From: Mustelus asterias
Lineage: Eukaryota
Direction of reading: 5' to 3'
DNA length: 64,000 nt
NCBI RefSeq assembly: GCF_964213995.1
Contig: NW_027590077.1
Coordinates: forward strand, 930,001-994,000
The notes under the pieces are model-generated. The model searched no databases, was not told where the DNA came from, and saw only the letters and a list, made by a program, of their open reading frames with translations. Positions 1 through 64,000 of the stretch are shown one piece after another; within the stretch, counting starts at the first letter, position 1, and the number at the start of each line of letters is the position of its first letter. Made by a program: the position numbers and the translations under genes.

Positions 1-8
1 CATTGTAC

Positions 9-173
9 CTGTGCAATAAACAGTGTCACAATTGGGCGTGGGAGTCAGCTCATAAACGAAGTAACTGGAACAATTTTTGATCTTTATCTCCTGGTTCCAT
101 TGGCAGCGATTAGTATACGAGTTAAAACAGACTGTTCTCCTCACTTCGCCCTGGCCCACCGTTGGGTGAACAC
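9..173 (-). CDS. GP2/uromodulin-like D10C-domain gene, copy 1, D10C exon c (gene continues beyond left edge)
   Basis: Manual minus-strand translation (G)VHPTVGQGEVRRTVCFNSYTNRCQWNQEIKIKNCSSYFVYELTPTPNCDTVYCT matches the C-terminal half of the UMOD/GP2 D8C/D10C domain. Bounded by ttcag acceptor and gtacaa donor, phase 1-1. Confidence 0.9.
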
Positions 174-263
174 CTGAAATCAGATTCATGAAAAATGAAG
201 TCTTAAACTGTTGTATTTCAGGATAAGGGGTGTCACAATATCAATCTCAAGTTTCAACATTAC

Positions 264-340
264 CATCCAACCAGCCTGGGTAGTTTGCCGTGCAGTGATG
301 ATCTGGGACGACCGTCTCTGGAATTCTCGATCCCCCAGAA
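264..340 (-). CDS. D10C gene copy 1, D10C exon b
   Basis: 77 nt encoding (S)SGGSRIPETVVPDHHCTANYPGWLD(G); canonical AG/GT; phases join flanking exons in frame. Confidence 0.9.
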
Positions 341-484
341 CTGAAACAAGAATCATTAAATTATCGTCTGAATCCCTGGAATTTTACCAACTGATCGACA
401 TTCTGATAATTGCAGACGCTGGCACACTTCTGATTTTCTCGAATTATTAAGTATTATTCCTTATTGTGTTTTCACTCATATTAC

Positions 485-623
485 CTGTTAAATCTGTACC
501 ACCTCTTTTCGAGATGGTCGTCACATTTCCATTGGCCAGCGCATGTTGTCCAGTAACAATCAATGCTTCTCCAGGGCTGTTCCAGGACGGTGTGATTTGC
601 ACAAGGGTCAGTGAAGGCTGAGC
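485..623 (-). CDS. D10C gene copy 1, D10C exon a
   Basis: SAFTDPCANHTVLEQPWRSIDCYWTTCAGQWKCDDHLEKRWYRFN(S) carries the DPC..H..L...WRS...CD..L..WYRF signature; ctcag acceptor, AG|gtaata donor. Confidence 0.9.
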
Positions 624-714
624 CTGAGACGGAGGTGACAGAGAGAATTAGTGCATGACCAGTTCATACCACACAGCGCCCAGAGAAATCCATGCAAATT
701 AAGTTTTAGTTTTT

Positions 715-995
715 TGTAAGTTTATTTATTAGCATCCCAACTGGATTTAAATTAACACTGCAATGGAGTTACTGTGAAAATCCCCTATTTGCCATACTCC
801 GGACCCTATTCGGGCATACTGAGGGAGAATTCATCATGGTCAATGCACCTAACCAGCATGTCTTTTGGACTGTGGGAGGGAACCAGAGCACCTGGAGGAC
901 CCCACGCAGACACGGAGAGTCTCCTCACAATGACCCAAGCTGGGATTTGAACGGGGATCTCTGGAGCTGCGAGGCAGCAGTGCTAACTGCTGTGC
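715..995 (-). mobile_element. tRNA-derived V-SINE (HE1-like shark SINE)
   Basis: Reverse complement of head 'ttagcactgctgcctc' and core 'tgtctgcgtgggt..ccggtttcctcccacagtccaaa'; many similar copies in window. Confidence 0.75.
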
Positions 996-3900
996 AACTT
1001 TCAAAATGTGTGACGATACTGAGCCTTCAACAAATATATTTTAACCGTGTTCCTTTGCAGGATGTTGTCGGCACCGTGTTGTCTGTAATGCGTGTCCCTC
1101 ATTGCTGCTGAGGTAGCATGATTTATATCATGCTGATTTAAATCTGGATTAAGTCATGTTCTGCGATTTACTGGAACTTCGGGGATTGCTGAGTGAAGCT
1201 TGATTTGCAGCTGATTGGTAGTTTATGTAATGTGGTTAGGGGCAACTATTGTTCAGAGAAAAAAACAGTTTTAGTTTCATTTCTCAGTTGCTGCTGGAAG
1301 CGAGTGGAAGAAGGCAATGCCTCGTTCTGTTCGTCTCTGTCTATCTCTCTCAAAAGGTTTGCTGATAGTTCTAGAACTGGGAAGCCTCAGCGATTTCGAC
1401 CAACATTCAACGAACCAATTCACAACACATGTCAAAAGCTGAAAATCCAGCATCACGTGGGCCTACTTGTTTCTGTCCCAGTTCCAAAGATGGGTGTGTG
1501 TAAAGGATGGTGATTAATTTGGAACAACTGTTCCAGCTGTTCTCATTGTTACGCATATACTGTGTTATTTTAAAATGTTGTAATTGGTAAAAGTCATGCT
1601 AATTTGTTTTTGTCGTATTTTAACTGTGTTATTAAATAAAATTTGTTGATATAAAGCATCTCATGGGTCATTTGAATCCTACCTGGACTGAAACACATTA
1701 TGCTCACCTATGCCAAAATCAAATGTAAAACTTAGGGTTTCGGCTAACTGCGTGTAGTTTCTGGCCTGCGTCTTAACATTTCAGTAGCTGTACTTATTCT
1801 GAATGAGTTCCCCTCTTTCTCTTCGCTACTCTTCCCCACATCGTCCACCCACAAATTCCTCCCGCATCCTCATCATCAATCTTTTGCCAGCAGCAATCTT
1901 TTTCAGACCTTGCGCCCTGCTGAGCAAAGCAGAAATAGCATCATATAACTTTAAAGCAGGAAGAGGTTCAGGAGTAGGCCATATGTTTAGACTCATGTTC
2001 GGAAAAGAGGAAGATGCTTGTGGTTGTTGAAGTTTAAGCAATTGGCTTGACCAAGTAACAGCGAGGGAACTGCGATATTATTCGAATTCAGGACCGTCTG
2101 TGTCTTGAGCAACTTCTGATAGATTTTCTGGTCTTATGTCTCTTCTGCCCTTGTCCTTACAGGATGAATAAGTCGCGGGTCTTGAAGACATTATCGAAGG
2201 ATATTTGGCCAGTGGCTGTAGAGAGTGCACTCTACTGCATCAGTGCATCCTTGGTACAAGGAGTGCACTGTGGTACCAATCAAATGCATTCTGCTTTGAC
2301 TGGTAACATAATTTGTCCCTGCTATGTAGCTCAGATCAGCCGGCTTATAAAGTACCCTCAGCAGTGCTTTATCAACTTTCCTTTCTCCATTTCAACTTCT
2401 TGACCTGATGATTAGTTTTTCAGTGTGTCACATTGTAACAATGTTTGCGGTTTGGTGTTCAAACAGAACGAAAAAACTATGTTTCCACACGTAGATTTAA
2501 AATAACATGCAGCCGGTTTAATGAAGAGTTTTCTCTGTGCTGCAGAATGCAAAACTAAAGGGAATGCAGCCGATTCAGCACGCACGCGAATGACATAATG
2601 GCCCAATCATGTGATCAGATCTTAAAGAAGCCTGAATTGTGGCCAGATTGTTGAGAGTTTTCGGAGCGTCATTAATGAGAGAAGTGGAGAGGATTTCATC
2701 ACTGTCCTAATTGCGCTTGATAGATGCTGGCCAGGTCAATGGGGCAGGACATACCCAGGAATGGTACTGGTGGTTCCTGCGACATTGTTTGTGTGTCATG
2801 ATGCTGATAGTGTGATTATGTCAGGCCGTTGCCTGTCAGGTCTGTGGGACAAATCTTACGCTTTGGGCACCATTCCCCAGGCCTTAAATTAAAGTTTGGT
2901 TTCAGATAAAGCTCGGCACAACATCGTGGGCCGAAGGGCCTGTTCTGTGCTGTACTGTTCTATGTTCTAAAGTACCTTGTGTCGATCTGGACTCACATGT
3001 AGGCAAGAGCAGGCAAGCATGGCGAATTCCAATCCTAAACGTCATGGGTGAGTCAGATCATTTCTTATTTCTATTTCTGTGTCTGAATTTTAATTCCAGA
3101 TTAATGAATGGAATCTAAATTCCACCAGCAGGTTACAGCATTTTTAGAAGATGGGTCAACTGATAGCGCCGAGAGATGTAAAGGATCATGGTGTAATCAT
3201 CATAGCAGAAAGATGTTTTCAAACTGTCAGTGACTGTGAAGGCCTCAACCGAAATCTTCTGACCAAATCCGATTAGCATCGTTTAATAAAGGCTTCCATA
3301 TATTGATTCAGAATGACTCAGTGGTCCAAGGATTTTTTTTTTTAGCTAGCTGGAGAGTTTCAGAGGCTGGTTTAGAACATGGAAGTTGGAATTGCTTGTT
3401 AAATATGGTAATTTTGCCGAATTCATGAGAGGTTAAGACAGAGCCTTTGAAGGATAAATCGTTTCCACAGCAGAATTAAAGAATCACAAATATTGACAGT
3501 GCAGAATGTAGCTTTTTGGCCTATCGAGTCCTCGCTGTCTCTCTGTAAGGGCACTCTACGTGGTTCTGCAGAAATTAAGTTGTAATTCCAGCTAGGGTCA
3601 AATATTTACTTCACTTTGATGTACAAGAACAAGGATGCTCATTTCAAATAATGCAATATATATATAGTGAAAAGGTTATCAAAAGCAGTTAAAAAGCAGA
3701 TGCTGGCATGGAAAATTTAAGTTACAAAAATTGTGGAAATTAAATCAATGCAAATAACTCTGTTAAGTAATGGAAAATGATTGTTAGCCAAAGAAGTCCT
3801 TCAGTAAGGCCTTCAGTAAGGCCAGGGCTGACGTCCTCAGGATAAGCGAATACATCTAAACCTTGTGTTGGTTCCATAAACACTGCATCTAGCCTTGCCC

Positions 3901-4025
3901 TCAGGATGGAAATAAGACCGTTTTCAATAACAAAATTCCAATATGGTGAACTATAACTGTTACATTTTCTGTATGAATCAACAGAACACCCTGCACTACT
4001 TTGCGCTGTATTGTGTTCTCATTTC

Positions 4026-4996
4026 GTCATAGAGTCATAGAGGTTTACAGCATGGAAACAGGCCTTTCGGCCCAACTTGTCCATGCCCCCTTTTTTAACC
4101 CCTCTAAGCTAATCCCAATTGCCTGCATTTTGCCCATATCCCTCGATACCCATCTTACCCATGTAACTATCTAAATGCTTTTTTAAAAGACAACACTGTA
4201 CCCGCCTGTACCAGGCACTCACCACACTCTGTGCAAAAGAATTGTCCCTCTGGACACTTTTGTAACTCTCCCCTCTCACCTTAAATCTAAGCCCTCGAGA
4301 TTTAGACACCCCTACCTTTGGGAAAAGATATTGACTATCTAGCTGAATGTGCCCCACATTATTTTATAAATCTCTATAAGATCAACCCTCGGCCTTCTAC
4401 CCTCCAGAGAAAAAAAGTCCCAGAATATGCAGCCTCTCCTTATAACCAAAAGCATCAAGTCCCGGTAGCATCCTAGTAAATCTTTTCTGCACTCTTTCTA
4501 GTTTAATAATATCCTTTCTATAATAGGGTGACCAGAACTGCGCACAGAATTCCAAGTGTGGCCTTACCAATGTCTTGTACAACTTCAACAAGACGTCCCA
4601 ATTCCTGTATTCAATGTTCTGACCGATAAAACGAAGCAAGACGAATGCATTCTTCACCATTCTGTCCACCTGTGACTCCACTTTCAAGGAGCAATGAACA
4701 TGTACCCCTCTATCTCTTTGTTCTGTAACTCGACCCAACGCCCGACCATTAACTGTGTAAGTCCTACCCTGGTTGAATCTACCTAAATGCATCACCTCGC
4801 ATTTGTCTAAATTAAACTCCATCTGCCATTCGTCAGCCCACTGGCCCAATTGATCAAGATCCCGTTGCAATCGAAAATAACGTTTTTCACTGTCCACTGT
4901 GCCACCAATCTTGGTGTCATCTGCAAACTTATTTACCGTGCCTCCTATATTTTCATCCAAATCATTAATATAAATGACAAATAACAATGGACCCAA
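4026..4996 (-). mobile_element. CR1 LINE, 5'-truncated (RT C-terminus + 3' UTR)
   Basis: ORF 4397-4996 has GPLLFVIYINDLD..KFADDTK..LVRPHLEFC; (ctctatga)-type tail at left end. Confidence 0.92.
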
Positions 4997-5734
4997 TTTG
5001 TCCCCAAATAATTAAAGCTTGGAAGTCAGAGTACTCTTAGTGCCTAGTCTTGTGTACCCAAGTCGACTATAGTGCCTCGTGTTGTTTGAACACAGGTATT
5101 TGACAGTTCCAGTCCACTTACTTCTCACGGTAATCTTGCACACTCTTTCTTTTCAGATTGTAACCCCTTCTGAGTACCCCGTTATAACCTATTTTCACCA
5201 TTCATTCAGGAAGATTGTAATAGACACTCAGTTACCATATGGGTGAAAGTAAACCCTTCAATTTCCTTCCATGCAGCCAATACTTTGAATCTGCAGTTTC
5301 CAGATCCGGATGTACTGTTTAGCAGAAACGGTTTCTCACTATTCACTCCGTCTATACCATTCAGAGTCCTGAATGTTGCTCTTCAGTCTCATCTCAGTGT
5401 ACCCTTCTCCAAGGACAACAGACTCAACCTCTCAAATCTATCCTTGGAAATACGGCTGTTTATCCTGGGACTTGTCAAGCAGAGCAAACAGTGTTAAGAT
5501 TAGGGGAAAACGGAACAGTATGTCCTGCATCATAAAGCGAATATCCAACGCAAAATTTGATAAATGCATGAAAATAAAAAGAGCATGATGTATTGGGAAT
5601 AGTTATGTTGTCCGTAGACTTTTAATGATGGGCCGAATGGACTCCTGACTTATTGCAGGATTCCATGTTTCTGTGGCCTCAGTCCCAAATGAAAGCAGAA
5701 GAAGTCAGGGGAATGGGAAAACGAGCTAAAGTCC

Positions 5735-7951
5735 AGAAGCCAGTGTTGAGTGTAGGGAGGTACTAAGGAGTGTATCAAGGTCGCAGGAGTGTACTGGCAG
5801 ACAGGAAGGTGGGTTGAAGTGTGTCTACTTCAATGCAAGAAACATATGGAATAAGGTAGGTGAAATTGGAGCGTGGATTGGTATTTGGGACTACGATGTT
5901 TTTGCCATGTCGGCGACATGGTTAGAACAGGGACAGAAATGGTTCCTGGAAGTTCCGGGGTATAGATGTTTCAGTAAGAGTAGGGAAGGTGGTAAAAGAG
6001 GTGGAGGAGTCGCTTTGTTAATCAGGGATAGTTTAACGGCTGCAGAAAGGCAGTTCGAGGGGCATCTGCCTACTGAGGTAATATGGGCTGAAGCTAGAAA
6101 TAGGAAAGGAGCGGTCACGTTGTTAGTTTTCTATAGGCCCCCAAATAGTAATAGAGATGTGGAGGAAGAATCTGCAAAGTAGATTATGGATAGGTGTGGA
6201 GGTCACAGGGTAGTTGTCATGGGTGACTTTAACTTTCCAAATATAGATTGGAATCTTTATAGGTCGAATAGTTCGGATGGGGTAGTTTTTGTACATTGTG
6301 TGCAGGAGGGTTTCCTGACCCAATATGTGGATAGGCCGACAAGAGGTGGGGCCACATTGGACTTGGTACTGGGTAATGAACCTGGCCAAGTGTTGGATAT
6401 GTTCGTGGGAGAGCACTTTGGAGATACTAACCACAATTCGGTGTCTTTCGTTATTGCAATGGAGAGGGCAGGGGCCATACGGCAGGGAAAGGCTCATAAT
6501 TGGGGGAGGGGTAATTATGATGCGATAAGGCAAGAATTAGGGAGCATAAGATGGGAACAGAAACTGTTAGGGAAATGCGCAAATGAAAAGTGGAGCTTGT
6601 TCAAGGAAAAAATTCTGCATGTCCATGGTAGATATGTCCCTGTCACGCAGGGAGGAAATGGCCGAGTGAGGGAACCATGGTTCACAAAAGAGATTGAATG
6701 TCTTGTCAAGAGGAAAAAGGAAGCGTATGTAAGGATGAGAAAACACTGTTCAGTTGGGTCGCTTGAGGGTCACAAGGTAGCAAGGAATGAGCTAAAGAAA
6801 AGGGCTCCGGAGAGCTAGGAGGGGACATGAGAAGTCCTTGACGGGTCGGATCAAGGAAAACCCCAAGGCTTTTTACTCTTATGTGAGAATTAAAGGAATG
6901 ACCAGGGTGAGGTTAGGGCCTCTCAAGGATAGCAGTGGGAACTTGTGCATGGAGTCAGAAGAGACAGGAGAGGCGATGAATTAATACATTTCTTCAGTGC
7001 TCACCAAGGAGAGCGGCCATGTTTTTGAGGATGAGAGTATGATACAGACTGAAAGGCTGGAGGAGGTAGATGTTCTGAGGGAAGATGTATTAGCAATTTT
7101 GAAAAGCCTGAGGGTCAATATGTCCCCTGGGCCAGATGGGATATATCCTAGGATTCTTTGGGACGTAACGGATGAGACTGCGGAGCCAATGGCTTTGATC
7201 TTTGGGTCCTCACTGTCCACAGGGATAGTGCCAGAGGACTGGAGAGTGGCGAATGTTGTTTCTCTGTTCAAGAAAGGAAATAGGACTGACCCTGGTAATT
7301 ATAGGCCAGTTAGTTTTACTTCAGTGGTCGGTAAGTTAATGCAAAAGGTCCTGCGGAATAGGATTAATGACCATTTGGAAAGATGCAGCTTAATTAAATT
7401 GAATTTTTTGAGGAGGTAACTAAGTGTGTTGATGAAGGTAGGGCAGTTGATGTCATATACATGGATTTTAGTAAGGCGTTTGATAAGGTCCCCCAGGGTC
7501 CGCTTATGATGAAAGTGAGGAGGTGTGGGATAGCGCGATATTTGGCCGATTGAATAGGTAACTGGCTATCTGATCGAAGACAGATGGTGGTGGTGGATGG
7601 AAAATTTTCGGACTGGAGGCAGGTTGCTAGCAGAGTGCCACAGGGATCAGTGCTTCGTCCTCTGCTCTTTGTGATTTTTATTAATGACTTAGAGGAGGGG
7701 GCTGAAGGGTGGATCAGTAAATTTGCTGATGACACCAAGATTAGTGGAGTAGTGGATGAGGTGGAGGGCTGTTGTAGCCTGCAAAGAGACATAGATAGGA
7801 TGCAAAACTGGGCTGAAAAATGGCAAATGGAGTTTAACACTGATAAATGTGAGGTGAATCATTTTGGTAGGACTAATTTAAATGTGGATTACAGGGTCAA
7901 AGGTAGGGTTCTGAAGACTGTGGAGGAACAGAGAGATCTTGGGGTCCATAT
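5735..7951 (+). mobile_element. CR1 LINE ORF2 (APE endonuclease + RT), left half; interrupted by ERV
   Basis: NARN, YRPP, MGDFN, LDLVL (APE) then PGNYRPVS, QGSVL, KFADDTK (RT); stops and frameshifts; resumes exactly at 15620. Confidence 0.93.
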
Positions 7952-8435
7952 TGTGAAAAACAGATAAGAATGTTGCTTCTGCAGGAGAATCACAAGACGA
8001 CTGATAAGGTATGGACAGGGTTAAACTTGCTGAACCGAGTGCTACAGCTTGTCACTGCTGCAGCTTGTCACGTACACTGTGGGCGTTCACGCAGAAAGTG
8101 GCGCGAAAATGGGAGATAAGGATGGGAAGGAACAGCAAAATAAGGGACAAAGTAAATATGAACGGGGACTGCAAGGCTGAGTAGCAAGGGCAATAAACAA
8201 AGGCAGAGTAAACCTCGGGCTTATGATCGGTGATATCCGATAACAAAAACACCAATTGTGGGGATGGGGAGGGATTGAGAGACACAAAGAAATTGTATAA
8301 AATATATGAGATATACTCCAGGGTGTGCGTATTTGCTGGTCACCCGCTCTTGCAAGAACGTTCAAATAAAAGTGTTTGCTACTTCAGAATTTGACTTGGA
8401 GTAAATTATTTGCAAAGTGATCTTCGTTTCTCACA
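7952..8435 (+). repeat. ERV 5' LTR
   Basis: TGTGAAAAAC...TTTCTCACA; TATAAAA ~8296, AATAAA 8365-8370; about 20 substitutions versus 3' LTR by eye. Confidence 0.96.
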
Positions 8436-8437
8436 AT

Positions 8438-8455
8438 TGGGGGCTCGTCCGGGAT
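8438..8455 (+). promoter_or_regulatory. Primer-binding site for tRNA-Pro
   Basis: TGGGGGCTCGTCCGGGAT 2 nt after the 5' LTR; the canonical tRNA-Pro PBS as used by MLV. Confidence 0.93.
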
Positions 8456-9184
8456 CGAGTCATCTCCGGCGGAGTGGTCACCGTCGACGACCGGGAAGAC
8501 GCGTCCCGTTCCTTTAGAACGGTCTCGTGTTTCTCGTCGATGAACACCCCTCCTGGCTGACTGACAGAGATCTTAGGGAAGTCATTCTGAACGAGCAAGT
8601 GAAGGACAGTAGGCACAGCTGCAGTCAGGTAACTCCGTGCACGGACCAAGGTAAGAAAATTAACTTTTAAGTAGTGCCTTGGTGACTGGGGTGGTTTACT
8701 TGTTGTAGGGATTGTGTAAACAAGACTAACCTAGTAGCCGCAATAGTGGGGCGCGGGGGGGGGGGGGGGGGGGGGGGCGGGGGCGGCTAAGAGTGAGTCC
8801 CCCGGGAACAAGGAGAAGATGACTCGGGCCCCGGGAAACATCCCTCCAGAAAGTCCTCTGGGACGGATGTTCAGTGATTGGGAAAACAATGCAACTACTA
8901 AAAACAAAGATATTGTTGCTTTACGTGGACAAAGGAAACTATCCGTGCTCCGTCCGTTTTCTGGCCAAAATACGGATCGGACGAGGGTTGGGTTTGTCAG
9001 GTTTTAAATATTTATGTCAACCAAAAACAACCATATAACCAAGAAGAATCTGAGTACGCCTCCTGTTGGAGACCCGATGGATACAGATTATAATGTGGAG
9101 ATGCCGGCGTTGGACTGGGGTAAACACAGTAAGAAGTTTAACAACACCAGGTTAAAGTCCAACAGGTTTATTTGGTAGCAAAAG

Positions 9185-9229
9185 CCACACAAGCTTTCGA
9201 GGCTCTGAGCCCCTTCTTCAGGTGAGTGG
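9185..9229 (-). ncRNA. Minimal type I hammerhead ribozyme motif (PLE-associated)
   Basis: Reverse complement of cac-CTGAAGA-aGGGGCTcagAGCCTC-GAAA-GC-TT-gtg: core boxes, helix II and helix I pairing. Confidence 0.7.
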
Positions 9230-9815
9230 GAATTCTGTTCACAAACAGAACTTATAAGACACAGACTCAATTTACATGAATAATGGTTGGAATGCGAATA
9301 CTTACAACTAATCCAGTCTTTAAGAAACAAAACAATGGGAGTGGAGAGAGCATCAAGACAGGCTAAAAAGATGTGTATTGTCTCCAGACAAGACAGCCAG
9401 TGAAACTCTGCAGGTCCACGCAACTGTGGGAGTTACAAATAGTGTGACATAAATTCTGATTCTAGGATCGCATGATAAAGACTCAGGAGGAAAAAAGCAG
9501 AAATATTTATTGGGTTTATGTCACACTCTTTCACATAAATATTTCTGCTTTTTTCCTCCTGAGTCTTTATCATGCGATCCTAGAATCAGAATTTATGTCA
9601 CACTATTTGTAACTCCCACAGTTGCGTGGACCTGCAGAGTTTCACTGGCTGTCTTGTCTGGAGACAATACACATCTTTTTAGCCTGTCTTGATGCTCTCT
9701 CCACTCCCATTGTTTTGTTTCTTAAAGACTGGATTAGTTGTAAGTATTCGCATTCCAACCATTATTCATGTAAATTGAGTCTGTGTCTTATAAGTTCTGT
9801 TTGTGAACAGAATTC

Positions 9816-9860
9816 CCACTCACCTGAAGAAGGGGCTCAGAGCCTCGAAAGCTTGTGTGG
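9816..9860 (+). ncRNA. Minimal type I hammerhead ribozyme motif (PLE-associated)
   Basis: ccactcac CTGAAGA aggggctcagagcctc GAAA gc tt gtgtgg. Confidence 0.7.
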
Positions 9861-10029
9861 CTTTTGCTACCAAATAAACCTGTTGGACTTTAACCTGGTG
9901 TTGTTAAACTTCTTACTGTGTTTACAGATTATACCCCATGAATACAGTGAGGGAAAAAGAGGGCGAGAAGCAGTCCTCTGCCCCGCCACCCTCTTGGGAT
10001 GTTATAATAACGACGGGAACGATTATATG

Positions 10030-10856
10030 GAAAATTGGGCGGAGAGGTGGCAGATGGAGCTTCATCCGGATAAATGCGAAGTGATGAATTTTGGAAGAAA
10101 TAATGTCGGGAGGAGTTATACAATAAAAGGCAGAGTCATCAGGAGTATAGAAACACAGAGGGACCTAGGTGTGCAAGTCCACAAATCCTTGAAGGTGGCA
10201 ACACAGGTGGAGAAGGTGGTGAAGAAGGCATATGGTATGCTTGCCTTTATAGGACGGGGTATAGAGTATAAAAGCTGGAGTCTGATGATGCAGCTGTATA
10301 GAACGCTGGTTAGGCCACATTTGGAGTACTGCGTCTAGTTCTGGTCGCCGCACTACCAGAAGGACGTGGAGGCGTTAGAGAGAGTGCAGTGAAGGTTTAC
10401 CAGGATGTTGCCTGGTATGGAGGGTCTTAGCTATGAGGAGAGATTGGGTAGACTGGGGTTGTTCTCCTTGGAAAGACGGAGAATGAGGGGAGATCTAATA
10501 GAGGTGTACAAGATAATGAAGGGTATAGATAGGGTGAACAGTGGGAAGCTTTTTCCCAGGTCGGAGGTGACGATCATGAGGGGTCACGGGCTCAAGCTGA
10601 GAGGGGCGAAGTATAACTCAGATATCAGAGGGACGTTTTTTACACAGAGGGTGGTGGGGGCCTGGAATGCGCTGCCAAGTAGGGTGGTGGAGGCAGGCAC
10701 GCTGACATCGTTTAAGACTTACCTGGATAGTCACATGAGCAGCCTGGGAATGGAGGGATACAAACGATTGGTCTAGTTGGACCAAGGAGCGGCACAGGCT
10801 TGGAGGGCCGAAGGGCCTGTTTCCTGTGCTGTACTGTTCTTTGTTCTTTGTTCTTT
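10030..10856 (+). mobile_element. Young 5'-truncated CR1 LINE inserted in ERV gag
   Basis: NWAERWQMEL..LVRPHLEYCV..RVVGAWNALP, ending in a (gttcttt)n tail; gag reading frame resumes after it. Confidence 0.92.
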
Positions 10857-11470
10857 GAAAGACTTAAGGGACCTGATAGTGAAGGGCATTAGGGAGGAGG
10901 TCCCCAAGTCACAGAATCTAGCGAAAGCTTTTGAAGTTCACCAGGAAAAAGACGAGGCTCCCTCAGCCTTTTTACAAAAGTTACGGGACACCATGAGGAA
11001 ACATTCAGGAATGAATCCTGACGACCCGGTAGCGCAGGGACTTCTAAAAGTACACTTTTTCACCAAAGCATGGCCGGATATTCAAAAGAAAATTCAGAGG
11101 ATAGAGGGGTGGAGTGAGAAAGCGCTTGACGAGTTATTAAGAGAGGCACAGAAAGTGTTTGTAAGGAGAGAGGATGAAAAAGAGAAGCAGAAGGCAAAAA
11201 TGATGGTGGCTACTGTAGACTAAATAGTGAAGAAAAGGGTGGAACCGACCACCAAGGGCCAGAACAGAGAGTGGCAGCATGTCAATAATAGGGGAAGAGG
11301 AAGGGGACGACCTCGAAAGGGGTTCTATAGACAGGGACAAGGACAGGAATGGGGACCCCAACAAGCGGGATTCTATCACCGTGGGAGAATGGGACATTTT
11401 AAGTGGGAGTGTCCCGACCTAAGGAGGGTAGAGCAGGCGGTGCCGCTCAGGCGTTTTGAAGAAGACTCGG

Positions 11471-12990
11471 GGGGGTCTGGGATTCCTGCCCCCGGGAACC
11501 CACCGGGAACCCTTGATAAATTTAGCGGTGGGACCAGATATGGAAGATGCAGTTTTCTTAGTTGGCACGGGGGCACCTAGATTGTCTTTAAATTTTATAC
11601 CCCGGGGAGTACGATTTACACAACGGAAATTAACAGTGTCTGGAGTAAAGGGAGAAGGGTTTGCAGTGCCTCTGTTTGAGATGATGACAATTAGATACGA
11701 TGGAGGAGAAGTCAGGGGACAATTTTTGTACATTCCAGACATAGTGAGTAACCTACTGGGGAGAGACTTAATAATAATGTTGGGACTGGGAATTGGAGTA
11801 CACGATCAAAACGTAGGGATACAAGTGGCTGTGCTAACGGAAGAACAAGAGAAAGGAATAGATCCTATCCTGTGGGGGGGGGGGGGGGCAAGGAAGACGA
11901 CCGAAGGGCGATGGATGTTACCTGATGGCCGAGAAATGCTAAACAAAATGCTGATGAGGGAGATCTTATATCAGGGGAGTCATTGGGGCGGACAAGCAAT
12001 GTGTGACCTGGTTTTCAGAAAGTACGGATGCAAGGGCATATACACCGCAGCTAAACAAATATGTGAGGGGTGTATAACATGCAGAAAAGTTCACAAAAAG
12101 GTGTTGAGGGGACAAGTGCCGGGAGGAAGGGAACCTGGTTTAAGACCATTCCAGAGTCTGCAGGTAGACTATACCGAATTGCCTCAGGTGGGAAGGTTGA
12201 AGTACCTGTTAGTTATAGGAGACCATTTAACTGTTTGGGTGGAGGCATATCCTCTAGCTACAGCAACAGCAGGCGGGGTGTCCAAGATGGTGCTTGACCA
12301 CGTAATTCCCCGATATGGAATGGTAGAGTGCATAGATTCAGACCAAGGAAGCCATTTCACCTCTAAAGTCTTACAAGGAATAATGAAAGGACTGGAAATC
12401 TCTTGGGAGTTTCACACCCCCTGGCACCCTCCCTCCTCTGGGAGGGTCGAACGAATGAATCAGACCCTAAAAACGCAGCTGTCCAAATTAGTGGTAGAAA
12501 CCAAATTGCCCTGGACTCGGTTTCTACCAATAGCCCTGCTAAGAGTTCGGACGGCACCACGAAATGATCTGGGACTGTCCCCTTATGAAATGTTGTCCGG
12601 ACTGCCGTATATGGGAACGCAGGGGGATTTACCTGTCCTCGAGGCTAATGATTCTGTTTTTAAAGAAGTATATACTGGGCCTGTCCTCCTCTTTGTCCTT
12701 CCTTAGGAGACAGGGACTATTGACACAGACCCCACCTCTCGAATTTGCTGTCCATCGAATCCAGCCAGGAGACTGGGTCCTGGTAAAATCGTGGAAGGAG
12801 ACCAAACTACAACCGGATTGGGAGGGACCATACCAGACTCTCCTGACCACTGAGACGGCCATAAGAACGGTGGAAACAGGTTGGACTCACTACACAAGAA
12901 TCAAGGGACCCTTGAAACCCGCCGGTCGCAGCAGGAACTTGGACAGCCGAATCGACGGAGGAACCTTTGAAGCTGAAACTAAAAAGACTT
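11471..12990 (+). pseudogene. pol: ERV pol: protease fused in frame to integrase, RT/RNase H absent
   Basis: FLVGTGA (DTG>GTG) ... NLLGRDL protease, then IDPILW-GGGGG-ARKTTEGRWMLPDGR, SHWG..CEGC..C zinc finger, QVDY / DSDQG / RVERMN DDE triad, WEGPY motif. Confidence 0.9.
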
Positions 12991-13101
12991 TGAGTTACTG
13001 CTTATACGGTGGCGGCGCAAGCGCGGGAAAAATAGTCTGTAAAAGTTTGTATATTGGGTCTCTCTCTCTCTTTCTCTTTAACAAACTAGGACCAGGTTAG
13101 A

Positions 13102-15113
13102 ATGAAGTGGGGGTTGTGGTATACGATGTCGATTTCCTTGGTAATGGGGTGGGACTACACCCCTATTGATCAGGAATGGGAAGAATCTAAGACATTCACG
13201 GTAAAGATCCCTGAAAGCTCCAACCCGTAGGTGATAGAGACAGATGCTTGTAGCCTGGTAGACTGCGGAGATGTAGAAAGTCAGAGGGAAAATAGTGCCT
13301 CAGAAAAGTAACTCACTTGGGAAGGAGGCACCTGGGTAAAAACTGAAGTTGGAGCCTGGGTGAGGAGTGACTCATCAGAAATGATAAAAAATTACAATTC
13401 TCCGAAGCCCCATTCGACCGGGTCTGTCTTGTCCTGATAAGAGATGTAACTCGATATATCCAGCAATCAAATGTACAAAATGGCCAGAGGTGTTTGAAAA
13501 AAAAAGGAAAGTCTGGAAAACCAAAGAGGGGGCTGGAAAAATAACTGTTGGAGTGGTATACTAACGGCAATGAACAACAAGGTGTTTGGAATAGGGATAA
13601 AAACGGATGGGCAAGATTTCCAAGGGTGTTGTTTCCGAATAAAGGTAGAAAGGGGCGGATCAGCCAATAAAACAGGCGGTAGCGCTACCCGAATGCCACT
13701 AATACGACCCTTCGTTCCTTCCAATGACCCTGAGGTAGTGAGGGTAATGGAGGTTAAAGACCTAGCACAAACCACCGAGATAGAAACCGGATATGGGGAT
13801 ACAAACGCCTGGGTTGAATGGATAAAGTATACTGTAAAAAGCCTGAACAAAAGCAATTGCTATGCTTGCGCCTCTGGCAGGCCGGTAGCTCAAATAGTAA
13901 CCTTTCCGCTTGGATGGGAACGTGACCGGAAGGGCATGGAGTGTATGATGGCGCTATATCAGGACGAGACTGCCTGGGATAATAGCAGCTGCACGTCCTT
14001 GTCATTAATGTTCCCTCCCTTGAGAGAGAAAGATTTAAAGAGTCCTCCTGTATTTTCTATTGCAGTAGGAAACCACACATCATGTGTGAGCCGGCAGGGT
14101 GCAAGTCTGATTCGAGACTTGAGGGAACTGAAATCCTGCACGAAAATCGAGAACGTGACTGGAACGGACAAGGGAGGGAACTATTCATCGTTGAACGTTC
14201 CTAGAGCAGACTTATGGTGGTACTGCGGAGGAAAGTTATTATGACCTACCTTACCCCCAAAGTGGAGGGGGACGTGTGCCATTGTACAATTGGCCATCCC
14301 ATTTACCCTGGCGTTTGAAAAAGGGAAGGTAATAGAAGGGAGGAATAAAAGGGAAATAATAGAGACCTCTTTTGATGATCGTATATATTTGATTCTTTGG
14401 GTATACCAAGGGGAGTACCTGATGAATTTAAGGCTCGCAGCCAGATTGCGGCGGGCTTCGAATCCTCTCTCTTTTGGTGGGTTACGATCAACAAAAATGT
14501 AGATTGGATAAACTATATTTACTATAACCAGCAGAGGTTTATTAATTATACTAGCGATGCAGTAAAAGGCATAGCCGAACAACTAGATGCCACCAGCAGG
14601 ATGGCTTGGAAGAATAGAATGGCTTTAGATATGATATTGGCTGAGAAATGAGGTGTGTGTGTGATGCTGGGAGGAAATTGTTGCACTTTTATCCCGAACA
14701 ACACGGCCCCTGATGGGACAATCACTCGGGCTTTGCGGGGATTAACTACCCTTGCGGAAGAAATGGCCGAAAATTCAGTAGTAGACACATCAATAACTGG
14801 GTGGTTGGACACGTTGTTCGAGAAATGGAAAAACATAGTGGCCTCAATTTTCACCTTCCTTATAGTGGTGGCTGGACTGCTGATAACGGTGGGATGCTGT
14901 ATTATACCCTGGGTACGACGGCTGATTCAGCGACTAATTGGGACAGCTCTGACAAAACAAATGTCCCTAAAGAATGATAAAGGGGAAGGTGTGTACTTGT
15001 TAGATGGCAGAGATGAAATTACAAAATTGAATGAGGCTGCCGGGATAATGCTTGAGAAGTTTGAGGCAGCCTGTGATACTTCCCTCTTGTATGCAGAAGG
15101 CAACAAGTGTTAA
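13102..15113 (+). pseudogene. env: ERV envelope (gamma-type SU/TM), disrupted by stops and frameshifts
   Basis: ATG 13102 just after a pyrimidine-rich acceptor (AG at 13088-89; leader donor AG|gtaag at 8651). CYAC (CXXC), furin RNKR, fusion peptide QIAAGFESSLFWW, ISD-like NRMALDMILAEK, CX6CC (CVMLGGNCC), TM helix. Confidence 0.92.
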
Positions 15114-15115
15114 CC

Positions 15116-15133
15116 AGAAAAGAAAAAGGGGGG
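15116..15133 (+). promoter_or_regulatory. Polypurine tract
   Basis: AGAAAAGAAAAAGGGGGG immediately before the 3' LTR. Confidence 0.9.
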
Positions 15134-15135
15134 AC

Positions 15136-15619
15136 TGTGAAAAACAGATAAGAATGTTGCTTCTGCAGGAGAATCACAAGACGACTGATAAGGTATGGAC
15201 AGGGTTAAACTTCCTGAACCGAGTGCTGCAGCTTGTCACTGCTGCAGCTTGTCACGTACACTGTGGGCGTTCACACAGAAAGTGGCGCGAAAATGGGAGA
15301 TAAGGATGGGAGGGAACAGCCAAATAAGGGACAAAGTAAATATGAACGGGGACTGCAAGGCTGAGTAGCAAGGGCAATAAACAAAGGCAGAGTAAACCTA
15401 GGGTTTATGATGGGTGATATCCGATAACAAAACCACCAATTGTGGGGAAGGGCAGGGATTGAGAGACAAAAAGAAATTGTATAAAGTATATGAGATTTAC
15501 TCCATGGTGTGCCTATTTGCTGGTCACCCGCTCTTGCAAGAACGTTTAAATAAAAGTGTTTGCGATTTCAGAATTTGACTTGGAGTAAATTATTTGCAAA
15601 GTGAACTTCGTTTCTCACA
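15136..15619 (+). repeat. ERV 3' LTR
   Basis: Direct repeat of 7952-8435, same length. Confidence 0.96.
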
Positions 15620-16257
15620 ATATCCACAGATCTCTGAAGGTTGCCACTCAATTGGATAGAGCTGTGAAGAAGGCCTATAGTGTGTTAGCTTTTATTAACA
15701 GGGGGTTGGATTTTAAGAGCCGTGGGGTTATGCTGCAACTGTACAGGACCTTGGTGAGACCACATTTGGAATATTGTGTGCAGTTCTTGTCACCTCACTA
15801 TAAGAAGGATGTGGAAGCGCTAGAAAGAGTGCAGAGGAGATTTACCAGGATGCTGCCTGGTTTGGAGGGTAGGTCTTATGAGGAAAGGTTGAGGGAGCTA
15901 GGGCATTTCCCTTTAGAGCGGATAGAGTGAAGGTTCTCAGAATATTTACTCGGAAAGAATGTAGCTGTTACTAGAGGACATAACTATAAGATTCATGGTG
16001 GAAGATATAGGAGGGATGTCCGAGTTAGGTTCTTTACTCAGAGAGTGGTTGGGGTGTGGAATGGACTGCCCGCTGTGATAGTGGAGTCAGACAATTTAGG
16101 AACTGTCAAGCGGTTATTGGATAGGCACATGGAGCACACCAGAATGATAGGGAGTGGGATAGCTTGATCTTGGTTTCGGACAAAGCTCGCCACAACATGG
16201 AGGGCCGAAGGGCCTCTTCTGTGCTGTACTGTTCTATGTTCTATGTTCTACGTTCTA
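15620..16257 (+). mobile_element. CR1 LINE right half (RT C-terminus, 3' UTR, (gttctat)n tail)
   Basis: Removing the ERV restores ...GGGGTCCATATCCACAGATCTCTG... (GVHIHRSL). Confidence 0.93.
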
Positions 16258-16259
16258 AG

Positions 16260-16572
16260 TGGCATTGTGGCACAATGGTTAGCACTCTTGCCTCACTCCA
16301 CCTCAAACCCAAGTTCAATTTCAAGGTTGGGTCACTGGCTGTGTGGAGTTTGTGCATTCTCACTGTGTATGCTTGAGTTTCCTCCGGGTGCTTCGGTTTC
16401 CTCCCACAATCCAATGATGTGCCGTTTAGGTGCATTTGTCATGCCAAATTGTCCTGGGGTCGTAGATTGGGATTGGCGGGGTAAATATTTGCGTTACGAG
16501 AATAGGGTCTCGGTCGGGTTGTTGTCGGTGCAAACTCGATGGCCTCTTTCTGCACTGCAGGGATTCTATGAA
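16260..16572 (+). mobile_element. V-SINE (HE1-like)
   Basis: tRNA-like head ggcacaatggttagcact..., V-core ctccgggtgcttcggtttcctcccaca, CR1-like tail. Confidence 0.75.
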
Positions 16573-17035
16573 TAAACAATTTATACTAATGGTAATTCAT
16601 TGATAATATCGTTTTGTTTGGAGTCACAGTGGCATAGCGACAATTTCTTTGGATTTTTAACATGGAAACTTAGGCTACTTCTCTGGAACATGAGTACAAG
16701 TCACACTCTGACAGTAACTGAGATGTAATTTCAACTAATGAACCAGGAATTAAAATCTACTTTAATCAGTGTGACCAAGAAGCTGTCGCTGTTTGTCTTC
16801 AAAATCAAACTTGTTGCCTGATTCCCCTCAGGGTCGGAAACTGCCATCTGTAACTATTCTAACACACATGTCAACCAAACTGCAAAACAATTAGCCTTTG
16901 CAATACCTCAAGAAGACACTCAATAAAGGACAACGAAGTGATGAAGAACTCATGCTGGGGTTGCGAGCCGCACCCATACCCAGTTAGGTAATAAATTAAG
17001 AAGTATGGAATATTTTTGACTAAGAATCCAAATAT

Positions 17036-17300
17036 TCATAGAATCCTACAGTGCCCATTCGGCTCGTCGAGTCTGCATCGACCACCATCCCCACCCAGGC
17101 CCTATCCGCATAATCCCATGCATTTGCTCCAGTTAGTCCCCCTGACACTAAGGGACAATTTAGAATTTACAATCCAACTGACCCGCACATCTTTCAACTG
17201 TGGGGGGAAACCGGAGCACCCCAGAGGAAAGCCACGCAGACACGGGGAGAATGTGCAACCTCCACGCAAACAGTGACCCAAGACGGAATCAGGCCCGTGC
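17036..17300 (-). mobile_element. V-SINE (HE1-like)
   Basis: Same core in reverse orientation. Confidence 0.7.
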
Positions 17301-17379
17301 TACCCTATTAAATCATAATAAATATTAAGTCATCAATTAATTGAATTCAGCCATTCAATTAATTTATTTTAATGTAATT

Positions 17380-17598
17380 TAAGGAAGGAAATATGCCACC
17401 CTTTCCGGGCCTCACCTACGTACAATTCCAGACCCACGGCAGTAGTGCTGACTCGCAACTACACTCTGAAATGGCCTCGCAAGCCACTCAGTTTATGGGC
17501 AATTAGGGCTGGAAAATACATGCTGGCCCAGTAGGCGACATCCATGCTCCACGAATGAATAATAATAATAATAATAATAGTAATGATAATAATAATAA
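17380..17598 (+). mobile_element. 3' part of Deu-type/L2-tailed SINE followed by (AAT)n microsatellite
   Basis: ggaaggaaat..gcc..cct..ggcct, tail tgctggccca..gacatccat..gaatgaat shared with 57975-58325; (aat)n at 17559-17598. Confidence 0.55.
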
Positions 17599-18924
17599 AT
17601 GCCTTCTGTAGCTGATATGATAGACACTAATACATTAAATATATATGGAATATAAATATCCGGGAGACAGACCATGTTAATTGGATCTTAATTATATCCT
17701 CATGCGAAACAAAAGTATATAAATAAATTAAAACGACATGCAAATACACACGTATAAAAAATATCAATACTAACCCAAAACAGCACATGTAACAGCAAGA
17801 TATTGATGAGGAATGTATAATTGCAAATGGGCACTGACAGTAATATTATTGCACTTGTTCCAATAAAGAACATTGATTTCTCGGCCCCACTGTGATAGAC
17901 CAATTTTCCAAATTTCTTGCTTTGGGAACAAAGTATAAGAGGGAGGATATTGAATGTGATCACTCAATGATATGAGACACAAAAAACATTTACCTATCAA
18001 ATGCATTTTAAGTCCTGGTTGATTGGTAAGCTATAAACAGAAGTAATTGCAGCATTAAAGTATGGATTCCATTTTGAAACTTTCCAAGCCCCTTTCCTCC
18101 ATTTGTTACAGACGATATAAATGCTGAACTATTGTTACCTTATATCCTGCATGTATGTTGTGAGATTCCGAATGAATCTTTTATAAAGGCTGGAGCCTTT
18201 GACAGGCTTCCCTGCACTAGCCTGATCCAACACCTCTCCACTCTTGTCCAGTTTCCGTGGAGGACCCTTTTCTGTTCCCACTCAGGATATCCCCTGCAGA
18301 GACTTCTGTATACACTGTCGCTCTGCTGACGCTGAAGATTGTGCAGGATTTATCTTAGATTCTTAATATTTCTCGCCAACATGTTGCCATGCGGAAACGA
18401 AGGTGATTCTCAGTATCCATATTCTCAGCATCATAAAGACGGTCTGATGCCACTTCTGTAATCCAGCTTTTCTCTCACTTTGTCCAACGCATCCTCTGTG
18501 TTACCTTCCATCTACCACAGTTATCCAGATTAGTCTTTATACTTTACACTCCTTAACCCTGAGTCACCAGCTTTATATTAACTGTATTTTTACTTGTACC
18601 CAGTTGCCTCTGGGTATCACCACCCCGGTGAGTGAGGGAAGTTGATTCACAATGGCTACACAGGCTTAATGTCCTATTATCATTATCGTGTATAAATTAC
18701 TTCGACTCATTGCCACCTCCACAAGGGCATATCACGAGATGTCAGGAATGATGACATTGCGAGAATGATCAAATCCCAGGGGAGATTTTGTTTCAATCCT
18801 CACTTCTCCCATATGTGAGAAATCATTTTGCACATCCTTAACATTTGGCCTGTACTCCCTTTATCTCAGTATTAGCTGTAGTGCGTTTATTAACCAGGAC
18901 TCCCTGAATCACTTCACATGTTTG

Positions 18925-19740
18925 TCCACAGATCTCTGAAGACGAAAGGACCTGTTGTAGGGTGGTGAAAATGGCATGTGGTACACTTGACTTTATCAAT
19001 CGAGGCATTGGTTTCAAAGCTGGGAAGGCATAGAACATAGAACAGTACAGCATAGTACAGGCCCTTCGGCCCACGATGTTGTGCCGAACCTTTTCCGAAA
19101 CTAAGATCAAGCTATCCCACTCCTTATCATTCTAGTGGAGTTGTACTGGAATTTGAAGGGGCCACAGCTAGAGTACTGCGTGCAGTTCTGGTCGCCACAC
19201 TGTAGGAAGGATGTGATTGCACTGGAGGGTGGCAGACGAGATTTTCCAGGCTGCTGCCTTGGATGGAACATTTAAGTAATGAAGAGAGTTGGATAGGCTG
19301 GGGTTATTCTTGTTGGATCACAGAACACAGGGGGACGATGTGGTTGAGTTGCTCAAGATCATGAGGGACATGGACGGAGTGGATAGGGAGAAGATGTTCA
19401 CCTTCGTTGAATGATCAGTAGGAGGGGACATAGTTTCAAGGTAAGTGGCAGCAAGTTGAAGCAGGATGTGAGGAAAGCCTTTTTACTCAGAGGGTAGTGA
19501 TGGTCTGGATTGCGCTACCTGGGAGGGTGGTAGATGCGGGTTGCCCCATATCCTTCAAGAAGTATCTGGATAAGCACTTGACACGTCATAATATTCAGGT
19601 CTGTGGGCCAAGTGCTGGCCAATGGGATTAAGTGGGAGTCGAGGTGTTTCTCGCGTATTGGTGCAGACTCGATGGATTGGATGGCTTCTTCTGCACTATA
19701 TGATTCGAACATTCTATAATTCTGTGATACTTTAAAATTC
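18925..19740 (+). mobile_element. Old CR1 3' fragment with a nested inverted CR1 3' end (19029-19135)
   Basis: ctagagtactgcgtgcagttctgg motif, decayed; catagaacatagaacagtacag tail on the opposite strand inside it. Confidence 0.8.
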
Positions 19741-19919
19741 TCCAACTAACGTCTGTTTGCTGCTCAAATCATCCCCTGTCGTTTCCTGTCAATACATTAT
19801 TTTATTCTGAACAGATTTCCGTATAAGTTCTTGTGAGGCATTATCTTATCAAAAATAAAGATAGATCGTGCATTATTAAAGTGATAAAATGAACATTTTG
19901 CACCATTGACGTGACTCAC

Positions 19920-19953
19920 TCAGGTGACTCAGAAGCAGCAGCAGAGTCCTCAT
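19920..19953 (-). CDS. Putative first coding (signal peptide) exon of D10C gene copy 1
   Basis: ATG AGG ACT CTG CTG CTG CTT CTG AGT CAC CTG A|gtgagt = MRTLLLLLSHL with a strong phase-1 donor. Joins the exon at 623 in frame (MRTLLLLLSHLSSAFTDPC); a small intervening exon cannot be excluded. Confidence 0.65.
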
Positions 19954-20000
19954 CTCACTGGGGGATATTCTAAAAATGAGGAAGCAGTATTACTATTGGA

Positions 20001-20037
20001 GAGTGAAGGGGATGGGAGACCAATCAAATATATAAAA
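20001..20037 (-). promoter_or_regulatory. Candidate TATA + initiator for D10C gene copy 1
   Basis: TTTATATA about 30 nt upstream of a TTCACTC Inr-like motif, about 50 nt before the ATG. Confidence 0.35.
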
Positions 20038-20659
20038 ACTTGGAGAGGGACGCAACAAGTAAATGCATTTCCAACAAGTCAGCTTGACATCTTTCCCTCA
20101 CTGAAATACCTCAGGTAGATATTCTCTCGACCTCGAACCGTCGCAGCTGCCTCAAGAGGCAGTGAATCCCCGATATCACCTTCACTGTGACAGCAAAAAA
20201 CATTGCTACCAGTATCTTCTTTCTGATTTACAAACAGGGATTTCTTGACCCCAATGCTTCCCTGTTTTTCGGTTCATTTCCAGTTCACTGGATAAGCAGT
20301 GGGTCTTACTGAGTTCGTCTCACTGTACTCCATACCCCTCTCATTTCTCCCTTCAGAGAAACCGTTCTCATGTTCCAACACATCTCCTTTACTAAACGCT
20401 ACCGATACTTGAAAAAACAGTACACACACACTTCAGAAACTACTGAGGACCAACAAACTGGTCAGCTTGTTATAAACGTTCATTTTATACCCACTTGCTT
20501 ACCCGGACCTCCTGAGGCTGTCTCGCTGTGTGAGGTACAGTGAGTTCAGTCCAAGTGCTTCCTCCACAATGACAGGTACAACATGCTGTGAGGGCTGTCA
20601 CTCCAACCGGAACGACGCCTCCACTACCTGTTAATCACGTGGGACTGGCAGCATTGGTC

Positions 20660-21490
20660 CTCTGGTGCTGATGCAATCCACGTCGCAATTCAACAAGATC
20701 TGGGCAATGTACCAGCTTAGTCTGACATGTTGCAAGTAACATTCGCACCACACAGGTGCCCAGGCAATGACCATCTTCAACAAGCGATAGTCGAATCATC
20801 GCCCCATGACATTGAATTACATTACCATCAGTGAATCCCCGATTACCAACACCCTGGAGGTTACCAGTGACCAAACGCGAAACTGTATTGCCATATGAAT
20901 AATATGGCTACCAGTGCAGATCAAATTCTATGCAGTCTGCGGAAAGAACCTCATCTCCTACCTCCCCAAAAGACTGTCAACCATCTAAATGACACAAGTT
21001 AGGAATGTGACAGAATACTCTCCACTTGCCTGGATGAGTGTGTCTCCAAAAACACTCAAGAAGCTCAACACCATTCAGGACAAAGCAATACCAGCTTGAC
21101 TGCTACCCCTCCCACCAATATTCAGTCCTTCCACCACCGACGAATAGTGGCAGGACTAAGTACCATCTACAAAATGCACAAAATAAATCAACAATGTTCC
21201 TTATGCAGCACCTCCCAAACACATGACCACCATCCTCTCGTAGGCCAAAGGCAGCAGGCATATAGCAACATGTCCACCAAGGCTCCCCTCCAAGTCATTC
21301 GCCATTTTAATTTGGAATAATATTGGCTGGTCCCTCACCAACTCGGAGTCAAATCCTGGAACTGCCTCTCTCACAGCACTGTGAGTGTACCTACGCCACA
21401 AAGACACAGATGGCAGTGGGTTCAAGAAGGCAACTCGCCACCGCCACATTCTTGAGGGTAATGGGGAATGGGCAATAAATGCTGGAATAG
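20660..21490 (+). mobile_element. Old L2/CR1-clade LINE 3' fragment
   Basis: Decayed homologue of 35430-36565, ending in gggcaataaatgctgg. Confidence 0.7.
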
Positions 21491-21666
21491 ACAGTGACTT
21501 TTAAAAAAGGACAAAATAAAATGAATAATATGAAGTTGCTGACGGAATGATATTGATGGAATAGAGAAATCGACAGGAGCAGAATAATCCAGCAAGGAAA
21601 ATAATAGAACGTCCATCTCTGTTTGTTCAGCTCATACACATGTGGTTAGATTTCCTCCTGTAATAT

Positions 21667-24600
21667 AACATAGAACATAGAACATTACAGCGCAGTACAG
21701 GCCCTTCGGCCCTCGATGTTGCGCCGACCAGTGGAACCAATCTATAGCCCATCTAATCTACACTATTCCAATATTATCCATATGTTTATCCAATAACCAT
21801 TTGAATGCTCTTAATGTTGACGAGTCCACTACTGCTGCAGGCAGGGCATTCCACGCCCTTACTGCTCTCTGAGTAAAGAACCTACCTCTAACATCTGTCC
21901 GAAATCTATCACCCCTCAATTTAGAGCTACGTCCCATCGTGTTAGCCATCACCATCCGAGGAAAAACGCTGTCACTATCTACCCTATCTAATCCTCTGAT
22001 CATCTTGTATGCCTCTATTACGTCACCTCTTAAGCTTCTTCTCTCTAACGAAAACAACCTCAAGTCCCTCAGACTTTCCTCATACGATTTTCCCACCATA
22101 CCAGGCAACATCCTGGTAAATCTCCTCTGCACCCTTTCCAACACTTGCACATCTTTCCTATAATGCGGCGACCACAACTGTACGCAATACTCCAAGTGCA
22201 GCCGCACCAGAGTTTTGTACAGTTGCAGCATTAATTCCTGGCTCCGAAACTCAATCCCTCTACCAATAAAAGCTAACACACCGTACGACTTCTTAACAAC
22301 CCTATCAACCTGGGTGCCAACTTTCAGGGATCTATGCACATGGACACCCAGATCCCTCTGTTCATCCACACTACCAAGTATTTTACCATTAGCCCAGTAC
22401 TCTGTATCCCTGTTACTCCTTCCAAAGTGAATCACCTCACACTTTTCCGCATTAATCTCCATTTGCCACCTCTCAGCCCAACTCTGCACCTTATCTATGT
22501 CCCTCTGTAACCTACCACTTCCCTCCGCACTGTCTACAACTCCACCGAATTTAGTGTCATCCGCAAATTTACTAATCCATCATTCTACGCCCTCATCCAG
22601 GTCATTAATAAAAATGACAAACAGCAGTGGCCCCAAAACAGATCCTTGCGGTACACCACTAGTAACTGAACTCCATGGTGAACATTTCCCATCAACCACC
22701 ACCCTCTCTTTTCTTACAACTAGCCAATTCCTGATCCAAACCACTAAATCACCCTCAATCCTCTGTGTCCGTATTTTCTGCAAAAGCTTACTATGGGGAA
22801 CCTTATCAAACGCTTTGCTGAAATCCATATACACCACATCAACCGCGTTACCCTCATCGCCTCTTTTGTCACCTTCTCAAAGAACTCAATGAGGTTTGTG
22901 AGGCACGACCTACCCTTCACAAAACCGTGCTGAATATCCCGAATAAAATTATTCCTTTCTTGCTGATTATAAATCCTATATCTTATAATCCTTTCGAAAA
23001 CTTTGCCCACAACAGACGTAAGGCTCACCGGTCTATAATTAGCAGGTTGTCCCTACTCCCCTTCTTGAACAAGGGGACAGGATTTGCTATCCTCCAGTCT
23101 TCTGGCATTGTTCCTGTAGACAATGACGACACAAAGATCAAAGCCAAAGGCTCTGCAAGCTCCACTCTAGCCTCCCAGAGAATCCTGGGATAAATCCCAT
23201 CCGGCCCAGGGGACTTATCTATTTTACACTTTCCAGAATAGCTAACACCTCCTCCTTATGAACCTCAATCCCGTCCAGGTCAACAGCCTGCATCTCAGTA
23301 CTCCCCTCGACAACATTGTCCCTCTCTTGTGTGAATACCGACGGAAAATATTCATTTAGTCCCTCTCCTATCTCCTCAGACTCCACGCACAACTTCCCAC
23401 TACTGGCCTTGACTGGCCCTAATCTTACCCCAGTCATTCTTTTACTCCTGACATACCTATAGAAAGCTTTAGGGTTTCCCTTATACCGACCTGCCAAAGA
23501 CTTCTCATGTCCCCTCCTGGCTCTTCTTAATTCTTTCTTTAGGTCCTTCCTGGCTAACTTGTAATTCTCAAGTGCCCTAACTGATCCTTCATGTCTCAAC
23601 TTAACATAAGTCTCCTTCTTCCACTGCACAAGAGGTTCAACCTCTTTAGTAAACCACGGTTCCCTCACATGACTGCTTCCTCCCTGCCTGACAGGTACAT
23701 ATTTATCAAGGACGTGTAGTAGCTTTTCCTTGAGCAAGTTGCACATTACAATTGTGCCCATCCCCTGCAGTTTCCTTCCCCAACCCATGCCACCTAAATC
23801 TCACCTACTCGCATCATAATTTCCTTTCCCCCAGCTATAACTCTTGCCCTTTGGTATATACCTATCCCTTTCCATTGCTCAGGTAAACGTAATCGAATTG
23901 TGGTCACTGTCACAAAAGTGCTCACCTATCTCCAAATCTAACACCTGGCCTGGTTCATTACCCAGTACCAAATCCAATGTGGCCTTGCCTCTTGTTGGTC
24001 TATCTACATACTGTGTCAGGAAGCCTAGTCAAAAAGTGACCCCTCTAAAGTACTCGTAATATAGCTTTTCCAGTCAATATTTGTAAAGTCAAAGTCCCCC
24101 AGAACAACCACCCTGTTACTTTCGCTCCTATCCAGAATCATCTTTGCAATCTTTTCCTCTACATCTCTGGAACTTTTCGGAGGTCTATAAAAAAACTCCC
24201 AACAGGGTGACTTCTCCTTTCCTGTTTCTAACCTCAGCCCAAACTAGCTCAGTAGACAAGTCCTCATCAAATGTCCTTTCTGCCACCGTAATACTGTCCT
24301 TGACTAACAATGCCACACCTCCCCCTCTTTCACCACCTTCCCGGCACTTACTGAAACATCTAAACCCTGGAACCTGCAACAACCATTCCTGTCCCTGCTC
24401 TATCCATGTCTCCGAGATGGCCACAACTTGGAAATCCCAGGGACCAACCCCTTCTGCAAGTTCACCCACCTTATTCCGGATGCTCCTGGCGTTGAGGTAT
24501 ACATATTTCAAACCACCTTCCTGCCTGCCAGTACACTCCTGCGACCCTGAAACCTCATCCATGATCTCACTACTCTCAACCTCCTGTACACCGGAGCAAC

Positions 24601-26000
24601 AATTCAGGTACCCACCCCCCTGCTGAATTAGCTTAAACCCTCCCGAAGAACATTAACAAATAGCACCCCCCAAGACATTGGTACCCCTCTGGTTCAGGTG
24701 CAGACCATCCTGTGTGTGGAGGTCCCACCTACCCCAGAAAGAGCCCCAATTGTCCTGGTATCTGAAACCCTCCCTCCAGCACCATCCCTGTAACCACGTG
24801 TTCAACTGCTCTCTCTCCCCTCCTCACCTCAGTATCACGTGGCACGGGTAATAAACCAGAGATAACAACTTTGTTTGTTCTAGTTCTAAGCTTCCACCCT
24901 AACTCCCTGAATTTCTGTCTTACATCCCCATCCCTTTTCCTACCTATGTCTTGAGTACCTATGTGAACCACAACTTGGTGCTGGTCCCACTCCCCCTTAA
25001 GGATTTCGAAAACATGATCTGAGATATCATGGACTCTGGCTCCTGGGAGGCAACACACCAACTGCGAGTCTCTCTCATTCCCCCAGAATCTCCTATCCGT
25101 CCCTTTAACTATGGAGTCCCCAATGACTAATCCTCTACTCCTCTCCCCCTTCCCTTCTGAGCGACAAGGAGAGACTCTGAGCCAGTGACCTGTACACCAT
25201 GGCTTACCCCTGCTACGTACCCCCCCCCCCCCCCAACAGCATGCAGAAGTGTACTATCCCCAATTTCTGCTACATTTCTTGTTTCTCCCCCCAACTTGAA
25301 CGGCTCCCTGTACCCTGGTGCTGTGGTCAGTTTGCTCATCCTCCCTTTCCCTGCCCTTCTGAGCTGCCGGGCCGGACTCTGCGCCAGAGACACGGTTCCT
25401 GTTGCTTCCCCCAGGTAGGCTGCTCCCCCCAACAGCACTCAAACAGGAGTACTTATTTTTAAGGGGCACAGCCACTGGGGTACTCTCTAGTACCTGACCT
25501 TTCCCCTTCCCATTCCTAACCGTGATCCACTTGTCTGTCTCCCGTGGCCCCGGTGTGACCACCTGCCTGTAACTCCTATCTATCACCTCCTCATTCTCCC
25601 GAACCAGACGAAGGTCATCGAGCTGCAGTTCCAGTTCCCTAACGTTGTCCCTTAGGAGCTGCAGCTCGACGCACCTGGCGCAGATATGGACGTCCGGGAG
25701 GCTAGCTGACTCCAGGACCTCCCACATCCGACAGTGAGAACAACAAGCTGGCCTCACACTCATAATTCCCCCTTTCTTCCAATCACACAGGAAAAACTAT
25801 CTAAACCTACGCTGCCTGTGCCTGTTTCCGCCGAAGTCTGATGACCCAAAGCCCTTTAGCTCTCACTCTGCTCCCTGCTCACTCTGCTGCCCGCTGCAAC
25901 GCTGCCCGCTGAATATTGCGGCCTCCCCCTTAAATCTCCCGCACGCTAAAAGAAAATTCAAAAATCCTTCCCACAGCACCCTGCGCGCGGCCTACTTCCA
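21667..26000 (-). mobile_element. Near full-length CR1 LINE (ORF1 zinc finger/leucine zipper/esterase; ORF2 APE-RT), degenerate
   Basis: ORF1 MSVRPACCSHC..CARC..LELQLDDL and VCCLPGARV..VHIGT esterase; YLNARSIRNK APE; [23 protein letters not shown]; (catagaa)n tail at 21667. 5' end approximate. Confidence 0.93.
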
Positions 26001-27039
26001 GTCTATACTTTAAAAGTTTTAAAATAAATAAATTCATAAACCAAGCCCGCGAAAAAGTGATTTAAATGTTGATCTCTTTCCCCAGCAGTCCTGCAGCAAA
26101 TCGCTCCTCCTTGCCTCTCTTAGGATGAACAATGGTAGGGGGACTGAACATTTCAGCTGCTGGTGGTAACATAGCTGGAATCAATGCTTAATGTCAGACA
26201 TATAGGGCAGCATTCCGAAATAGCGCACAAACATATTGAGCATCAGATGCAAACAACATGAAACTCTAACTGAGAGAATGTTTGAATCTACAGCACGCAG
26301 GCCATTGTGAAGCGACTGAACAGAAATTACTATCCCAACATTGACTATTACTCACCTGCTAATATTGGGGCAGGTGGTGACATCTTAAATCAGATTAATG
26401 TCAAGAAATGCCCAAGATACGCTCGTAGGATGAAAAAACGTAGATTATCAGTGAGAGAGTGCAACTGGCAGACAGTTGGACATGAGTGAACAATTGTGTA
26501 CAGGTGGGCGGGGGGAGCGGGGCTATTTTCACCTCATGTGACGTTTGAATTGCGTTTGATTTATCAGCTGGTATAACGAGAAGAAAGAGAGAGAGAAATT
26601 ACATTGGAAATGTTTAAAGATGTGAAAAGTTCGAATGAGCAATATGCTGCGCTTTATAAGTAGTCGAATAAAGTGCAAATAAACGGGAACTTCTACCAGA
26701 TGTCTGTAAAATAATAGTTGGAGCCAATAACCCTGTTGGATTAAGGGACCCATTTATTGGCTCCACGCAAATGATTGTGGGGCTTTGGAAGCAATATAAA
26801 TATTGTTTACGTGCATGACTCCATGGTTTGATAAATAATTACTTCCCTGTGCGGAAATATTTGCATGTTGCTTCCTGTCTCTTGGTGAAGGAAATATGAA
26901 ATAGTAAACAAAATATGAGGGTGTTTTTGTTGACGAGAGAGTGATAATACTAGACCTTTCATATCAAAGCCATAGATACAATCATTAATTCACAAAATCA
27001 TTTGAATAAGAGAAAGGCAAAGAGAAAGCGAGAGAATAA

Positions 27040-27041
27040 GG

Positions 27042-27072
<31 letters not shown>
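27040..27072. repeat. (AG)n microsatellite
   Basis: Direct reading. Confidence 0.9.
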
Positions 27073-27074
<2 letters not shown>

Positions 27075-27198
27075 GGGAGGAAGGAGCTGGGACTATATAT
27101 ATCATGATGTGGAGATGCCGGCGTTGGACTGGGGTAAACACAGTAAGAAGTTTAACAACACCAGGTTAAAGTCCAACAGGTTTATTTGGTAGCAAAAG

Positions 27199-27243
27199 CC
27201 ACACAAGCTTTCGAGGCTCTGAGCCCCTTCTTCAGGTGAGTGG
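27199..27243 (-). ncRNA. Minimal hammerhead ribozyme motif
   Basis: Identical to 9185-9229. Confidence 0.7.
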
Positions 27244-27520
27244 GAATTCTGTTCACAAACAGAACTTATAAGACACAGACTCAATTTACATGAATAATGG
27301 TTGGAATGCGAATACTTACAACTAATCCAGTCTTTAAGAAACAAAACAATGGGAGTGGAGAGAGCATCAAGACAGGCTAAAAAGATGTGTATTGTCTCCA
27401 GACAAGACAGCCAGTGAAACTCTGCAGGTCCACGCAACTGTGGGAGTTACAAATAGTGTGACATAAATTCTGATTCTAGGATCGCATGATAAAGACTCAG
27501 GAGGAAAAAAGCAGAAATAT

Positions 27521-28001
27521 TTATGTGAAATAGTGTGACATAAACCCAATATCCCGGTTGAGGCCGTCCTTGTGTGTGCGGAACCTGGCTATCAGTTTCT
27601 GCTCCGCGACTCTGCGCTGTCGTGTGTCGCGAAGGCCGCCTTGGAGAACGCTTACCCGAATATCAGAGGCCGAATGCCCGTGACCGCTGAAGTGCTCCCC
27701 AACAGGAAGAGAACAGTCTTGCCTGGTGATTGTCGAGCGGTGTTCATTCATCCGTTGTCGCAGCGTCTGCATAGTTTCCCCAATGTACCATGCCTCGGGA
27801 CATCCTTTCTTGCAGCGTATCAGGTAGACAACGTTGGCCGAGTTGCAAGAGTATGTACCGTGTACCTGGTGGATGGTGTTCTCACGTGAGATGATGGCAT
27901 CTGTGTCGATGATCCGGCACGTCTTGCAGAGGTTGCTGTGGCAGGGTTGTGTGGTGTCTTGGTCACTGTTCTCCTGAAGGCTGGGTAGTTTGCTGCGGAC
28001 A
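27521..28001 (-). CDS. PLE ORF C-terminus, GIY-YIG endonuclease (5'-truncated), left arm
   Basis: C..CKTC..SCNSANVVYLIRC..C..WYIGET..L..RMNEH..VGEHF..H..E..I..GLN motif set of Penelope/Neptune-type endonucleases; no internal stops. Confidence 0.88.
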
Positions 28002-28029
28002 AGGCAAGAAGTGGGGGTGTGGGGATGGC

Positions 28030-28555
28030 CCCACTTCTTGCCTTCAAACAACCGCACAACCTCAAACAGACCATTGTCCGCAGCAAACTACCCAGCCTTC
28101 AGGAGAACAGTGACCAAGACACCACACAACCCTGCCACAGCAACCTCTGCAAGACGTGCCGGATCATCGACACAGATGCCATCATCTCACGTGAGAACAC
28201 CATCCACCAGGTACACGGTACATACTCTTGCAACTCGGCCAACGTTGTCTACCTGATACGCTGCAAGAAAGGATGTCCCGAGGCATGGTACATTGGGGAA
28301 ACTATGCAGACGCTGCGACAACGGATGAATGAACACCGCTCGACAATCACCAGGCAAGACTGTTCTCTTCCTGTTGGGGAGCACTTCAGCGGTCACGGGC
28401 ATTCGGCCTCTGATATTCGGGTAAGCGTTCTCCAAGGCGGCCTTCGCGACACACGACAGCGCAGAGTCGCGGAGCAGAAACTGATAGCCAGGTTCCGCAC
28501 ACACAAGGACGGCCTCAACCGGGATATTGGGTTTATGTCACACTATTTCACATAA
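28030..28555 (+). CDS. PLE ORF C-terminus, GIY-YIG endonuclease (5'-truncated), right arm
   Basis: Same protein as the left arm, preceded by PLLAFKQPHNLKQTIVRS. Confidence 0.88.
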
Positions 28556-28832
28556 ATATTTCTGCTTTTTTCCTCCTGAGTCTTTATCATGCGATCCTAG
28601 AATCAGAATTTATGTCACACTATTTGTAACTCCCACAGTTGCGTGGACCTGCAGAGTTTCACTGGCTGTCTTGTCTGGAGACAATACACATCTTTTTAGC
28701 CTGTCTTGATGCTCTCTCCACTCCCATTGTTTTGTTTCTTAAAGACTGGATTAGTTGTAAGTATTCGCATTCCAACCATTATTCATGTAAATTGAGTCTG
28801 TGTCTTATAAGTTCTGTTTGTGAACAGAATTC

Positions 28833-28877
28833 CCACTCACCTGAAGAAGGGGCTCAGAGCCTCGAAAGCTTGTGTGG
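28833..28877 (+). ncRNA. Minimal hammerhead ribozyme motif
   Basis: Identical to 9816-9860. Confidence 0.7.
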
Positions 28878-28945
28878 CTTTTGCTACCAAATAAACCTGT
28901 TGGACTTTAACCTGGTGTTGTTAAACTTCTTACTATATATATCTG

Positions 28946-31375
28946 CATAGAACATAGAACATAGAACATTACAGCGCAGTACAGGCCCTTCGGCACTCGA
29001 TGTTGCGCCAACCAGTGAAACCAATCTAAAGCCCCTCTAATCTACACTATTCCAATATCATCCATATATTTATCCAATGACCAATTAAATGCCCTTAATG
29101 TTGGCGAGTCCACTACTGCTGCAGACAGGGTATTCCAGGCCCTTACTGCTCTCTGAGTGAAGAACCTTCCTCTGACATCTGTCCTATATCTATCAGCCCT
29201 CAATTTAAAGTATGTCCCCTCGTGCTAGCTATCACCATGCGAGGACAAAGGCTCAAACTATCCACCCTGTCTAATCCTCTGATAATCTTGTATGCCTCTA
29301 CTAAGTCACCTCTTAACCATCTTCTCTCTAACGAAAACAACCTCAAGTCCCTCAGCCTTTCCTCAGAAGACGCTCCCACCATACCAAGCAACATCCTGGT
29401 AAATCTCCTCTGCACCCTTTCCAATGCTTCCACATCCTTCGTATAATGCGGCGACCAGAACTGTACGCTATACTCCAAGTGCGGCCGCACCAGAGTTTTG
29501 TACAGCTGCAACATGACCTCCAGGCTCTGAAAGTCAATCCCTCTGCCAATAAAAGCTAACGCTCTGTACGCCGTCTTAACAACCCTATCAACCTGGGTGC
29601 CAGCTTCACAGGGATCTCTGCACATGCACACCGAGATCTCTCTGTTCATCCACACTACCAAGTATCTTACCATTAGCCCAGTACTCTGTAATCCTGCTAC
29701 TCCTTCCAATGTGAATCACCTCAGACTTTTCCGCACTGAACTCCATTTGCCACCTCCCAGTCTAGCTCTGCAGCTTACCTATGTCCCTCTGTAACCTGCA
29801 GCAACCTTCAGCACTGTCGACAACTCCACCGAATTTAGTGTCATCTGCAAATTTACTAACCCATTCTTCTACGCTTTCATCCAAGTCATTTATAAAAATG
29901 ACAAACAGTAGTGGCCCCAAAACAGATTCTTGCGCTACACCACGGGTAACTGAACTCCAGGATGAACATTTCCCATCAACCACCACCCTCTGTCTTCTTA
30001 CAGCTAGCCAATTCCTGATCCAAACCGCTAAATTACCCTCAATCCCATGCCTCCGTATCTTCTGCAATAGCTTACCGTGGGGAACCTATCAAACGCTTTA
30101 CTGAAATCCATATACATCACATCAAATGTTTTACCATCATCCACCTCTTTGGTCGCCTTCTCAAAGAACTCAATGAGGTTTGTGAGGCACGACCTACCCT
30201 TCACAAAACCGTGTTCACTATCCCTAATCAAAATATTCCTTTCTAGATGATTGTAAATCCTTTCTCTTATAATACTTTCTAAAATTTTGCCCACAACAGA
30301 AGTACGGCTCACTGGTCTATAATTACCAGAATTGTCTCGACTCCCCTTCTTGAACAAGGGGACAAAATTTGCGATCCTCCAGTCTTCTGGCACTATTCAA
30401 GTAGACAATGACGACATAAAGGTCAGAGCCAAAGGCACTGCAATCTCCTCCCTCGCCTCCCAGAGAATCCTAGGATAAATCCCATCCGGCCCAGGGGGAC
30501 CTATCTATTTTCACACTTTCCAGAATTGTTAACAGCTCCTTCTTATTAACCTCAATCCCGTCTCGTCCAATAGCCTGTATCGCAGTATTCTCCTGGACAA
30601 CATTGTCTTTTTCCTGCGTGAATACTGACGAAAAATATTCATTTAGCGCCTCTCCTATCTCTTCAGGCTCCATGCACAACTTCCCACTACTGTCCTTGAC
30701 TGGCCCTAATCTTACCCGAGTCATTCTTGTACTCCTGACATACTTATAGAAAGCTTTAGGGTTTTCCTTGATCCTACCTGCCAAATACTTCTCATGGCCC
30801 CTCCAGGCTCTTCTTCAATCTCTGTTTAGGCCCTTCCTGGCTAACTTGTAACTCTCAGGCGCCCGAACTGAGCCTTGATGTCTCATCTTTACATAAATCT
30901 CCTTCTTCCTCTTCACAAGAGATTCAACGTCTTTTGTAAATCACGGTTCCCTCGCTCGAACACTTCCTCCCTGCCTGATAGGTACATACTTATCAAGGAC
31001 ACGTAGCAGCTGTTCCTTGAACAAGCTCCACATTTCAATTGTGCCCATCCCCTGCAGTCTCCTTCCCCAACCTATGCATCCTAAATCTCGCCTAATCGCG
31101 TCATGATTTCCTTTCCCCCAGCTTTAACTCTTGCTCTTCGGTATATACCGATGCATTTCCATTGCTAAAGTAAACGTAACCGAATTGTCACTATCACCAA
31201 AGTGCTCACCTACCTCCAAATCTAACACGTGGTCTGGTTCATTACCCAGTACCATATCCAATGTGGCCTCGCCTCTTGTTGGCCTATCTACATACTGTGT
31301 TAGGAAACCCTCCTGCACACATTGGTCGAAAACTGACCCCTCTAAAGTACTCGAACTATATCTTTTCCAGTCAAT
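28946..31375 (-). mobile_element. CR1 LINE, 5'-truncated ORF2
   Basis: APE C-terminus (LTQYVDRPTR) through RT (KFADDTK) to (catagaa)n tail. Confidence 0.92.
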
Positions 31376-31574
31376 TCAATATTGTGCATCCATTCAACTA
31401 TCAGAAAATATGTTTTTTATGCAGTAGAGAAAGAAATAACTGGTTATCCTTAGTGTTAACCCGTACAAATTTTTGGTCAGGCTGTCCCTGAATTAACTTT
31501 ATTCAGCGTGACACCTTAACTCGGAAAATTAAAGACAAAATATTTTTTTTGTGAGATCTCAGAATAGGACAATT

Positions 31575-32010
31575 GAAAACTTAAGCAGTTGTCGGCCATT
31601 CGGTCCTTCGAACCCACTCCACTATTCAATATGATCATGTTTGAGACTGTCTCTAAATGCCACGTTCCCACAGTTTTTCTGTACTCTTAGATATCTGTGG
31701 AATTAATGAATCCAATTCTTAAACATATTCGGTGACTTGGCCTCCACAACTTCCTATAGCAGACAATTGCACAGGTTCACCACACTCTGAGAAAGTATTC
31801 TCTTGTCTCTGCCCTATCCAGCCGCCCCCGTATACTGAGACTGTAAACCTTTGTTCTCGACCCCCCGGCCACAGGAAACTGCATCCACTCTGCCCAGCAC
31901 TGTCACAATTTCACACGTTTCAATCATACCCACTGTCATTTTGAACATTCCAGTGAATACAGGGCTCAGTCGAACCAACCTCTCCTCAAACGACAACACT
32001 GTCATCCCAG
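31575..32010 (-). mobile_element. Old CR1 3' fragment
   Basis: LSFEERL..RL..F remnant and ggccattcgg tail. Confidence 0.65.
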
Positions 32011-32419
32011 GATTCTTTCAGATGATTTATCCTCACATTTTATTTCTTTCTCAAATGAACCTGTTCTTCTTCTGAATTATTTAATAATGCTTCAACCACA
32101 TGCATCCTCACCTCTACGAGCTCACCGGTCAAAATGTGTTGCTATTCCATTTTAACTTTAACCGCCATTATTAAAATTGTGCTTGTTTTTACTTCATTTG
32201 AAATCATTGGTTTCAGACCCAGCTTCGTAACCCTCTCACTGAACGTGACATTCTGTAATTCTATGCTTTCTGTTATAGAGAGGATTCCACTGACCTTAAT
32301 CTCCATCAATCCGAAATTCCCTTCATTGCAACATGCTGCCGCCAATATCCAGCACTGCACTCAGTTTAAATAACTCCATAACAGGCTGATTATATGAATA
32401 TCAGCACACACTCCCCCAG

Positions 32420-33880
32420 CTAAATACAACAGTCAATACATCCCAATCGCCTCAGTCAAATCATCCCACCACCTTCAGCAATTACATCCCGCCCCACTCA
32501 GTCACTCCATCCCAATCCCATCAGTCACTGTATCGCACTCCCCTCAGTCACTGCATCCCACTCCCCTTAGTGACTGCATCCCACTCCACACAGTCACTAC
32601 GTCCCACTCCCATCAGTCACCACACCGCACTCCCCTCAGCAAAAATATCACACTACCCTCTGTCACTACATCTCACGACCCTCAGTTATTACAGCCCACT
32701 GTCCTCAGTCATGACATCCCATTCACTTCAATAAAAACATCCCATTCCCCTCGGTCATTGCATCTCACAACCGTGAGTAACTGTATCCCACTCCCCTTAG
32801 TCACTGCATCCCACTCCCCTCACTCACTGTATCCCACTCCCCTCATTCACTGCATCCCACTCCCCTCAGTCACTCTATCCCACTCCCCTCTTTCACTGCA
32901 TCCCACTCCCCTCATTCACTGTATCCCACTCCCCTCAGTCACTGTATCCCACTCCCCTTATTCACTGCATCCCACTCCCCTCATTCAATGCATCCCGCTC
33001 CCCTCATTCACTGCATCCCACTCCCCTCACTCACTGCATCCCACTCCCCTCAGTCACTGTATCCCACTCCCCTCATTCGCTGAATCCCACTCCCCTCATT
33101 CACTGCATCCCACTCCCCTCATTCACTGCATCCCACTCCCGTCACTCACTGCATCCCACTCCCCTCACTCACTGCATCCCACTCCCCTCAGTCACTGTAT
33201 CCCACTCCCCTCATTCACTGCATCCCACTCCCTTCAGTCACTCTATCCCACTCCCCACAGTCACTGTATCCCACTCCCCTCATTCACTGCATCCCACTCC
33301 CCTCATTCACTGTATCCCACTCCCCTCACTCACTGCATCCCACTCCCCTCATTCACTGCATCCCACTCCCCTCATTCACTGCATCCCACTCCCCTCATTC
33401 ACTGAATCCCACTGCCCTCACTCACTACATCCCGCTCCCCTCATTCACTGTATCCCACTGCCCTCAGTCACTGCATCCCACCCCTGTCAGCCACTGCATC
33501 TCATCCCCCTCAGTCACGCATTTAGCTCCCCTTAGTGACAGCAATCCACTCACATCAGTTACTGCATCCCACTCCTCTCAGTCACTATTCCCCTCTCCCC
33601 TCAGTTACTACATATCACTCACGTCAGTCACAACATCTCATTGCCTCAGTCAATGCATCCTGCGTCCTTCAGTCACTGCATACCACTCCACTCAGTCACT
33701 ACGTCCCACTCCCCTCAGTTACTACATCCCTCTCCCATCAGTCACTTCATCCCATTCCCCTGAGTGACTACACCCCTCTCCCCTGAGTCACTACATCCCA
33801 ACCTCCTCAGTTACCTGCCCCCTGATTCATTACATCCCACTCCCCTTAGTCACCACCTCCGGATCCCCACAGTCACTGTT
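32420..33880. repeat. 23-bp minisatellite (cccactcccctcagtcactgcat)n
   Basis: About 60 tandem units, homogeneous centre with decayed edges. Confidence 0.95.
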
Positions 33881-35149
33881 CTTCTCCATGGTTTCAAACA
33901 GGTTCAACTCACTGCATGACCATCCCAGACACAACCTCCAGCTTCGGCCAATCACCATATCCAACTCTACTCAAGCACCAACGCCACCACGCTCAGGTAC
34001 CCAAACCCAGTTTCTTCAACCATTCTGCTCAGAGGCTCGTTAATATTTGAATGCCAAGTCCTCCAGAACCAGTGGGGTCCAGAACCAATTATTTTTAGTA
34101 ACATAGAGTTTCCATCAACATCGGAGGAAGGGATATGGACGCGTTGGGGAGCAGACAAGGAGTAGATTTGAGGTCACCACTACATCCGCTTTGAACTTGT
34201 TGATTGACAGAACAGGCACATTGTGCCTCATGGCTTATACTTACTCCAACTCAACATGATCTCCTGTTCAATCATTCCGCTACTTCCTTTATATCTCCTT
34301 CTCTCTTAAATCTCCCTGTTCTGTTTCTCCTTCTTTGATCAAGGCCTTTCTCCCCTGCACCATCATTCCCCGCTCTCGGTCTCCCCCTCTCCTTCACCCG
34401 TGCCTCTCCTGGGACTTAAGTGAAACCCTCCAACAACCATTACTATTTTGCCTTGTGCAAAAGTACCATCATGCAGATAGATGTCGAGTAGCTGTACTAA
34501 AATAAGATAAAAACAGAAATTGCTGGCAGTTTTCAGCAGGACAGCCAGTACTTGTTTCTGTCCTGACAGAAGCAAATATTCCATCTGATGAACGGTTAGG
34601 AGCTGAAACCTTAACTCCGTTTTTTTCTCTATACAGATGCTGGCTGACCTGCTGAGTTGTTTCAGCAATTTCTGCTTCACTTCAGATTTCTCGGAACAGA
34701 AATATTTGACATTTGTAACAGAAATACATTTCTTTTTCAATTTAGGGGCCTGTGGGGGGGGGGGGGGGGGGGGCGGGGGGGGGAATGGATGGAGGATGGT
34801 GTGGCGTGAGGTGAAACGTGGAGGTGTGCGAGAGGACGGACCAACTACTTTTTTTGTATGAAGAAGATTGTGCGTGAATGTTTACATTCAATTCTGGAAT
34901 CTGCAACTCAGAATAGATGCATCAGCCTGTGGCAACATGCAAGACATTATCATCAGAATTACACCAGCCTCAAAAGGTTATAATTAGATTCATAGATTCA
35001 TAGTCTTTGACAGCATAGAAGGAGATCATTCAGCCCATCGTGCCCGTGCCCTTCAACAAATATCTGAGGGCATTAATCCCATTTTCCAAGACTTCTTCCA
35101 CAGCCCTGTGATTTATAGCAGAGAAGTCAATATCTAAATCCTTCTGAAA

Positions 35150-35430
35150 TGAATCATTGAATCATAGAATCCCTAAAGTGTGGAAGTCTGCACCGACAAC
35201 AGTCCCACCCAGGCCCTATCCCCGTCACCCCACATATTACCCCACCAATCCCTCTAAACTATGCATTCCGGGGCACTAAGGGGCAATTTAGAATGGCCAA
35301 TTCACCTAACCCACACATCTTTGGACGGTGGGAGGAAACCGGAGCACCTGGAGGAAATCCATGCAAACACAGGGAGAATGTGCAAACTCCACACTGACAG
35401 TGACTCAAGCCAGAATCGAACCCAGGTCAG
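35150..35430 (-). mobile_element. V-SINE (HE1-like)
   Basis: gtgggaggaaaccggagcacc..gcaaactccacac core, reversed. Confidence 0.75.
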
Positions 35431-36565
35431 TTGAGGTGAGAGTGACAGCCCTTGACATCAAGGCCGCATTCCCCCGAGTGTGGCATCAACAAGCCAAAGC
35501 AAAACTGGAGTAAATGGCTATCAGGGGGCAAAACCTCCGCTCTTGGGAGTCATACCTGGTAGGTAGGAAGATGGTTGTGGGTGTGGAGGGTCAGTCATCT
35601 CAGCTCCAGGACATCTCTGCAGGAGTCCCTCAGGGGAGTGTCCTCGGCCCAACAATCTTCAGCTTCTTGATCACTGACCTTCCAACCCTCATAAGGTCAG
35701 AAGTGGGAATGTTCACCGATGATTGCACAATGTTCAGCATCATTTGAGACTCCTCAGTACTTAACAGTCCATGTTCAAATGCAACAATATCTGGACAATA
35801 TCCAGGCTTGGGTTGACAAGTGGCAATTGACATTTTCGCCACGCAAATGCCAGGCAATGACCACTACCAGTCAAAGACACTCCAGACACCGCCTCTTGAC
35901 ATCTAAAGGTGTTACCATCACCGAATCCTCCACTGTCAACGTTCGTGGGGTTACCATTGACTAGAAACTCAACTGGACTCACGACATAAACACAGTGGCT
36001 CCAAGAGCAGGTCAGAGGAAAGGAATACTGCGGCAAGTAACTCACCTCCTGACTCCCCAAAGCCTAACCAGCATCTACAAGGCACAAGTCAGGAGTGTGA
36101 TGGAATGCTCCTCACTTGCCTGGACGGGTGCAGCTCCAACAACACTCAAGAAGCTTGACACTATTCAGGACAAAGCAAACCCCGTGATTGGCACCACATC
36201 TACAAACATCCACTCCCTCCACCAGCGACGCTCAGTAGCATCAGTGTGTACCATCTATAAGATGCACTGCAGCAATTCCTTAGACACCATCTCCCAAACA
36301 CACGATCACTTCGATCTGGAAGGACAAGGGCAGAAACTGCCTGTTCCCCTCCAAGACACTCACTGTCCTGAGTTAGAAATATGTCACCGCTCCTTCACAG
36401 TCATTGGGTCAAAATCCTGGAATTCCCTCCTTAAAGGCATTGGGGGCCAATCCACAGCACGAGGACTGCAGTGATTCAGGAAGGCCACCTTCTCAATGGC
36501 AACTAGGGATGGGCAATAAATCCTTGCCAGCCAGTGATGCCCATGGACACGAATGAATAAAAAAC
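35430..36565 (+). mobile_element. L2/CR1-clade LINE 3' portion (RT)
   Basis: [40 protein letters not shown]; tail ...gaatgaataaaaaa. Confidence 0.85.
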
Positions 36566-37699
36566 GCTTCCTGGCGCTGTGAGGCAGCAGTGCTAACCAC
36601 GGTGCCAACGTGCCACCCTGTGTTTCTTCAATCGATGACTCTTTGAGGAACTAAATTTCAGACTCCCACCAACCGATGGGTGAAAGATTCTCTCCTCTGT
36701 TCCCTATTTATTCTTCAACTCTTAACTGTGCCCTATCATTCTTGACCCGTTTACTAATTACACTCGTGCATCACTCTCCTTCCTTTCCATGTCCCTCATA
36801 ACTATCCTATCCAATATTTCTGCATAAATGAAACGCTTCAGCCCAGGTGAATGTGCTCCGTGTCCGCTGCAGCGTATCACCCCCTTCCTCTAATGTTGTG
36901 AACAGGGCTGCACACAGTACTGAAGTCGCGGGCTAACCAGCATTTTATTCCGTCCAAGTCTGACCTCCCTGCCCTTGTACCCTGTGTTTCTGCTCATGTC
37001 GGTAGACATCTCTAGTCCCTTTGTTAGACTAACACGTTGTATAACAAAGTTTCCTGTATTCCTCTGATTATGGAAGCTGGGGGAATGATCAAAACGAATT
37101 GGTTAAAACAATGGAAAGATTTGGCCCTGTGGGTAGATAGGGCGTTTCTCCTCTGATGGGACGAGTCCAAAATAAATGGGTGTAAACTGAAAAATAGAGC
37201 GAAGCCTTTTGATCGTGATGTCAGGAAACCTATCTTCACATAAAGGCGAAATCAGAAACTACCTCCCCAAAATCCCACTTTGCCTCAGATAGATTGGCAA
37301 TAAAATATCTTCATTCTCTCGCTCAGATCGTGATGTTATGGCTTAAGTAAGCAATGTGTCTAAATGGATTGAAGATAGCAATGACTTTTGATCTATTCAA
37401 ACTCTGGTTCAGGCTTGGGGAAAAGAATGACCAAACCTTTAATTTTAAATTAAAACATTCTGATCACCCCAAACTGGCATATTGATGATGAAAATATTGA
37501 TGCGATTTTCTTTCAGAACTCGGGTTCCAACAGTGCACACACTTGATTATCACACAGGGACATATTGTTCTGTGCGTTTGTGCATGTATTTTTATGCATG
37601 CGTGTGTGTGTATACCTGTATGTTTATGTGTGAGTGTGAATGCGTGTGCCTGTGTCTAATTTTATTTGTGCATATGACTGTACGTGTGTGTGTGTTTGT

Positions 37700-38078
37700 G
37701 TTTATTCATTCGTGGGACATGGGCATCGCTGCCTGGTCAGCATCAATTGCCCAATCCTATTTGCGCTTGAAACTGAATGGCTTGCGAGGTCATTTCGGAG
37801 GGCAGTTTAGAGTCCATCATAGTGCTGTGGCTCTGGAATCACATGCAGGCCAGATTAGGCCAGGACAGCAGATTTCCTTCCCGAAAGAATATTAGTGAAC
37901 CAGATGGGTATGCATGACGGTCGACACTGGTTTCATGGTCATCAGGAGGTACTTAATCCCAGATAACTTTTTAATGAATTCGAATTCCATCCCCTGCCGT
38001 GGCGGGATTTGAACCGGGGTCCCCAGAGCAACAGCTGAGTTTCTGGATAAATAATCCAGCGATAATACCACTCGGCCA
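37700..38078 (-). mobile_element. tRNA-derived SINE with L2-like tail (Deu/SacSINE-like)
   Basis: Reverse-strand counterpart of 57975-58325, embedded in (TG)-rich sequence. Confidence 0.65.
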
Positions 38079-38544
38079 TGAAAATGTGTATGCTTGTGTC
38101 TATATGACTATATGTGTGCATTTATGTCTGTGCGTGTGTGTGTGTGTGGCGGGGGCGGTGGAGGGGGATGGTTGTGTGGGTGAATGTGTGCGTGCGAGTA
38201 TGTGAGTGTGTGTATGTATGTGTGTGTTTTCTGAACATGTGTATATGTTTGTCAGGGGTTAAGTAAATCGTGAGGAGAATGGGCTCTTCAACGCAGAGTG
38301 CATTGCTGTTGATCAAAAAAGGTTCATATTGAGCAACATATGCAAACAAATATGAGTAACGCAAAAGAGTTGGCACGTGATTGACGTCTCCACAGCACAT
38401 AACATCGTGAGACCCCTGGCATGAAAGTAAAGTCCCAGACTGGAGGGGGATGCTTCCTCATTATACTGACTCTGAAATTCCACATTGGGTACGCGAACAT
38501 AATGGTCATTTTTCTGCACTGATCATGCATATTTACGTAATATG

Positions 38545-38985
38545 CAGAGAGAAAAAGATGGTTAGGATGATATTCATTGGAGTTTAGAAGTGCGGCAGGG
38601 GATCTCAGAGAAACTTACAGAATCTAACAGTGTTAGACAGGGTGGATTCAGAAAGAATGGCCCCAGTGGTGGGGGAGTCAATAACTAGGGGTCATAGTTT
38701 GAGGATAAGGTGCAGAACTTTTATGACTGAGGTGAAGAGAAATTTCTTCATCCAGAGACTCGGACATCTGTAAAGTTCACTGCAACAGAAAGTATTTGAG
38801 GCCAAAACGTTGTTTGATTTCAAGAAGAAATTAAAAATATGGCTGGTAGTGTTAAATGTATCAAGGGATATGGGGGAACGGGGAGAATCAGTATATTGAA
38901 TTTGATGATCAGCCACGATCATAATAAATGAAGGAGTATGCTCGAAGGGAAGAATAGCCTCCTCCTGCTTCTCATTTCCATGTTT
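38545..38985 (+). mobile_element. Old CR1 3' fragment
   Basis: actaggggtcatagtttgaggataagg..ttcttcatccagag and cctcctcctgctt tail. Confidence 0.75.
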
Positions 38986-39066
38986 TTTATTTCAGAGAGA
39001 ATGAAGTTCAGGACCGAGCACAGTGCGATTTGAATTCAAGTAATTAATTGCATACAGAACAGCACA

Positions 39067-39662
39067 ATGGGGTGTGGGGATGGCCTTGGCGAGATGTTCG
39101 TCTTCATCAATGACATGTTGAAGGCTCCGGAGGAGATGCCGTAGCTTCTCCGTTCCGGGGACGTACTGGACGACGAAGGGTACTCTGTCCATCAATACAT
39201 TCTCCAAGGCGGCCACCACGACACAGGATGGCGCAGAGTCGCTGAGCAGAAAAAAAAATAGCCAAGTTCCGCATACATGAGGACGGCCTCAACCGGGATA
39301 TTGGTTCATGTCACACTATCTGTAATCCTCACAGCTTGCCTGGACTTGCAGTATTTCACTGGCTGTCCTGTCTGGAGACAATACACATCTCTTTGTCCTG
39401 TCTTGGTGCTCTTTCCACTCATATTGTTTGTACCTTTAAGACTTGATTAGCTGTAAGTATTCGCATTCCAACCATTATTCCTTAAATTGAGTTTGTGTCT
39501 TTATGTGCCCTGTTCGTGAACATAATTTCCGCTCACCTGATGAAGGAGCAGTGCTCCGAAAACGTGTGGCTTTTGCTACCAAATAAACCTGTTGGACTTT
39601 AACCTGGTGTTGGTAAACGTCTTATTGTGTTTACCCCAGTCGAATGCCCGCGTCTCCATATC
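39067..39662. mobile_element. Older Penelope-like insertion with inverted 5' segment
   Basis: 39067-39190 (minus) encodes DRVPFVVQYVPGTEKLRHLLRSLQHVIDEDEHLAKAIPTP; 39199-39662 (plus) is a diverged copy of the PLE 3' end/pLTR. Confidence 0.85.
39529..39569 (+). ncRNA. Hammerhead ribozyme motif (CTGATGA variant)
   Basis: cac CTGATGA a GGAGC agt GCTCC GAAA acg tgtgg; helix II differs in sequence from the young copies but still pairs. Confidence 0.65.
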
Positions 39663-39667
39663 ATGAC

Positions 39668-40925
39668 TACTGTGGGAGGTAACCAGAACAAGCAGAGGAA
39701 ACCCACGCAGACACAGGGAAAATTCGCAAACTCCACAGAGAGAGTAACCCGAGGCCAGGAATTAAATCCGGATTCCTGGCACTGTGAGGCAGCAGTGCTA
39801 ACTAACCTCTGTGGCACCATGCCGCCCATCCTTACGTTTTTTTTTTAAGTTAAGTATATCTGCATCATCAGTAAGTTGCTTTTCTACAGGCGTGGAGATA
39901 TTAGCTCATAATTAGAGTGTGTTAATCTCCAATCGGAATTCTTCTGACAGTGAAGGAGTCTATAGCCACATGCAACAAGGTCAGGTCTGAGATCGGATAT
40001 TGCGTGTGAGTAACTTGCCTCCCCATTGCACACTTCATTTTCACAATCTACAAGTCACAAGGAAAGAATAGGGTGGAATATGCTCCACTTGTCTGAATGA
40101 GTGCAGTGTTAACTTCACTTCCTCATTTAGCACTGACTTGGCGGCCCGACAAAACCGCCATTTCGATCATTAGATGGTGGCCTTGTCATTGAGGCCCAGG
40201 GCTTTAGAATTAATTGATGGAGAACAATTTTTTGCTGTATGAGGAACCTGTGATGCAATGCAACTTTAAGCCAGAATCTACAAGTACAAGTCCAAAGATG
40301 TGCGGGTTAGGTTGATTGGCCATAGTAAAATTGCTCTTAGTGTCCTGGGATGCGTAGGTTAGAGGGATTAGTGTGTAAATATGTAGGGATATGGGGGTAG
40401 GGCCTGGGTGGGATTGTGGTCGGTGCAGACTCGATGGGCCGAATGGCCTCTTTCTGTGCTGTAGGGTTTCTAAGATTCTAAGATACAAGTCTCACTGCAG
40501 AACCTGATGGCCAAGAAATGTGCTTTCAGAGCACGGACAAACTGACTGAGTAACAACTTATGAATCTTTCCAACATCCACCAGTGGTAGGAGGTAAGAGT
40601 TGGAATGTTTTGTGGTCAGTCATATGATCATAGAACCCCACAGTGGAGAAGGAGGCCAATCGGCCCATTGAGTCTGCATCGACCACAATCCAACCCAGGC
40701 CCTATATCCATAACACCATATATTTCCCCGAGCTACTCCACCAGAAAATAAGGGGCAATTTAGTATGGCCAATCCACCCAACCTGCACCACTTTGGACTT
40801 TGGGTGGAAACCACAGCACCTGGAAGAAACCCACGCAAACACAGGGACAATATGCAAACTCCACACAGACAATTGAACCCGCGTACCTGGCGCTGTGAGG
40901 CAGCAGTGCTAACCACTGTCCATAG
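39668..40925. mobile_element. Cluster of V-SINE copies (39668-39826 minus, ~40270-40485 plus, ~40628-40925 minus)
   Basis: HE1-like head, core and tail motifs. Confidence 0.7.
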
Positions 40926-41229
40926 GTCCAGGCAACAACAAGCCTGTCGATGTCGATCATGCCGCAACAAGACCAGACTCCGTGTGCATCTGGTTTGCCA
41001 GTTGGTTGGATGGACCGTGTGGAAACCATTGCTGTCAACAGCACCGGGTCCAATCCCAGTTTGGCGTGGGGTGGATTGCGACCTGCGTCTGGTGATGTGG
41101 GTGAGACCTGCCTTCGAGAAGATCACGCGAGAAGAATGCTTGCTGCAGTATTACAATCCTTGTATTGCATTGAACCCACATCCACTGATACAATCAAGTG
41201 TCCATACAATGCCCAGCACCACCCTGCAA

Positions 41230-41690
41230 CCACACACATACACACACGCTCACTCACAGAAACATGCAGAAACTCACTCATAGACACACACTGACTCACT
41301 CACTCATTCACAAATTAACTCGCACACAGACTGTCTCTCTGGCACAAACGTATAGAAACACATATCCTCACTTACACGCACAGATTCAATCACACAGGCT
41401 CACACACACAGAAACAAGCACAAAAAAGACACACACATACACACATTCAAACGCCCATACACACACAGAGATACACATATACACACCCAAACACACGCAC
41501 AAGCACACACACAGGCTCACACACATACACACATTCACACACACACAGATACACACGTACACACACAAACACACAGTCACCAAAACACACACATTTTCAC
41601 ACACACAAAGAAACAGAGATACACGATACATACAGACACAAACAAACAAACACACAGCAAGAAACACATACACACAAACAGCACCCACTC
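41230..41690. repeat. Degenerate (CA)n-rich tract
   Basis: Direct reading. Confidence 0.9.
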
Positions 41691-43354
41691 GCCCCTCCGC
41701 ACTGCAATGATGTTCTGAGAATATAATTTCGAATTAGCAAAGCACCATCTCAGTGACAAGTCCCAATTGTGTCTGGAATGTTCCCGCATTGAATCTTCAA
41801 AAATCGGGAAGTCAGAGTATGACAGAGTATTAATAGATTATATCACGCGCATAACATTGCAGTGTCAGTATCAGGCAAGGCTATCCCCACCTGGTGCTTA
41901 TCAAAGTTCTGTTCACCAGTGATGCTTGACTTTAACAGTAAGCACAGAGCGTTCCGTAGTTGTTTTGCTATCTAAATCGGTGAACTGCAGTTAGTATTTA
42001 GGCCCTTGCCATCTCACAATGATCATAATTTTGAACAGGAAAGAAACAGTCCTATTCCTTACTCTTCCTCCTGCCTTGTTTGCATGTGTTAATGAAAATG
42101 TGTTTTTACTCTGTGTTTCTGATGTGAACAGCACATTGTTCTCATTCAACGAACATCCTCTGACGGACACCAATTCCTCCTCATTTATTCAATTGCTAAA
42201 ATAGCCTAAAAATCCCCTGATCTGTTGATCGAACAAACATGGATGTCCTTCCATTAGCTTATTTGATCATTCAGCTTTGCCCGTTTCCAAATGCCAACAA
42301 TCTAAGTCTCTCCCCTCCCAACACTGCAACACCCCACCCCGCCCCCACACTCTTTCTCATCCCTTCAACAAGGGGAAGAGATTTTTTCCTGTCTACTTGA
42401 TCTTTGCCCCTGAGAATTGTACACATCTCAATCATGTCTACCCTCAGTCTCCTCTGTTCCGAGGAAAGCAACCCCAGTCTATTCACTCTCTCTTCATAGC
42501 TAAAGCTCTGCAGCCCAGACAGCATCCTGTGCATGTCGCACGATTTCTCACGACCAGGGTCTACAAACATTCCACTCAAATTGAGAATCTGTTGGATACA
42601 TTCAACCACCGTGTACATAGCTTTATTGAGCACCGATTTCAAACAAGATCTGTCAGCAACAGAATGCAATGGTTCAATTGCACAAAAATGCTGTTAGTCT
42701 TTGGTATCTCGTCACACATCAATAAATGTGATCCTTCTGTAAATTTCTGTGTCAAATAATGTCCCCATTCTGCAGAAACCTTCATTCAAGTGATGACATT
42801 TAAGGAAAAGTCATCCTACCACAAGGACTATCTGTTGTCCTTGTCCCTTTTCTGAGGGCAGACAACTCTCTGAATCACAAAGGCCTCCAGACAAGCGGAG
42901 ATCTTACATCAACTTCCCTCAGTAAGCAATAGATCACTGGAACTGGACAGAAATGTCATGCCAGTTTACTTTCAACTGACCAGAAAGCATTATTTAAAAA
43001 TTGGATTTTAATTTCCTATTCAAACAGTTAAGAAACAAATATTTAAAGCTCCCGCTCCCTGTATTAAAAATTGAATCAATATGGGTTTAAGGTTAACACA
43101 CTTATAATTGAAGGTGGACCCTCTGCTTGTGTGAAACAAGCTGAAGTTAAGGTTGAATCATTGTGAAACCAGTCTTAAAATCGCACCGAGATCATCGGAT
43201 GCGGGTCCTGACTCAGAAGGTGGATCTCCCTCAGGAATCAGGCACATCCAAATCCGAGAACTGAACATCCACTCGATTCCAATCGATCGGCTCCTTTGCA
43301 CGTTGATCCTTGGACATCCGCTTCACATGGAAAGGAGAGAAAAGAAAGCATGAG

Positions 43355-43860
43355 TGTGAGAGCAGAGAAAGGAGGGAGAGAGAGAAAGAGTGAGAGAGAG
43401 GGAGAAAGAGGGAGAGAGAGGGAGAGAGAGAGAGAGTAATGGAGGCAGAGAGACAGCAAGAGAGAGATGGACAAAGACCGAAAGATGGACAGAGCGATAA
43501 AGAGTGAGGCGGAGAGGGAGAGTGAGAGAGAGAGAGATACAGATAGACATACCAAGGGAATAAGATTGATAGAGACACAGAGAGAGATATAGAGAGGGTG
43601 AGACAGACAGATAGAGAGAAGGGAGAAAAGGAGAGAGAAATTGGCAGAGAGGCAGACAAAGAGAGAGAGGGAGAGAGAGAGAGAAACGGAAACAGAAACA
43701 GAGAGAAATGGGAAGCGATATGGTGAAAGAGAGAGACAGGAAATATACAGATCGAGAAACACACAGAGAGACAGAGAAGAAAGTAGACAGACAGAGGGAG
43801 AGAGAATGACAGACAGCGCGAGAGAGACAGTTAGAGAGAGAGAGAGAGACAGAGAGGGAT
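43355..43860. repeat. Degenerate (AG)n-rich tract
   Basis: Direct reading. Confidence 0.9.
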
Positions 43861-44659
43861 CATTTCTGTCCAGTTCCAGCTCTGTCCGTCTTTCGGCAAA
43901 GCATTCAGCTCATCAGTAGGAGGCCATTCAGTCTGCCTTCAGCTTGTTAAGTGGCGCGAGTGGGAATGGCGAGAGGAGGGCTACGGGAATGTTTAATAAT
44001 TCTGAGATGCATACAGTGATCATGGAAAGCAGACTGTGAGAGGAAGGATGTGATCTCTCTCGTGTTGGCCCTCATTGCAATGCAGTCTCACCTTGTACAT
44101 AGTCACACTCTTCGCTATTTCTTCGTCGAGTTCTGTCATCGAAGTTAACTCCACGTTTATCATCTGGTACTCAGTATCTAAACCCAACACAAACCAAAAA
44201 CTATTCCTCCCAGTCAATTCACGTTCTATTTTCTTCGTTTTTCATCTCCGCTTTTCTCACACAGTTGCCGTATCGCCAATATTAACACTTTAAATATCCG
44301 CCTCTTGTGACAATGTCAGACTCCAATCATGGCCATTCTTTACTCTGTGACTCAGGGCGGAGGAATGAAGCAACTGATGGCAGTAGGAAACCACAGCCTT
44401 TCGCCACCACATCCACTCAGCCGCGTCTGGAATTGCAGCATTATATTTTGTGGAAATTGAACCGAGAAAAAGATAAACTAGCAGCAGATTGATACCTGCG
44501 GTTGGAGATTCTGTTGGGATTGGTGAACCTGGGTCAGTGGATTTTGGGACTGAGGCCTCATTGAGTCCCAGAGTTGTTGTTGTGCTGGGACCTGTGACAA
44601 GGGAGGAGAAATGGGAGATCACAAAGTTGAAATCATGCCAATCGCTAAGCTGTTGGTTA

Positions 44660-45017
44660 AGTTAGTTCAATGCATCCCACTCTCCTTAGAAACTACATCC
44701 TACTCCCCTCAGACGCTACATCCTACTCCCCTCAGTCACTACATCTCACTCCCCACATCCATTACATCGCACTACCCTCATTCATCTCAACCTACTCTCC
44801 TCAGTCACTAAATCCCACACCCCTCAGTCACTACATCCCTCTCCCCTCAGTCACTGCATCCCAATCACCTCAGTAACTAAATCCCACTCCCCTCAGTAAG
44901 TACATCCCACTACCCTCAGTTATTACATCCCACTCCCCTCAGTCAGTACATCCCACTCCCCTCAGTCACTACATCCCACTCCCCTCAGACACTGCACCCC
45001 ACTCCCCTCAGTCACTG
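44660..45017. repeat. 23-bp minisatellite, left block
   Basis: cccactcccctcagtcactacat units. Confidence 0.9.
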
Positions 45018-47489
45018 CAGTCACAACCAAGGTGCAGGCAGATAGATGGATGACCGCTAGAAGGGGCAGGCAGTCAGTGCTGGGAACATCTTTGACTCTC
45101 CCCCTCTCTAACAAGTATACCGTTTTCGGATACTGTTGGGGGAGATGACCTATCAGGGGATAACAGCAGGAGCAGTGGCATCACGCGGGCTCTGTTGTGA
45201 TGAAGGGAGGGAAAAAGAGGACTTGAACAAAAGTAATAGGGGACTCAATAGTTAGGGGTGCAGATAGGCGCTTCTGTGAACGTGAAAGAGACTCCATGAT
45301 GGTATGTTGCCTCCCTGGTGCCAGGGTCCAGGATGTCTCTGAACGGGTAGAAAACATTCTGAAGAGAGAGGGTGAACAATGAAAAGTCATGGTACATATT
45401 GGTACTAACGAAATAGGTAGGAAGAAAGATGAGGTCCTGCAGCAGCAGTTTAGGGAGTTAGGGAGAAAGTTAAAAAGCAGGACCTCTGGGGTTTTCATCT
45501 CAGGATTACTCCTTCTGCTACGTGCTAGTGAGGCTAGGAATAGGAAGATAGTGCAGCTCAACACGTGGCTAAACAGCTGGTGTAGGAGGGAGTGTTTCAG
45601 ATATCTGGACCATTGCGGTCTCTTCCAGGGCAGGTCCGACCTGCACAAGAAGGACAGGTTGCATCTAAACGGGAAGGGCATAACTATTCTGGCCGGGAGC
45701 TATGCGAGTGTCACACGGGAGGATTTAAACTAGTTTGGTAGGCGGTGGGAACCAAAGCAAAAGTGAATTAGCCGAAGAGGAGCCAGAGAGTAGGGCCATT
45801 AAGACTCAGATAAAGAGCAGGCAGGGTGTGGTTGATAATCAGAGAGGGTCTGGTGCACTGAAGTGCATTTGTTTCAATGCGAGAAGTGTAACAGGTATGG
45901 CAGATGAATTTAGAGCTTGGATTAGTATTAGGAACTATGCTGTTGTTGCCCTCACAGAGACTTGGTTAAGGGAAGGACAGGATTGGCAGCTTAACATTCG
46001 AGGATACAGATGTTTCAGGCAGGATAGAGGGGGATCAAAAAGGAGTGGGGAATTGCACTACTGGTTAAGTAGAATATCACAGCTGTACTGCAGGAGGACA
46101 TCTCGGAGGGCATATACAGTGGGGCAATATGGATAGAGCTCAGGAATAGGAAGGGTGTAGTCACAATGTTGGGGGTTTACTATAGACACCCAGCTGCCAG
46201 CGGGAGATAGAGGAACAGACATGTAAGCAGATTTTGGCAAGGTGTAAAAGTAACAGCGTTGTTGTCGTGGGAAATTTTAACTTCCCCTATCTTGACTGGG
46301 ACTCACTTAGAGCTAGGGGCGTGGATGGGGAAGTGTTTGTAAGGAACATCCAGGAAGGTTTCTTGAAACAGTATGTAGATAGTCCAACTAGGGAAGGGGC
46401 CATACTGGACCTGGTATTGGGGATTGAGCCCGGCCAGGTGATCGATGTTTCAATCGGGGAGTAGTTTGGGAACAGTGACAACAATTCAGTAAGCTTTAAG
46501 GTACTGATGGACAAAGATAAGTGTACTCTTCAAGTTAAGGTGCTAAATTGTGGGAAGGCCAATTACAATAATATTAGGCAGGAATTGAAGAACGTAGATT
46601 GGAGGCAGATATTTGACGGCAAATCAACATCTGGCATGTGGGAGGCTTTCAAGTGGAAGTTGATAGGGATTCAGGACCGGCACATTCCTGTAAGGATGAA
46701 GGATAAGTGTGGTAAATTTTGGGTACCTTGGATAACGAGAGATATTGTGAGCCTAGTCAAAGAGAAAAAGGAAGCATTTGTCAAAGCTAGGAGGCTGGGA
46801 ACACACGAAGCAAGTGTGTATTACAAGGAAGTAGAAATAAACTTATGCAAGGAGTAAGGAGGGCTAAAAGTGGTCACAGAAAAGCATTGGCCAGCAGGAT
46901 TAAGGAAAATCCCAAGGTTTTTTATGCATATATAAAGAGCAAGAGGATAGCCAGGGAGAGGGCTGGCCCAATCAAGGACAGGGGAGGGAATCTATACGTG
47001 GAGCCAGAGGAAATGGGAGAGCTATTAAATGAGTACTTTGCGTCAATATTCACCAAAGAGGACTTGGTGGATGATGAGTCTGGGAAAAGGTGTGTAGATA
47101 GTTTTTCTCATGTTGAGATTAAAAAGGAGGAGATATTGGGGTTCTTGAGAAAGATTAAGGTAGACAAGTCCCAGGGCCTGATGGGATATACCCCAGAACA
47201 CAGAGAGGCAAGGGAGGAAATTGCTGCGGCCTTGAGAGAAATCTTTGTATCCTCCCTGGCTACATTGGAAGTCCCAGATGATTAGAGAATAGTCAATGTT
47301 GATCCTTTGTTTCAAAAGGGTAGTAAGAATAATCCAGGTAATTACAGGGAGTTGAGCCTTACATCAGTGGTAGGGAAATTATTGGGGAGGATTCTTCGAG
47401 ACAGATTTATTCCCATTTGGAAATAAGTGGATTTATTAGTGAGAGGCAATATGGTTTTGTAAAGGGGAGGTCACTAACTTGATCGAGTT
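45018..47489 (+). mobile_element. CR1 internal fragment (ORF1 esterase, APE, RT start) lacking both ends
   Basis: VHIGTNEIGRK..LHLN esterase; FNARS, VVGNFN APE; breaks off after KGRS inside RT. Confidence 0.9.
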
Positions 47490-48730
47490 TCAGTCATTAC
47501 ATCCCACTTCCCTCAGTCACTAAATCCCACTCCACTCATTCACTACATCCCACGCCCCTCAGTCAGTATATCAACACTCCCCTCAGTCACTACATTGCAC
47601 TCCACTCAGTCACTGCATCCATTCCCCCAAGTAACTGCATCCCACTCCACTCAGTCAGTACTTACCGCACCCCTCAGACACTACATCCCACTCACCTGAG
47701 GCACTGCATCCCACTCCCCTCAGTCATTACATTCCACTCCCGTCAATCATTGCAGCCCACTCCTATGAGACACTACATCCCACTCACCTCTGTCACTACA
47801 TTCCACTCCCCTCAGTCATTGCATCTCACTCCGCTCAGTCACTGCATCCAACTCACCAGAGTTACTGTATCCTACTCCCCTCAGTAACTACATCCCACTC
47901 ACCTCGGACACTACATCCCACTCCAGTCAGACACTGCATCCCACTCCCCTCAATCATTACATCCCGTGCCCCTCAGTCACTACATCCCGCTCCCCTCGGA
48001 CAGTACATCCCACTCCACTCAGACATTACATCGGACTGCCGTCAGTCAATACATCACGCTCCCTTCATTCACTAAAGCCCACTCATCTAAGTCCTTAAAT
48101 CCCACTCGACTCAATCACTACATCTCACTCCCCTCAGTCAATACATCCCACGCCCCTCAGTCACTACATCCGACTCCCCTCCGTCTCTACATCCCACTCC
48201 CCTCGGTCACTAAATACCACTCTCCTCAGTCACTAAATCCCACTCCGCTCAGTCACTACATATCACTGCCCTCAGTCACTACATCCCATTCCCTCAGTCA
48301 CACTCCCCTCAGTCAATGCATCCCATTCCCCTCAGTCACTACATCCCTTTCACTTCAGTCACTATACCCCGCTCCCCTCAGTCACTGCTTCCCAATCCCC
48401 TCAGTCACTGCATATCCCTCCCCTCACTCATTACGTCCCACTCCCTTCACTGACTACATCCCACTCCCCTCAGTTACTAAATCCCACTCTCCTCAGTCAC
48501 TATATCCCACTCCCCTCACACTGCATCCCGCTCCCCTAATTTGCTACATGCCTATCCCCTGAGTCAATGCATCCCACACCCCTCAGTCACTATATACCAC
48601 TGCGCTCAGTCAAGACATGCTACTCCCCTCAGTCACGATATACCACTGCCCTCGATCACTACATACTACTCCACAGTCACTATATTCATGTGCCTCAGCC
48701 ACTCCATCCCTCTCTCCCTCAGTCACTATA
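47490..48730. repeat. 23-bp minisatellite, right block
   Basis: Same unit as 32420-33880, more diverged. Confidence 0.92.
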
Positions 48731-49055
48731 TCTCCCTACTACTTGCCCTACATCATTTCACATTTAACATCGCCTTTCCCTGCCACACTCATCCCCGTTC
48801 TAACATCTCCTCTCTGTGGATCTCATTTTCCACATCGCACCTCTTATGTGATACGCCCCTCAGGCACTACATCACGCCCTCACTTTCTCCCGTCTCTCAC
48901 TCTGCCATTTACATTCAAGTCCTAAGTGTTTCCACTTTCCAACTCATATACAACCCTTGTGCACCCTTCCCCACCTCCCAACGTTGAGCACCCTCTATCT
49001 ACATATCCGTCACCAATGCCCTGTTGTGAGATAACTGTGGGTCTTTAATCGCATG

Positions 49056-49491
49056 CAGGGCCGGATTTAGACATGGTGAGGCCCTGAGCTACATAAAGCT
49101 TGGAGGCCCCTTGTTAAAATGTTACGCTAACAGGTCTCACAAAGGTGCATTCCAAAACAGGATCTTGGTTCGCCACAAAAAAATTGAAAACATAATTATG
49201 CCGATTCATTATTCAATAGCAAGGTATTTAAAGTGAAAAATACAAATTATTTTCAAATGAATGCATTTACTGATTCCGTATTTATCATCTGGCTGGTTTG
49301 ATATCTCGCATAGATTTTGGTAATGTGGTAATTTTTTGAGTTGCTCTTCAAGCTGGTGCTATCTTTTTATTTTCTGGTATCCATTCTTAAATGTTCTCTT
49401 CATTGTAAACCTTCTGAAATTTTGTACGGCCTCTGCGGATTGTGAGGCTCGAAGCTGTAGCTTGTTTAGCTCATGCCTAAATCCGGCACTG
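49056..49491. mobile_element. Non-autonomous hAT-type DNA transposon (MITE), 436 bp
   Basis: TIRs CAGGGCCGGATTTAG / CTAAATCCGGCACTG; 8-bp TSD ATCGCATG / ATCGCACG. Confidence 0.88.
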
Positions 49492-50709
49492 ATCGCACGG
49501 CACATCTGCTGACTGGGACTTTATGTTTATTGATACGAGGGGAAAGAGGGAGACCAGTGAGGTTCCTTCAATCTAAGCAGGAAGTGATCAACTGGCCCAA
49601 ATAGATCAGGGCCCTCGTCTGACCTGACTGTCTGCCCCTCTGCCGCGGCTATATTCACGGCCAGTTGTTCCTGGAGAGGATCTCCATGCCCATTGGGCAC
49701 CAGAGGGGCAGGGGTGTATTATTGACCACATTTAACCACATTTTACGCTGATGTTTCAGTTTTCCTTTATACTTTGGCAATGGGTTCTGGGTGCCCACAA
49801 CCCTCAGATCCTAGTCACACACACACTCAGACTCACACTTCTCCATGCTACATAGTAACGCGACCCCCGAGCGGTCCGCGTCCAACTTCTTAGAGGGGCA
49901 AGTGGCGTACAGCCAAACGAGATTGAGCAATAACCCCCCCCCCCCCACCCCCCACCCCCGCCCCCTACCCCCATGTCGCCCTGTAAGGGGTTGAGGAATT
50001 TACTATATCCCTCCGTTTGCTTGATTGAGTTGATTTGATTTGGCAAGCATAATGACAGATCAGAGCGCAACATCAGCTCAAAACGAGATCAGTCCGTGTT
50101 CTGGCTCTTGTATCCCTCGTTCATCGGGTAGATTGAGTCAACCTGTTCATCAACAAATGTATATTCTGGAGCGCTGTTGTTTTTTTCCGCTCTGCTTTCA
50201 TGGAGAAAGATATTCTTCATTTTTCACTTTTTTTAAGTCAACAATAAATGAATATTATTCATATTGTTCAGGCACAACACCACAGGGTCAATCTTCAGGG
50301 CATTTGAAAATGGTCAGTGTACCTGTGCAATAGACATAGCAATTATATAATTTCTTCAACTCATAGACAAAGTAAGTGCTGCAGTTTCTGATCTTTATCT
50401 CATGGGCTCGCTGGCAATTCTCTATCTTCCAGTTGATGCAGGCTGTCCTCTTGACTTCTCCTTCTCCCACGGTGGGATGGGTACCTGAAATCAGATTGAT
50501 AAGTCATAAAGAATGTTGTCGATGTGAACAGCCCCTGTACAGTGAATACAAAGCTGATCTCATCAGCTCTGAGATTACCATTTAACCAGGTTTGTCCACC
50601 CGACGAGCAGCGGCCCTCTGGAACTGCAGTTTCGGCAATCTTTCATCCACCAGAACTGAAACAACAATCAGATATTTACTATAATTTTATAATAATTATT
50701 TTTTCATTT

Positions 50710-53115
50710 GGTTTATTAATCATTTTCACAAGTTGGCTTACATTAACGCCGCAATGAAGTCATTGTGATAATAATCTTACCGCCAAATTCTGACGCCTGT
50801 TCGTGTGCACTGAGGGAGAATTTATCATGGCCAATGCATCTAACCAACATGTCTTTCGGACTGTGGGAGGAAACCGGAGCACCCGGAGAAAACCAACACA
50901 GACACGGGGAGAACATACAGTCTCCACCGTGCAGTCTCCGCACAGAGAGTGATCCAAGTCAAGAATCGAATCCGGGTCCCTGACGCTGTGAGGCGGCAGT
51001 ACAAAATATTGTGCCACCATGCTGTAGATCGGATAGTGCAGGTATTCAGACAACAACGGTGAGACCAGCGGAAGGTAAATAGTGGGGTGATTGTGGCATC
51101 CGCCATTTTACTGGACTGTCAATATCAGGATCCTGGTAAACACTGCTTCCAATCCAGGACATCAGCTCGGGAAATCTAAATGCAACTAATTAATATGAGT
51201 GGAAATGGAATTTAGCCACATTCGCCATGCCAACTGGTTTAAAACACACATGGTTTGATGATGGAAGCATCAGGGAATCCCCACAGAGTGGAAGAGGCCA
51301 TTCAGCCCATCGTGTCTGCACCGTGGCTGGCAGAGTATATTACCCAAACCCTTTCCTCTACCGTACCTGTAACTCAATACATTCACCATGGCTAATCCAC
51401 CTAACCTGCCCATCTGTGGGCACTAAGGTGCAGCATGGCATCGCCAGTCTGCCTAACCTGCACATTTTGAACACTAATTTGCAATGGCCAATCTATCTAA
51501 CCAATGCATCTTTGGTTCGTTAATGTATTTCAGGGAGGGAAGTCTACTGCCCTGACGAGGTTTGACCTACACGTGCCTCCAGACTCACAGCCAACTGGTG
51601 ACCTCTTCCGTGTCCAATGAACTGAACTGGTGAGCCACACGGTAACAGACCACTTCAGAAAAACTGCATCGAAACAAGGGGGCAGCTCACGACGACATTC
51701 TCAGGGAAGTTTGTTTGAATTCAATGCTGTCTTTGCCTGAAAGGGCTGGAGCATAGGGATACGGATGTTATGCTGTAGTTGTACAATAACCTAGTTAGAC
51801 CCACTTAGAGTACTGCAGCAGGTACGGCACTCCATTTTAGGCAGAATGTTTTGGTCCTGGAGCTAGTTCAATGCAGGTTTGCAAGAATGGTACCTGGACT
51901 TCAGGGGTTAAAGTACGAGGAGGAATTAGACAAATTAAGCCTTATTTTTTCCCAAATTCAAAAGGTTGAGGGGTGAACTGAAATAAGTCTATTGAATATT
52001 TACATGGAAGTGCCGGGTGGTTGAGAATAAACTGTTTCCACGAGCTGAAGGATCAAGAAATAAGGGCCATAGTATAAAAAAGAAGGCTCAAGCCTTTCAG
52101 GAGAGATGTTAGAAAGCATTTCTACAAGCAGAGAGTGGTGGAGGTTTGGAATTCTTCAAACCCCAGTGGATGCTGGTTCAATTGTTCGGTTTAAGTCTGA
52201 GATTTTTCTTATAATGAGCAGGGATATCAAGGGCTATGGGCCGAGAGCAGGTACTGAAATGCACAGTGACACAATATTTCGTTCTACCGCCTCACAGCGC
52301 CAGGGACCCTGGTTCGATTCCCAGCTTGGGTCACTGTCCGTGTGCAGTTTGCACGTTCTCCTCGTGTCAGCGTGGTTATCGTCCAGTTGCTCCGGTTTCC
52401 TCGCACACTCAATGATATGCAGGTTACGTGGATTGGCCATGTCCCCTGGTGTCCAAAGATGTGTAGTATGAGTGATTAGTGAGGTATATACATAGGGTTA
52501 CGGGGACAGGGTCTGGGAGGGATACACTTCCGCAGAGTCGCTGCAGACACAATGGGCCGAATTGCCACCTTATGCACTGTGTAGATTCTACATGGGGCTA
52601 GGCCACATCTCAGCCATAATCTTACTGAATGTCCGAGCAGGGTCGATGGGCTGAATGGCCGACTCCTGTTCCCTTTTTCCAAATGAATTGATCATTTCAA
52701 GAGTACGTAAACCCGTTTGGATCTCTACTTCATCGAGTTTAGGATGAGGGATGAGCTCATTTAAACTTGCAGAATGACTGAATGGCCTGGATCGAGTGGA
52801 TGTAGGGAAGATATTTCCAGTTATGGGACTGACTAGGATCTGAGGGTACGGCCTCAGAATAAAGGGACTCTATAGGACCGAGATGAGCAGGAAATTCAAT
52901 CAGAGGGTCGTGGATCTGTGAAATTCATTGCCACAGAAGGCTGTGGATGCCAGGTGATCGAGAGATAAATAGGTTCTGGATTGGTAAGGGGATCAAAAGT
53001 TATGGGGAAACGGCGGGAGAATGGAGTTGAGAAATACGTCAGCCATGATCGAATGGTGGAGCAGAGTCGATGGGCCCAATGGCCAAATTCTGCTTTTATA
53101 TTCTATGGTCTTATG
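50710..53115. mobile_element. Intronic stack of V-SINEs and old CR1 3' fragments
   Basis: V-SINE ~50710-51022 (minus) and ~52290-52570 (plus); CR1 remnants ~51740-52260 and ~52735-53115 (plus). Confidence 0.7.
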
Positions 53116-53359
53116 ATCCTCGTTTATTTAATGACGTTTTTGCAATTCTCCCTTTATATTTCCTTTTAAACCGGTACCATCCATGATTAAGATTGGTGTC
53201 ACACTTCTGATCGGAGCACTCGGAGTCTTGACATTCTGTACCCCTCCAGAGTTCCTCCAGGACTGTGTGGTCCTCACATGGGTCAGTGATTGCCAACTCT
53301 GGAACTGAGTGAGACAGACAACATATTGACTAGAGTAGAGCTGAACTAAAAGTTAAAGT

Positions 53360-53655
53360 TTACTTATTAGTCTTACATTCTTGTAGGCTTACATTCACAC
53401 TGTAATGAAGTGACTCTCAAAATCCCCTAGTTGCCACACTACGGCGCCTGTTCGAGTACACTAAGGGGTAATTTAGGATGGCAAATGGACTTGACCTGTT
53501 CATCTTTCGGTTGTGGGAGGAAACCAGAGCACACAGAGGAAATCCACGCAGACACAGGGAGAGCGTGCAATCCATGCACAGACAAGACCCAAGCTCGGAA
53601 CCGAACCCACGTGTCTGGCACTGTGAGGCAGCAGTGCTAACGACTGTGCCACCGT
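53360..53655 (-). mobile_element. V-SINE (HE1-like)
   Basis: ggcactgtgaggcagcagtgctaac head, reversed. Confidence 0.75.
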
Positions 53656-53694
53656 TCTGCCCTGCGTCACACAGTGTCACGGAACCTTCAATTT

Positions 53695-54550
53695 CATTTT
53701 GCTCCAAGTCCATTTTCGGGTTTGCTGATGATACCAGTGTAGTGGGTCAGATCTCAAAAAAGGATGAGGCGGAGTACAGGAAAGATGTCGAGAATCTGGT
53801 TAACTTGTGTGACGACAATAATCTTTTGCTCAATATCAGTATAATGAAGGAGATAGTCATTGACTTCTGGAAGCGTAGTGGAGGATATGCCCCTCTCTAT
53901 ATCAACGGGGATGAAATGGAAATGGTCGACAGCTTCACGATCCTACGTGTCCAGATCAAAAACAACCTCTCCTCGTCATTCCACGCAGTTAAGAAAGCTG
54001 ACCAACGCTTCTACTTTCTCAAGACATTGAGGAAATTCGGCACATCCGGTAGGACTCTCAAGAACGTTTTACAGATTAACCAAAGAAAGCATCCTTTCCC
54101 GATATATCACAGATTGGTATGGCTCCTGCCCTGACCAATATCGCAAGAAACAACAAAGGGATGTGAACGTAGCCCAGTCCATCACACAAGCCAGTCTCCC
54201 ATCCATTAACTCCGTCAAAACTTGCTGATGCCTCGGGAAAAGCAGCCTGCATAACCAAGGACCCCAAACACACCAGGCATACTACCTTCCAGCTTATAAT
54301 GTCGGGGAAAAAATACAAAAGTCTGAGAACACGCCCTGAACAATTCAAGAGCAGCGTTTTTCCTCCTGCCATCAGACATTTGAATTGTCTATCTCTATTA
54401 AGCTAATCTTTCGCTGCACTCTAGCTATGAATGTAACACTGCATTCTACACGCTGTCATTTCCTTCTCCTCTATGGATTCTCTGAACTGTTGGCATTGTC
54501 TGTGCAGTGCGCAAGAAACATTGCTTATCGCTCTACCCCAATACATGTGG
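53695..54550 (+). mobile_element. Rex1/Babar-type LINE 3' fragment
   Basis: FADDTSVVGQIS..DEAEYR....L...C..NNL.LN...KEIVIDF..KKADQRFYFL..LRKFG is typical of Rex1/Babar RT C-termini. Confidence 0.82.
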
Positions 54551-54559
54551 CAGTAATCC

Positions 54560-55195
54560 ATAGAGTGCCGACATTGCAGAAGGAGGCCATTCGGCCCATC
54601 CAATCTGCGGTGACCACAATCACCCCCAGGCCCACATATTTATCCTGCTAATCCCCCTGACACTCGGGTCAATTTAGCATGGCCAATCAACCTAACTGAC
54701 ACATCTTTGGAGTGTGGGAGGAAATTGGAGCACCCGCAGGAAACCCACGCAGACACAGGAAGAATGGGCAAACTCGACACAGGAATTGAACCCGAGGTTC
54801 TGGTGCTGTGAGGCAGCAGTGCTAATCACTGTGCCACCGTGTACATTGAGTCTGCACCGGCTACCCAAACGAGCCCAATCCCATGCCCTAACGCCACACG
54901 TTGCTCACGGCTCATTCAACTAACCTGCACACTTGGAGACAAAGGGAGAATTTAGCATGGCAAATGCACCTAAACTGCACATATTCGGACACTAAGAGAT
55001 AATTAAGCATGGCAATTCAACTACCATATGAACTTTTAGAGTGTGGGAGGAGACAACAGCACCCAGTGGAATCCTCGGCAGACACAGGGCGAACGTGGAC
55101 ACAGAAATGTACACAGTCACCCAAGGCCGGAATTGGGCCTGCGTCCCTGGCACTGTGAGTCAGGAGTGCTAATCACTCTGCCATCTGTGCCGCCC
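54560..55195 (-). mobile_element. Two V-SINE copies
   Basis: Core motifs at ~54560-54840 and ~54850-55195. Confidence 0.7.
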
Positions 55196-55469
55196 AAAAT
55201 GGAAATGGGTTCAGTAAATGGTGGGGTGAGGAGTGGGTGAGAGATGTGATGGGTTCACAGAAGTAGTAGAGAGCTATTCAAAGGCCCTCTTTACTTCTTG
55301 GAATGGGTTCGTAGGTATTTTGAGGGAACGCTCTAACTCCTGGTCGATCATAGCAGCAGTTCTTTTTAATGTAGTCAGCTTCACCAATACACTCTTCAAT
55401 GACATTCCGTGCACGATAAAGTCAGGCGTGGGCATATGTAATGAGCGGGAGGGAAGAGAGTCTTTGAAT

Positions 55470-57320
55470 CCTTCCTCATCCTCTGAAGGACCAATGTTAA
55501 CTTCAGACATTCTTTTTCGTTTTATATATTTGTAGAAACTTTTGCTCTCTGTTTTTTTTATTGTGAGCGAGTTCACTCTCATAATCAATCTTATTTTTAT
55601 TGATAGCATTTTTCCTGGCTTTTTGTTGACCATTAAAGATTCCCAATCCTCGAGTTTCCCACTAATCATTCCGAATTTGGATGCATTGTTTTTTCATTTT
55701 GATACCCTCCTTTATTTTCTTAGATATCCACGGCTGATTACCTTTTTTTCTACAGTCCTTCCTTATCACTGGTAGATACTTCCGCTGAGCATTGTGAAAA
55801 ATCGCTTTGAAAGTCCTCCACTGTTCCTCAATTGTCCCACCATAATGCTTTTGATCCCAGCCTACCTTAGACAACTCTTCCCTCACCCCATTGAATTCTC
55901 CTTTGCTTAAGCAAGAGACACTGGTGTTGGATTTTACATTCTCACGCTCCATCTCTATTTTAAATTCAACCATAATGTGATCGCTTCTTCCAAAAGGATC
56001 CCTAACTGTAAAATCTTTGATTATGCCTGTCTCATTGCACAGGACGAGGTCTAGGATAGCTTGCTCCCCCGTAGGTTCCATTACATACTGTTCACGGAAG
56101 CTATCGCGGATTTATTCGATGAATTCCTCCTCAAGGCTGCCTTGACCGACCTGGTTTGACCAATTGACATGTAGATTAACATCCCCCATAATAATTTCTG
56201 TGCCAGTTTCACACGCACCATTTAATTCTTTGTTTATTTAATGCTCCACTTATTCTCCTTACTATTTCTAATTTCCACGAAAATGGATTAAAACTTTTTT
56301 CCATAGAACCAATATCATCCTTCACTACCGCCCTGATGCCACCCTTAAATATCAGAGCTACACCACCTCCCTTATCTCCCTGTCTGTCCTTCAGAACAAT
56401 CTGATACCCCTAGATATTTAACTCCCAGTCGTGACCATCCTGCAACCATGTCTCTGTATTAGCCACCAAATCATACTCATTCACGATGATTTGCACCGTC
56501 AACTCATTTACCTTGTTTTGAATGCTCCGAGCATTCAGATAAAGTACCCTTATGCTCGTTTATTTTACCTTCTTTTTGAATCCTAACACCTCCGCGAATA
56601 ACATCTCCTGAGTTCTTCTTCCTTTTAACTTTTTTTTCCAGATTTTTGATGGAGATGGAACCTTCTCCACACATGCTGACCTGCTGCTTTGCTTTTATTA
56701 ACCGTTATACTCCCCGTAGCTTTACTCTTCCTTCTCCCAACTTGCTAGTTTAAAGTGCTTTTGACAACGCTCTTTATCCTTTTCGCTAGTACACTGGTCC
56801 CAGATCGGTTCAGGTGAAGACTGTCCCAACGGTACAGATTCCTGCTGTTCCCGTACCCCATGAAATGGAACCCCTCTTTCCTGAGCCATTCCTTTAACCA
56901 CTTCCCGAATATTCTCAACCCTATGCAAATTTTCACGTGACTCGGGTAATAATCCCGAGATTATAACCCTTAATAACCTGTTAGTTCATTTATTTGCTAC
57001 TGTTTGATAGTCCCCAAACAGGTCCGCTTTTCTAGTCTTGCCTATGACGTTTGTCCCAACGTGGTCCACAACAAATGGATCCTCCCCGTCCAATATCCTT
57101 TCAAGCCAGTCGGAGAAGTCCCTCACCCTGGCACTGGGCAAACAAAATTCAGGATCCCCCTACCTGCCTTACTTGCTGTCACACCCTTCTGTCCATGACC
57201 GGTTTAGAAGTACCGAATCCAGCGGGTTTGACCGCCTTCTGAAACAACGTCTCCAGGTAAGTCTCCCCCTCTCTGGTGTGCCACAGCATCTCAAACTCGG
57301 AATCTGAGCCAAAGTTATTA
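55470..57320 (-). mobile_element. CR1 fragment (ORF1 esterase + APE), degenerate
   Basis: EPTGEQAILDLVLCN..GRSDH; WDSLHLN esterase motif. Confidence 0.85.
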
Positions 57321-57974
57321 GAGAACAAATTCACAGTGGAAGACACAAATAAAATGCCAAAAATGCTGAGCAGAAGACTATGGCGGGTGAGGACCCAGAA
57401 ACTATCATTATCAGTAGTGTTGGGCAAGTTAATTTTCATAGACGCAGTCACTGCTTCCAGAAAGTGGACCAACGGAAGGCACCCCCGTGTTCTGGATGGA
57501 TTGTCCGTGGAAATCCTCAACAGTGACTCCAGAAACTATGATTTCTCACGGCATTCGTGCAAAGACAGGGAAGGACATCTTCTGCTGACTCCCACCTACC
57601 ACCTCCGTCAGCTGAAAAATCCCCGTTACTCAACGCTAAATAATAGTTCAGGGAATCATTAGTTTCAGATTTCTACCTCTCTCTTTGGTCCATGTCATTT
57701 TCTCAATCACCATGTGAATCACATCATCTTTTGCATGGAAGTACAAACGTGCTTCAGCGTCCTGTGAACAGAAAGGTCTAATATACTGGGAATTAAGTGC
57801 CAGAGTGTAACACATTTTTCCAAGTCGATATGAGTAACAGATTTCTTAGTCTCCGTCGAATTGACGTCTCCACATTTTGAACTTAAAAACGGAGGCAATT
57901 GTCTGCAACTTTATATGCCTGACACCAACCTCTCACTGAAACAAGTCAGAGCCGTTATTTGACATTCATCAATT

Positions 57975-58325
57975 GGGAGGCTGTGGCGTTGTGGAATTGT
58001 CTCCAGATTAGTAATCCAGAGAACCAGAGTAATTTTCTGGGGCCCTGGTTTGGAATCCCACCATGGCACATGGAGAAATTTGAATTCAATAAAAATCTGG
58101 AATTGAAAGTCGACTGATGGCCATGAAACCATTATCGATTTTCGTAAAAACCCATCTGGTTCACTGATGCCCTGCAGGGAAGGAAATCTACCGTCCTTAA
58201 CTGGTCTGGGCTACACGTGACTCCAGAACCACAGCAATTTAGTTGACTCTAAAATACCGTCAGGGATGGATAATAAATGCTGGCCCAGCCATCGACGCCC
58301 ACAACCCGTGAACGAATAAAAGAAA
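57975..58325 (+). mobile_element. tRNA-derived SINE with L2-like tail (Deu/SacSINE-like)
   Basis: tRNA-like head (gtggcgttgtgg..ggtttggaatcccacc), central cccatctggttcact..ggaaggaaatct, tail aataaatgctggcccagcc..gaacgaataaa shared with the LINE at 35430-36565. Confidence 0.7.
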
Positions 58326-59599
58326 AATAAACCGCTGTCAGTTATTATAAACAATTAGTTACATAGTCAAAATCGATTAACCCAAACTTTTTAAAACAAA
58401 ATTAAATATCCTGCACAATTGAAACAAGAGACAGGGAAAAGGGATAGATGGAGTAGGTAGATAGATAAAGGAGAGTGAGAGAGAAAGGGTTAGGCAGACA
58501 TGTGGTGAGATAGACAATGACAGGGACAGGAACAGAGACAGATTAAGGAATAAAAAAATGAAATGGAGGGAACTATCCGCTAAACATAGCGAATGAAATT
58601 CTTATCCCCCTCCATCCCCCCCCCCCCCCCCCGCCCCGGCGGCAAACACCCTCCTCCCTCCACCCCCCGATCCCCTGCCCCCGCGCACGTATGCTGATAT
58701 CGTAATGTATTGCAGCTACAATTATAGACTCCCACAAACATCAATTGCAGACTGACCGGCGAATCACTGTCAATGACATTGGTCGGTGGATGAATATTGC
58801 TCCAGGGAGGGAGCCATATTCCCTCGAGGGAAAACGCTCCAAATCTTCTTTGCACAAAGTTCAGGAAAGTTTGAACGTAGGATATTCGGTTATGACTCTG
58901 TTAACCAGGTACTGGTTAATCGGCACTGTTTTGCGAGTTTCAGTGTATTATCTTTCCAGAGATCTCGACTGGTGCTCCCAGATGTGATTCAAAATCCATC
59001 GTGGTTGGTGTATTTAAAATCCAATGAATACAACCCTTAACTGAAAGTTATTCTCAGTAATGCGGACCATGAACATATCATTGCAGTACAAAAAAACAAC
59101 CTAGTTTATTAATGCATTTAATGGATTGACTCCTGTCCACTTTACAAAGCAGGCTTACATGCGATTCCGGACACTGCTTAACCTGGTTGACTCTCAAACT
59201 CTCTCTGAAATGGCCAAGCCAGTCTTTCAGATCAGGGCTATTGTTTGGCACCAAATGCTGGTTCCTTCAGCCACGCACACGTCCTATGAAATAATGAAAA
59301 TGAAGTGGAAACACGCTGAAAATAATTCACAGGAAAACCAACTGAGGAGATTTACCTTTAACACAGTGAGATATTGCGATCTGGACTTTCTGACTGCAAG
59401 GATACGGAAAGATATCCAGTAGTATATTTCTCAATGGGAATTCAACCAACAAAGCACAGTGGCTGCAGTCACTTTTAGACAGCATTCAACTCGCTGTTGC
59501 ATGGGGCAGAATGGGGAAAGATTTGCTCAAGCATATTCGGCGAAACTGGAAGTCTTCAGGTTAGGAGTGAGATACAATGTTTTCAGAAGATACCCTGGA

Positions 59600-61515
59600 G
59601 TTAATTTCAGGAACATCGAGGTAATTATAAAAGGGGCCAAGGCCAAGAACAACGTGAACCCGAATGCTAAACATAGCTATTTCAGAGCCAAACCTGGAGA
59701 AGGTGGAAACGGAAATACGAAATCTTGAAAGGTTGGTACAATCAGTCCTGTGCAATTTTCAGAATAGGTTGTGCCCATTGTCCCAGTTCTTCGGCCTGAA
59801 AACTCAATCTGTCTGTGTGGTGACAATAACCTACAGTCAACTGGCTCTCCAAACACTATAAATACCCCATGACCTGGATCAAAATGTGTAAACAAGTTAA
59901 CAGGTGGCAAGATGTTCTCCACATTTGACATGAGCCATGCCCAACTTCACTTGAATCGGACGAGTCCTCCTGGAATGTATGTGACATTCAGCAACTATAA
60001 TGGATTCTATGAGCATATCTGTTTGCACTTCGGAGTCTCATCAGCATGTGCCATGGGTATCATCAGTGTGTTTGGCCTTGCAAAGAGTTATGTCAAACAT
60101 CCGTCAAGGGCTACCCAAGTTAACAGTATATTTTGCTGACATCTTGGCAACGGACATTTTGGAACAGGAACTGGAAAATCTCTGCAAGACATCTTCCTTT
60201 TTGGCCAAAAAGGCAGATGTCTTGCAGAGATTTTCCAGAGCAACAGTTTGCTTGCAGAGAGGGAAATCCACTTTCAAAACAGGTGAAGCAAACTAATTAG
60301 GCTACCAAGTAGATGATAAGGGATTTACATGAGCTGTGGATGAAGGAAAGGGCATCAAGGAAGCGCGAACCCCAAGGAACGCCACGGAGTTAAAATCCTT
60401 CTGGAGTTAATTAGTTATAACAGAAAATGTATTCTGAATGTAGCTTCCATGCTGCCCCCTTGTATACCCGACTATGCAAATGCCTCCAATTTTCCTAGGG
60501 AGCGACGCAGAAAGGGGATATTTCTATAGTAAACCGCCAGTTACTGTCACTAACGCAATGGCTCATTTCGACTCTGAGAAAGACCTTATTTTAACTCGTG
60601 ATTCCTCCCCATCTGGGGTTCGTGCAGTGCTATCACATTGCTGACAAGACGGAACCGAGAATCCCGTCATGTACACCTCCCAGACCCTAGAGGATGCAGA
60701 ACGATGACACTTTCAAATTCAGAAGGAAGGTTTGGCGGCCCCATTTGGTGTGGACAAGTTTCAGCAATACATCAACTGTTAATTATTTTTTTAATAGTTG
60801 CCGATCCCATCCTGCTCTTCATCAAAGAGGACAAAGCAAATCCCCCAATCACCACCACTCGGATACAATGCTGCACACTGATATTGACTGACTATGAATA
60901 GATTCTGAAACACCTCCATGGAATCAGGGTCGCTAATGTGGACAGATCGAGTCACAAGCCTGACTCCTTTACCAACACTCGAAGAGGCTGTGATGACACT
61001 GAACCATATGGAGACCTTGCTAGTGTCAGCAAAGCAGATTAAAGCCCCGATTCAAAAGCACCCAGCCTTATCCAAAATTATGCACACAATATTACACACT
61101 GAATTCCAGCTTGGAACCTCTGAAGAAATGAAACCCGAGCTTATTAAGGAAGCCAAGCTTAGTGTTGAGAATGGGATCATTCGTTGGGGGTCCCAAGAAA
61201 ATGTTCTGACCCGAGGTCAAAGCCAAATATTCATGGAACAACTTAATGGCTGCCCGGGAGTATATAAATGAAAATGCTGGCTGGGAGATTCCTCTGGTGG
61301 CCCAGTGTTGATTCTGAAATCGCAGACTTCTGGCAGCAAAATCAAAAGCTGCCATCTCAAGCCTCCCTAAATCCAAGGGAGGTGCCTGGCATGTGTCTGG
61401 TTGCATGTGGACTTTGCTCGTCTTTTTGAGGCTTCTCTGCTTTTAATAATGATGGCAGCACACTCCAAGTCGCAACAGGTGCATCGGATGGGCTCCACGA
61501 CATCTCAGGTGATGA
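59600..61515 (+). mobile_element. Highly degenerate Ty3/Gypsy pol (RT, RNase H, integrase remnants)
   Basis: KVETEIRNLERL..PVQFSE*VVPIVPV..ICLCGD; YFADIL; DLILTRDSSPSGVRAVLSH; WWP..D; LHVDFA in shifting frames; LTRs not identified. Confidence 0.75.
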
Positions 61516-61519
61516 TCTT

Positions 61520-62250
61520 GGGCAGGACAAACAAGGCAAGGAAACAGATAACGAAGGGCAGTGACTACCAAGGATCAGAGGGACCTCGGTGTGCATGTAC
61601 ACAAGTTATTTAAGTTTGCAGGGCAGGTAGATGATGTGAATAAAACGGCATGTGTTTTTTTTTATTAGCCGTTGCACAGAGTTTAAGACCAGGATTGTTA
61701 TACTGGAACTGTATAAAACGTTGGCGAGGCCACAGCTAGAGTATTGTATGCAGTTCTGGAATCCACGTTATAGATGGGATGTGAGAGCACTGATGTTGCT
61801 TTGTCTGAGGAGTATTCGTCTTGAGAAGGAGATATTTGATAGACTGGTGTTGTTTCAGTTGAAGCAGAGGAGTGCATGGTTGAGATGTAAATAATTATGA
61901 GTGACATGGACAGGTTAGACAGGAAGAAACTTTTCCCCTTGGTGGAGTGAATAAATGACATGGGGCAATGGATTTAAGGTAAGGGACAGGAGGATTAGAA
62001 CGGACATGAGGAAAGCCCATTTCAAATAGCGGGAGCTGGAAGTCAGTACTCGCTGCCTGAAAGTGTGGTGGTGGCACAAAACCTCGCTACTTTAAAGAAG
62101 TATTTATATGCAGCCTTGAAATGCCATTGCTTATAAAGCTGTGAGCCAAGTGCTGGCGAATCGGTTTAGAATAGTTAGGTAGTTGTTTTTGACCAGCCTA
62201 GAAGAGATGGGCCGACGGGCATTTCCTGTGATGGAGATCTCTATGACTCA
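61520..62250 (+). mobile_element. Old CR1 3' fragment
   Basis: LYKTLARPQLEYCMQFW; ctctatgact tail. Confidence 0.8.
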
Positions 62251-62769
62251 ATTACACTGATTTGATATCAAACGGAAAAGAGAAAATAATTTGGAAAACA
62301 GAAATGGAGTGGGAAAGGAGAAAGAGTAATTGGGCAATTGGGCGAAATCAAGATGAGAGAACTTTAAGAAGCATAAGCACTGAGAAAGGGAGTTTGTAAG
62401 AGAGGGGATGATGCGAGGGAATCGAAAGCAGCGTCCAGTTTACAAATGAAAAATCGGTGTTTTAAGGAAAGTTTTTGAAATGTCCAACATCCTATAGATA
62501 AATTAAAATCAGAATATTCGAGTTTCTAACCTAATCCCAAAAGTTTATCTGTTTTGCTAAAATCCCAAATGAGATTTACAGCGAGAGAAAGCAGGTGTGA
62601 GCAGCTTGTTTCTTCACCAACCTGTGAGTAACATTATTAGGGGTGTAATTGTTTAACATCACTAAGCATCCACTTCAATATAAACAAACCGTTCATTTCT
62701 CTTTACTCCCTCAGTGTCCAGGAGGACAGTTCTTCTCCAATACCAGCACGGTTCCTGAAGCCACATCCA

Positions 62770-62839
62770 ATGCGTTGGACAGCAATTTCCCAGACAACAG
62801 CTGTGTACTATCCGATACTCGCAGCAGCTGGAGGAGCTG
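62770..62839 (+). CDS. GPR139-like class A GPCR, coding exon 1
   Basis: MRWTAISQTTAVYYPILAAAGGA + G|gtaagt phase-1 donor; YYPILAA.G begins TM1. Confidence 0.82.
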
Positions 62840-63696
62840 GTAAGTTATTTGATATCTTGAACTTTTGAACTTACTACTGTTTTATGTTCTGTACTGGCTA
62901 AATGTATTCCACTTGCCTTCAACTCTATGCGAAAAGTGGCGTTCTTGAATTGATTGCCAGCGTATCCATCTGATCTAGAATGCCTTATCCCTGTAGATTA
63001 TTTCTTATTGCGACATTTGTCCTTCTGCTGTTGACTCCCACACTGTGTTATAATTTTGATGTATGTTCCTTCCTTGCAATTTAGTAATAGGGGTTTCTTC
63101 TGAATTTTCTATTTTTCGAACTTCTACAACAACATTTTCTTATCTATTGCCAATTTCTTATCTCTGCCCAGCTTGATTTTAGTGATCTTTATTCTTTATG
63201 ATGCAGTGTAGTGTTTTCGTTCTGCTCTTTTTACTTCAGTTTCTTATCGTCTTTCCTGGGCCATTTATCCTGGTTGTTGTCTTCCTCCTGCTGCTTATAT
63301 GATTGTTGTTTTGTTCTCTGGTGTTTTGTTCATCATTGGTACTGTGTGCTTCCTCAATCCGTTCATCCTGGACATTGTCTCCTCTGCTGCACGGTTTCAT
63401 GCTCAATTTTGCATTACCAATTTACATAGATAAATATCCGCACGTAATGGATCACACACAGCTTCTCATCGATCAGATGAGAGACAACAATGTTTCCCAA
63501 CACCATGCACTAGATATTCAGAAAATAAATGTGGGTCACCAAGGAAGGGGATTTTAGTTTAGGCAAGATCAAATTATTCCAGCAGATGCTTTACTTGTGG
63601 TTTTGAACAGTTACTGAAATTCAGCATTATTATTGATATTCTTTCAGCATTTTCATCTCTTGGTTATATTACTGTTTTCTATTCTATGTCTCACAG

Positions 63697-64000
63697 TGAA
63701 TATCGTGACAATCGCAATCCTGTCTTTCAAAAATTGTGGCCTGTCCAAATGCATCACCCGTTATCTGGTGGCTATGGCGACAGCGGATCTCCTGGTCATT
63801 TTCTGTAATGTAATCTTACACCGCATTGCTGCATTGTATTGGCATAACACGTTCCTGTTCTGCACTCCCGTGTGCGGATTCAATCTATACATGTCCCCGG
63901 TTGCCATTGATATTTCTGTTTGGTTGACGGTCTGTTTCACCTTTGATCGCCTTGTGGCCATTTGCTGTCAGAAGCTGAAGATGAAGTACTGCACTGAGAA
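63697..64000 (+). CDS. GPR139-like class A GPCR, coding exon 2 (truncated by window end)
   Basis: cacag| then (V)NIVTIAILSFKNCGLSKCITRYLVAMATADLLVIFCNVILHRIAALYWHNTFLFCTPVCGFNLYMSPVAIDISVWLTVCFTFDRLVAICCQKLKMKYCTE: TM1 N, TM2 A.AD, TM3 C...DR; open to the window edge; missed by the ORF track. Confidence 0.92.

Follow-up and report, generated by a model that had tools for sequence, protein, structure and literature searches.

A palindromic Penelope-like insertion in Mustelus asterias and its probable origin by twin priming at a symmetric target site

The stretch of Mustelus asterias DNA analysed here (contig NW_027590077.1, positions 930,001 to 994,000; 64,000 nt, referred to as the window) contains two young palindromic insertions of a Penelope-like element (PLE), insertions A and B, and an older, rearranged copy of the same family (Table 1). 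Insertion A is a palindrome of about 1.8 kb whose arms stand head to head, with a tail on the left arm only. It includes an 868-nt perfect inverted repeat (27135-28002 and 28074-28941) and is flanked by a 12-bp direct repeat; this repeat and these duplications are far beyond chance expectation. At the tip, the arms overlap by two nucleotides (CC, 28029-28030). In a full-length copy (L109), the antisense and the sense reading alike provide a template for this CC, and, since the tip loop together with the CC corresponds to element sequence there, the 2-nt overlap is real. The left arm lacks 31 nt at 28000/28001 (placement ambiguous by 2 nt, AA), and the junction left by this gap has a single match in the whole genome and is thus private to A. 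The tail-less right arm, which is identical to the intact copy L283 at 906 of 906 bases, shares 3 nt (ACT) with the duplication.

Table 1. Features of insertion A and of the other family members in the window (positions are those of the window).
Feature	Positions	Strand	Basis or remark
TG half of the TG-N16-CA target, left flank of insertion A	27088..27089	+	spaced palindrome test
Left copy of the 12-bp target-site duplication (bases 3-14 of the spacer)	27092..27103	+	
One-sided tail, ending where full-length copies have the ORF start codon (start site 1)	27104..27141	-	
Tail arm, antisense on the + strand; element +1 to -956 relative to the ATG, without 31 nt at 28000/28001	27104..28030	-	
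Mirror image, within the tail arm, of the minimal hammerhead motif	27202..27238	-	symmetry with 28838-28874
Tip: 12 nt exclusive to the tail arm plus the 2-nt CC overlap	28017..28030	+	
Tail-less arm, sense on the + strand; element -942 to -37; start site 2 is its right end	28029..28934	+	
C-terminal ORF piece to the stop codon: CX4CX2C linker and GIY-YIG endonuclease	28031..28555	+	PF01541
Minimal hammerhead motif in the pseudo-LTR	28838..28874	+	descriptor from PMC4209133
Target-site duplication, right copy; its first 3 nt (ACT) also match the element	28932..28943	+	
CA half of the TG-N16-CA target, right flank of insertion A	28946..28947	+	
Insertion B, same subfamily as A	9082..9933	.	duplication 9082-9092 / 9923-9933
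Older, rearranged copy of the family; 85% identity in the 3' part	39069..39670	.	includes an inverted 123-nt ORF piece at 39069-39191

Insertion B has an 11-bp duplication with a 3-nt overlap (TAC), a tail arm at 9093-9510 and a tail-less arm at 9508-9922, the latter carrying 27 nt at its tip that its tail arm does not have. Between A and B there are 0-1 base differences over 383-418 nt. An earlier note on this DNA, made from the sequence alone, had called the two insertions essentially identical and had described in A an antisense arm starting at the 3' tail (27104), the tip, a deletion of about 31 nt beside it and, in both insertions, duplications of 11-12 bp with 3-nt overlaps; all of this was borne out. 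Its view of a single insertion event, with duplication, by a young and probably active Penelope family is also supported. Insertion B lies inside a decayed endogenous retrovirus-like stretch (about 7950-14000), which has an LTR-like segment near 7950-8436 (by eye) and an integrase core (PF00665) at 12140-12499 and is interrupted by a LINE-like piece near 9990-10860. Elsewhere in the window, from 32328 to about 34800, a 23-bp unit forms a tandem array of about 95 copies with a strong GC skew.

As judged by the linker and domain criteria of PMC8557442 applied to its predicted protein, the element is a PLE of the Neptune/Nematis type, the two being taken together here, with a C-terminal endonuclease (EN). 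The 893-codon ORF of L283 carries an RT domain (RVT_1, E 6.3e-10), and the ORF piece in the right arm of A matches the GIY-YIG profile PF01541 (E 4.6e-05, above the curated cut-off), with two cysteines between the two GIY-YIG motifs of its translation; in a profile search with the full-length protein, GIY-YIG was not listed at the thresholds used. The CX4CX2C linker between RT and endonuclease corresponds to the CX2-5CxxC pattern by which PMC8557442 recognises Neptune/Nematis. The Penelope/Poseidon clade, which requires that no such linker be present, was rejected. Intact ORFs of 892/893 codons occur in 15 of 20 long copies picked from 30 loci; these are full-length, RT-bearing copies of the kind that the earlier note had proposed to look for. 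In full-length copies the end of the tail is the ATG of the ORF, and in most of the 30 loci the 3' end is joined to the ORF start in a pseudo-LTR or partial tandem organisation. One locus (L291) is a head-to-tail tandem array. Single arms of 3.8-4.5 kb, found in L246, L283, L284 and L291, extend beyond one element unit and read through the tail/ATG junction. Such arms and the L291 array imply a template RNA that either exceeded one unit in length or was a circle.

Exact patterns were searched in 3.68 Gb of genome. A 44-nt tail pattern has 26,932 matches and a 32-nt pattern common to both arms has 53,945, a ratio of arm to tail of 2:1 that is only approximate, the patterns being of unequal length. 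A pattern at -930 has 9,071 matches and one near the ORF start 214. The family is young and probably active, and insertion A is a young, ordinary member of this huge family, with a known layout. The 3' UTR of its youngest subfamily, to which A and B belong, has about 77 extra bases (28557-28633 and their mirror in the window) that are absent from older subfamilies.

The pseudo-LTR contains a candidate hammerhead, here a sequence motif found with the descriptor given in PMC4209133: CUGANGA, an extra A, a stem II of 6-7 bp, GAAA and a self-complementary stem III. The core motif is present in 54 of the 102 tail arms, and 53 of these retain a stem II of at least 4 bp across varying sequences. An Rfam scan of L109 gave no hammerhead match, and the predicted folding of the element 3' end is not more stable than that of shuffled sequences (z 0.63). 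Near the putative hammerhead cut site, at -101 to -96, lie 11 of 183 arm ends, in a region where the alignment of older subfamilies to the young reference breaks.

Family statistics were drawn from several sets of copies. The tail-anchored set consists of the first 100 tail matches on one contig (C1) plus insertions A and B (102 loci), of which 59 are two arms within a duplication of at least 9 bp; the remaining 43 were left out (no second arm, no duplication of at least 9 bp, or nested structure). Junction counts use 45 of these 59 palindromes, 14 being left out for extra or changed bases, and the youngest set consists of the 23 copies in which neither arm falls below 99% identity to the reference. 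The long-arm set comprises 20 pairs from 70 loci, the other 50 being left out (truncated by the locus edge, one arm only, lacking a duplication, nested or counted before). Finally, a set ascertained without the tail started from 100 arm matches and yielded 72 units; in this set L008 and L159 are halves of one split pair, L177 is mis-chained and a few units within the same host repeat are merged.

According to the earlier note, insertion A is the product of a self-primed fold-back: one cDNA begun at the tail primes on itself and copies itself back, the copy stopping 30-40 nt before the tail where it happens to share a few bases with the target. On this model, asymmetries would have to stem from later deletions. 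Fold-back from the tail arm requires that the tail-less arm be a subset of the tail arm, with an overlap of at least 1 nt and a loop of at least 3 nt. The tip of A is formally compatible with this scheme, but its right arm holds the 31 nt that are missing from the supposed template. At B the tip is incompatible unless a later deletion is assumed, and the 27 tip nt exclusive to the tail-less arm make the label of 'return arm' untenable. Across the family, 9 of the 59 tips fit. The tail-less arm is the longer by at least 4 nt in 30 of the 59 palindromes, the arms are equal within 3 nt in 16, and the tail arm is longer in 9 with and in 4 without microhomology (30 tail-less versus 13 tail, p 0.014). 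Among the 23 youngest the corresponding counts are 8, 9, 5 and 1. In the long-arm set, the tail arm is longer in 11 pairs, the tail-less arm in 8 and neither in 1, and exactly one tail is present in 20/20.

The arms also occur on their own. Of the 72 units of the set ascertained without the tail, 42 combine a tail arm with a tail-less arm, and 38 of these pairs lie within a duplication. Tail-less arms stand alone in 19 units, of which 9 have a duplication of their own, and tail arms in 9, of which 3 do. The last two units, a two-tail pair and a no-tail pair, lack a duplication; exactly one tail is thus present in 42 of 44 pairs. Once the split pair is removed, lone tail-less arms number 18 and lone tail arms 8 (p 0.08), and duplications are of the same length for both kinds. 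For instance, L283 is a lone tail-less insertion of 4.07 kb with a 13-bp duplication. In L109 a tail arm of 291 nt faces a tail-less arm of 3064 nt, and in L284, L288, L289 and L290 the intact 893-codon ORF is in the tail-less arm and absent from the tail arm. Because the tail-less arm can be longer, stand alone or carry the ORF, its end is a start point of its own and not the halt of a return copy. Fold-back is thus contradicted as the general route of the family. That the arms of a pair are of the same lineage and that microhomology at the right junction exceeds chance would agree with it, and it explains coupled arm lengths directly; against it stand the tail-less arms that are longer by up to 2.8 kb (L109), and we consider pure fold-back very unlikely for A as well.

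Both arms begin at fixed places in a fixed target. The spaced palindrome TG-N16/17-CA is found at 53 of the 59 sites (chance mean 5.9, maximum 14 in 2000 randomisations), and A and B both fit TG-N16-CA. Among the 44 sites that match N16 only once, 30 have a duplication whose first base is spacer base 3 and 24 one whose last base is spacer base 14, as for a symmetric cut that duplicates 12 bp. Overlaps included, duplications measure 11-14 bp in 41 of 45 palindromes. The TATA-like target sites suggested by the earlier note were rejected, TATA being found in 3 of 45 duplications and the AT enrichment being mild (0.62 versus 0.54 in the background). Once the cut position is set, tail-arm starts fall within -3 to +3 in 30 of 32 cases and those of the tail-less arm within -42 to -33 in 28 of 28; the two start windows are about 37 nt apart on the RNA. 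Pairing between primer end and RNA averages 1.09 nt for the tail arm (n=32) and 1.5 nt for the tail-less arm (n=28), as compared with 0.35-0.36 by chance. Microhomology at the target junctions, the consistency of which the earlier note had regarded as decisive, averages 1.6-1.7 nt versus 0.68 by chance. The same note had placed the end of its return arm at such a microhomology: the overlap is indeed above chance, but the end falls in the fixed window -42 to -33 and not at a random match, as pure fold-back would have it. In three sets of loci (L001, L042 and L100; L006, L174 and L207; L034, L041 and L072), separate insertions with differing arm lengths sit at the same place within copies of host repeats, which suggests that the target motif, along with more extensive primer pairing, creates hot spots that are hit repeatedly.

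These junctions also bear on the rotifer Penelope proposal, in which a self-priming reaction on an antisense template yields the palindrome ahead of integration, and the endonuclease subsequently resolves and inserts it. Self-priming is put forward in PMC3846280, and in PMC8557442 the tail is ascribed to endonuclease-mediated resolution. Against such a pre-integration origin, each of the two junctions shows pairing of the primer end with the target, and single arms of either kind have duplications of equal length, which points to priming at the target. In addition, the deletion junction of A is unique, and so the palindrome of A has not itself been propagated. We regard this origin as highly improbable.

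Based on these observations, we propose that the arms of A are probably two separate target-primed cDNAs, started from both cut ends and joined head to head in trans. The target is symmetric, its 12-bp core is duplicated, there are two fixed start windows, one per end, and the arms are independent. Twin priming calls for independent arms and primer pairing, and we found lone arms of both kinds with duplications, together with pairing above chance at both ends. In the scheme that genomic sequence suggests for this element, a dimer would nick both strands symmetrically and leave two 12-nt 3' overhangs. Each 3' end would then pair with the RNA over 0-4 nt and prime reverse transcription, one at each RNA site, both priming events usually taking place on the same RNA molecule. 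The enzyme at site 2 would run ahead of that at site 1, as is indicated by the longer tail-less arms (30 versus 13) and by the lone arms (18 versus 8). Both cDNAs would often halt near the same place, presumably a broken or processed 5' end of the RNA, and their 3' ends would be joined through a short microhomology, a template jump or a patch of extra bases, each cDNA then serving as template for the second strand of the other. In A the join may have been made through CC/GG, and the 31-nt gap may reflect a slip during synthesis or a later event at the unstable centre.

Some observations weigh against twin priming. Arm lengths agree within 20 nt in 34 of the 59 palindromes, whereas 7 are expected by permutation, and this coupling requires the added assumption of a shared RNA end. 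It would be accounted for, with either sign of the length difference, if priming were twin at the two RNA sites and the tip were nonetheless formed in cis, one cDNA snapping back and its sense copy annealing to the other cDNA; the CC/GG hairpin of A would then be real, within a twin-primed intermediate. Overlaps at the tip average 2.1 nt in 33 direct joins, a microhomology that such snap-back would explain, and 19 of the 59 tips, among them those of A (12-nt loop, 2-nt overlap) and B, could have arisen by snap-back of one strand or its partner. The other 40, by contrast, have no overlap, a loop shorter than 3 nt or inserted bases; in long copies the arms often differ by kilobases, and the right arm of A holds the 31 nt that its left arm lacks. 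A tip formed in cis thus appears unlikely to us. The single tip of A cannot separate cis from trans, as both joins leave the same letters. The zero-loop palindromes L020, L093 and L096 are centred on a self-complementary word of 2-4 nt, which suits two identical ends annealing in trans.

The tips of L058, L015, L063, L059, L042 and L034 contain patches of 8-74 nt that are either foreign to the element or repeated locally, and some of these patches separate two arms of exactly the same length. Short stretches of element sequence are reiterated in tandem at the tips of L173 (a 45-nt unit, six times), L290 and L097, which suggests repeated slipping during joining. Equal tips are found in 9 of 23 young and 7 of 36 older copies (p 0.14). 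Later deletions at palindrome centres may have altered some tips, and some 'equal' tips of older copies, as well as the overlap in L084, may be alignment artefacts.

The 3'-UTR length type matches between arms in 30 of 31 typed pairs, the exception (L231) being cut by the locus edge. This near-constant identity of lineage fits one RNA, and equally the copying of one arm from the other. In L249, a variant present in 2 of 22 young loci is carried by both arms, which is what a single RNA would give. No clean instance of a pair derived from two different RNAs was found. Some older pairs do differ at shared (subfamily) variants (9 sites in L105, 7 in L243, 6 in L041, 4 in L241; also L059), and these differences could reflect two-RNA events, recurrent mutation or gene conversion.

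Read chimeras are known to include long, perfect palindromes, and we considered whether A could be an artefact of assembly or library preparation through fold-back chimeric reads. In contigs of four runs from one study (at most three samples), no listed piece spans a junction or the tip of A; these contigs cover the left flank of A (about 1.5% different from the window), contain the family in abundance and end at a GA repeat beside A. An artefact is nevertheless hardly conceivable in view of the duplications at both ends, the one-sided tail, the fixed motif, the asymmetric tips and a divergence between arms that rises with age, up to 7% (L247).

The layout of these insertions and the existence of two start sites are already published. 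The one-sided tail and inverted copy, which the earlier note had rightly given as known, are described together with a duplication for Pen2/Pen2a of Adineta vaga in PMC3846280, where self-priming is proposed; the mechanism of the earlier note is therefore already in print as a hypothesis. The family described here resembles Pen2/Pen2a and other EN+ PLEs in its single ORF with RT and C-terminal GIY-YIG domains and in its pseudo-LTR partial tandems. With EN+ PLEs it shares the head-to-head, inverted 5'-truncated copy, the one-sided tail of 30-40 bp and the short duplication (PMC3846280 and PMC8557442). Unlike in A. vaga, its tens of thousands of copies permit statistics, and, in contrast to the self-priming set out in PMC3846280, these favour two target-primed cDNAs and a 12-bp core within TG-N16-CA. 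Microsatellite targeting, described for the linker-bearing Neptune and Nematis clades in PMC8557442, is not seen here.

The closest biochemical parallel is the green anole element Poseidon PAc. According to PMC11167929, the anole Penelope protein, a predicted dimer, cuts and extends both strands in vitro and starts at two RNA sites that bound the tail. PAc belongs to the Penelope/Poseidon clade, prefers ATT and starts 111-118 nt inside the ORF, as the same paper reports. As in PAc, initiation here would be internal, at two RNA sites on either side of the tail, both strands would be cut and extended, probably by a dimer such as that predicted for PAc, and a hammerhead motif lies in the pseudo-LTR. 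Unlike in PAc, the tail ends at the start codon, junction pairing of 1-4 nt exceeds chance, and use of the two sites is asymmetric, with one arm starting from each in 42/44 pairs. PMC11167929 reports initiation without target homology and start sites that do not differ between strands, which counts against the twin-priming reading proposed here.

A further parallel lies outside the PLEs. In twin priming of LINE-1, both target strands prime, and two cDNAs are joined by microhomology to give an inversion within one duplication. The process proposed here is alike in the priming of both strands, the joining of the cDNAs by microhomology and the single duplication. In LINE-1, however, each cDNA copies its own portion of the RNA, without overlap, and the second site varies, whereas here both would start from fixed adjacent sites and overlap, hence the palindrome. 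In the literature searched (most subscription papers lay outside its scope), neither twin priming nor a TG-N16-CA target was found applied to Penelope elements, and the link to twin priming was not found in print.

The value of insertion A lies in the statistics of its family, within which the locus itself is ordinary. How the inverted copy and tail of PLEs arise is raised as an open question both in PMC8557442, where these features are called undefined, and in PMC11167929, where no explanation of the inverted copy was found. It is in our view an evenly balanced matter whether PLE integration is obligatorily two-ended, with a dimer on TG-N16-CA, a 12-nt staggered cut and two RTs on one RNA that set out from two fixed sites, one for each DNA end. 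If this holds, the inverted copy with its one-sided tail would be the direct product of built-in twin priming, which would also supply second-strand synthesis. Intact 893-codon copies, a target motif, a cut geometry and two RNA start windows make twin priming testable in vitro. The family also implies that one element seeds a vertebrate germline with thousands of near-perfect palindromes.
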